Shown here: one piece after another, positions 1-64,000 of the stretch | Layout: the number at the start of each line of letters is the position of its first letter | Position numbering within the stretch: the first letter of the stretch is position 1 | Origin: Basidiobolus meristosporus CBS 931.73 | Taxonomy: Eukaryota; Fungi; Basidiobolomycota | Assembly: GCA_002104905.1 (NCBI GenBank) | Contig: MCFE01000154.1 | Coordinates: 62,001-126,000 of the forward strand | Length of the DNA stretch: 64,000 bases | Direction of reading: 5' to 3' | Position numbers and translations under genes: made by a program | Notes under the pieces: generated by a model | The model's input: the letters and a program-made list of their open reading frames with translations, nothing else | Databases searched by the model: none | What the model was told of the DNA's origin: nothing

Positions 1-2129
1 CAGTTCCTCTCAGATATCTATGCATCCGCTTAACTGCTGCAATATGATCAGATCCATAGTTCCAATAATGCTGGATGACAACTCCAACTGAATATAAGAT
101 ATCTGCACATGTTCCAGCACTACATGCATCAACCTGCCAGTTGTAGATTGATAAGGGAAGTCAGGGCTTTCAGATAGCACCAAGCACTGTTGATTTGGTG
201 GAGTATTGACCTAGTTGAGTTTGTCTCCATTGAGGTAGCTGCTGGTTTACAGTCTTCTGTATGGTACTTATTTAGTATATCTTGAACATGCTTGAACCTA
301 TCTGCCTTGCAGTATATACTATAGTCAGCATTACTCCTTTGAAACTTAAAGAATCCAAATAAGAGTCTATCTTGCAATTCCAGGTTCTGGTGATTGTTAG
401 AGACCATATAGATATTTTTTAAACTTGAAGGCCAAATGGAGTTATGTTGCTTAGCAAACCCATTAAGCTGGCTATATAAATGTCCTCACCAATTTCCCTG
501 TTCAAAATTGTAGCTTTACATCCATTTGATGTAAAAAAAACTTGTATTTTGCGGCAATAGCCATCAATTGGATGCATTAAACTTGGCTACCGGTGCAAAG
601 GTCTTAGTGTAGTCAAGTCCTTTAGTTTGAGAGTATCCTTTGGCCACAAGTTTTGCTTTGTATCTTTCAGCTGTGCCATGAGCCTTATACTTTGTCTTAA
701 ACACCATTCTGCATCCAGTTGACTTTTAGTTAATTGGCAATTTGACTAAGTCCCATGTTTGATTTTCTATCAGGGCCTGATAATGCTCAGTCATTGCAGA
801 TCTCCAAGACTTCACCTGAGAGCTATTCAGGGCCTCTTTTGCAGTCTGGGGATCATTAATAAGGACTGAATGGGTATGAGCCAAGTTTGTACCCTTATTG
901 ATATTGTAATTTGGGCTATTTCTTGTCCTGTTATATCTCAGGCATTTGGTACCAGAATGATTATTTCTATGATATTCATGTGCTTTGATACAGGTTGAAT
1001 CACAGTTGCAGTGTCATCTTGGGTGAAAAAGTTCCCATTGTTTTGCTCTGACTCAATCAAACAACACATCCCTGGACTTGATTAGCTTCTTTGCTTCGGT
1101 ATTGTAAAGTCTATATGCTTTACTCTCATTGCAATAGCCAAAAAATATGCATTTTAGACTTTTTGACTGAAGTTTTAAGTGATTTCTGGGCAGTTTCTTG
1201 GCAAATGTTGTATACCCAAATATTCCTGGGTATTCTACACTTGGTCTGTATCCATACCACGCTTCAAATGAAGTAGAATCACAAAGTATTCTGTTATTAC
1301 TCCTATTTTTAAGGTATAGAGCTACAGCAACTAATCCTACCCAAAATTCATAGGATATTTTTGATCATGGATCATGGATCTTGTCAAATCAGTTATCACT
1401 CTGTTTGCACTAACTGCTAATCCATTTTGCTGTATGGAGTATGGTACAGTAGTCTCTTGCTTTATCCGATGAATTTTGCACAAGTGGATGAAGAGTTTTG
1501 AGCTATACTTTCTACCATTGTTAGAGCATATTTTCTTGATTTCTACCTGTTTCTCTCTACACCATGACTTGAAGCTCCCTGAGCTCAGACAGAGCTTCTT
1601 CCTTTCTCTCCATGAAGTTGATCCATATGTTTCTTGTATAATCATCACTAAAAGTGATTAAATACATCATCCAACTTAACATTAAGATTTGCATAGATCC
1701 ACACAGATCTGAGTGAAGTATATCTAATTTTTTGTTAGTTTTGGTTAATTCAGAGCTCTTGAACAGTTGTCTGGCTTGTTTCCAATATATGCAGGCTTCA
1801 CAGTGCCTCAAATTAGTTGAGGAATCATTACTTACTCTGGAAATTAGCTGATCTTTGATCAGTTTGCTCAAATAATCAAAATTGATACCCTATGAATAAA
1901 ATTGTTGTGGTCTTATTTCTCTCTACAATTGTTTTGAATGGATCTGACCAGCCAGGACATCAAATTGCTGTAAATGGCAAAAATTACGATGGTATTTTAA
2001 AGGCCTGACAGTGAGATTCTGATAGCATTACAATGGTTGTATGGTGGCCTACAGCTAGTTATGTATAATGCTACCATATCAATGTACAAAATTGTATTTT
2101 CTTTTTCTACCTCCCCTGATGCAATTCAT

Positions 2130-5100
2130 ATATTCCGCTGTAAAATCACCCCTCTTTTTTTGTTTACCCACTACTACCTTGGGTATTCCATACATAGTTC
2201 AAATCAGAAAAAACTATGGCAACTTGCTTACTAACCTCTACAAATGTACACACCTGCTGCAATTGACATACTTCTATCACCTTAACTATATGGCTTTTTG
2301 GTGTGAAGCTTGCAAAGTTGCCATATACCTTGTACTGCTGGTAGCATATACATCTTGCAAACATATGCTTGGTTGTTGCCACTTCTGCCATGAATACCTC
2401 CTGAATAACTGCAAAGAACTTCTGAGTATTAGGCCAACATAATACTTCTCCCTGCTTGATTCTAGTCCCCCTTATAGGAGCACTCTAGCTCTTGTTTGTG
2501 TGAATTCTGTATTGAATGATGCAGATGTTTGCCTGTGACCACAAGAAGTCCAGCGTACCTTGGTAGGGCTTCCTAATATAATTTAGTTACTTGTTGCACC
2601 TAACCCAACTTTGCATTACTTAACTGATTACCCATGCTTTGGGGCTGCTTAGCTTCTTAATGCCATAGGCATAGGTGTCTCCATGTGCTTATCTGTTCTC
2701 AGTATTTTCCAACTCTTCCTGGCTGTTCTCCATATGCCAACTCATCACATCCATGATGGACTTGAAAGTAATATTCTTGATAAGATTGGGATGTGGTAGT
2801 AGCTGCAACTTGACTTGTCTCCTATCTCCCCACACAACTACTCCATAGGAAACTCCCAATAGGTGAAGCAAGGCCCAATATTTTCCACATGCTGTGCAAC
2901 ATGGAGTAGTGAACAGAAACAGTAGCAGCAGAGATCTAGGCATTCAGCTCTATGTTTGTAGTATAGCCACTAAAATCCTGTCACACACTCCTTGCACAAC
3001 AGTTGTAGATGTGTCAAGTTGGCATTGGTGATCTGCTTCTTGATAAATATGCCTACAATGTCCACATACAACCCCTAATGCTTCCAATGTACTCCTGGTA
3101 TAAATGTATTCTGAATGCCACTTGAATAATGACATAGCCAGTTCATCCAGTCTCTGCATTTGTATTGTAGCATATGTGTATGAATATTGAATTGAGCCTG
3201 TGAGAAGTACTTAAGGTACCAGATACTCTGTAATATCTTGCCAATTCTTTCAAATTTCTCTGGTATCACAAAGGGCTCATTTAGCTTGAAACACTCCATG
3301 TGCAACTTGGTCATCAGTATAGGGATATTGCTGAAAAGCATATTCATTGATCCTAGTGGAATGCTTTTGCCCCAACAGATACCCTTTATCTTGAGTATTT
3401 CTAATTTCCAATTTATTACATATGCCAGCCAATGGCTTAAAACTTGCCAACTTTGCTGCAATTGCATGCTGACTTCTCTATGCTCTGTCTGTGGGAATAT
3501 GATGTTCTTAGTGCTGGTGCTTGGGTAATACCAATGAGTTTAAGTTATAGAGTAAATCCTCTGGATCTCACACATTCAAAAACAATACTGTCCATTGTGC
3601 CCAGTAAAACCTGCTATCTTGCTGATGGCTGGGGTATCTCCAATGCAGATGATAATATGTGCTTTTACATGCTGGCCATTTACTGTTATCCTGCTGGAAA
3701 GCATACAAAATCAATCAGTAAAGAATACAGGTAGCTATCCAGGTTGGATGATGATATAGATTTAGATACCAGTGTGACTACCATCAGATTATTGCTCTGA
3801 TACTATAAGATGGGCTGCAGATTGGGATTGATGAGAATCAGTGGCAGGCAGGATCTGCTAGTATAGCACTTGTTTAATGAGAATCAATCAAGTGCTAAGG
3901 CAAAGGCATGGTCATGCATACCTTCAAAGTAGCCCTTGCTTCTTGGCTATTTGTATTGTATGCCATAAAATATATTGGATATGTTTGTGTTTGATTGATA
4001 CCGGATAGCTTTGCAATATTTGTTGGACTGCTATAGCTTCTTTAAATAGGATATCACCAGAATGTATCCAGAGTGCAAGCAATGTTTTCCCTCAATAGTG
4101 GTGGATTCCTGGCAACTTGGACATGATGCAATGATAGCATTTTTGGATGAGAATGCCATGCCACTGTTTACACATGCTGGAATCAGGATAGTCTCTGGAT
4201 CATATGTTGCCAGCTGCATGATGGTTGTCTACCAGTTCCACTTACATGGTAAGTTGCATCTCAGATTGTTATTAGCATGAAGTAGTAGTAGATCCCCAAA
4301 GCCCTTATTACTGATATTAGTGGAAATGCACCACTTCACAAGCCACAACACCACATCATTCAACAGTAGATGGATTATTGGGCTCACTTGGCGCCATAAA
4401 GTATCCTTGTCATTTGTTTCAATGGGTGTTGTCTCATTGCATTTTTGGATCTGACTGAGCTCATATGTGGTACTGTTGTTGGGGAGATAGGCTCACAATC
4501 CATTGGTGAACCCTCTTTGTCAGAGCTATCACTCTGTGTGCCATATTCAGAAGGTTGAGGTGAGCCTAAAGGCTTCACCAACTCACCTGATTCAGTTTGT
4601 GCAAGGTGACAAAGATGGCCAGGTGCCAATATAGAAGTATCAACAGGCTGGCAAGATATTGTTGGTACAATAGTGACTAACAGATGGTCAAATATGACTT
4701 GGGTGGCATATACTGGCCATTGTAGTGGGGTTACAGTGACACCCACTGACAGATGTGCTCATTCCCATATTTTCTATTTCTCTATTTCTCTACTACCCTT
4801 ATTTTGGTTTAATCCAATTTGTCTTACTTGATCAGTACTATCCCATAAGCTGGCTGACTATTACAGCTGCTTATCTTATTGCATAAGTTATCCCTCACTT
4901 TATGTAAGATTACTAGCTATCAGTGCTTCTATATTAGGCAAGTACCTGTGCTGGTACCCATAAAACATGACCAGTCTATGTTACACAGGTTTATATTACT
5001 GATTCCTGGTTGGTTGGATGTGCTGTGCCTCTTAGAACCTTCCAGCACCTACTTAAAACATTCTTAGGTCATTCTGGTGTCACTAAGATCTCTATTGATA

Positions 5101-5820
5101 TCTGGAACCTTTTGGAACACCATGATTAGTGATGACTTAGTCAGTAAGAAAAGTACTTAAGGGAGGCTCTCCCCAACAATAAATTAACATCCCTTTTATC
5201 AATATACCAACTTGTTGATTAGTGTGATCACTGCTACCAGCTGCTACCTGAACTTCCCACCCCAGACCACTGGACACTACCAGGAAACCATACTGACAGC
5301 CAACTGACCTTGGAGGCACTACTTGTGAGGAATACTCAGAGCAGGTATCTTTTATTATATTTGATTCTTTCCCGTTTTTGTTCTTGTGCAGGCAAAGATA
5401 CTTTTCTGTCTTTCTAACTATTAACCACAGCTGCATTCTTATCAAATCCCTGCTGGTGGAGTATACAGTTGCTTTGACTTTGGAAGCTTTGTACATTGTC
5501 ATCTCAAAGGATGCTGAACCCAGCACATACTTTTGTTAGCATGCCAACTAAATTGGGGATTGTAGCCCAATAGTTTTCCCTTGACAAGCATGTGGCTTTA
5601 TTCCCCTTCACATTAGATTAGAGACAGAACCAAAGTATTCCTAGCAAGCTTTTGCAAGAGGTTATTGCACCCAGTGAACACCCCACATACCAAACACTTG
5701 AGAAGTGTTGGATGTATCTCTCCCTTGGACTTATACACCACCACACTGTGATCCTTGTAATACTTCCCATGGTAGTTTTCTCTATTTTTACAACATTGAA
5801 TCAATGTTGTCTTGCCCATG
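2130..5820 (-). pseudogene. Family A Transposase_21-like transposase, fragmented (copy A3)
   Basis: Fragments 5613-5819, 4384-4746, 4031-4219, 3075-3467, 2689-2943 and 2164-2391 are collinear with 26138-28826. Many stops and frameshifts. Boundaries approximate. Confidence 0.8.
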
Positions 5821-7542
5821 GGGCAAACAGTCTGACATTCAACAACGTACCACTGTTATATCACTTTTTGGTCAATACTCATGTGAATTTAAGAGAGTCT
5901 TGTATTATAGACATTGCACCTAAATGAATGTAAGATCTGATGAAGACCAGCCATAGTAAGCATTATAAATAGAGTTGTGGAACCACATACACACATATAT
6001 ATAACACTATTTCCCCTTTGGTTTGACTCAGTTCCAAATATATACCGCCAAAAATAAAGCAAAGTTATCTGGTTCCCAACCAAACCTCACCACTGATGGC
6101 AACAAAAGAGTAGCTGGACAATAGCTTGCTCTGTCATTCAGAGCAGCAAGTAGGTCTACATCCAAAAAAGGCCTTGTTCACAGTGTGCACATTGAAGGTA
6201 ATAATGTGGACTCCTCAGGCTCTCTGTCAAGTAGGCAATTGAGAGCCCCTGTGGAGCCACAAGCTGACTTTCATGCCCAGGCAGATGAGAATGTTGCAAA
6301 CTCAGAACCCTCAGTTGAAGACCAGCAAGTAGCCATCATATCATTGCCCCCACCTATGTTAGCAATTATGTTGTCAGCTCATTCTGAAGCATCAATGAAG
6401 CAATTAGGTGCAGTGGCTGATAGGTTACATGTGATGACCCAGAGAAATCAGGTAACAGTCCAGAAACAGGATGAGCAGATAATATATGTAAAGCAATCAA
6501 TATCCCAGGAAGAGAAAGCAGCATCTTTGCTGCAAAGAAGAAACCCAAGTAGCTCAATGTCTCAGCCAAGAATTGAGCCAGTTCCCAATGTAACAGCAGA
6601 GGAACACCATACAGTATTTGAAGCACAACAACAGTGCCCAAAGATAAAGCCCACAGAAAAACCTATCACAGCATGGGAGGGAAATAATGTAGTGTTTATT
6701 TCCAAAGCCTAAAAAGCAAGACATATTGAAGATCTGTGAAGCCATTGAGTGCAATAATAAAGATTGGGCTAGTAGTCAAGAGGTCATCAGAAGTCTAGCA
6801 TGCCATCACCTTAAGGCCGGCATACCATTGAACCATCAGGAACTAAAGGTTGAGCAGAATGTGCTTAACTTGTTCCATGAGCATTATCCTGGATTCAAAT
6901 GAGCAAATGGATTTTGGGCCAGCATGGTATGCTAAGAAAGTACCTCAAGAATAGTGGAAGCTATCAAAGGCAGGAGAACAAAGGTGCCATGGCTAAAAAT
7001 CAGCAGCTTCCTTAAGAGCCTGTTACAAGTAGGGCCAAAAGCTCCAGACAAGCATCAAAGGGATGTCAGGTAGCTGGAAGAGTGCCAACTAATGCTACAA
7101 GCCCAGTGTCATGATCACATGACATCCCTGGTCTCCAATTATCTAGCCAATTCAAGTCAGTGAAGATATCCCAGTTCCTCCTAGAAAGTTCTACTACATT
7201 CTAGCAACTTCTTGAAAGCTCCAAGTCAATGTTACACAACAGAACATTCTATGGAAACTTACCATTAGAGTCTATGTAGTCCCATGCCATGTAAGGTAAC
7301 TACATGTCACATGACCTAGTCCCATGATCAGCTGATCCCTGACATACCTCCATGTGATATTCCAGTCTGTTCTTTAGTATATTTTATCTTGGCACACTCA
7401 CTGTGCCTCACCCCAGAACCCCATCAGTATTAGCCAATATCTCTTGGCATCCATATTGCCAAAAAGTATATATAGTCCTATCCCCCCTTATGTATTCCTC
7501 AGTCTGATAAACACAGGTCTTGAATAAACAGCCTTGCCTTGG

Positions 7543-7910
7543 TGTTACAAGTCTTGATATAAGAGTTGTAGAGGAATAGGGAGTTTAGCTAATATTGTAT
7601 TCACTAAAACTTGAACTGATTTTTATTGAGGTTCCTGCAGCTCCTTATATACATTTTGCCAGATCAATTGCTGACTAATTGTACTTCCTAATGTAGGTTG
7701 TGGCTGATGACTCATTTGATTGCATCATCATCACCCAATAAGATCCTACTTAATATATCTATTTCTGTCTGATAAGGATCTGCTGATTCATTTGCTGACT
7801 AATGCTACTGAGTTCATAGATAATACTGATATACTGATAACCTAAACATATATTAATTGATTTGACTAAAAACTGATCTAACTTAAACATTCAAGCAGCA
7901 GATCATAACA
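7543..7910 (-). repeat. 3' LTR of Gypsy D
   Basis: Direct repeat of 15517-15884 with TG..CA ends. Confidence 0.95.
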
Positions 7911-8769
7911 TTCTCCCCTACTAAAGTTCAGAGGGTTCTCCTGAATCTCTTTTCTTGTGATACCAATATCTTGATGGTTCAGTATTATCAGCAAGTCTTG
8001 CAAGCTTGAGTCTGTCCCTATGCACTAGACCTGTTCCATTGTACCGTGCCAGGGTGCGCGGCGCAATCCGCGGTTGCAAAGAACAATTGGGCGCGATATT
8101 ATAGCTACCAGAAGGCAGGATCGTTCATGGACAATTTCGCACTATGCGGGACGATCTTGCACACTATGGCACAATCTGACACAATGAGGTTGGCGCGGAT
8201 GATCGCGCCAACTTGTAATGCTTGCATCACGTGCGCGATTGGATACCGCTATAATGGCAGGTAAAATCCGGTATTTGGATATGTTTCTTTAATGTAAATG
8301 GAAATAAATGTGTATCACACTATAAACTACACTGATACTTACCATTTTGGTTACCCTCACTCCAATTGGACGGTATCTCAGTGGTTAATTGGTCCAAAAG
8401 TATCCTGAAGCTGGCAGCCCCCAATTGGCTCATTGACTACTGAAAAAGCGACCTGATTTGCCATCAAATATCCCATTTTGCCCATTGAGCAAGTAAATCC
8501 CTGATCCTAGTGATTGGGCAAGGTGTCATAGCTAGCACGCAAGCAATTGTGTAGGTGCAAAACAGATCCAATAGCTGCACTGGTATTACAGATGACATAT
8601 ATATATGCAGGGTATTTATTTATAGGGGTTCTGTCTCAAATGTGAGACGACCTTGATATTACTTATATCAAAAATTTGATGATCACTGATTTGCAATGGC
8701 TTGATTTGGATCGCAAAAAAAAAGGGTTGTCGGGATCATTACAAATGTGAGCGATTCAAAGCAATCGCA

Positions 8770-10002
8770 TCATCTTCTCCTGGGTTTTTTTCTCACAGGG
8801 ATTACTACTGAAGCATTTGGTAGTGACTCACTTTGCAAACCTATACTACTTCCTGGCTGACTATCATCTTGGCTACTTGTGTATTTGTAGTCAGTACTTT
8901 GCCTCCTAGTTGATGAGTGCAATGCTGCAGCTTGGCCGCGCCGAATTGCTCCAACTGAACCAACTGAACCAGCCTGTAGTGCCACGCGCTAACGCGTTCT
9001 TTTACTTGCCAAGGGCTCCGGTGGTTGAGTCACTTCATGTTGGTCATCATCAGTCAGTTCACCAGAAGTAACTCGCTGATGGTCAGGCAAAACGGCATGC
9101 GCAGGTGCGCCTTGACGCGTTGAGATGGCCCTTGGCTGAGTTTGATGTGATGCCGCATGTTGACGTGACTTGGTCCGCTCCAATGGACTTGTGTCTAAAT
9201 GAGCAGTTTGGCAAGTTCTGGTAGTTTTGCTCTGAAGCGCGCGCGTTGACTTGACGCGGGGCGTTCTGATAAAGGGTGTTGGCGTAGTCTGGACTGACGT
9301 GCGCCGGCGCGCTGTGGTTGCAAGAGATGGTAGGGAATCCAGCAAGGCGTGCTGGCACGATCTGGACGATGTTGCTTGCGGTCTGTATTCTTCCTCCTGA
9401 AGCTCACCATCTGATTCCTCAAGGTATTCACTTACCCTCTGTCTGATACTTTGGAGCTGTTGCCTGGATGAGTCCTGTGTATATTGCTCTCGGAAGCCAC
9501 TTAGCTCTACTAATATATCACATAGTACATTAGTCATTTGAGGCAAAAACTCATTCAAAATCTCTTTGGTTCCCAAAGTTGAGGCACAAACGGACGCGTC
9601 CGGCCCGTACTGTGCAAATTGCGCGCAAAACTGTTCCCGCGCGGCTTCCTTGTCAAATCCCCTCACTCTCAGCTCATTCTTGATTTCAATACTTGTCTTG
9701 TTATATATCTTTTTACATACATCGGCTGGCATCTTGATGTAGAACTCATGCCACAGCTTTTTACTCAAATTCTTCCATCTTTGTCGACTCTCTGAGGTAT
9801 CTAGTTCTGCTAGATTAATCAGTAGTGCCCAAATATCTGTATGAAGGCTCATCATAGACACTTGGGCCATACTAAAATCATTTGGCGAGAACTCGAACGG
9901 ATCTGACATTGACTTTTCCGGTCCGGACCGCGCTTGTGAGCTGGGGGATGGGTTTTGTCTGGGTTGTACTAAAGATGAGTTGAGGCTTGGTATGGGGACC
10001 AT
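8770..10002 (-). pseudogene. Pangu-like ORF2 (accessory, probably DNA-binding), premature stop at 8989
   Basis: Near-identical to the intact 30079-31326 ORF. CAG>TAG splits it into 337 + 71 aa, and it lacks a 5-aa segment present in copy 2. Confidence 0.85.
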
Positions 10003-10361
10003 AGCAATGGATTTGGATACTTATACAGTAGTATATTGGCATCAACCTGGTCTTATATGAAATATATATGAAAACTAAAGTGATTGTTGAATTTTCCATA
10101 TGTTATGCATGATGAATCTCGGATTGCGTTGACATGGATCAGATCACATCAATCGCAGATTTCCTATTTGATTATAGACCTATGATTAAAGCATCAATAA
10201 AAGTACCAAGGCATTGTTTGCGGATGATTTTTGCGACATAATGATGGGATACATGGCAATTGATGGAGATTTAACCATAATGTGTTAAAAATCAGATAAA
10301 TAACGCAGATTGCGCCGAATCAATTCAAACCGCCTCCATACAATCATCCATCAATTTTAAT

Positions 10362-11246
10362 ATGACTTACTCATCAGAATGGTCTTTTCTCATCAATCCC
10401 ATCACTACCACTGGATTTCCTTTTGACACACTGGAGGAGATCTATTCCAAGTACTGTGGACCATCAACCCCAATCTACTCAAGGAGATCCCTTGTTAAGC
10501 TTCTCTGCTATTACAAGAACTATTGCCCTACAAGGTTTCATCCCACCATCCATGGCAACAAAAGTCCTAGAAGCTTTCATTCCCAGCTGACAGCAATGGA
10601 GAACCACCTTGCAGAGGGTATGAATGACTTAGAGCAAGCTTGGAATACTAGGTTCAGAAGCTCCAATAGACTTCCATATCCCAGAGTGTTCAGCAACAGG
10701 TTCCAAATCAGGAGTATTTTGGATACCTTCCCAGTGAGGATTAACAGACCTTCTAGAGGGCAGAGGCACTTCTATTCTGGCAAGTACAAGGCACACTGTG
10801 TGAAGTTTCAAGCACTGTCTGACATTGAGGGTAACATCATCTGGTTTAGTGGGCCATTTGCTGGAAGTAGGCATGACAAAGCACTCTGAGTAGAGAATCA
10901 TCCTGAATTCAGTAGAGGGGAGAAATGTATGGCAGACTTGGCCTATATAGGAGAGGATTGTCAGAGATTAGGATGTATTACAGCTTATAGGAAGCCAAGG
11001 AATGGTGTGCTTAGCAGGAAGCAGAAGCTCTACAATGAGATATTTAATCATTTCAGAGTAAGGGTAGAGCACACATTTGGATATCTGAAGAGATTCAGCA
11101 TATTGGCAGGTAAATACAGAGGAAAGTCATATATAGGTGAAAACAGCAGAATAGGTAAAATAGTTAAGATACTTATTAATGCACAGTATGTTCATACAAG
11201 AAGACATCCACTGAGAGAAATGTGTCTGGAGCATTATGAAGAGTAA
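10362..11246 (+). pseudogene. DDE_Tnp_4-type transposase with a TGG>TGA nonsense codon at 10887-10889
   Basis: Near-identical to 31686-32570, but HDKAL* replaces HDKALW. Confidence 0.92.
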
Positions 11247-14200
11247 ATAAAGCAAGGAAAGCACTATTCTGAGCAACATAAGTAAGATTGAGTAAAATTA
11301 CCAGTAACTGTATCATACCACTGGCATCATGGTAGAAATTATAGTGCCAGATGGTGCCGTAGAGTGCCAGATCAATCCAGCACTATAAACTGGCTGGCAC
11401 TATGTGGCACTATCCAACGGAACAAGTCTACTAAGTCTTCCTGGATATTGCCTTGTTTGTGCACCAGTTGGTAAGTTGCAAATGGACATTCTCTGATGAT
11501 CTTGAATGGTCCTGTCCATTGTGGCTCAAACTTCTTCCAAGTGTTGTTTCTTAGCAATACATAGTTCCCAACTGTCAATGCTTCTGGTGCTATAGTCTTA
11601 TCAAATCTCTGCTTCATCTTTTCTGCACTTTGAGATACTTTGGTCTGTGCCTCTTGACGTCTTTGTTCCAGTTACTGGTGTCTACTTGGCTGACTGAGTT
11701 CATCTTCTAAGGTGTCTGTAAGTTTTGGTTAGGTGAGATCTCCTGGAATCCTTGGCTCACTTCCATAAACTAAGTAAAATGGTGATTGCTGGGTGGTGTT
11801 GTGTACTCTGACTCTGCATGCAAAGAGTGCTTGCTCTATATACTCATCCCATCTACTGACAACTCCATTTGCATACTTGGTCAGCATTTTTCCAAATAAT
11901 CCATTAAACCGCTCAGTGACTCCATTAGTTCTGGGGTGATATGCCAGGTTTTCAAGTGTCTGATCTGCTGCATTTCCAGGTAAGCCTCTAATGTCTTTGC
12001 CATAAAGTTTGCACCTCTATCTGATAAGATCTCCGCAGGGCATCCAAACTTCATCAGGATCTTGTGGTAAATGAAACTTGCAACTTGTTGTTCACTGGCT
12101 ATTGGTACAGCTTTAGCAACTGGCCATTTAGTGGCATGGTCAATAGCTACTAGGATCCAGCGGTTGCATTTCCTGGTAGTTGGCAGTCTTCCAATAAAGT
12201 TCAATTCCCCATCTCTCAAATGGTCTCACAGGCTCCAAAGGGAAGAGTTTGGCAATTCTTTGTGGCTGGCCTTGATTGATTTGGCAGTTTGGTCATGTTT
12301 TCACTAGCTTCTCAATATCTTGTTTCATTCTGGGCCACCATGCTCTGGCTTTCACAAGGCTATAGGTTCCTTCAATCCCAAGATGTCCATATCCATTGTG
12401 TAGCTTATGTATTAAATCCAGGCGAGAAACATAAGGGCAATAGGCAATAGGCTTCCATCAACAATTCGGTAGAGTGTTTCATCCTGTCCTACAAATTTGC
12501 TAGCTTCATCACAGATTATCTTCTTGATATCTTCATCCACCTCATTAGGAATGGCTTGGTCCTCCAAGTACTTTGGTAATAGGCTAGGCCAATCTGATTC
12601 ATGCACCAAGTTGAGTTGTGCAACTTGATCTAATCTTGATAAGGCATCAGCGACTGTGTTGTTTTTTCCAGGGCAGTAGACAATCTCCAAGTCAAATTGC
12701 TGATTGTATTCACTCCATCTTGTCATTCTTCTAGAGAGTACCTTCTGAGTAAATATATACTTGAGGGAGGCATGATCAGTCTTCACAGTGCATTTGACTC
12801 CTTCAATATAGCATCCCCATGTCTTCAAATAGTGCATTATAGCAAGCATCTCCTTCTCATGGACTGGATAGTTTTGTTCTGCTGAGTTCAGTTTCTTTGA
12901 TTCAAAGGCAACAGGGTAGTCCTTTCCCTCATGTTCTTGGCTCAGCACTCCACCAATTGCATAATCTCAAGCATCTGTGCACAGAGTGAACTCTTTTCTG
13001 AAGTCTGGTATTCTTAAGCTTGGCAGCTTAGCAAGTTCATTCTTGAGCGTCTGGAAGGCAGTCTCACAAGCTATGTCCCACTTGTAGGTATTGTCTTTCT
13101 TGAGGATATCAGTTAAAGGGGCTGCAATACTTGCAAAAGACTTGACAAATCTCCAATAATAGGAAACCATTCCAAGGAATGATTTGAGTTCTGATATGCT
13201 ATGGGGCTGCTTCAAATTCTTGATAACTTCAACCTTCTTAGGGTCTAAGGTCACTCCTGTGATAGTTACTACGTGTCCCAGGTATTCAACATGTTCCTTG
13301 AAGAATTCACACTTGGCTAGCTTGCCATATAGCTTATTCTCTCTTAGTTTCTTCATGACCTTTTCAATGTGCACCATGTGATCCTTTTCTGTCTTGCTCT
13401 ATATCAATATGTCATCCAGGTAGATTATCACAAACTTGTCTAAATACTCCTGAAAGACAGTCTGCATCAGCGTCATGAATATTGCAGGGGCATTAGTGAG
13501 GCAAAAACTCATGACTAAGTACCTGTAATGTCCATATCTGGTCCTGAATGCTGTCTTAGGGATATCTTCTGGTTTCACCCTAATCTGGTTGTATCCTGAC
13601 AAGAGGTCAATCTTGCTGAAAATAGTGGCTCCATTAAGTTGGTCAAAAGCTCATCAATCCAAGGTATGGGGTACTTATTCTTGACGGTAACTGAGTTCAG
13701 GGCTCTGTAGTCAATGCACATCCTAAGTGTTCCATCCTTCTTTTTCACAAAAAGCACTGGTGCTCCCCAGGGTGACTTGCTGGGCCTGATGTATCCTTCC
13801 TCCAATAGCTGATCAATTTGTCTCTTCATTTCATCCAATTCCAATGGACTCATTCTGTAAGGTGTCTTGCTCACTGGAGGGCTATCTCCTGTGTCAATGG
13901 CATGATCCATGTCTCTGACTGGTGGTAGGCTTACAAGCTCATCTGGAAACATGTCTGAATATTTCTTCAAGAGAGTCTAGACCTGCCAGGGTGCAGGGGT
14001 AGAGGAATCCTCCTGTAAAACCACCATGAGGAACATCTGAGTACCTTTTCTAAGCACTCTACAGAACTGGGTCTTGCTAAGTTCACTTGTCTCACACATA
14101 CTGGAATTGACCAAGTTAAAATCCAGCCTGGCAGGTAATAGCTCATAGGTCTTGTTGTCTTTTTGGATCTGAGTAGCATGGGTTCTCCAGTTGATTGATG

Positions 14201-15516
14201 GATTACAACAAAATAGCCAGGTTTTTCCAAGTACAAGGTCAAACTTGCAGTTCCCAAATATATAAGCCTGTAGGTCTTCTTCATAGTCATTGATCTTCAT
14301 TCTTACTGGCTGAGTAATACGGTTGATTATATGAGAGTTCCCATCAGCTGTTGAGACTGAAGTTGATTTGGTAGGTTCTGAGTTGATCCCAGCTTTCAAG
14401 GCAAATTGCTCCAACATGTACTCATGCAATGCTCCTGAGTCAATCATGATCTTGGCAGGTACTCCATTGATTACTCCATTCAAATTTAATAGCATTCCTG
14501 AGTTTGAGGTCATCTGGGATAGGTATTCTTCTGTCATGTGGAAGGTGAGTTCTGAGTCTTCTTCAAGCTCATCATTCATGTTACTATGCTCCATGGCCTC
14601 AATATGGTTAAAGGTTCTTGATGGCTGGTGTCCATTTCTTCTCTGAGGGCAGTACTTTGCAATATGTCCTTGCTGGTGGCAATTGAAGCAAAGCCCTTTC
14701 TTCTTACATTCTTCCAAGGCAGGATTCTTCTGCAAAGCATCTATTTCCATTGGTACTGCTTCTGACTGTCTTCTTTCATAATGATTGTAACCTTTCTGAT
14801 TAGACACTGCAGGCTTCCCAACTCCAAACATAGCTGAGTCATAGTCAATGGCAATCTTGATGGCTTCTTCAATAGTCTGAGGTCTTTGGTAATTCACTTC
14901 CTTGCAAGTTCTTTCTTTCAACCCATCAATAAAGTATTCAACTTGATCCAAGGGGTCCATTCTTTCAATTTGTCCAAGTAGACATCTGTACTCATAGATG
15001 TATTCTTGCACCATTCCTTTCTATCTGAGTATCTTTAACTTCCTTCTTAGTAGTGTCTGCTGGTGTGGAGGTTCAAAAGCATCCTGAATTTCCAACACAA
15101 ACTCATCCCAGGTAGAGATTGTAGAGCATCCCATCATAGTGGCCAACCTGATCTTGTTGTGGTACCACTGTAAAGCTGCATCTGCCAGGTAAGAAGCTGC
15201 ATAATGCAACTTGCTTTCTGGAGCAATTCCTTTAGCTTTAAAAGCTTCTTCAATCTGAAAGAGCCAAGTCCCCCGGTTTTCATTGACTCTGCCATGGTAC
15301 CGGTTGACCTCCACACTAAAGTTGCTCTTAACAGGGCATTGCTGGTTCTGAGCCATGGTAGTCATTCCTTGTTGTTGTTGGCTGAGGATCTGGAGTAACT
15401 GTTGCTGTTGGTCCAGGATTTGCTGCATGGTATTCTTCCATTCTTGATTGTCCAACATCTTGAGGGTGGTTTCTTCTTTCTTCAGGAGGGAGGTTTCTGA
15501 TTATTGCTGCTACCAA

Positions 15517-15884
15517 TGTTACAAGTCTTGGTATAAGAGTAGTAGAGGAATAGGGAGTTTAGCTAGTATTGTATTCACTAAAACTTGAACTGATTTTTAT
15601 TGAGGTTCCAGCAGCTCCTTATATACATTTTGCCAGATCAATTGCTGACTAATTGTATTTCCTAATGTAGGTTGTGGCTGATGACTCATTTGATTGCATC
15701 ATCATCACCCAATAAGATCCTACTTAATATATCTATTTCTGTCTGATAAGGATCTGCTGATTCATTTGCTGACTAATGCTACTGAGTTCATAGATAATAC
15801 TGATATACTGATAACCTAAACATATACTAATTGATTTGACTAAAAACTGATCTAACTTAAACATTCAAGTGGCAGATCATAACA
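15517..15884 (-). repeat. 5' LTR of Gypsy D, followed on - by a tRNA-iMet-type PBS (TGGTAGCAG, about 15507-15515)
   Basis: Direct repeat of 7543-7910. The PBS is complementary to the 3' end of AGCAG-type initiator tRNA (established knowledge). Confidence 0.9.
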
Positions 15885-18198
15885 TTGGAAATCCGCCTTG
15901 CCTTGTTGATCCACACCTAAGTCCTTTCCTGGTCCTGCCTTACCCAGCCCTACTCTCCTGTCTTGTGTCTATTCATAACACCCAGAATTGACTGAATCCC
16001 ATCATAGTCAAGAAGAATTGCCAACAAGAAAACAGCTGTTTTCACAAGAGTTGGAAGCACAGCCAGTTGGGCTACACTCCAGCAAGGTAGATGAGTTTGC
16101 TGTAATAGGCATTTGTCAATCACAGCCTCCACACCCTCCATTGTTGACAGAGTGGAGATCTCACTGACAGACAAGGCTACAACATCAAGAGCTTGAAAGA
16201 CTATCATAATGCCTTCAGTGGAATTTTGGAACATTAATAGGCACACCAAGAGATTGCAGCACTTCTTCAAGTATAGTGCTCAAGAAACACACTGGAATAA
16301 TGCAAGGATTTATTGCAAAGACTGGTAGATAATGTGCTAGACCTTGCAGTGCTGGCAGAAGACCAGGACGTGTGGGAACCAGTGAATGAACAGTGTCATA
16401 AAGCTGCTGGGTTCCCACCAAAGTCATGGAACCAGAGTGTTACTGCAGAAATACTTAATGAGTGGTGAATATTAATTGAGCTACTTGTTGAGTGTGGGGT
16501 TGGGCTTAATGTTAGTGTAAGGTATAGGGACTTCTATAGGTCAATACAATTGGCAATTGAGGTAAAACTGAAGTTTCAACGGAAATAAACCAATTTGTAT
16601 ACATGAAAAGTAAGAGAAACCCTTGAGTCAGAAAGTAAGGAGTGTGAAAAAGAAGCAATAGCCAACCAATGCACACAAACATAGTAGGTGATGGAGTGAC
16701 TGGGATTGGAAGGTGAGTCAATTGGCAAGGAACCAATCAAAAGCCACTTATGTATTGTAGTGAAGAAAAGTTTTGACCAACTTTTTTGTGAAATCTGGGG
16801 TGCAATTATTTTTCAACAGTGTCCTGACAGGATCAGTACCTCTTAGTCATAGGACCTTAGCTTTGTGATGGCCTTTTGATGGGATCTTTACAATAACTTC
16901 TCATAGGGGATATGTCCAAATCTTCTTTGCCAAAGCATTGGTATTTCTTCATGTAAGTTACTTATATTGGCTTCCAGATATGATGGAATACAAGTTAACT
17001 TATACATAACCTGATCTCTGATACCAAGAGCAGTATGAGAACCATATTGATCTGCAATTCTGTATCCAGAATTGTTTAAGATAAAACTGAGTCTTTCTGC
17101 TGTGGCCTTGCTTACAGATAGTAGGTCCTTCGCTATTTCCGGTACATAGAGTACTTCTTTAAAGGTCTGTGTATGGCTTATTTTACTGCTACTAAGGTTT
17201 ACTTGGATGGTCCTTCTCTCACTGCATAAAGTGTTCTATTGTCACCCATGAAAACCTTCTTAATTGGAATTTCTTGATATTGGGTAAAAAGTTCTTTTTG
17301 GTGTGTAAAGTGATGAGGTGCTCCAGAGTCAATATACCTTGACTGAGAATCCTTGTGTTTGGTCATATTTAGTGCAGATATGAATTGTCTATCTTTAGTT
17401 ATTGCAGCATTTCCATATTTAGGCTTCTTTTGCTGATTATCTCTTGTTTTGAGACACTAGTTGGATGTGTGTCTTTTCCTTTTGCAGTAATTGCAAAAAG
17501 GTGGGTATTGCCTTTAAAGGTTTTGGTATCTTCTTTGTTGGTTATCATTGCTTATTAAAGCATTTTCTTCTTCCTTCTTATTGGTGCTTACTTTTCTTAA
17601 TTCTTGCTCCAAAAGCCTTCCATATACATAATTTAAGGTCAATTCTTCAGTTCTGGACTCTAGGGCTGATACAAGGCCTTGAAACTTGTCTATCAGGCTA
17701 TTCTGGATGATTACAATCACATCCTCATCAATAGTTGGTATGCCCACAGATTCCATCTCATCCATCAGCAGGGTAGTTTGATTAATTGTACTTTGCATTT
17801 CTTCTCCTGGCAGCATCTTTGTAGTAAAGAGCTTTTGTCTTAGATACATTTTCTTAGTAGCTGAACATGACTGGTAGGTGTCTTCTAATGCCTTCCAGGC
17901 ATTCTTTGCCATTTTTGCTCTCCAGCATTGAATTAGCAGTTTGCCTTTGCCATTAAGGCAAATGCAGTTAAGGCCACTTTGTTCTTTCTTCTTGTACTTT
18001 AAGGATTCCTCTCCCACATTTTTGGGAGAGCATTCTTTTCCTATGACCATATTGCAAAGGCTTCTTTCTTGTAGCAGCATCATCATCTTGACCCTCTATA
18101 TATGGTAGTTAGATCCATCCAATGTTTCAACAGAGGAAAAAATTCCAGTAACTGCCATAGTAGACATTGAAGAGAGTGACAGCTTGAGGCTCATTACC

Positions 18199-18523
18199 TG
18201 TTGTAAGTGTCTTGGAGATACTGGAAGTGATTGGAAGAACAAGTAGATTTTGTGATTTTCACCTCATCATTCACTGAGTGTGAAGTTGTATGAATACTTT
18301 TATATGATCTTGGCATTACAAACACATAGAATATGCTAAGAAAGATCTCAAGAACATATGTGCAAAGTGTGGGGCTATTTGGACAACTTTGAAAATTTTC
18401 ATGTTCATGGTACCTGATATATTGGTGAAAATATTTCAAGTAATTCCTGAGAAGGAGTTTGGTAATGATCCAAGTCACTAAGTAAGGTGAATATTTTAGC
18501 TGGAATTATGAATTTTTATAACA
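18199..18523 (-). repeat. 5' LTR of Copia copy 1, followed directly by PBS GGTAATGAGCC
   Basis: TGTTGTAAG..TTTATAACA, homologous to the LTRs at 22242-22589 and 49203-49551. Confidence 0.85.
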
Positions 18524-21500
18524 GTTAATATGGGTGCTGGTGATGTTATGATGGCCACTTGCTGGTCTTCAACTGAAGGTACTGCTTTTGCCATACTCTC
18601 CTCTGTCTCAGCAATATGGTCAGCTTGCTGCTCTGCAGATATTCCCAATTGCCTACTTGACTGAGAGCCTGAGGATTCCACATTACTCCCTTCAGTGGGC
18701 ACACTGTCCACAGGGCCTTTTTTTATTGTAGCCCTGCTTGTGGCACTGAATATCAAAGCAAGTTGTTGTCCAACAATTTTTCTCCTGCTCTCAGGGGTGG
18801 GGTTTGGTTGGGGACCAGACAACTTTGCTTTATTTTCTGGCATCATAGATATGGAAGTGCGTTGAACCAAAGGGGTAATGGTGTCACATATATATGTGTA
18901 TGTGGTGCCACAACTTTATTTATAGTGCTTGCTATGGCAGGTCATCATTTAATCTTATGTTCATGTAGGTTCAATGTTTCAAACACAAGACTGTCTTTTA
19001 TTCACATGAGTATTGACCAAAAAGTGATATAATAGTGTTGTGTTGTTGAGTGTCAAACTGTTTGCCCTATGGACAAGACTACTTTGATTCAATGCCATAA
19101 GAGAAGAAAAAAAGACCATGTGGCTATTGTAGTAAGTCTCTCAGCTATGAAGCACACAGACAGCATAGGTAGGATCACAAGGAACAAGGCCAGAGTTTTG
19201 CTACAAAAGTTGTATTAGACCATTCACCAGTAACCACTGTACCAAATATCTTGTTGGCCACTGGATACTTGTGATAGCTCCAAAGGAGCAGGCTCACTGA
19301 TGGACTGTGAGCCTATCTTCCCTAACAACAGTACCCTGCATAAGCCTGGCAAAATCCCTTTATGCAACAAGACAACACCTGTGGAAAAGAATGCTAAGAA
19401 TACTTTATGGAGTCAAGTGAGCCCATTAATCCATCTACTGGTGAATGATGCGGTGTTGTAGCTAGTGAAGTGGCACATTTCTACTAATATCAGTAATGGG
19501 GGCATTGAGGATTTACTACTACTTCTAGCCAAAATCATCTCTGGATGCAACTTACTATATACATGGTACAGTGGAAAACTGTCATGTGGCTTGCAACATA
19601 TGACCCAGAGACTGTTCTGATATCACCATGTTTTTGCAGTGGCACAGTGTTCACACCAAAAAATGCCACTATTACAAAGTGGCCAACTTGTGAGGAATTC
19701 ACCACTATTGGGGAATAACATTGTTCAGACTCTGGATATATTCCAGTAACACCCTGTATAAATAAGCTCATGTAGTCCAGCAAATATTGTGTAGCTATAA
19801 AGTAGCACATTCAGTATTAATCAAGAACAAGCATATCAGATATATTTGATAGCAAGCATTACAAGCAGCTTAGGAGCAAGGGCTACTTTGAAGGTATGTA
19901 TAACCATGCCTTTGCCTTAGCACTTGATGGATTCTCATGAAACAAGTATTCCACCAGCAAATCATGCTGGCCACTGATTGTCATCAACCTGAACCTGCCA
20001 CCAAGCTTATGGTATCATAGCAGAAGACTATTGGTAGACTTGCTGGTATCTGGGCCCAGATCACCATCCAACCTGGAAAGCTGCCTGTATCCATTGATGT
20101 ATGAATTTTGTATGACTTCCAGGGAGATAACAGTAAATGGCCAGCATGTAAAAGCACATATTACTATATACATTGGGGATACCCCAGCCATCAGCAAGAT
20201 AGCTGGCATTTATGGGCACAGTGGACAGTATTGATGTTGAATGTGTGAGATCCAGGATTACTCCATAACACACTCATCATTATTACTTAAACACCAACAC
20301 TAAAAACATCATCTTTCCACCAAGAAAATGTACAGAAGTCAGCAAGCAATTGCAGCAAAGTTGGCAAGCTATCAGCCATTGGCCAAAATATGGATTTTAT
20401 TGGAAGCCAGAGACACTGAAGATAGAGGGCTCTGTTTAAGCAAAAGCTTGGCACTGGCAGCAATGCATTTGCTTTCAGCAATATCCCTATACTGATAACC
20501 AAGTTGTACATGGGGTGTTTCAAGCTAAATGAGCTCTTTGAGATACCACAGAAATTTGAAAGAATTGGCAAGATATTAAGAAGTATCCACTACCCTAAGT
20601 ACTTACCACAGGCTCCAATCAACATTCATATTCATATGCAACAATACAAGTGCAAGGACTGGATAAACTGGATATGTACTTATTCAAGTGGCCTTCTGAA
20701 GCCATTTTTACTAAGAGTACATTGGAAGCCCTGGGAGTAATATGTGGACATTATAGGCATATTTATCTAGAAGCAGATCACCAACACCAACTTGAAGTAT
20801 CTTCAGCTTTTGTGTTAAGAGTTTGTGATGGGATTTGTGTGGCAATTCTACAAACATAAAGCTGAACACATAGATCTCTGCTGCTGATGTATCCATTTGC
20901 TACTCCATCTTGCTTGGTGAGTTGAGAATATTTGACCTTGCTTCACCTTTTGGGAGCTTCCTATGGAGTGGATGTGTGGGGAGATAGGAACAATAGTCAA
21001 GTTGCTAGTACTACAATATACCAATCTCATCAATAATATTACTTTCAAGTCCATCCTGGATGTGATGAGCTGGAACATGGAAGACAGCCAAGAAGAGTTG
21101 CAAAATACTGAGAACATAGGTGCACATGAAGACACCTATGCCTATGGCATTTGGAAACTAAGCAGCCCCAATATGTAGGTAATCAGTTACATTATGCAAA
21201 GTTGGGTTTGGTGCAATATGTAACTGATTTTTATTAGGGAAACACTACCAAGGTATGCTGGATTTCTTTTGGTCATAAGCCAATTCCCACACAATTCAAT
21301 ATGAAACTCAGGCAAACCAGAGCCAGAACGCACCTATCAGGAGGAGTAGAATCCAGCAGGGAGAAGGAATATATTGGCTAAATACCAAAAAGTTCTTTGC
21401 AGATATTCAGGAGGTATCCATGGCAGAAGTGGTGGCAACTAGGCACCTGTTTGCAAGATGTATATTTAACCAGCAATACAAGGTATATGGCAATTTTGCA

Positions 21501-22135
21501 AGCATCACACTATAGAGCCGTAAAGTTGAGGTGACAGAAGTATGTGAATTGTTGCAGGTATGCAGGTTTGTAGAGGTTGGTAAGCTGGAGGCCATTATAT
21601 TCCTTGATTCAAACTATATGTGGAATACCCAAGGTAGTAGTTGGTAAGCATAGAAAGAGGGGTGATTCAGCTGTGGAATAAGTGAATTGCACAACAGGGG
21701 TAGAAAAGGAAATACCATTTGGTAAATTGGTATACTAGCACTACACAGAACTAGCTGTAGGCCACCATACTGCCATGATAATGCCATAAGAGGCTTGTAA
21801 AGAGGCTTGTAAAGAGGCCATCAAAACACCCTTAAGTTTTTTGCCATATAAGGCTGCTAGATGTACTGGCTGGTTAGATCCACTCTAATAGTTGTAAATT
21901 GCACTAAGACCACACCTACACTGTGCCATTCTTGGCAAAGCACCTTACAAACACTGTTATACTTTATCAACTTTATTTGGCAGTAAAATAAGCAAAACAA
22001 TATTGTGATCCCATCACACGATTGTGTAGATGGTTATTAATTCCAAGCTGCTGGTATTGCAACAGTCTCCTTACAGGATCTTGATGGCTGATCTGGATTG
22101 GATCCACCTGTGGGACCAAATTATATTTCATAGGG
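18524..22135 (+). mobile_element. Family A CACTA-like transposon, copy A4 (old; its left part lies beyond the inserted Copia 1)
   Basis: ORF1 5' part on - (to 18870), degenerate transposase on + (about 19070-21650) and right terminus ..TTATATTTCATAGGG at 22135. Confidence 0.85.
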
Positions 22136-22241
22136 GTTGTACATGGGGCATTTCAAGCTAAATGAGCCGTTTGAGATACTGGAGAAATTGGAGAGAACTG
22201 CTAAGAGACTGCACAGTATCTACTACCCTAAGTACTTCCCA
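22136..22241 (+). mobile_element. Internal fragment of a further family A transposase (apparent target of A4 and Copia 2)
   Basis: GTTGTACATGGGGCATTTCAAGCTAAATGAG.. matches about 27683-27785 of copy A1. Confidence 0.7.
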
Positions 22242-22589
22242 TGTTGTAAGAATGTTGGAGATATTGGAAGTGATTTGGAGGACAAGTAGATTATGTGTTT
22301 TTCACTTGATGATTTATTGGATGTAAAAGTAGTATTTATACTTTTACATGGTCTTGGCATTAAGAGCACACTGAATAGATTAAGGAAGGTCCCAGGAACA
22401 TGTGTGCAAAGTTTGGGCTGTTTGGATAACTTTGAGAATTTTCATGTTCTGGGTACCTGGTATTTTGGTGAAAATATTCCCAGTAGATCCCAACAAGGAA
22501 TTTAGTGAGTATTCTCTAGGATTTGAAAGTAATGGCCTAAGTGACTAAACTAGCAGAATATTTAGATGGAATTACAGATTTTTACAACA
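22242..22589 (-). repeat. 3' LTR of Copia copy 2
   Basis: TGTTGTAAG..TTACAACA, adjacent on - to a purine-rich tract GAGTGTGAG. Confidence 0.85.
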
Positions 22590-23857
22590 CTCACACTCAG
22601 CTAAATGTTCATACTGACTAGTCCTAATTTTGACCTTAGATATTCAAACTTGTCTCTGGCTAATGTTTTGTAAATATGTCTGCAATCATTTCTTCTGAAG
22701 GACAGTAAGCTATGCTAACTAAGTTATTCTCTATAGCTTTGTATGTTAAATGATGTGTAATATTTATGTGCCTAGTTCTGGCATGAAAAGCTGGATTTCT
22801 ACCTGATTGTATACATCCTTGATTATCTTGAAATAAAGTAATAAGCATTTTTTGACATAGGCCTACATCTGCAAAAGGTTTTCTTAACCACATTGATTCT
22901 TTTGTAGCTGCAAAGACTTCCATATACTCTGCCTCTGTGGTAGAAAGTGCTATGGTTAGATGCTTTCTTGAATTCCATGAAATTGCTCCTTGACAGTAAA
23001 AGAAGGTGTATCCTGTGGTGGATCTTCTGTCTTCTAAATTTCTTCTCCAATCAGCATTAGAGTATCCCACAAGGTCCTGTTCTGAATCCTTAAAAGTGTA
23101 TCTTGAGCAGATGTCAGCAGTTCCTTTCATATATCTAAAAATCTGCTTCACTGCTGCAATATGATCATGCCCATAGCTCTGATTATGCTGGCTGACAGCT
23201 CCCACTAAATATGAGATATCTGGACATGTCCCAAGCAAGATATATATCAGACTACCAATCATAGATTGATAAGGTAAGTCAGGCCTTTCAGATGGCACCA
23301 AGCTCTCTTGATTTGGTTGAGTTTTGACCAAGCTAAGGTTTGTCTCCATTGGGGTAGCTGCTGCTTTACAGTCATCCATTTGGTACTTCTTTAGTATATC
23401 TTGAATATACTTGGATTGGCTTAGGGTGATAGTCTGGGTACTTCTGTCTATGGAGAACTTAGTCCCTAAGTGGTAACTGAGTTCTCCTAGACTGGACATC
23501 TTGAGCTCCTTATAGGCTTGATATAGTCCTATGAAAAATTATTGAGATGATCCCGTCAAAAAGCCATCACAAAGTTAATGTCCCGTGACTGAGAGGTACT
23601 AATCTTGACATGACTCCGTCCAGAGACCGTTGAAAAATAATTGCACCCCAGATTTCACAAACAACTTCGTCAAAATTTTTCATCACATCGATGTATAAGT
23701 GGCCTTTGATTGGTTCCCTGCCAATATGCTCACTTTCTGATCCCAGACACTCTATTGCCTCCTATGTTTGTGTGAATTGATTGGCTATTGCCTCTTTTTC
23801 ACACTTCTTACTTGCTGACTCAGCCATTTCTCTTACTTTTCATGCGTACAAATTGAT

Positions 23858-25916
23858 TTATTTCCGTTGAAACTTCAGTTGTACCTCAATTGCCAATTGT
23901 ATTGACCTATACAAGTCTCTATACCCTACACTAACATTAAGCCCAACCTCACACTCAACAAGTAACTCCATTAAAATCCACCACTCAATATGTATTTCTG
24001 CTGTAACACTCTGGTTCCACAACTTTGGCGGGAACCCAATGGCTTTATGCCACTGTTCATTCACTGGTTCCCACACGTCCTGGTCTTCAGCTGGCACTGC
24101 AAGGTTTAGCTCCTCATCTGCCAGTCTTTTCAATAAATCCTTGCCCTATTCCAGTGCATTTTCTTGAGCACTGCTCTTGAAGAAGTGCTGCAACCTCTTG
24201 GTGTGCCTATTAATGTTCCAAAACTCCACTGAAGGCATTGTGATAGTCTTTTGAGCCCTTGATGTTGTAGCCTTGTCTGTCAGTGGGATCTCCACTCTGT
24301 CAACAATGAAGGCTGTGGAGGTTGTGGTTGACAAATTGCCTTTTTCAGCAAACTCATCTACCTTGCTGGAGTGTAGCTCAACTGGCTGCGCTTCCAACTC
24401 TTGTGAAAACAGCTGTTTTCTTGTTGGTAATTCTTCTTACCCTAAGTCTGTTCCTGGCTTGTGGCATTAATTGGCAATAACTGCAGTTTTTTTTGCATGC
24501 CTCCCTGTCTCAGGCTTGGGTAGACATTTTTCCCTTTACCTTTTCCTTTATCACTGCCAGGTCTTTCACTGCTACTTTGTCTGAGTGCTTCTTGTAAAGA
24601 ACTACATTTTCACCTGGATAAATTCTGCTCTGATGCATCTGTTTTGGCCTGCTTGTCCCTTGCTGGCACTCTTCTGGCAACCTGATGTTTCCTTTCAGCT
24701 TGTTTTGAGCTCTCAACTGTAGTTGTGACAGGCTCCTGTAAAAGCGGCTGGTTTTTATCACTGCCAGGTCCTTCACTGCTACTTTGACTGGGTGCTTCTT
24801 GAGTGGTACTATGCTTTTCCTTGATAAATGTTGTGCTGGTGCATCCATATCTGCCTGCTTGTCCTTAATTGGCACTCTTCCAGCTGCCTGACGTCACTTT
24901 GACGCTTGTCTGGAGCTTTTGGCCCTGCTTGTAACGGGCTCTTGAGGAAGCAGCTGGTTTTTAGCCATGGCACCCTTGTTCTTCTGCCTTTGATAGTTTC
25001 TGCTATTCTTAAGATACTTTCTTAGCATACCAATGCTGGCCCAAAATCCATTTGCCTGTTTGAATCCAGGATTATGCTCATGGAACAAGTCAAGTGCATT
25101 CTGCTTGGCCTTGAGTTCCTGATGGTCCCATGGTATGATGGCCTTAAGGTGATGGCATGCTAGACTTCTGACAGCCTCTTGTATATTAGCCCACTCTTCA
25201 TTATTGCACTCAACGGCTTCACCGATCTTCAATGTCTTTTGATTTTTAGGCTTTGGTATGTACACCACATTGTCTCCCTCCAATGCTGTGATAGGCTTTT
25301 CTGTGGGCTTTATCTTTGGGCACTGTGATTGTGCTTCAAAGACTGTACGGTGTTCCTCTGCTGTTACATCAGGAAATGGCTCAATTCTTGGCTGTGACAT
25401 TGAGCTACTTGAGTTGCTTCTTTGCAGCAAAGATACTGCTTTCTCTACCTGGGATATTGATTGCTCTACACGTATTATCCACTCATCCTGTTTCTGGACT
25501 ATTTCCTGATTTCTCTGGGCCATTGCATCTATCCTATCAGCCACTGCACCTAATTGCTTCATTAATGCTTTGGTATGAGCTGACAACATACTTGCTAATA
25601 TGGGTGGTGGTGATGTTATTTTGGCCACTTGCTGATCTTCAACAGAGGGTACTGCATTTGCTACATTCTCATCTGCCTGAGCATAACGGTCAGCTTGTGG
25701 CTCCACAGAGGTTCTCAATTGCCTACTTGACTGAGAGCCTGAGGAGTCCTCATTATTACCTTCAATGGGCACACTGTCCACAGGGCCTTTTTTGGATGTA
25801 GCCCCGCTTGTTGTACTGAATGTCAAAGCAAGCTGTTGTCCAACCATTCTTCTGTTGCCGTCAGCGGCAGGGTTTGGTTGAGAACCAGATAACTTTGCTT
25901 TATTTTTTGGCGGCAT
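23858..25916 (-). pseudogene. Family A ORF1 (accessory protein of unknown function, about 650-680 aa when reassembled), interrupted
   Basis: ATG at 25916 (MPPKNKAKL..). Fragments 24894-25916, 24510-24875, 24146-24397 and 23858-24133 have homologues in A2, A3 and A4. Confidence 0.75.
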
Positions 25917-26137
25917 ATATATGGAAGTGAGTCAAACCAAAGGGGAAATAGTGTTACATATACGTGTGTATGTGGTGCCACAACTTTATTTATATTGCAT
26001 ACTATGGCAGGTCATCATTGAATCTTACACTCATGTAGGTGCAATGTCTCAATACAAGACCGTCTTAAGTTCACATGAGTATTGACCAAAAAGTGATATA
26101 ATAGTGTTACGTTGTTGAAGGTCAAACTGTTTGCCCC

Positions 26138-28826
26138 ATGGGCAAGACTACTTTGACTCAACGCCGTAAGAGAAGAGAAAAAAGACCGTGTGGCTATTGT
26201 GGCAAGCCTCTCGCCATGAAGCATGCGGACAGCATAGGAAGTATTACAAGGATCACCGCCAGTATTTTGCCACCCAAATCATATTTGACCATTCATTGGT
26301 CACAACTGTACCAACGTTATCTTGCTGGCCAGTTGATACTTCTATATTGGCACCTGGCCATCTTTGTCACCTTGCGCAAACTGAGTCAGGTGAGTTTGTG
26401 ATGCCTTTAGGCTCACCTCAGCCTTCTGAATATGGCATGCAGAGTGATAGCTCTGATAAAGAAGATTCACTGATGGATTTTGAGCCTATCTCCCCTAACA
26501 ACAGTACCACGTATGAGCCCGGTCAAATCCCTATATGCAATGAGACAACACCTGTTGAGACAAATGCCAAGGATACTTTATGGAGCCAAGTGAGCCCAGT
26601 AACCCATCTACTGGTGAATGATGTGATGTTCTGGCTAGAGAAGTGGTGTGTTTCCACTTATATCAGTAATGGGGCTTTGAGGATTTATTACTACTTCTTG
26701 CCAAAATCATACTGGGATGCAACTTACCATGTACATGGTACAAGTGGACAACTGTCATGAGGCTGGCAACATATGATCCAGAAACTGTCCTGATTCCAGC
26801 ATGTGTTAACAATTGCATGGCATTAACATCCAAAAATGCTACCATTGCAATGTGTCCAAATTGTCAGAATCCACCACCATTGAGGGAAAACATTGTTCAC
26901 ACTCCGGATATATTCCGGTCATACCCTGTCTGAGAAAGCTGATGCAGTCCGACAAATATTGCAAAGCTATACAGTACCGCACTCAGTATCAATCAAGCGC
27001 AAACATATCTGATATGTTTGATGGCAAACATTACAAACAGCTAAGAAGCAAGGGCTACTTTGAAGGTATGTATGACCATGCCTTTGCTTTAGCACATGAT
27101 GGATTCTCATTAAACAAGTACTCTACCAGCAAATCCTGCTGGCCACTGATTCTCATCAATCTGAATCTGCCGCCCATCTTACAGTATCATAGCAATAATC
27201 TGATGGTAGTCTCACTGGTATCTGGGCCTAAATTACCGTCCAACCTGGATAGCTACCTGTATCCATTGCTGAATGAATTTTGTATGCTTTCCAGCGGGAT
27301 AACGGTGAATAGCTGTCATGTAAAAGCGCATATTATTATCTGCATTGGAGATACCCCAGCCATCAGCAAGATAGCAGGTTTTTCCAGGCACAATGGACGG
27401 TATTGCTGTTAAACGTGTGAGATCCAGGGGATTTACTCCATAACTCACACACATTATTATTATCCAAACACCAGCACTAAGAACATCATCTTTCCACAGA
27501 GAGAACGTGCAGAAGTAAGCATGCAATTGCAGCAAAGTTGGCAAGCTATAAGCCATTGGCCGGTATATGGAATCAATCAGAAACCAGAGATACTTAAGAT
27601 TGAGGGTATCTGTTGGAGCAAAAGCTTTCCACAGGGAGCTATGCACTTGCTTTTCAACAATATCCCTATACTGATGAACAAGTTGTACATGGGGCATTTA
27701 AAGCTAAATGAGCCCTTCAAGATGCCGGAGAAATTTGAAAAAATTGGCAAGATATTTTAGAGTATCTGCTACCCTAAGTACTTCTTACGGGCCCCAATTA
27801 ATATTCATACACATATGCAACAATACAAATGCAAAGACTGGATGAACTGGATTTGTATTTATTCAAGTGGTGTTCTGAAGCCATTCCTACCAAGAGTATA
27901 TTGGAAGCATTGGGAGTCATATGTGGACATTGTAGGAATATTTATCCACAAGCAGATCACCAATGCCAACTTGACGCATCTACAGCTGTTGTGTGAGGAG
28001 TTTGTGATGGGATTTGAGCGGCTATACTACAAACATAAAGCTGAATGTGTAGATATCTGCCGCTACTGTATCCATTCTCTACTCCATCTTGCACAGTGTG
28101 TGGAGAATATTGGGCCTTGCTTCACCTTTTGTGAGTTTCCTATGGAGCGGATGTGTGGGGAGATAGGAAGACAAGTCAAGTTGCAGGTACTACCATATCC
28201 CAATATCATCAAGAATATTACCTTCAAGTCCATCATGGATGTGATGAGTTGGCACATGGAGGACAGCCAGAAAGAGTTGGAAAATACTGAGGGCAAATGT
28301 GCATGTGGAGACACCTATGCCTATGGCATTAAGAAGCTAAGCAGCCCCAATGCGTGGGCAATCAGTTAAGTAATGCAAAGTTGGGTTGGGTGCAACAAGC
28401 AACTAATTTTTATCAGGAAAACTCCACCAAGATATGCCGGATTTCTTGTGGTCACAAGCCAACTTCTACACCATTCAACATGGAATTCACACAAACAAAA
28501 GCCAGAGCGCACCTATAAGGGGGACTAGAATCCAGCAGGGAGAAGGAATATATTGGCTAAATACCAAGAAGTTCTTTGTGGATATTCAGGAGGTATTCAT
28601 GGCAGAAGTGGCAACAACCAAGCATATTTTTGCAAGATGTATATGCTACCAGCAGTACAAGGTATATGGCAACTTTGCAAGTATCACGCTAAAAAGCCGT
28701 AAAGTTGAGGTGATAGAAGTATGTCAATTGCGGCAGGTGTGCATGTTTGTAGAGGTTAGTAAGCAGGGGGCCATAGTTTTTTTTGATTCAAACTATATGT
28801 GGAATACCCAAGGTAGTAGTGGGTAA
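26138..28826 (+). pseudogene. Transposase_21 (En/Spm Tnp2-like) transposase with N-terminal CxxC..H motif, frameshifted
   Basis: Motifs DMFDGKHY, ALAHDGF, SCWPLILINLNLPP, SGPKLPSNLDSYLYPL, IGDTPA, G(R)YCC, HSLLHLA and FPMERMCG are characteristic of CACTA transposases. Spread over several frames. Confidence 0.88.
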
Positions 28827-30078
28827 GCAAATAAAGAAAGGTGATTCTACAGTGGAATATATGAATTGCACAAGGGGAGGTAGAAAAGGGAAATACCATT
28901 TGGTAAATTGGTACGGTGGCATTATACATAACCAGCAGCAGGCTGTCATACTGCTATAAAAAATGCCATCAGAGTCTTGCTGTGAGGCCGTCAAAATACC
29001 GTCAAGCTTCTTGCCATATAAGGCAATTGGAAGTCCTGGCCAACTGGATCCACTTAAAATAGTAATAGAGCGCTGAAAGACCGCAACAATAACATGCAAA
29101 TATTGTCACAGCACCAATCAAAAATTGTCAAGTTTTATCCCTTTATTTGGCTGAAAAATTTGCAAAACACCATCATGATCTTGTTATAAGATTGTCAGAA
29201 GGGTCACTAATTCCAAGCTGCTGCTATTATGATGGTCTCTGAACGGGATCTTGACGGATGATCCGGATTGGATCCACCCGCGGGACCAAATTATTTTTCA
29301 TAGGGTATAGTCTCTTCTAATGTTTCTAAGTTATTAGACTTGTTCCATCGTACCGTGCCAGGGCGCGCGGCGCAATCCGCGGTCGCAAAGAACGATTGGG
29401 CGCGATATTATGGCTACCAGAAGACAGGATCGTTCTTGGACGATTTTGCACTATGCGGGACAATCTTGCACACTATGGCACAATCTGACACGATGAGGTT
29501 GGCACGGATGATCGCACCAACTTGTAATGTTTGCATCACGTGCGCGATCGGATACCGCTATAATGGCAGGTAAAATCCGGTATTTGGATATGTTTCTTTA
29601 ATGTAAATGGAAATAAATGTGTATCACACTATAAACTATACTGATACTTACCATTTTGGTTACCCTCACTCCAATTGGACGGTATCTCAGTGGTTAATTG
29701 GTCCAAAAGTATCCTGAAGCTGGCATCCCCCAATTGGCTCATTGACTACTAAAAAAGCTACCTGATTTGCCAACAAATATCCCATTTTGCCCATTGAGCA
29801 AGTAAATCCCTGATCCTAGTGATTGGGCTAGGTGTCATAGCTAGCACTCAAGCGATCGTGTAGGTGCGGAACAGATCCAATTGCTGCACTGGTATTACAG
29901 ATGACGTATATATATGCAGGGTGTTTATTTATAGGGGTTCTGTCTCAAATGTGAGACAACCTTGATATTACTTATATCAAAAATTTGATGATCACTGATT
30001 TGCAATGGCTCGATTTGGATCGCAAAAAAAAAGGGTTGTCGGGATCATTACAAATGTGAGCGATTCAAAGCAATCGCA

Positions 30079-31326
30079 TCATCTTCTCCTGGGTTTTTTT
30101 CTCACAGGGATTACTACTGAAGCATTTGGTAGTGACTCACTTTGCACACCTATACTACTTCCAGGCTGACTATCATCTTGGCTACTTGTGTATTTGTAGT
30201 CAGTATTTTGCCTCCTAGTTGATGACTGCGATGCTGCAGCTTGGCCGCGCTGAATTGCTCCGACTGAACTAACTGAACCGGCCTGTAGTGCCACGCGCTG
30301 ACGCGTTCTTTTACTTGCCAAGGGCTCTGGTGGTTGAGGCACTTCATGTTGGTCATCATCAGTCAGTTCACCAGAAGTAATTCGCTGATGGTCGGGCAAA
30401 ACGGCACGCACAGGCGCGCCTTGACGCGTTGAGATGGCCCTTGGCTGAGTTTGATGGGATGCCGCATGTTGACGCGACTCGGTCCGCTCCAATGGACTCG
30501 TGTCTAAATGAGCAGTTTGGCGAGTTCTCGTAGTTTTGCTCTGAAGCGCGCGCGTTGACCCGACGCGCGTTGACTCGACGCAGGGCGTTCTGGTAAAGGG
30601 TGTTGGCGTGGTCTGGACTGACGTGCGCCGGTGCGCTGTGGTTGCAAGAGATGGTAGGGAATCCAGCGAGGCGTGCTGGCGCGATCTGGACGATGTTGCC
30701 CGCGGTCTGTATTCTTCCTCCTGAAGCTCACCATCTGATTCCTCAAGGTATTGACTTACCCTCTGTCTGATACTTTGGAGCTGTTGCCTGGATGAGTCCT
30801 GTGTATATTGCTCTCGGAAGCCACTTAGCTCTACTAATATATCACGTAGTACATTAGTCATTTGAGGCAAAAACTCATTCAAAATCTCTTTGGTTCCCAA
30901 AGTTGAGGCACGAACGGACGCGTCCGGCCCGTACTGGGCAAATTGCGCGCGAAATTGTTCCCGCGCGGCTTCTTTGTCAAATCCCCTCACTCTCAGCTCA
31001 TTCTTGATTTCAATACTTGTCTTGTTATATATCTTTTTACATACATCGGCTGGCATCTTGATGTAGAACTCATGCCACAGCTTTCTACTCAAATTCTTCC
31101 ATCTTTGTCGACTCTCTGAGGTATCTAGTTCTGCTAGATTAATCAGTAGTGCCCAAATATCTGTATGAAGGCTCATCATAGACACTTGGGCCATACTAAA
31201 ATCATTTGGCAAGAACTCAAATGGATCCGACATCGACTTTTCCGGTCCGGACCGCGCTTGTGAGCTGGGGGATGGGTTTTGTCTGGGTTGTACTAAAGAT
31301 GAGTTGAGGCTTGGTATGGGGACCAT
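30079..31326 (-). CDS. Pangu-like ORF2, 415 aa. N-terminal helical region (possibly Myb/SANT/MADF-like) plus a low-complexity basic tail ending RKKPRRR.
   Basis: Open 415-aa frame from an ATG. The segment IWALLINLAELDTSESRQRWKNL resembles MADF/Myb helices (inference). PHIS elements typically carry such a second ORF. Confidence 0.75.
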   Translation of the reverse strand: MVPIPSLNSSLVQPRQNPSPSSQARSGPEKSMSDPFEFLPNDFSMAQVSMMSLHTDIWALLINLAELDTSESRQRWKNLSRKLWHEFYIKMPADVCKKIYNKTSIEIKNELRVRGFDKEAAREQFRAQFAQYGPDASVRASTLGTKEILNEFLPQMTNVLRDILVELSGFREQYTQDSSRQQLQSIRQRVSQYLEESDGELQEEEYRPRATSSRSRQHASLDSLPSLATTAHRRTSVQTTPTPFTRTPCVESTRVGSTRALQSKTTRTRQTAHLDTSPLERTESRQHAASHQTQPRAISTRQGAPVRAVLPDHQRITSGELTDDDQHEVPQPPEPLASKRTRQRVALQAGSVSSVGAIQRGQAAASQSSTRRQNTDYKYTSSQDDSQPGSSIGVQSESLPNASVVIPVRKKPRRR

Positions 31327-31685
31327 AGCAACGGATTTGGATACTTATACAGTAGTATATTGGCATCAACCTGGTCTTATATGAAATATATATGAAAACT
31401 AATGTGATTGTTGAATTTTCCATATGTTATGCATGATGCATCTCGGATTGCGTTGACACGGATCAGATCACATCAATCGCAGATTTCCTATTTGATTATA
31501 GACCTATGATTAAAGCATCAATAAAAGTACCAAGGCATTGTTTGCGGATGATTCTTGCAACATAATGATGGTATACATGGCAATTGATGGAGATTTAACC
31601 ATAATGTGTTAAAAATCAGATAAATAACGCGGATTGCGCCGAATCAATTCAAACCGCCTTTATACGATCATCCATCAATTTTAAT

Positions 31686-32570
31686 ATGACTTACTCATCT
31701 GAATGGTCTTTTCTCATCAATCCCATCACTACCACTGGATTTCCTTTTGACACACTGGAGGAGATCTATACCAAGTACTGTGGACCATCAACCCCAATCT
31801 ACTCAAGGAGATCCCTTGTTAAGCTTCTCTGCTATTACAAGAACTATTGCCCTACAAGGTTTCATCCCACCATCCATGGCAACAAAAGTCCTAGAAGCTT
31901 TCATTCCCAGCTGACAGCAATGGAGAACCACCTTGCAGAGGGTATGAATGACTTAGAGCAAGCTTGGAATACTAGGTTCAGAAGCTCCAATAGACTTCCA
32001 TATCCCAGAGTGTTCAGCAATAGGTTCCATATCAGGAGTATTTTGGATACCTTCCCAGTGAGGATTAACAGACCTTCTAGAGGGCAGAGGCACTTTTATT
32101 CTGGCAAGTACAAGGCACACTGTGTGAAGTTTCAAGCACTGTCTGACATTGAGGGCAACATCATCTGGTTTAGTGGGCCATTTGCTGGAAGTAGGCATGA
32201 CAAAGCACTCTGGGTAGAGAATCATCCTGAATTCAGTAGAGGGGAGAAATGTATGGCAGACTTAGCCTATATAGGAGAGGATTGTCAGAGATTAGGATGT
32301 ATTACAGCTTATAGGAAGCCAAGAAATGGTGTGCTTAGCAGGAAGCAGAAGCTCTACAATGAGATATTTAATCATTTCAGAGTGAGGGTAGAGCACACAT
32401 TTGGATATCTGAAGAGATTCAGCATATTGGCAGGTAAATACAGAGGAAAGTCATATATAGGTGAAAACAGCAGGATAGGTAAAATAGTTAAGATACTTAT
32501 TAATGCACAGTATGTTCATACAAGAAGACATCCACTGAGAGAAATGTGTCTGGAGCATTATGAAGAGTAA
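31686..32570 (+). CDS. DDE_Tnp_4 (IS5/PIF-Harbinger-like) transposase, 294 aa
   Basis: ILDTFPVRI (D1), FYSGKYKAHCVKFQ, GPFAGSRHD, MADLAYIG (D2) and RVRVEHTFGYLKRFSIL (E). Confidence 0.93.
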   Translation: MTYSSEWSFLINPITTTGFPFDTLEEIYTKYCGPSTPIYSRRSLVKLLCYYKNYCPTRFHPTIHGNKSPRSFHSQLTAMENHLAEGMNDLEQAWNTRFRSSNRLPYPRVFSNRFHIRSILDTFPVRINRPSRGQRHFYSGKYKAHCVKFQALSDIEGNIIWFSGPFAGSRHDKALWVENHPEFSRGEKCMADLAYIGEDCQRLGCITAYRKPRNGVLSRKQKLYNEIFNHFRVRVEHTFGYLKRFSILAGKYRGKSYIGENSRIGKIVKILINAQYVHTRRHPLREMCLEHYEE

Positions 32571-35500
32571 ATAAAGCAAGGAAAGCACTATTCTGAGCAA
32601 CATAAGTAAGATTGAGTAAAATTACCAGTAACTGTATCATACCACTGGCATCATGGTAGAAATTATAGTGCCAGATAGTGCCGTAGAGTGCCAGATCGAT
32701 CCGGCACTATAAACAGGCTGGCACTATGTGGCACTATCCAATGGAACAAGTCTATTGGGGGCTGTGATAAGAACATCCACTTATAGAGCTAATACAGCTG
32801 GATTCTCTCTGTCTGGCTCATAGTATTGACTATAATCAGCATTACTCCTTTTGAAACTCAAAGATTCCAAATATGAATCTATCTTGCAATTCCAGGCTCT
32901 TGGTGATTGTCAGAGAGCATATAGTGACTTTTAAGCTTGCAGACCAAATGGGGTTTATCTTGGTCAGCAAACCCATCAGGCTGGTCCATATATATATCCT
33001 CAGCAGGTCCTCCATTCAAAAATGCAGTTTTACATCCATTTGATGAACAAGAAACTTGTATTTGGCTGCAATAGCCAATAATAATCTGATGAAATTAAAC
33101 TTGGCTACTGGTGCAAAGGTCTCAGTATAGTCAAGTCCTTTTACTTGACAGTATTCTTTGGCCACAAGTCTTGCTTTGTAGCTTTCAATTATACCATCAG
33201 CCTTTTATTTTGTCTTGAAGACTCATCTGCATCCAATTGATTTGTGGTTGATTGGAAATTTGATTAAGTCCCAAGTTTGATTTTCCATCAGGGCCTGATA
33301 TTCCTCAGTCATTGCAGATCTCCAAAACTTTGTCTGAGCACTATTCAGGGCCTCTTTACAGTCCAGGGCTCATCAATATGGACTGAATAGGCACAGGCTA
33401 AGTTTGTACTCTCATTGATATACTAACTTGGGCTATCTCTTGTCCAATTGGATCTCTGGGCATTTGATATTGAAATGATCACTTCTGGAATAATCCTGGG
33501 CACTGCTTCAGGCTGAACCACAGTTGTAGAGTCCTCTGGAGTGTAAGAATTATCATTGTTTTGCTCTAATTCAATCCTGATAATTGGTGGACCTGAGATC
33601 AGATTTTGTCATCATCTGATGTCATTTTTTGTGAAAACTTTGAGTTTGCATAACACAGCATATCCCTGGACTTAATCAGCACCTTTGTTATGATATTGTA
33701 GAGAGAGAAAGCCTTAAAGTACAAGAAGAAATAGTAAAGTGCCTTCAACTGCATTTGTCTTAATGTTAAAGACAAACTGCTAGCTCAATGCTCAAGAACA
33801 AAAAAAGCAAAGAATGCCTGGAAGGCATTAGAAGACACCTACCAGTCATTTTCAGCTGCTAAGAAAATGTATCTGAGACAAAAATTCCTTACTACAAAGA
33901 TGCTGCCAGGAGAAGAAATGTAAAGTACAGTTAATCAAATTACCCTGCTGGTGGATGAGATGGAATCTGTGTGCATACCAACTACTGATGTGGATAGATA
34001 GCTACCATCCTGAATAGCCTGACAGACAAGTTTCAAGGCCTTGTATCAGCCCTAGAGTCAAGAACTGGAGATCTGACCCTAGATTACATATATGGTAGGC
34101 TCCTGGATGAAGAATTAAGAAAATCAAGTGCAAATTAGAAGGAAGAAGAAAATGCAATAATAAGCAATGATAATCAACAAAGGAGGTACCCAAGACCCTA
34201 CAAAGGCAACAGCAACCTGTTTTGTAATTACTGCAAAAGGAAAGGACACAGATCAGACTGGTGCTTCAAAAAGAAAGATAGTCAGCAGAAAAAGCCTGAA
34301 TATGGAAATGCTTCAACAACTGAAGATAGACTATTGATATCTGCACTATATATGACCACAAACATGGATTCTCAGATGTGGTATATTGACTCTGGAGCAT
34401 CTCAACACTTTGCACACCAAAAAGAGCTTTTTACCCAATATGATGAAATTCCAATTAGGAAGGTTTTCATGGGTGACAATGGAACACTTGATGCAGTGGG
34501 AGAAGGAACTATCCAAGTAAAACTTATAAGCAGTAAAGGAAGCCATACACTGACCTTCAAAAAAGTACTCTATGTACCAGAAATAGCCAAGATCCTACTG
34601 TCTGTAAGCAAGGCCATAGCAGAAGGACTCAGCTTCAGCTTTGACAATTTTGGATGCAAGATCACTGTTCAAAATGGTTCCCATATTGCTTTGGGTATCA
34701 GAGATCAGAATCAATACAAGTTGACTTATATGCCAACATATCTGGAAGCCAATATAAGTAACTTAAATGAAGAAACAACAGTGCTTTGGCTCAGGAGATT
34801 TTAGCACATCAATTTTGATTATTTGTGCAAAATGATCAAAGATCAGCTAATTTCTGCAGTAAGGACTGATCCCCCAGCTAGTTTGGAGCCCTGTGAAGCC
34901 TGCAGTTATGGGAAACAAGTCAGACAGCCACTCAAGAGGTCTGGGCTAATCAAAACTAAGAAGAAATCAGATCTAACTCACTCAGATCTGTGTGGACCTA
35001 TGCAAAATTTATCCTTAGGTGGGATGAAGTATTTGATCACTTTTATTGATGATTATACAAGATACACATGGGTCTACTTCATGTAGAGAAAGGAACAAGC
35101 TCTGTTTATGTTCAGGGAGCTCAAAGCCATGATGGAGAGAAAACCTGGTGAAAAATCAAGAAAATACGCTTTGATAATGTTGGAGAATATATCTCAAAAC
35201 TCTTCATCCACTTCTGCAAAATTCATGGGATAAAGCAAGAGACTAGTGTGCCATACTCTCCACAGCAAAATGGTGTAGTAGAACATGCTAATATATCAAT
35301 AATTGATATGGCAAGATCTATGATCCATGATCAGAAATTGTCCTCTGATTTTTGGGCGGAATCAGCTGCCACTGCTGTATATCTTAAAAATAGGAGTTAT
35401 AATAGAATACGTTGTAATTCTACTCAATTTGAAGCATGGTGTGTATACAAACCAAGCACAGAACATCTAATAATACTTAGGTGCACAGCATATGCCAAGA

Positions 35501-38496
35501 AATTGCCTGGAAATCAGTCAAAATTTGAGCCAAAAAGTGTAAAATGCATATTTTTGGGTTACTGCAATGAGAGTAAAGCATACAGACTCTACAATACCAA
35601 AGCAAAGAAGCTCATCAAGCCCACAGCTGTGTTGTTTGATGAAAATTCAAAATTTTCACAAAATAGACATCAGATGATAACACAAATCTAATCTCAAGTC
35701 CACCAATTGTCAGGATTGAATCAGCGCAAAGTAATAAAATTTTTTCACTCCAGTGGACTCTACAACTGTAGTTCAGCCTGAAGCAGCGCCCAGATATATC
35801 CCAGAAGTGCTCATTCCAGTATCAAATGTATGGAGATCCAATTGGACAAGAAATAGCCCAAGTTACTATATCAATGAGAGTACAAACTCAGCATATGCCT
35901 ATTCAGTCGATATTGATGAACCCTGGACTGTAAAGAGGCCCTAAATAGCCCTCAGACAAAGCTTTGGAGATCTGCAATGACTGAGGAATATCAGGCCCTG
36001 ATGGAAAATCAAACTTGGGACTTAGTCAAATTTCCAATCAACCAAAAATCAATTGGATGCAGATGGGTCTTCAAGACAAAATACAAGGCTGATGGTATAG
36101 TTGAAAGTTACAAAGCAAGACTTGTGGCCAAAGGATACTGTAAAACAAAAGGACTTGACTATACTGAGACCTTTGCACCAGTAGCCAAGTTTAATTCCAT
36201 CAGATCATTATTGGCTGTTGCAAACAAATACAAGTTTCTTGTTCATCAAATGGATGTAAAACTGCATTTTTGAATGTAGAACCTGATGAGGATTTATATA
36301 TGGACCAGCCTGATGGGTTTGCTGACCAAGATAACCCCCATTTGGTCTGCAAGCTTAAAAGTCACTATATGCTCTCAGACAATCACCAAGAGTTTGTAAT
36401 TGCAAGATGGATTCTTATTTGGAATCCTTGAGTTTCAAAAGGAGTAATGCTGACTATAGTATATACTATAAGCCAGAGAGTGCAAGTCCAGTTCTATTAG
36501 CTCTATATGTGGATGATCTTATATCTATGAAAAATTATTGAGATGATCCCATCAAATGGCTGTCACAAAGTTAGAGTCCCATGACTAAGAGGTACTGATC
36601 TTGCTGGAACACCGGTTAGAGACCGTTGAAAAATAATTGCACCCCAGATTTCATAAAAAACTTAGTCAAAATTTTTCATCACAACAATGTATAAGTGGCT
36701 TTTGATTGGTTCCCTGCCAATTTGCTTACTTTCTGATCCTGAACACTCTATCACCTCCTACATTTGTGTGAATTGATTGGCTACTGCCTCTTTTTCACAC
36801 TCCTTACTTCCTGCCTCAACCATTTCTCCTATGTTTCATGTGTACCAATTGATTTATTTCCATTGAAACTTCAGTTGTACCTCAATTGCCAATTGTATTG
36901 ACCTATACAAGTCCCTGTACCCTACACTAACATTAAGCCCAACCCCACACTCAACAAGTAACTCCATTAAAATGCACCACTCAATATGTATTTCTGCTGT
37001 GATGCTCTGGTTCCACAACTTTGGCGGGAACCCAATGGCTTTATGCCACTGTTCACTCACTGGTTCCCACAAGGCCTGGTCTTCAGCTAGCACTGCAAGG
37101 TCTAACTTCTCATCTGCCAATCTTTGCAATAAATCCTTGCAATATTCCAGTGCATTTTCTTGAGCACTGCTCTTGAAGAAGTGCTGCAACCTCTTGGTGT
37201 GCCTATTAATGTTCCAAAACTCCACTGAAGGCATTGTGATAGTCTTTTGAGTTCTTGACATTGTGGTCTTGTCTGTCAGTGGGATCTCCACTCTGTCAAC
37301 AATGGAGGCTGTGGTAGACAAATTGGCTTTTTCAGTAAACTCATCTACCTTGCTGGAGTGTAGCTCAACTGGCTGCGCTTCCAACTCCTGTGAAAACAGC
37401 TGTTTTCTTGTTGGTAATTCTTCTTGGCTATGATGGGATTCAGTCTGTTCCTGGCTTGCAGTGTTAATTGGCAGAGCTGCAGGCTTTTTTTGCATGCCTC
37501 TCTGTCTCAGGCTTGGGTAGACATTTTTCCCTTACCTTTTCCATTATCACTGCCAGATCTTTCACTGTTACTTTGTCTGAGTGCTTCTTGTAAAGAACTA
37601 CATTTTTGCCTGGATAAATTCTGCTCTGATGCATCTGTTTTGGCCTGTTTGTCCCTTGCTGGCACTCTTCTGGCAACCTGACATTTCTTTTCTGCTTTTT
37701 TTGAGCTCCCAACTGTAGTTATGGCAGGCACCTGTAAGAGCAGCTGGTTTTTATCACTGCCAGGTCCTTCACTGCTACTTTGACTAGGTGCCTGTTGAGT
37801 GGTACTATGCCTTTTCTTGATAAATATTGTGCTGGTGCATCTGTGTCTGCCTGGTTGTCCCTAATTGGTACTCTTCCAGCTACCTAATGTCTCTTTGATG
37901 CTTGTCTGGAGCTTGTGGCCCTGCATGTAACAGGCTCTTGAGGAAGCCACTTGTATTTAGCCATGGCACCCTTGTTCTTCTGCCTTTGATAGTTTCTGCT
38001 ATTTTTAAGATACTTTCTTAGCATACCAATGCTTGCCCAATATCTGTTAGCCTGTTTGAATCCAGGATAATGCTCATGGAACAAGTCAAGTGCATTCTGT
38101 TTGGCCTTGAGTTCCTGATGATCCCTTGGTATGCTGGCCTTAAGGTGATGGCATGCTAGACTTCTGACAGCCTCTTGTATATTAGCCCACTCTTCATTAT
38201 TGCATTCAATGGCTTCACAGATCTTCTATGTCTTTTCATTTTTAGGCTTTGGTTTAAACACCACATTGTCTCCCTCCCATGCTGTGATAGGTTCATCTGT
38301 GGGCTTTATCTTCAGGGACTGTTGTTGTGCTTTAAAGTCTGCATGGTGTTCTTATGCTATTACACTAGGAAATAGCTCAATTCTTGGCTGTGACATTGAG
38401 CTACTTGAGTTCCTTCTTTGCAGCAAAAATACTGCTCTCTCTACCTTGAATATTGATTACTCTACATGTATTATCTGCTCATCCTGTTTCTGGGCT

Positions 38497-39193
38497 TGTT
38501 GTATCCAAGAGAAAGTGTAATAAAACTCTTGAATGGTTTAACTGAACCAAAGGGACAATTAAGTGCAGAATCTTAGAATTGTCAGAGAGTGGTGGAAATA
38601 TTAGCAGAAAGATTCTGATCTAATATTGGTCTTGGATATAGCTGGGTTGGCTATAAAGGCAATGATATTTGTTTGCTAGGCAGGCTAGGCTTGGTGTTCT
38701 TTGGAGTGCTAGATATACTAGGCTTGGATAGAAACTAGAACAGAATTGCTGGATTCTTATTTTTGCTGAGACAGAATCTTAATTTTGTTGAGACACACAC
38801 TAAACCAAAAGGTTCAGTAAACTTTATTTATACTTTTCTGATCAAGTTGAATTAGTCAGCACCAAGGGACTGGATTGATTGAAATCAATTTGAGTGTTCA
38901 TAGGTGCATAAGATAAATGAAAATTACATCATCAATCAAATGATGTCTTGGCAACTGCACAGTGGTTAGATAGATCTCAGATGACTAATCACCTGGGAAG
39001 GCTTGGCAGATAGGCTGATAACATAATGACCATTTGAAAAGAGATCAGGTGTGATAGCTAAAAATAGATTCTGAGGTGGGATAAAATAAACTGTAACTGG
39101 GATTTGTTATGTTTGAGTTAGGGAAAATCAGTTAAGGTACTAGATTTTCAAACGGAGTAAAATTGGCTAAGTTTTAAATGTTGATGCAGAACA
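38497..39193 (-). repeat. 3' LTR of chromovirus C
   Basis: Direct repeat of 43719-44415. Confidence 0.95.
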
Positions 39194-42100
39194 TCACTTC
39201 CTTCCGGAAGAGGAGTTTTTTGATACCTTCTGGGTTCCTCTGCGGCTCCAATACTGATCAATAATGGCAACATCATCAAAGTTGGTGTAAGGTTCCCAGG
39301 TGTTGTGTTTGGCATCATAGCCTTTCCACTTGACTAAATAAAGGCAATTTGGTTCTTCTCCATCATGGTCCACAATAGCTTCAACTTCATAGGATTCCAA
39401 AGTTACTGGGTCTTGAGAAATAACTTTGAGTGAAGAAGGTGGAAAGTTTTTGGGTAGCAGTGCTCCAGTGTTATCCTGAAGTACATAAGATCCTCCAGTA
39501 GTGCGTCTGACAACCTTGAATGGTCCTTCATACTTGGGGTCAAGCTTAGATTGCCGGATTGGATCTAGTGTCATGACATATGACCCATCTGGGAAGCTGC
39601 TGTTCCTGTGTCTTGAGGCATATGTTGAAGTCATCTTTTGCTGAGAGGCCTTACTTCTGGCACTGATAGCAGGGTAGACAATGTTGGTAAGGTACTCAAG
39701 CCGGTTCTTTAGCTTATCTGTATTCAAACTTGCTAACTCTGTATTCTGGTAGTCTCCAAAGTGGTTGTATCTTCTTCCAAACATCAAGGAAAATGGGGTT
39801 GATCCATGTAGAGCGGCAATTTTGGTGTTGATAGCATACTGTACAGTTGGAATGTACTTGTCCCAATTCTTCTTGATACCTTTGATAGATTTCCTGAAGA
39901 TGTTCACTGAGGTCTGAACATGTCTTTCAGCCAGTCCATTAGCTTTGGGATGATATGGAGTGATCAGACGATGATCAATGGCACTATTCTGACAAAGGGC
40001 TTTGATCACGTGATTCACAAATTCTGTTCCATTATCCAATTGAATGACCTTAGGGAATCCAAAAAGGCAGAAGAGCTTGAATAGTTCTTGTGCAATAGTG
40101 GCCGCATACTTGTCTGGGATGGCTTTGAGGAAGACAAAACGTGTGCAGACATCCACAATTACAAAGAGGTAGTGATTACCATCATCACTAGTGGTGAAAG
40201 GTCCAGATAGATCAATTGCAATATGATCCATAGGAAGGCTTGCATGGATGGGGCTCAAAGGGTGAAATCCATGGCGGCTGATATTGTAAAGTTGACATTC
40301 TCTGCACAACTTGACAAATTCTATGCAGTCAACTTTGATATTTGGCCAGTGATATCCATCAGAGTGCAGCTTCTTCATAAGTGTGTCAGCTCCAAAGTGG
40401 TCAAGTAAATGACTCCTCTGTATCAATGTTTTCCTTTGTTCTTCAGGTGGGATTTTCCAAGTTGCTGAATCCAGTTGAGGAATTATTTTGGAAGTTGTAG
40501 AGAGTTTACTGATTACATCAGTAATCACATGTCCCTCCCAAGGTGAAGTTGGAAAAAGTCTTGACAGGTGGTCAGGAAGGATGTTGAGAATTCCTGGGCG
40601 ATGAATAACTGTATATTCATAATCAAGTAGAGTATCAAGCCAGTTGGTAAGCATTGGAGTCAGAGTCTTCTGAGTGTGGATATAGACAAGGGCTTAGTGG
40701 TCAGTGTACAAGGTAAAAGGATTACCCCATAGATACTGATGAAACTTCTTCAAGGCAAAGACTATGGCAAGTAGCTCCTTCTTGGTAGCAGAGTAGTTTC
40801 TCTCAGCAGGTTGTAGGGACCTGGCTTGGAAAGAGATCCAGTGAGGCGGATTTTGGTCTTCATCTTGATAGAGGACTGCCCCTAACCCAACATTAGATGC
40901 ATCTGTAGCAACAACAAAGGGCTTAGTAAAGTCTGGGTAGGATAAGGTGGGTGCTTGTGGAAGCAGTTGGCAGAGTGACTCAAAGGCTTGGTCATGAGTC
41001 TTGTTCCAGGCTGAGGCAAGATCAGGGCTATGGCGTAATGCATCTAATGGGGCACTCAATGAGGACATGAGTGGTATGTGTTCCCTGAAATAGTTGAATA
41101 CTCCAAGATAATGTTGAAGTTGCTTGGCGCTAGTGGGTTTTGGCCATTCTGGGATATTGACCAGTTTGAAAGGATCTAATTGGTGGCCAGCTGGTGTGAC
41201 TATAAATCCAAGTAGATGGATTTTGAGGCGGGCAAAACTGCACTTTTCAGCATTGAGAATCAGTCCAGCAGTTGTCAGTCTGTTGATTACATCAGTGACA
41301 TGGGTTGCATGATCATCATGGTTAGTGGAGAATATGATGACATCATCAACAAATACCAATGCGTATGGTGCATTCTTGAGTATTATAGTCATGACTCTCT
41401 GAAACTTGCTGGTAAGTGTCTTTAGGCCAAAGGGAGCTCCCTGAAACATCCATTGCATATTATTCCAAGTAAAGGCAGTCTTATGCTGATGATCAGGATG
41501 GATCTGGAATTGGTGATATGCATCCTTCAAGTCCAACTTGGAGAATACTTTTGCTCCTGATAGTGCGGAAAAGATATCTTGGATTCTTGGAATTGGAAAC
41601 TTGTCATCTTGGAGAAGCTTGTTCAGAGGTCTGGGGTCTAAACAAGGTCTCTTCAGGGTTAGATTTCCATCAGCGTCTTTCTTTGGTGCAAGCATCAAAG
41701 GGCTGTTGAATGTTGTGTTGACAGGGGCTTGAGTGATAATTCCATTGTCAGCCCATTTTTGGACTATCTCATCAACTAAGTGTTGACATGAATGCGGAAT
41801 TGGGTGTTGCCTCCTCCATGTTGACTCACCAGGTGGGGTCTCTAGTGTAACAATGGATTCTGGGATGGTGCAGAAGCTGTTCCTTGGAATGGCCTGATTT
41901 CTCTCTATAGCCGGCTGAATATCTAATTTGACTGATTGAGAATATTCTTGAAAAGTTGGGGTTAACTCTTCTTCTTCCGCTTGGGATGAGATAATCTCTG
42001 GGATTTGATCCATTATGAGCGACTGAGATTTAGTGATTCCTGGATAGGAAACCGGTAGTCCGCCTATGTGAAAGCCAAGTTTGGTGAAGGTGTCCAGACC

Positions 42101-43678
42101 AATGACTACCTGAGGTCCATCTGGTATGTCAATCACTTCCATCTGATGGATTATGGTTACTGAGCCACAATGTATGTTGATTGGGTTGGTAATGCCAATT
42201 CTTGGGGCTGAGAGATCCTTAGCTGCAAGAATGATTTTTCCTGGTCGTTTTTCTATCTCCAAATTGAGTTCTCTGACTACATTGGGTGATACAATAGAGT
42301 TGGATGATCCAGTATCCAGTAGTGCTACGTATGATTGGCCATTGAGGGTGAGTGGCACTTCTATGGCTTTGAGCTGTGTGATTGGTTGCTTCTTTTCTTG
42401 GACAGTTGCAATTTTAGCCGGAAACTCAAAGAGGTTGTGATAATCTTGAACTGTAAGTTCTTCATATGCTTCTTCATACCCCATTTTATCATTGGCTGAA
42501 TGATCATCAAGGATCTGGGTAATTTTGGCTGATGGTGTGGAGTTCTTCTCAGGACAGGCAGGTGATCTATGTCCCCTATTTCCACATTTAAAGCACTTGT
42601 CATCAGCATATGGATTATCAGTTTTGGTGTTTTGCTGCTTTTCTGCGGTGTTTCCTGACTTGTTTGACTGCTTGGTGATGCCTTTGTATTCACTGGTAGA
42701 ATGATAGCATTTTCCATGAAGCTCACAGTGCTTAGTAGCGGTTGACTGCTTCTTGGTCACATGACTGGTCTCTTTTCCGGCTGTTGTGGGATATTGGGCT
42801 GAGCTGCCTGAAGTCTGGCTAACAGCTGCAGTCAAGGTGATTGCCAGTGTACATATCTCTGAGATCTGGTCATAGGTACGTGCAGGGTTGCATACTTTGA
42901 CAATATCAATATTGCTCTGTAGCTGGTGTGAAAAGTTTGAAAGAAAATGAGCAGTAAGCGATGGATTATCATCACTAACTCCAGCTAATCTCATTTGTCT
43001 TTGGAATCTATCTCAGAAGTGTTGCACAGATTCACCTTTTTGCATTTTAGTTTTCCATAAGTCGCAGTTCAGATGTGCTTTCTTGAGAGGATCTTCAAAA
43101 TGGCTGCAAAAGAGGTTTTGGGCAATTTTCCACGTACTATTGGAAGGAATGTTCACTTCAACCCAGTCCGCATCTTGCATTGTGAGACAGAGAGGCAGAA
43201 GTCTAGCCCAGTTGGTGTCAGGGTCTAGCTGGTGTGCAGCTAAGACGTGACTAAACTTGTAAAGAAACTCAGTTGGATTCTTGATGGCATTGGTGCCTTC
43301 AGCATAAACAGGCAAGGATCTTGGGACAACCACCGGGGCAGGTCTAGAAGGAGATGTAGATCTGGAGGATTCAAAGGCATGACTTCTTGGTGGCTGATGC
43401 AGAGCAAGGCTTGGTGGATTTTCAATGCTGTCAATTACTATGGCAATATTCTCCAGTGCTTCCTTAATTATTCCAATTTCATCTTGGTAACCGGATATAA
43501 CTTCAAGGAGTTCATCTCTACGGTGATTATCAGATCTTGTTTTGGCAAGCTTTGAGTGCTCAATCATCATGGTATTTCTTTCAAGCATGATGTTTTCAAG
43601 CTGTTCAGTAAGTTCTTCCTGATTTCTTCTGGCTTCTTCCAACATGGAAAGGTTTGGATTGCTTGCTGCTGAGGACAT
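39194..43678 (-). pseudogene. Single-frame gag-pol polyprotein (about 1490 aa) with two premature stops (43013-43015 TGA, 40694-40696 TAA)
   Basis: One frame throughout: gag, CFKCGNRGHRSPAC, LLDTGS protease, FVDD RT, TDASNVG RNase H, DNGTEF integrase, GPF motif and chromodomain YEVEAIVDH..YLVKWKGY..NTWEP. Confidence 0.95.
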
Positions 43679-43718
43679 CTTCTAATTGGCTGAATGTAAT
43701 GGAATTCAACGAAAAAAA

Positions 43719-44415
43719 TGTTGTATCCAAGAGAAAGTGTAATAAAACTCTTGAATGGTTTAACTAAACCAAAGGGACAATTAAGTGCAGAATCTTAGAA
43801 TTGTCAGAGAGTGGCGGAAATATTAGCAGAAAGATTCTGATCTAATATTGGTCTTGGATATAGCTGGGTTGGCTATAAAGGCAATGATATTTGTTTGCTA
43901 GGCAGGCTAGGCTTGGTGTTCTTTGGAGTGCTAGATATACTAGGCTTGGATAGAAACTAGAACGGAATTGTTGGATTCTTATTTTTGCTGAGACAGAATC
44001 TTAATTTTGTTGAGACACACACTAAACCAAAAGGTTCAGTAAACTTTATTTATACTTTTCTGATCAAGTTGAATTAGTCAGCGCCAAGGGACTGGATTGA
44101 TTGAAATCAATTTGGGTGTTCATAGGTGCATAAGATAAATGAAAATTACATCATCAATCAAATGATGTCTTGGCAACTGCACAGTGGTTGGATAGATCTC
44201 AGATGACTAATCACCTGGGAAGGCTTGGCAGATAGGTTGATAACATAATGACCATTTGAAAAGAGATCAGGTGTGATAGCTAAAAATAGATTCTGAGGTG
44301 GGATAAAATAAACTGTAACTGAGATTTGTTATGTTTGGGTTAGGGAAAATCAGTTAGGGTACTAGATTTTCAAACGGAGTAAAATTGGCTAAGTTTTAAA
44401 TGTTGATTCACAACA
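43719..44415 (-). repeat. 5' LTR of chromovirus C
   Basis: Direct repeat of 38497-39193. Confidence 0.95.
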
Positions 44416-45057
44416 GGGCTATTTCCTGATTTCTCTGGGCCATTGCATCTATCCTTTCTGCCACTGCACATAATTGCTTCATTAATGCTTTGGTTTGAAC
44501 GGACAACATACTTGCTAATATGGGTGGTGGTGATGTTATCATTGCCACTTGCTGATCTTCAACTGAGGGTACCGCATTTGCTACATTCTCATCTGCCTGA
44601 GCATAACAGTCAGCTTGTGGCTCTGCAGAGGTTCTCAATTGCCTACTTGGCTGAGAGTCTGAGGAGTCCCCATTATTACCTTCAATGGGCACACAGTCCA
44701 CAGGGCCTTTTTCGGATGTAGCCCTGCTTGTTGCCCTAAATGTCAAAGCAAGCTGTTGTCCAACCGTTCTTCTGTTGCTCCAGCAGTGGGGTTTGGTTGA
44801 GAACCAGACAACTTTGCTTTATTTTTAGGTGGCATATATATGGAAGTGAGTCAAACCAAAGGGGAAATAGTGTTACATATTTGTGTGTATGTGGTGCCAC
44901 AACTTTATTTATAATGCTTACTATGACGGGTCATCATGAAATCTTACACTCATGTAGGTGCAATGCCTCAAATACAAGACTGCCATAAGTTCACATGAGT
45001 ACTGACCAAAAAGTGATATAATAGCATTACATTGTTGAAGGTCAAACTGTTTGCCCC

Positions 45058-47723
45058 GTGGACAAGACTACTTTGACTCAATGCCATAAGAGAAGAGAAA
45101 AAAGACCATGTGGCTATTGTGGCAAGCCTCTCAGCCATAAAGCATGCAGACAGCATTGGAAGTATTACAAGGATCATGGCCAGTATTTTGCCACCCAAGT
45201 CATATTTGACCATTCATTGGTCACTACTGTACCAACATTATCTTGCTGGCCAGTTGATACTTCTATATTGGCACCTGGCCATCTTTGTCACCTTGCGCAA
45301 ACTGAGCGAGGTGAGCTTGTGATGTCTTTAGGCTCACCTCAGCCTTCTGAATATGGCACACAGAGTGATAGCTCTGACAAAGCAGATTCACTGTTGGATT
45401 TTGAGCCTATCTCCCCTAACAATGGTACCACATATGAGCCTAGTCAAATCCCTATATGCAATAAGACAACACTTGTTGAAACAAATGCCAAGGATACTTT
45501 ATGGAGCCAACTGAGCTCAGTAATCCATCTACTGGTCAATGATGTAATGTTGTGGCTAGAGAAGTGGTGCATTTCCACTAATATCAGTAATGGGGGCTTA
45601 GAGGATTTATTACTACATCTTGCCAAAATCATACCAGGATGCAACGTACCATGTACATGGTACAAGTGGACAACTGTCATGAGGCTGGCAACATATGATC
45701 CAGAAACTGTCCTGATTCCAGCATGTGTTAACAGTTGCATGGCATTCACATCCAAAAATGCTATCATTGCAACGTGTCCAAATTGTCAGGAATCCCCCAC
45801 CATTGAGGGAAAACATTGTTTACACTCCAAATATATTCTGATCATACCCTGTCTGAGGAAGCTGACGCAGTCCAACAAATATTGCAAAGCTATACAGTAC
45901 CACACTCAGTATCAATCAAGTGCAAACATATCCAAAATATTTGATGGCAAACATTACAAACAGCTAAGAAGCATGGTTACTTTGAAGGTATGTATGACCA
46001 TGCCTTTGCTTTAGCACTTGATGGATTCTCATTAAACAAGTACTCTACCAGCAAATCCTGCTGGCCGCTGATTCTCATCAATCTGAATCTGCCACCCATC
46101 TTATGGTATCAGAGCAATAATCTGATGGTAGTGTCACTAGTATTTGGGCCTATATCACTGTTCAACCTGGATAGCTACCTGTATCCATTGCAGGATGAAC
46201 TATGTATCCTTTCCAGCAGGACAATGGTATATGGCTGTCATGTAAAAGCGCATATTATTATCTGCATTGGAGATACCCAGCCATCAGCAAGATAGCAGGT
46301 TTTTCTGGGCACAATGGAAAGTATTGCTGTCAAATGGGTGAGATCCAGGGGATTTACTCCATAACTCACATATACTATTATCACCCAAACACCAGTACTA
46401 AGAACATCATCTTTCCACAGACAGAATGTACAGAAGTAAGCATGCAATTGCAGCAAAGTTGGCAAGCTATAAGTCATTGGCCAGAATATGGAATCAATTG
46501 GAAACCAGAGATACTAAAGATAGAGGGTATTGGTTGGAGCAAAAGCTTTCCACTGGGAGCAATGCATTTGCTTTTCAACAATATCCCTATACTGATGACT
46601 AACTTGTACATAGGGCATTTCAAGCTAAATGAGCCCTTTGAGATACCAGAGAAATTTGAAAGAATTGGTAAGACATTACAGAGTATCCGCTACCCTAAGT
46701 ACTTTGTATGGGCTCCAATTAATATTCATATGCATATGCAACAATACAAATGCAAAGACTGGATGAACTGGATTTGTATTTATTCAAGTGGTGTTCTGAA
46801 GCCATTCCTACCAAAAGTACATTGGAAGCATTAGGAGTCATATGTGGACATTGTAGGAATATTTATCCAGAAGTGGATCACCAATGCCAACCTGATGCAT
46901 CTACAGTTGTTGTGTGAGGAGTTTGTGATGGGATTTGAGCGGCTATACTACAAACATAAAGCTGAACATGTAGATCTCTGCCATTACTGTATCCATTCTC
47001 TACTCCATCTTGCATGGTGTGTGGAGAATATTGGGCCTTGCTTCATTGTTTGGGAGTTTCCTATGGAGCAGATGTGTGGGGATATAGGAAGACAAGTCAA
47101 GTTGCAGGTACTACCATATCCCAATCTCATCAAGAATATTACCCTCAAGTCTGTCATGTATGTGATGAGTTGGCACATGGAGGACAGCCAAAGAGAGTTG
47201 GAAAATACTGAGGATAAATGTGCACATGGAGACACTTGTGCCTATGGCATTAAGAAGCTAAGCAGCCCCAATGCATGGGTAATTGGTCAAGTAATGCAAA
47301 GTTGGATTGAGTGCAACAAGCAACTAATTTTTATCAGGAAAACTCTACCAAGATATGCCAGATTTCTCATGGTCACAAGCCAACTTCTACACCATTCAAT
47401 ATGGAATTCACACAAACAAAAGCCAGAGTGCCCCTATAAAGGGGACTAGAATCCAGCAGGGAGAAGGAATATATTGGTTAAATACCAAGAAGTTCTTTGC
47501 GGATATTCAGGAGGTATTCATGGCAGAAGTGGCAACAACCAAGCATATGTTTGCAAGATGTATATGTTACCAGCAGTACAAGGTACATGGCAACTTTGCA
47601 AGTATCACACTAAAATGCTATAAAGTTGAGGTGGTAGAAGTATGTCAATTGTGGCAGGTGTGTGTGTTTGTAGAGGTTAGTAAGCAGTGGGCCATAGTTT
47701 TTTTTGATTTGAACTATATATAG
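45058..47723 (+). pseudogene. Family A Transposase_21-like transposase (copy A2), frameshifted
   Basis: Collinear with 26138-28826 (PCGYCGKPLSHKACRQH, DGFSLNK, CWPLILINLNLPP). Confidence 0.85.
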
Positions 47724-49202
47724 AATACCAAAGGTAGTAGTGGGTAAGCAAATAAAGAGGGGTGGTTCTACAGTGGAATATATGAATTGCACAAGGGGAG
47801 GTAGAAAAAGAAAATACCATTTGGTAAATTGGTACGGTGGCATTAAACAGAACCAGCAGTAGACTGTCATACTGCCAATATAATGCCATCAGATTTTTGC
47901 TGTGAGGACATCAAAATATTGTCAAGTTTCTTGCCATATAAGGCAATTGGATGTCCTGGCAAACTGGATCCACTTAAATAGTTGCAGAGCACTGAAAGAC
48001 TGCAACAATACTATGCAAATATTGTCCCAGCACCAATAAAATATTGTCAAGTTTTATCCCTTAATGTGGTTGTAAAATTAGCAAAACACCATTATGATCC
48101 TGTCATAAGATTGTTAGGAGGGTCACTAATTCCAAGCTGCAGTTATTATGGCAGTCTCTAAACAGGATCTTGATGGCTGATCCAGATTGGATCCACCCAT
48201 GGGGCCAAATTATTTTTCATAGGGTTATTATAGCCACCAATAACCTAGAAACATTGGAAGAGACTAAATCCAGCCTATCTAAGGAGTTCAAGATGTCCAA
48301 TCTAGGAGAACTCAGTTACTACTTAGGGATTAAGTTCTCCATAGACAGAAGTACCCAGACTATTACCCTAAGCCAATCAAAGTATATTCAAGGTATACAA
48401 AAGAAGTACCAAATGGAAGACTGTAAACCGGCAGCCACTCCAATGGAGACAAACCTTAACTTGGTCAAAACTCAACCAAATTAAGAGAGCTTGGTGCCAT
48501 CTGAAAGCCCTGACTTTCCTTATCAATCTATGTTTGACAGTCTGATGTATATCATGCTTAGAACATGTTCAGATATCTCATATTGAGTGGGAGTTGTCAG
48601 CCAGCATAATTAGAACTATAGATCTGATCATCTTGCAGCATTTAAGTGGATTTTTAGATACCTAAAAGGAACTGCTGATATCTGCTTAAGATACACTTAC
48701 AAAGATTGAGACAGGATCTTGTGGGATACTCTGATGCTGATTGGGGATGATACTTGGAACACAGAAGATCTACCACAGGATACACCTTTCTTTACTGTAA
48801 AGGAGCAATTTCATGGAACTCAAGAAAGCAACCAACTGTAGCACTTTCTACCACAGAGGCAGAGTATATGGCAGCCTGTGCAGCTACAAAAGAATCAATG
48901 TGGCTAAGAAAGCTTTTTACAGATTTAGGCCTATGTCAAGAAATGCCTATTACTTTATTTCAAGATAATCAAGGATGTTTACAATTAGGTAGAAATCCAG
49001 CTTTTCATGCTAGAACTAAGCACATAGATATTAGACATCATTTCATATGTGAAGCTGTAGAGAATAACTTAGCTAGCTTAGTTTACTGTTCCTCAGATGA
49101 AATGATTGCAGAAATATTTACTAAGCCATTAGCTAGAGACAAGTTTGAATATCTTAGATCATAATTAGGATTAGTCAGTATGAACATTTAGCTGAGTGGG
49201 AC

Positions 49203-49551
49203 TGTTGTAGAAATTTGTAATTCCACCTAAATATTCACCTAACTTAGTCACTTAGATCATTACCCTCAAATCCTAGAGAATACTGACCAAATTCTTTGTC
49301 AGGATTTACTTAGAATATTTTCACCAAAATACCAGGTACCCAGAACGTAAAAATTCTCAAAGTAGTCCATACTGCCCCAAACTTTGCACACATGCTCTTG
49401 AGACCTTTCTTAACCTATTCTACATGATTGCTATGCCAAGACCATGTCAAAGTATAAATACTACTTTTACATCCAATAAATCATTAAGTGAAAACCACAT
49501 AATCTACTTGACCTCCCAGTCACTTCCAATATCTCCAAGACACTTACAATA
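49203..49551 (+). repeat. 3' LTR of Copia copy 3
   Basis: Preceded by PPT GAGTGGGA. TGTTGTAG..CTTACAATA, homologous to the reverse complement of 22242-22589. Confidence 0.85.
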
Positions 49552-50500
49552 GTAAGGACTCAAAATAGCATTGCTCTGTATATGCTGATGCCAAATAAGG
49601 ACAAAACCTGAGGCACAGACAAAATAATGTGAGAAATACCTTTCTGTATTTTAAAGGTGCAATCTCAAGAGATGCAGGAAAAAAGCCAGCAATAGCTCAT
49701 TCTACCTTGGATGCGGAGTATATGGCAGCCTACAAATCTACAGCAGTAGCCAGGTTGCTCACAAAGTCATGTTTTATTGAAGACTTTGTAATAGATTAAA
49801 TTTCTTTATAACTATAGTTGGAGTTAGTTGCAAATAGTTAAAACAAGGCAGAGTTTACCATTTTGTACTACAGCTAAGCACATAGGCTTTATATATAATC
49901 TCATCCAGGAAGGCATAGAGGATAAATGAGTTGACCTAGATTGCTGTCTGACAGATGAAATGATGGCAAAAATGATCTAAAACCTGCACAGCAAGGCCTA
50001 ATGCTGAGGTCTAGAGTGTATTGTCAATGCTGTGGCACTATTTGTCCAGTAAGTACTCTCATGTGGAGAGAGGGTGAGGAGTATGTAAATGCTCAAAGAA
50101 TCTGGCTTCACAGTGTAGAATAGTACTGAAAAGAAATTCAGAAAATAAAATGCACAATGATGAAATATTGCTCATAGAGCAAAAATGCAGATATTCAGAT
50201 GCTTAATGATATTTGGTATTATGATAGTAAGTCTAGAGACATGTGAGCATTGGTTGAAAAGAATTTGAAGGCATCATATGAGATGACAAACCACTTCTTG
50301 ATGTTTTGATAACCTCAAGGTTGATGAGGTCCGTATATGCAAGTGACATACCAGATGTTTGTTCAACAGCTTGGACACAATCAAAGCCGGTCAAGAGGCA
50401 AATGTAAATCACACAACTCCCTCAGGGCCCTAGTGCGGCTTTTCTGGAGATAAAAATAGGTATGCCATAAGTCATTCACATAGCCAAGCCTGATAGACAG
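49552..50500 (+). mobile_element. Highly decayed Copia-like relic
   Basis: Traces such as STLDAEYMAA (about 49700-49735) resemble the Copia RNase H motif. AT-rich and nearly CpG-free. Confidence 0.45.
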
Positions 50501-51942
50501 AAAGGACAGAGCACCCAAGGTGTATTGTTAGAAGTTCATTGCTGCACAGCATGAGAGGGCAAGCAACCGTCAAGCCTTAGCCCCCAAATATATCATGGAA
50601 CAGGACGTATTCAACGAACTGGGTGCTACCCATACCTAGGCTCCTTGAAAACAGGTCAGCTATTGCTCTGAGCAAAAAAGAAGGTTGCAGGGAACCGGGT
50701 GGAACTCAGCTATCCCAAGTGGCGATCAGGGAAGGCCTTGTGGAGTGGCGCCCGGTTGACTTGGGATCCCATGGATGTCCAGACCCCTCCTTACTCTTCA
50801 CGGGCTCAGAGCACTTGACGAACGAGCCAGAAGCGTATTCATTCCCCACCACCGCCAATGCCAAACACCGGCACATCACGTGACCCTGTACACATGCTAA
50901 GGCTCGAGAATTCTAGATTCATGCTGGTTTCCGTACACGTATCCCGCAGATCTCCCAGGACATGCAATTCCTCCATTGTATGGAGTGCTGTCCTCCAGCT
51001 GCGTAACCCTGTACGGCGGGCCAAGCTACCAGTAATTCGAGAGTAAACGGAGCGGACCTCATCTATTCGGCAAGAGAGGTGGAAGGTGAGAAAACCATGA
51101 ATCGGACCGGGGAGGGGGTGAAGGCGGAGGAGGGGTGGGCGGGATCACGGTCGAGAAAGGCCAATGCTGTCTGGGCTATCCCGGTGAAGAAGGAATCGAA
51201 ATCCTCCAAGGCAAATATGGGAGGGGGTTTGAAAGGGTGGTTGGGTGAGACGTCATGGATTCCTTTTATACCACCGCCCCGCCCCCACGGAGGTTGGTGT
51301 GGTGCTTAGTGCGCGCCTCACTGATCTAGCAAGCAAACCTTATTGCTCCGCGCCAAACCGGTACTGAGATGGATTGCACCGACCGGACACTGGCCAAGCG
51401 TCAGCGCTTGACAAGCTGCCAATGGCCACCCACGACCTGGCCACCATGGGCCGATGGGTTGGCCACCACCCGCAGCTCCATTCTATCCCTGAGCACCATC
51501 GACGGGATCGAGGTAGGTGACTCGTTGAATGAGGCGGCCCTACCAGATTTGTGATACATGTGCCCATTGAGCGTAGTCAAATCAGCCATCCGTTTCAAAC
51601 AAGCAATTTCCCACGTACATCCAGCATCACAACAATTTTTCCTCCGTTTGCAAGGCCTGATTGATTTTTCATCTTATCCTGTTACCAACCAAAGGGAGAA
51701 CCAACCCGGCCTGACCAAACCATTCAACCACTTGGAAATCCCCCCGTTCACCGAGAACATCCAGCCATCGCCTCTGTCAACACGCAAGAGTGAAGGCGAG
51801 TATACACAACAGTACTTGGGGATTCCCTCCACCTACCCCTGAAAACAAGCACGAAGCATCGAAGTAACCGACGTGAGTGGAAGTTGCGACGTTTAGAAAC
51901 TTCCTTCGAGTGCCAATTACGCTAGAAACCGATATAGACAAC

Positions 51943-54900
51943 ATGGCCATGAATGCCGCATCAGCATACTCCCAGTTCAACCAGCATTCCCTCCACAGAT
52001 CAAGCTCCCTTTCGCCCTCCCCCACACCCCTGGACAACCATGTCTCCAACGCCGGACGACCGCGTAACGAGCTGTGGGATCATTTCATCAAAGGAGAAAA
52101 GAGGCCCACCACCAACAAATACGACGCGCGATGTCGGTACTGCGTTGAGAAAGGGGAGATTGGCACTATCCGGCCGGTGCGGGGGGAGAAAAAATTCATG
52201 GTCGCCCACCTGAAGAAGTGTATCAACGCACCGGAGGCGCTGCGCACGCGCTTTCGAGGGGATTCCCTTCGGGTGTCCGAGACGAGCCAGAAGAACGAAG
52301 ACGAACTGGAAACCAAACAGGAGGCCGACGACCCGCTAACGAAGAAGCGTAAATTGGCCCCGGTTTCCGAGCCGGAGTGGCATCCCTCTAGCAGTACCTC
52401 CTCCCCCAACGGATTCCTCCCCAGCACCCCGGATGCCGGCAAAAAGCCAAAGGAGGACAAGTTTCAGTTGGACGAGGCGTTTGTTTCCAAATACCAGGAT
52501 CGACTGCCTTCCTTTGGCTTCAACGGGCTGGGAGAAATCATCTATCGACGAACCTACAGCAGACTTGCCAAAGACGGGACTCGTGAGCAATGGTGAGCTG
52601 AGAGCATTTTGCGAATCCCTCGGGCGGAGAGCTGACGTTTCTTTTCTATCCAGGTGGCAGACGGTCCGCAGAGTGGTCAATGGCACGTTCAGCATGCAGA
52701 AGCGATGGGTCGAGCAGTCGAACCTGGGCTGGGACCAAGAAAAAGTACTCGTTTTCTTCCCATTCTGCTTCCCTCAACCTCACTAACGGAGAAATTTGCA
52801 TTCAGGCGCAACGGTCGGCACAAAAGATGTACGATCGCATCTTCAGCATGAAGTTTCTTCCCCCTGGTAGAGGTAACGCCCTTCACCCAAGCCACATCCA
52901 GGCAATCTACTAACGTGCGTTCTGTTTGGGGTGGCTCTAGGTCTCTGGGCGATGGGCTCGCCGCTGACAGAGGAACGGGGCATCTACACCGCCCTTAACA
53001 ACTGCGGCTTCGTGAGCACGGAGTGTATGTGGGCACGAGGGTTTACCCCCAGTAAGCCGTTTGCATTTTTGATGGACGCCTCGATGTTGGGGTAAGTGCG
53101 GAGCCGGACCTTGCCTCATCCTGCACTCAACTAAGCGAGTTTTCCTAGGGTCGGCGTCGGATTCGACACGAAAGGCGCAACAATCGCCCGCGAGCGGGGG
53201 ATCCTCGTGACGGGGCCCAACCCTGCGCTCTCGCCCAACGTTTATGTGATCCCGGATTGCCGCGAAGGATGGGTCAAGTCGATTGAGCTGATGATTGACT
53301 GCTACTTCGACGCTAGCATGAGCATACAGGCAAGTCTGTCGTGCTTGAACGTCGCAGATCGATTGGCTTACATGCTGTTCACAGGAATTCAAGTATCATT
53401 GCATCCGCCCCGAAGGCGCTCCAATTAAAGGGTTTGGGGGACAATCATGTGGGCCCCAGCCTCTGATTGATCTTCACTGCCGCATCCGAGAGGTACTCAA
53501 CAACAACATTGGGGCCCCGATAACAGTCACGACCATCGTGGACATCATGAATCTGATCGGCAAGTGTGTCGCAAGCGGAAATGTAGGAAGCCCAAGCCTC
53601 TGCGGTCGTCCAAGTCTCTTAACCGTTTGTGCATGTGTAGGTCAGACGCAGCGCGGAGATCGCCTTTGGAGACCCCTTTGATGACGAGTACATTGACCTG
53701 AAGAATTACGAGGTGAACCCTCATCGATGCGAATACGGGTGGACCAGCAACAACTCGGTACGTGTTTATTTGCCTTTCGCCCGGCGCCACGACGCTAACC
53801 AAGCGCTGCCGCTTCTCTAGGTGTTTGCCAACATTGGCATGGACTATCACAACATCTGCAAACGAGTGGTCACCAACGGAGAGCCAGGGTTTTCATGGCT
53901 GACCAATGCGCAGAACTACGGCCGAATGGGAGATCCAATGGTAATCCCTACTAAACCCGCCGTCTCCCTGCACTACCAAGACACTCACCTCTCCTCTCGA
54001 TGCGTTAGGACAAACGAGACTACCGAGCTCAAGGCGGAAACCCGTGCCTCGAGCAGACACTTGAGTCCTTCGAGCTGTGCTGTCTGGTGGAAGTGTTTCC
54101 CAACAATCACACCACAATCAATGACTTCTTGGAAACGCTGGAGTCTGCATTCTTGTACGCGAAGACCGTGACCCTGGGAACCACGCACTGGCCAGAAAGC
54201 AACAGGGTGATGATGAGAAATCGGAGAATCGGCACCGGGCTGAGCGGAATTGCCCAGTTCATAAGCAAACGAGGTACAGCTACAGCGCACATCCCCCGAC
54301 GTGACTTTTATCTGACTAGCGACATTCTTTTAGGAATTGAGGAGCTGAGGGTGTGGTGTGACGAGGGATACAACCATATTCTAGATATCGACAAACGGTA
54401 AGTGTTGGCTCCGAGTGACTGGCAGCAGCGTGCTTTTGGTAACGCAGTTGGCGCTAGGTTGTGTGAGTGGCTATGCATCCCCCGATCTATCAAGATAACG
54501 ACCGTGAAGCCCAGCGGCACGGTTTCGCTTTTAGCCGGAGGTAGGTGTTGCGATGTTGGCTTCTCTGGTCGAGAGATTAACACGACTGGTTGTTGTCTAG
54601 CCACCCCTGGACTACACTATCCGGAAAGTAGGTTTTGCATTCGCCGCGTGCGCTTATCGAGAATATCGGAGATGGTCGAACCCTTTCGAGAGGCCGGTTA
54701 TAAAGTGGAGCCGGATGTTGGTAGGAACCGGATACGTGTATTTGATAGAAAGGCGGGGTTTTTTGACTAACACGATGGTTGCGTTACAGTCGATCCAAAC
54801 ACCTTGGTGGTCGAGATCCCGATCGACCATGGGGAAGGTATCAGATCACTGGTGGATGTGTCTATGTGGGAGCAGTTGTCGCTGGCAGCTTTCATGCAGA

Positions 54901-55322
54901 GATACTGGTCAGATAACCAGGTGTCGTGCACCATCACATTCGATCCAGAGACCGAAGGGGATCACCTCAGGTTCGCCCTCAATTATTTCCAGTATCAGTT
55001 GAAGGGGGTGTCGTTCTTGCCGCGGATACCTATAGGCGCGTACTCTCAAATGCCATACGAGGCCATCTCAGAGCTCAAGTATCTTCAACTGACCGCGCGT
55101 ATCACGAAGCCAGGCCCCAAAAGCCCGAGCATATCACATTTGCTGCTGAACCCACAGGGGCTGACCGCGCCAGACCTTCGAAACGTCGAAGGGGACCCCA
55201 CGGTCGACCCTGAGATCGAGAAGTTTTGTGACTGGGGACCTTACATGTTTGACAGCGCCTGCTCCAACCTCGGTCTACCAGAGGAGGCAAGCACATACCC
55301 CTCGAACATAATGAGATTCTAG
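51943..55322 (+). CDS. nrdJ: Class II (adenosylcobalamin-dependent, monomeric RTPR/NrdJ-type) ribonucleotide reductase with an N-terminal BED-type zinc finger, about 879 aa, 13 exons
   Basis: Exons 51943-52592, 52654-52744, 52806-52872, 52941-53091, 53149-53329, 53385-53582, 53641-53757, 53821-53940, 54009-54273, 54334-54397, 54458-54540, 54601-54720 and 54790-55322 sum to 2640 nt in frame. Motifs: YRRTYSR, FLPPGRGLW, ALNNCGF, LGVGVGFD, IPDCREGW, GNVRRSAEIAFG, NGEPG, GGNPCLEQ, ELCCLVE, NRRIG, TTVKPSGTVS, WSDNQVSCT and QMPYE. The start codon is the first in-frame ATG and is not verified. Confidence 0.92.
52060..52233 (+). other. BED-type zinc finger coding segment inside RNR exon 1
   Basis: PRNELWDHF..KYDARCRYC..RGEKKFMVAHLKKC fits the W-x2-F / CxxC / HL-x2-C pattern of hAT-type BED fingers. 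Confidence 0.8.
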
Positions 55323-56288
55323 TAGCAACTGGCCACTGCTCGCATCCACTCAGGAAGGTGGCAAGTGGGAGGCCCCGACCTCCATTCCATGCGACAGAGC
55401 GCAAGATCAATGACCAGCACGGATGCTTGCCCATTCTCATGCCATCTACTGTAGAATCCTCTCATACCACCCCCCTCCCTCCCTCCCTCTGACCACCTAT
55501 CCTGTACATTCCTGGTTTTGTTAGCATCTTCGATAGCTACGCGTTGTATTGATTAGACCCCATGTCCCTTCCCGCATCGTCCATCACCCAGCTTGACAAT
55601 CATCTATCTCTACGAACATTCATATCACATAGTCTTCGGTTCTCCATCATTCTTTGCCCAGCGCAATGTCACCTGACCCCCTGCCAGCCCACCCACCATC
55701 TAAACAAAAATAACAGCCTGCATATATTTTCCCAGCCAAGAGATTATTGGTGGCTCTGATTTGTGGTTTCGAGGGCCATCGGCAGTGGTTGGTATGGCCC
55801 TATGTGCACTCGGCATGCCATAAGGCAGGAGCATTGTCGAATTGCAGGAGAGGATGCTGTATGGCAGCGAGGTGCGCTTCCAAGCATAAGGGCAGGGAGT
55901 TCTCTACGCCGCTGCCGGGAAGGGGCATTCGGACGGACAATGTGAATCAAGTTGAGCGGACCAGGCTCCACCAGGTCGAGAGGAGGCGTCCCAGAGCGCA
56001 TGAACGAGTCGGTCGCTTGCTGTGGCTCTGGCGGGGTTCTGGCACCAAAGCTCTGCACCATGGAATGGAGTCACCCGGTTAGGGGCATCCGAAGCATGAA
56101 CCGTCGCAAACTTACGATGGAGCATGTTTCCCGGGAGAATTGGTTCTTAAATGATCTCTGGCGTGGAGACCAAAAATTCCCTACCTTTCGTAATCTTATC
56201 TGTCGCAAGCATTGTTTCAACCCTTCTTAACTCCCTTCCACTGCGTGGACCTCCCCCTTATCTCGTTGGACCACCGTCGCTAACAACC

Positions 56289-57226
56289 ATGGAGCTTCCA
56301 CACATCGGCAAAAACTGCACCCTAACTGACTGCAACCAGCTAGGTAAGACCCTGGTTCCACGGCCTCATTCGATAGGGCTGGCGTGCTAAAGGCTCACTG
56401 TTGCCCGCAGACTTTTTACCCTACAAATGCCACCTGTGTCAGCACGATTTCTGGTAAACCTTTTCATACTGCTCTTGCCAGCTGGCCACTCCACTCCGTT
56501 GACCTTGAACCCTAGCAAGGACCACTGGAGACCTGACCAACACCGGTGCGAATTCAGCACCGTGGTGGGTGATGTGCGAGTTCCGGTATGCCCGCTGTGT
56601 GGGAAACCAGTGCCGGTGAACAAAGGAGAGAACCCCAACCAACGGGTATTGGAGAGTGGCCTTCCTTTAGCGTCACAACAGTCACACTAACGCGAAACTT
56701 CAGATGGACGAGCACATTCGTAAGGGATGCGCCGACCCTGGCACAACGACCGACCGTTCTCCAGCCTACCGGAACGTCTGCTCCTACCAAGCCTGCAAGG
56801 CGAAAGTGTTGGTCTCAACCAAGTGCCCCTCCTGTCGAAAACAGTACTGCTTGAAACACCGTTTCGAGGCTGACCACAAGTGTCCCAGGGAGACCGGAGC
56901 TGGAGGTAAACTGCTTATCGGCCTGCGAAACGTTTCTGTGTACTGATTGACCGAACGTAGGCCCCAACAAAACCTTCCAAATCCCGAAGATGTCGATACT
57001 TACCGGGTACAGTAGACCAGTGCCGCGTCACACAACTGCCTAGACAGACCCGACTAACCGCACTTCCCACCCCCTAGGTCTATGCCTGCCCTCTCCAGCA
57101 TCTACAAAGAGGTACGCAAAACCACCAACGCAACCACCCTGCTTGTACTCACCCAACCACCCACCCCCCTCGCACTAGGACCAAAAGACCGGCAAGACCA
57201 AGAACACGAACTGCGCCATCAGCTAG
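56289..57226 (+). CDS. AN1-type zinc finger protein (ZFAND2/AIRAP/Cuz1-like), 185 aa, 7 exons, C-terminal CaaX
   Basis: Exons 56289-56343, 56411-56453, 56516-56645, 56704-56905, 56961-57006, 57078-57111 and 57179-57226 (558 nt). MELPHIGKNC..CNQLDFLPYKCHLCQHDFCKDH, VPVCPLCG and a second finger CPSCRKQYCLKHR..DHKC. Ends NCAIS*. Confidence 0.9.
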
Positions 57227-58441
57227 AAGCCACCCGGCGCCTGCAACCCAATCCCACGTCCAACCACTACCCTGTCGCCCACAATTACCTTAACCAATTT
57301 TGGCGAGTCAATAAAGCAACCAATTAGTTCCACTGGTATATTCTTTGATGCGAGTAGTGTGTGGCGGCCCGTACGAATGGTCATGAGGGGAGGGTGGGTG
57401 GGGAGCCGGATGCGAGAGGGTGGGTTACACTCGCGAATGACCGGTGACTGCATCACAAGCAGCATCTTGATGGAAATGGGAATTCTTGGCACACCACCAG
57501 ATATGGAATCGATCTGATGCGTTCTCATGTAAGAGATGCGTCTGGAGAAAGCAGAGTTCGATGGATTCCTTCGCCACCATTGGCTGTTGGTGGAAGGGTG
57601 GTAAGGTGGTTGGATGCATCCATGAGTCCACTGGTTCCAGCCACCTCTGCTGAATCCACTTTTATTAGCTGCAGCAAAGTCAACGGATTCACGAATGGGA
57701 TGGCTTGTTGGTATATCACGGTCAAGTGGAGTCGAAGCAACACTCGATTAGGAGACGCACCTCCACCCTCACGAAGATGAGGCTCGGGTGGGTGAAGGCG
57801 CATCATGAACACAACTGGCAAAGCCCAATGACCACCAGCTAGGTGGATTGGTTTTGATCGCAATTCAAACAGTGATCCACAAGCATGTTGCGAGGTTCGG
57901 GGAGCTGGTGATTGCCAACTATTTGGGTAAACAACAGGTGGGCCACGCTTAATTGGTTTCAATGGGATGTCACTCCAGCAACTGGCAAGAGAGATGCTCC
58001 AATTGCTGTGCCCAGAATAACCGATGCATCGAGCTCAGTCTCGGGACTGATGGCCCCATATGACCCAATGCTGATCTAGAAATTAATGAATATTTCCACT
58101 GCAGCAACTTGATAGACGTGCTTGAGCAGCACGATAGGACCCTAGACAATTAGGCCTTACAAAGAAGGCAACAGAGGCATATAATGCCCATCGACTACAA
58201 TGATATTCACCAGCGAATTCCACCATAGTATGCGGAGCAAAATGGCATTCCCACAGATGGATCTCCTTACAATGGAGTTTCAGGAGATTCGTCACAAATA
58301 AATTGCGATTCCTATTTTTGGCGGATCCGTCCCGTCCATCCGAAAGTTCGAGTTCGTACGATGGCGGGGTACTATAAATGGCCTACACCGCCGCTCCATC
58401 CCAGCATCAATTCCGCCCTAACCTCATTAACCTTTCTAACC

Positions 58442-59001
58442 ATGAAGTGGATCGCCCAATACACCCTCTTTGCCACCCTCAGCGCACTTGCTGCCTTTGG
58501 CCAAAGCACCACTTCAACCAGCTCTTCTGCTGCCGCCTGTAAGTACCTTCACTCCACCCAGCGCTCCATCTTGAGCCTTGCTAACATTTCCCTCTAGCCT
58601 CTACCCCACTGACCCCACTTGAATCCTGCATCATGCAGCAAAACTGTGCTCCAGCTGATGTTGCCTGTCGCGCCAAATGTGCACAAGTTCCTAACCCCAA
58701 TGCTAGTATGGTCAACAGCACAATCAACTGTGTTGCTCAGTGCGACCAGAGCAATGCCGCAGCATACGCACAGTGCAAGAACAACTGTATCAATACGTAC
58801 TATGGTCCAAACCCATCTGGCTCAACCGGAAATGGAAGCACCGGATCCGGATCCGGCACCAACCCAACCAACGGCAGTGGCACCAGTGGAAGTGGTAACA
58901 ACACCGCCAACGGAAACACCAAACCCAACTCTGCCTCTTATATGATGGCCTCTACCATGGCGCTTGTCGGCACCCTTGGTGCAGCTTTCTCGCTTCTGTG
59001 A
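58442..59001 (+). CDS. Small secreted Cys-rich, Ser/Thr/Gly-rich, probably GPI-anchored cell-surface protein, 166 aa
   Basis: Exons 58442-58538 and 58598-59001 (501 nt). Signal peptide MKWIAQYTLFATLSALAAFG, 8-Cys domain with VPNP, S/T/G/N linker and hydrophobic C-terminus (ALVGTLGAAFSLL). Confidence 0.88.
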
Positions 59002-60719
59002 GCCAGCATATTGCGATGTTTCCGGATTATCCAGTCAACTCGTCTGCATTATCAGTGATGATTTCCCTTTTCCTGCCTTTTGAACCCATCTATCCGTGAG
59101 TCGCGGGCTCTGCATCTTGTTTCCTTCAATAAACCATGAAATTTGCTACCCAAGACCTAACTTGGTTTCTCCGCCGGGCCCATTTCGGGTTCCAGAAAGC
59201 AGGGATTCGTTGCGCAGCAAACAGCTGTCATGGCTTTGGCAGATGCTGATCGCTGGCCCCAACCCCCAAAGCGAATGAATTGATCCCACTCGGTGGAGGA
59301 GCAAAGTACATGCCGGGGAATCATGACCTCAACAGGTGCGATGCTTGCTCACCTTTTGGTTTCGATACGGATTGTCAGATCCAATACGAGCGCGTTAACA
59401 GGCGGACAAATAATGTTGGATGACGTCATACTTCCTAAGTAGGCTTGATGAGTTACTTGAGGAATGACCTGGGTTGGGACATGATAGTTCTTACTTGGGC
59501 TGGGGCCTACGAAACTGGTAATCACATATAGAAAGGCTGATTTGGTAAGGTGAACTTTGGGAGGATGCCCGGGTATTCCAGAATATAGCGAACCGATTAC
59601 GGTCGCGTGCAGGGTTGGGTTTCGTTGGCCGGGAGATCCCACACATTCTCCCTGATAACTGCACCAGATTTACCCTGAATGGTAGCCTGGCCAGTCCTAT
59701 GGCGACCAGTACGGACCACTTTTTCTGTGCAACACACGAGTGATAGAGTAACATTAATTAACCGTTGCATTCGTGGAAACCCAACAGGTTCGGAGCAGGC
59801 CCGCAGATGTGTACCTTTTCATACTGGCTTAGCTAGATGCAGGAGAAACCAGAGTGAGACAGAATGGCTGGGCATCGGACAAGTCAAGCGGGATAAGGCT
59901 TAAGAGTGTCCAGGAATAGGCTCTTCTATGTGGCACTATTTGCTAGCCTGATGAGCTGAACAAGTCCTGGCTGTAGGCAACACTTCCGTGGCAAGTCCCA
60001 GGCTTCACCGTTAAGAGATCGTTCAAGCAGCGCGCCAAGTAATGATTGCGAATGGGGTTTGGCCCAATCCTCGGACAACCGACTTATCTTACTCATCGGC
60101 TAGGGCGGTTGCTTCCAACCTTTAGGTTCTGAAAGTCATCAGTCTGCGGAGCGTGTCGAGTGACCATTGGAAGATCCGATCCACATACGATTCAACACAA
60201 ATCGATGATTTCTGGAAATCCTCCGCTAAGATGATCTTCCATCCCGCTTGGCCGTTCCAGCAGTCATAGAAGGTTTGAGGATTAAGCGATCTTCATTGGG
60301 ACCCTGGAACGGAATGTGGGCCAATGAACGGGCGCCATGCTCCCACAACCCTTCTGGCTTGGACTTCAGCTAAACACATTAAAAATAGGCTTCTATCGGA
60401 TCTGGAAGATGGAATGTGGAATTCACAATAGGGAATATAGAATTCGAATAGTTGGCTTTATTTGTCATCCCAGGTCACCTGATCCGGCGGATTTGACTAC
60501 TCCAATGTGCCTGCGGTTTTATATTCTGTGATGGTATTGGTTTTGTTGCTTTAGATGAAACTTGGATCTCCCATTTGTCCTTTATTCATACCTACTACCT
60601 CCGAAGACCACCGCAAGTGCAATTTCCTTCCCGAAAGTCCAACCCCTATACACAACCCAAGCCCCGATAACTATCTACTCTACCCAGAACCCTTTACTGT
60701 TGCCAACACGCCTGCCAAC

Positions 60720-63810
<3,091 letters not shown>

Positions 63811-64000
63811 CCGCATTCCCCCTCCCCGCCCTAAGCAAGTGGGCCTTGAGTCTACTCCGCCACATCATCCCCCCTTCCCTGTCCAAGCGTCGTGACACGG
63901 ATCCGTTGCTATTGTAATTGTACCCAATCCCTCTAATCACCTACTCCCCACAGCATGCAATCGACACAGTGCACCGTCGATCCGGTTCTTTCGTAAATAA

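What the first reader, a model, noticed from the sequence alone, without database searches (positions are those of the whole stretch)
51943..52592. BED zinc finger plus NLS-like motif fused in frame to a B12-dependent class II ribonucleotide reductase
Seen: exon 1 is one uninterrupted frame containing a Ser/Pro leader, a BED-like finger (WDHF..ARCRYC..MVAHLKKC, 52060-52233), an acidic linker, TKKRKL (about 52342-52353) and then the RNR N-terminus (DKFQLDEAF..GEIIYRRTYSR). No Met lies between the finger and the RNR core, and I see no properly spaced branch-site/acceptor pair ahead of the RNR domain, so the enzyme seems unable to start without the finger. Established: BED fingers are DNA-binding modules of hAT transposases, and monomeric class II RNRs normally begin near the F-x-L..YxRTYSR segment. 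Inference: this may be a transposase-derived domain recruited onto RNR, giving a nuclear, DNA- or chromatin-tethered dNTP source or a self-regulating enzyme. I know of no description of this architecture but could not search.
Basis: partly seen in the sequence, partly recalled or inferred. Interest (0 to 1): 0.88.

Follow-up and report, generated by a model that had tools for sequence, protein, structure and literature searches.

The report
BED zinc finger fused to B12 RNR
A fungal gene for a vitamin-B12-dependent enzyme that makes DNA building blocks really does carry a DNA-binding-type zinc finger and a nuclear-import-like signal at its front end. A spliced public transcript contains the whole fusion, and I found this architecture in no database or paper I could search.

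Summary
Exon 1 (51943-52592) is one open frame. It holds a Ser/Pro-rich leader, a CCHC finger with the BED signature, a disordered acidic/Ser-Pro linker with KKRK, and the N-terminus of a monomeric class II ribonucleotide reductase.

A 13-exon, 879-aa model follows. A spliced 3312-nt contig in a public run of the same study matches it exactly. That contig starts at 51687, runs unbroken through exon 1 and lacks all 12 introns. ATG 51943 is its first AUG.

The finger falls below Pfam's zf-BED cut-off. Its relatives (one named BED-type by UniRef), its predicted fold and a language-model search all point to BED. The catalytic Asn-Pro-Cys-x-Glu motif and the redox cysteines are intact, but the C-terminal cysteine pair is C-x10-C rather than C-x4-C.

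No protein among 1.84 billion representatives matched both parts. None of about 150 fetched homologues or 80 metagenome loci has a finger. Other eukaryotic copies carry presequence-like leaders instead.

Best reading, inferred only: a nuclear, possibly DNA-tethered paralogue that makes dNTPs.

Unchecked scan notes on other DNA of this genome report a second BED-RNR copy and BED fusions to cytidine deaminase and NIF3.

Verdict: new variant of a known kind.

The parts
51687..51942 (+). 5' UTR, at least this long
   Evidence: The spliced contig in run X3 begins at 51687 and is identical to the window. It has no ATG and contains in-frame stops.
51943..52592 (+). Exon 1: start codon, leader, finger, linker and RNR N-terminus in one frame
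   Evidence: Open frame. Continuous in the cDNA contig from 51687 to 52591 with 0 differences. Start context is A at -3 and G at +4.
52066..52230 (+). BED-type CCHC zinc finger (aa 42-96; W45, F48, C64, C67, H89, C93)
   Evidence: Pfam zf-BED E 0.002-0.016, below cut-off. Family alignment A1 has W, F, G, A, C, C, H, C invariant. The AF2 model's best structural matches are ZBED1/2/3/6 and Dpy-20. Atlas features score 0.93 to zf-BED clusters.
52231..52464 (+). Linker aa 97-174, likely disordered, with KKRK (52342-52353) and KKPK (52441-52452)
   Evidence: 72% disorder-promoting residues, and K-K/R-x-K/R motifs. The NLS function is inferred.
52465..52592 (+). RNR_Alpha N-terminal segment (FGFNGLGE, YRRTYSR)
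   Evidence: Pfam PF17975, 36.7 bits against cut-off 26.4. Aligns with the first residues of bacterial homologues.
52654..55322 (+). Exons 2-13 of the class II RNR: 52654-52744, 52806-52872, 52941-53091, 53149-53329, 53385-53582, 53641-53757, 53821-53940, 54009-54273, 54334-54397, 54458-54540, 54601-54720, 54790-55322 including the stop
   Evidence: Model. The listed joints and the piece arithmetic of the cDNA contig agree with every exon. RNR-II_ins_dom hits. 1L1L alignment of the catalytic motif. 54-59% identity to homologues.
53330..53384 (+). Intron 5, with a GC-AG boundary
   Evidence: It is removed in the cDNA contig: joint 53325 to 53381, with 5 ambiguous letters.
55218..55262 (+). C-terminal tail with an atypical cysteine pair (C-x10-C)
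   Evidence: Alignment with 13 homologues, all of which are C-x4-C. The transcript is continuous here, so no hidden intron restores the usual spacing.
55323..55738 (+). 3' UTR (approximate end)
   Evidence: The cDNA contig extends 338 nt beyond 55400. No AATAAA motif was seen.

Best explanation
This is an expressed gene for a chimeric protein. From N to C it has a 41-aa Ser/Pro-rich leader, one BED-type CCHC zinc finger, a disordered linker of about 78 aa carrying a classical-type basic cluster (KKRK), and a complete monomeric adenosylcobalamin-dependent ribonucleoside-triphosphate reductase of the Lactobacillus leichmannii type.

Shown: the fusion lies in one exon, it is present in a fully spliced transcript whose first AUG is the fusion start, the finger keeps every residue that is invariant in its family, and the catalytic residues are intact.

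Inferred: in a genome with several class II RNR paralogues, this copy has a nuclear-import and nucleic-acid-binding leader where other eukaryotic class II RNRs have an organelle-type presequence. The protein would enter the nucleus through KKRK and be held on DNA or chromatin by the finger. There it would reduce NTPs directly to dNTPs, giving a local supply for replication or repair.
For: Gene model and open frame. Run X3 holds a 3312-nt contig identical to the window. It spans 51687-52591 unbroken and lacks all 12 introns. There is no upstream ATG, and the extension has coding-like GC3 and codon use. BED identity. The finger is 47% identical (E 1e-11) to that of Pythium protein P0058, which UniRef names 'BED-type domain-containing protein'. 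The finger has net charge +6, and the linker is 72% disorder-promoting with KKRK. The catalytic NPC-x-E motif and the Cys equivalents of C119 and C419 are conserved. Of 24 other eukaryotic class II RNR N-termini, 18 have at least 4 basic residues in the first 30 aa and 14 have no acidic residue there; this copy has only 1 basic residue. Paralogous RNR contigs occur in the same runs, and Basidiobolus meristosporus is tabulated with 5 class II RNRs. The closest fingers also sit N-terminally on an enzyme.
Against: There is no localisation, DNA-binding or activity data. zf-BED scores below Pfam's cut-off, and every structural match is individually weak (Foldseek E about 0.3-1; VIA Z 3.2). Run X3 has no recorded library type, so its RNA origin is inferred from the spliced contig. 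Minor isoforms cannot be excluded from an assembled contig. The C-terminal cysteine pair is C-x10-C rather than C-x4-C, which may impair turnover with thioredoxin. A paralogue's contig has about 60 times higher depth in X3, so this copy may be a minor one. Conservation of the finger in the roughly 88%-identical relative (runs X4/X5) could not be read out codon by codon.
Confidence: 0.55

Rival explanations
1. Nuclear targeting only. The leader, finger and KKRK act as an import or retention signal or a protein-interaction module, with no DNA tethering. The enzyme simply works in the nucleoplasm.
For: The KKRK motif lies in a disordered linker. BED fingers of non-transposase proteins also mediate protein contacts; the mouse ZBED3 structure matched (9l4j) is a component of a protein complex.
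Against: An NLS alone would suffice for import. The finger keeps all eight family-invariant residues and a +6 charge, which suggests that it binds a ligand of its own.
Confidence: 0.2
2. A nearly neutral, recently captured finger on a redundant paralogue. A BED-coding fragment became the 5' end of one of several RNR copies and has no adaptive role, and the copy may be decaying.
For: The gene borders a 50-kb transposon island. The architecture was found nowhere else. The C-terminal cysteine spacing is atypical. Contig depth is low relative to a paralogue.
Against: Codon usage and GC3 match the rest of the gene. All finger ligands and all catalytic residues are intact. All 12 displayed indels in the roughly 88%-identical relative fall in introns or the UTR (24 further indels were not shown). 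No transposase body lies nearby. An unchecked scan note reports a second copy with the same architecture.
Confidence: 0.12
3. A regulator rather than a supplier. The RNR body senses nucleotides or B12 and the finger binds promoters, analogous in logic to bacterial NrdR. This could be an enzyme-transcription factor or a pseudo-enzyme.
For: A DNA-binding-type finger is joined to an allosterically regulated nucleotide-binding enzyme. The altered C-terminal redox tail could reduce catalysis.
Against: The active-site Cys, Asn and Glu and the redox pair are fully conserved, which argues for catalysis. Nothing points to specific target sites.
Confidence: 0.1
4. An artefact. The fusion would come from a mis-assembled genome or transcript, or from an untranslated upstream ORF.
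For: Run X3's library type is not recorded.
Against: The finger and the RNR N-terminus share one exon in a 58.9-kb genomic contig. An independent spliced contig is identical to it. A relative's contig spans the same region. ATG 51943 is the first AUG and has a good context.
Confidence: 0.03

Closest known systems
Monomeric class II RNR (NrdJ/RTPR) of Lactobacillus leichmannii (PDB 1L1L) and eukaryotic NrdJ of Dictyostelium, Euglena, oomycetes and non-Dikarya fungi
   Same: It has the RNR_Alpha N-domain, the B12 RNR insertion domain, the NPC-x-E thiyl-radical motif and the redox cysteine pair. It is 54-59% identical to eukaryotic and bacterial members. Fungal class II RNRs are already described (PMC8085122).
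   Different: It has an N-terminal extension of about 170 aa with a zinc finger and a basic cluster. The homologues examined start 2-25 aa before the core or carry presequence-like leaders. Its C-terminal cysteines are spaced C-x10-C.
BED zinc fingers (Pfam PF02892): hAT transposases, ZBED1-6, Dpy-20, DREF/BEAF, SLEEPER
   Same: It has W-x2-F, C-x2-C, a spacer, then H-x3-C. The predicted strand-strand-helix core best matches the BED domains of ZBED1/2/3/6 and Dpy-20.
   Different: It scores below Pfam's cut-off. It is attached to a metabolic enzyme rather than to a transposase or hAT dimerisation domain or a transcription-factor body. No DNA binding has been shown.
BED-alpha/beta-hydrolase proteins P0127 (Logan run) and P0019/L002 (marine metagenome)
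   Same: They are among the closest relatives of this finger (35-44% identity by alignment or tblastn). They share TNK[FY]-x-A-x-C and RGEK-x2-M-x2-HL-x2-C-x2-AP, and the finger is also N-terminal to an enzyme.
   Different: The enzyme partner and the organisms differ. These proteins are themselves uncharacterised.
Accessory N-terminal domains of RNRs (the ATP-cone) and the zinc-ribbon/ATP-cone repressor NrdR
   Same: It is an N-terminal add-on to an RNR catalytic subunit, and it links a zinc finger to dNTP metabolism (established knowledge, not tested here).
   Different: There is no ATP-cone here. NrdR is a separate bacterial repressor without a reductase domain. The resemblance is one of logic only.

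Membership tests
Class II monomeric ribonucleotide reductase (RTPR/NrdJ) | RNR_Alpha N-terminal domain | tested here: met
   PF17975, 36.7 bits against cut-off 26.4, on aa 176-216; the hit is cut at the exon end.
Class II monomeric ribonucleotide reductase (RTPR/NrdJ) | B12-dependent RNR insertion domain | tested here: met
   PF21995 scores 29.4 bits (cut-off 27) on exon 6 and 24.6 bits on exon 5, scanned as separate exon pieces.
Class II monomeric ribonucleotide reductase (RTPR/NrdJ) | Catalytic Asn-Pro-Cys-x-Glu motif and redox cysteines (1L1L C119, C408, C419) | tested here: met
   Alignment to 1L1L residues 402-481. NNC, NPCLEQ and ELCC are conserved in the 14-sequence alignment.
Class II monomeric ribonucleotide reductase (RTPR/NrdJ) | C-terminal shuttle cysteine pair, C-x4-C | tested here: inconclusive
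   Two cysteines are present but spaced C-x10-C, whereas all 13 homologues are C-x4-C. The functional consequence is unknown.
Class II monomeric ribonucleotide reductase (RTPR/NrdJ) | Adenosylcobalamin-dependent NTP reduction | not testable with these tools
   This needs an enzyme assay.
BED zinc finger (PF02892 / PROSITE PS50808) | C-x2-C ... H-x3-5-[HC] ligands preceded by conserved aromatic residues | tested here: met
   W45, F48, C64, C67, H89 and C93 are present and are invariant across 12 related fingers.
BED zinc finger (PF02892 / PROSITE PS50808) | Score at or above the curated family threshold | tested here: not met
   Pfam gives 15.7-18.3 bits against cut-off 20.6. Six of 12 family members hit zf-BED, with best E 4e-4. 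PROSITE could not be run. Homologue P0058 carries UniRef's BED-type name.
BED zinc finger (PF02892 / PROSITE PS50808) | BED fold | tested here: inconclusive
   The AF2 model has pLDDT 75.8. ZBED1, ZBED3 and ZBED2 are among the top 9 PDB hits. Eleven of the top 14 Swiss-Prot models are BED proteins, aligned on their BED regions. VIA's top two are ZBED1 (Z 3.2) and ZBED2 (Z 2.4). The ranking is consistent, but no single score is significant.
BED zinc finger (PF02892 / PROSITE PS50808) | Zinc-dependent DNA binding | not testable with these tools
   This needs EMSA, DAP-seq and metal analysis.
hAT transposase or domesticated hAT | RNase-H-like catalytic core and hAT C-terminal dimerisation domain | tested here: not met
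   tblastn of eight BED-bearing relatives against the window matches only the finger. The rest of the protein is RNR.

The most novel reading that the evidence does not exclude
The gene is one member of a lineage-specific system. In it, a common BED-finger and NLS leader places several nucleotide-metabolism enzymes on nuclear DNA: two class II RNR copies, cytidine deaminases and NIF3, according to unchecked scan notes. Together they would form a chromatin-tethered dNTP-synthesis module, a natural 'replitase'-like arrangement. The BED-hydrolase proteins of other eukaryotes would then be further examples of BED fingers used as enzyme-targeting leaders.
Probability: 0.15. Interest if true: 0.85.

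Novelty: new variant of a known kind. Interest (0 to 1): 0.62.

Why it matters
Where dNTPs are made relative to the DNA that uses them is an old, unsettled question (local supply and channelling at replication or repair sites). The role of class II RNRs in eukaryotes that also have class I has been called enigmatic (PMC3605638). A natural protein that joins a DNA-binding-type finger and a nuclear signal to a single-chain NTP-to-dNTP reductase offers a direct handle on both questions. Localisation, DNA binding and activity with and without the leader are all simple to test.

It also points to an undescribed use of BED fingers as N-terminal leaders on metabolic enzymes. Finally, it adds an accessory domain other than the ATP-cone to the RNR family.

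Tried and rejected
1. No RNA runs were listed for the locus. The 'any' search gave runs of unrecorded type, and one of them proved to hold the spliced contig.

2. I could not retrieve the window's own full-length protein, because a spliced model has no reference. Exact look-ups of the exon-1 ORF and of a neighbouring ORF were not on record. A two-row alignment used as a long query returned only the tardigrade protein, and this blank is uninformative. The 175-aa extension alone found nothing among proteins of 96-306 aa.

3. An alignment of the separate exons to a Balamuthia RNR was too scrambled to use.

4. The single-sequence AF2 model of exon 1 was uninformative, at pLDDT 46.

5. The PDB sequence search with exon 1 gave only noise.

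6. The metagenome scan matched only the RNR motif. None of the 80 loci has a finger upstream. L010, whose match reaches the linker, is cut by its contig end and shows no finger in the visible part.

7. I considered a local hAT insertion as the source of the finger. No transposase remnant lies in the window.

8. I rejected an internal acceptor at about 52467 or a downstream start, because the cDNA contig is unbroken across exon 1.

9. The organism name (Basidiobolus) comes from other agents' notes. It fits the five class II RNRs tabulated for B. meristosporus, but I could not verify it independently.

Full report
**Observation**

The stretch 51943-52592 is a single open frame on the + strand. 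It starts at ATG 51943, with A at -3 and G at +4. The order of its parts is as follows:

- a 41-aa Ser/Pro-rich leader;
- a finger with W45-x2-F48, C64-x2-C67 and H89-x3-C93 (52075-52221);
- a 78-aa linker that is 72% disorder-promoting residues and carries KKRK (52342-52353) and KKPK;
- from D172, the conserved start of a monomeric class II ribonucleotide reductase (FGFNGLGE, YRRTYSR).

Pfam places RNR_Alpha on aa 176-216 (36.7 bits, cut-off 26.4). It places zf-BED on aa 43-91 at E 0.002-0.016, which is 15.7-18.3 bits against a cut-off of 20.6. No Met lies between the finger and the RNR core. The extension looks like coding sequence of this gene. Its GC3 is 0.72, against 0.67 in the RNR part and 0.52 in the introns. 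Its codon counts correlate with the RNR part at r = 0.54, against 0.02 and 0.11 for the shifted frames.

**Gene model and transcript**

No RNA run was listed. Among runs holding the DNA, X3 comes from the same study as the probable source runs X1/X2. It is small, and its library type is unrecorded. It holds a 3312-nt contig that is identical to the window. The contig starts at 51687, runs unbroken to the end of exon 1, and lacks every one of the 12 introns. The listed joints and the arithmetic of the laid pieces fit each exon of my model, including the GC-AG intron. I read this contig as cDNA.

The 256-nt 5' UTR contains no ATG and has in-frame stops. Scanning ribosomes would therefore start at 51943 and make the fusion. 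Minor isoforms cannot be excluded from an assembled contig.

**Is the finger a BED finger?**

Each line of evidence is modest, but all agree.

- An exhaustive HMMER search of 1.84 billion representatives found relatives of aa 16-130 only. These are long oomycete proteins (Pythium, Thraustotheca), a tardigrade protein with a weak DUF659 match, and two proteins in which the finger precedes an alpha/beta hydrolase.
- The Pythium oligandrum protein P0058 is named 'BED-type domain-containing protein' by UniRef. Its finger is 47% identical to this one, at E 1e-11.
- An alignment of 12 fingers has W, F, G, A, C, C, H and C invariant. Six of the 12 hit zf-BED.
- The profile's best PDB sequence match is the ZBED2 finger, at E 0.09.
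- The AF2 model (pLDDT 75.8) has a strand-strand-helix core.
- The model's matches are ZBED1, ZBED3 and ZBED2 among the top nine PDB chains. Eleven BED proteins are among the top 14 Swiss-Prot models, aligned on their BED regions. ZBED1 and ZBED2 are the top two by VIA-align, at Z 3.2 and 2.4.
- A language-model search puts the segment among zf-BED clusters, at score 0.93.

I therefore call it a BED-type finger, with the caveat that Pfam's threshold is not met. No transposase body lies in the window.

**The enzyme**

The core is 54-59% identical to eukaryotic and bacterial monomeric class II RNRs. The thiyl-radical motif aligns with residues 402-481 of L. leichmannii RTPR (1L1L). The Asn-Pro-Cys-x-Glu motif and the redox cysteines are conserved, so the protein looks catalytically competent.

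One oddity remains. The C-terminal cysteine pair, which in this family shuttles reducing equivalents, is C-x10-C here and C-x4-C in all 13 homologues compared. The transcript shows no hidden intron that would restore the usual spacing.

**Is the architecture found elsewhere?**

- No representative protein matched both halves of exon 1.
- None of about 150 class II RNRs fetched has a BED-like motif.
- None of 80 metagenome loci, nor the Mucoromycota-type locus L001, has one upstream of the RNR start.
- The paper that surveyed fungal class II RNRs mentions no zinc finger or fusion. No paper in the library pairs zf-BED with ribonucleotide reductase.

Other eukaryotic copies instead begin with leaders that look like organelle presequences. 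Of 24 examined, 18 have at least 4 basic residues in the first 30 aa, and 14 have no acidic residue there. This gene has one basic residue in that stretch.

**Genomic setting**

The reads show further class II RNR contigs in the same runs. One has about 60 times the depth of this gene in X3, although contig depth is only a rough measure.

Notes of this scan call the genome a Basidiobolus. I did not verify this. It fits Table S1 of PMC8085122, which lists five class II RNRs for B. meristosporus CBS 931.73.

A relative (runs X4/X5) has one contig spanning 51600-55365 with 418 substitutions and 45 gap positions. All 12 indels that were displayed lie in introns or the UTR, which is consistent with a conserved frame. 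Another 24 indels and most substitutions were not shown.

Unchecked first-stage notes on other DNA of the same genome report a second BED+NLS RNR, an RNR with a mitochondrial-type presequence, and BED fingers on cytidine deaminase and NIF3.

**Interpretation**

What is shown is a real, transcribed, in-frame fusion of a BED-type finger and a basic cluster to an apparently active class II RNR paralogue.

What is inferred is the mechanism. This paralogue would be sent to the nucleus and perhaps held on DNA or chromatin, where a single polypeptide could turn NTPs into dNTPs at the site of use.

The rivals are import without tethering, a nearly neutral captured finger on a redundant and possibly decaying copy, a regulator or sensor role, and an artefact. 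The artefact reading is essentially excluded.

The finding is a new variant of a known enzyme family, not a new kind of system. Its value is that the hypothesis is simple to test.

**Limits**

I could not obtain the public protein record for this gene, the sequence of the second copy, or the relative's sequence. As a result, neither selection on the finger nor prior automatic annotation could be checked.

Noticed in passing
window 1-50000: This is an AT-rich (about 40% GC) transposon island that ends about 2 kb upstream of the gene, where GC jumps to about 53%. It includes a Ty3/Gypsy pol and integrase with a chromodomain (39194-43678, minus strand), a PIF/Harbinger-type DDE_Tnp_4 ORF (31686-32570) and a retroviral-type protease ORF (13977-15014).
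   Followed up: partly
window 53330-53384: Intron 5 has a GC-AG boundary, and the spliced contig confirms that it is removed.
   Followed up: yes
window 55218-55262: The C-terminal redox cysteines are spaced C-x10-C, instead of the C-x4-C seen in all 13 homologues compared. There is also an 8-aa insertion just upstream.
   Followed up: partly
window 52939-54950 (conserved RNR segments): At least three other contigs in the genomic run, 15-20% divergent, match only conserved RNR pieces, so they are paralogous class II RNR genes. One has depth 3390 in run X3, against 55 for this gene.
   Followed up: partly
L002:585-2110 and protein P0127: A marine metagenome contig and a Logan contig encode the closest finger relatives directly upstream of, or fused to, an alpha/beta hydrolase. 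This is a second, independent case of a BED-type finger leading an enzyme.
   Followed up: partly
proteins P0001-P0145 (exon-1 fragments) and L001:6001-6390: Many eukaryotic class II RNR first exons begin with Arg/Ser-rich, acid-free leaders that look like mitochondrial presequences. This suggests that organelle targeting is common for eukaryotic class II RNRs.
   Followed up: partly
window 60555-63810: A multi-exon gene on the + strand has ORF pieces that, by eye, show a Ser/Thr kinase motif (HRDIKPQN) and an IRE1-type C-terminal region. No tool was run on it.
   Followed up: no
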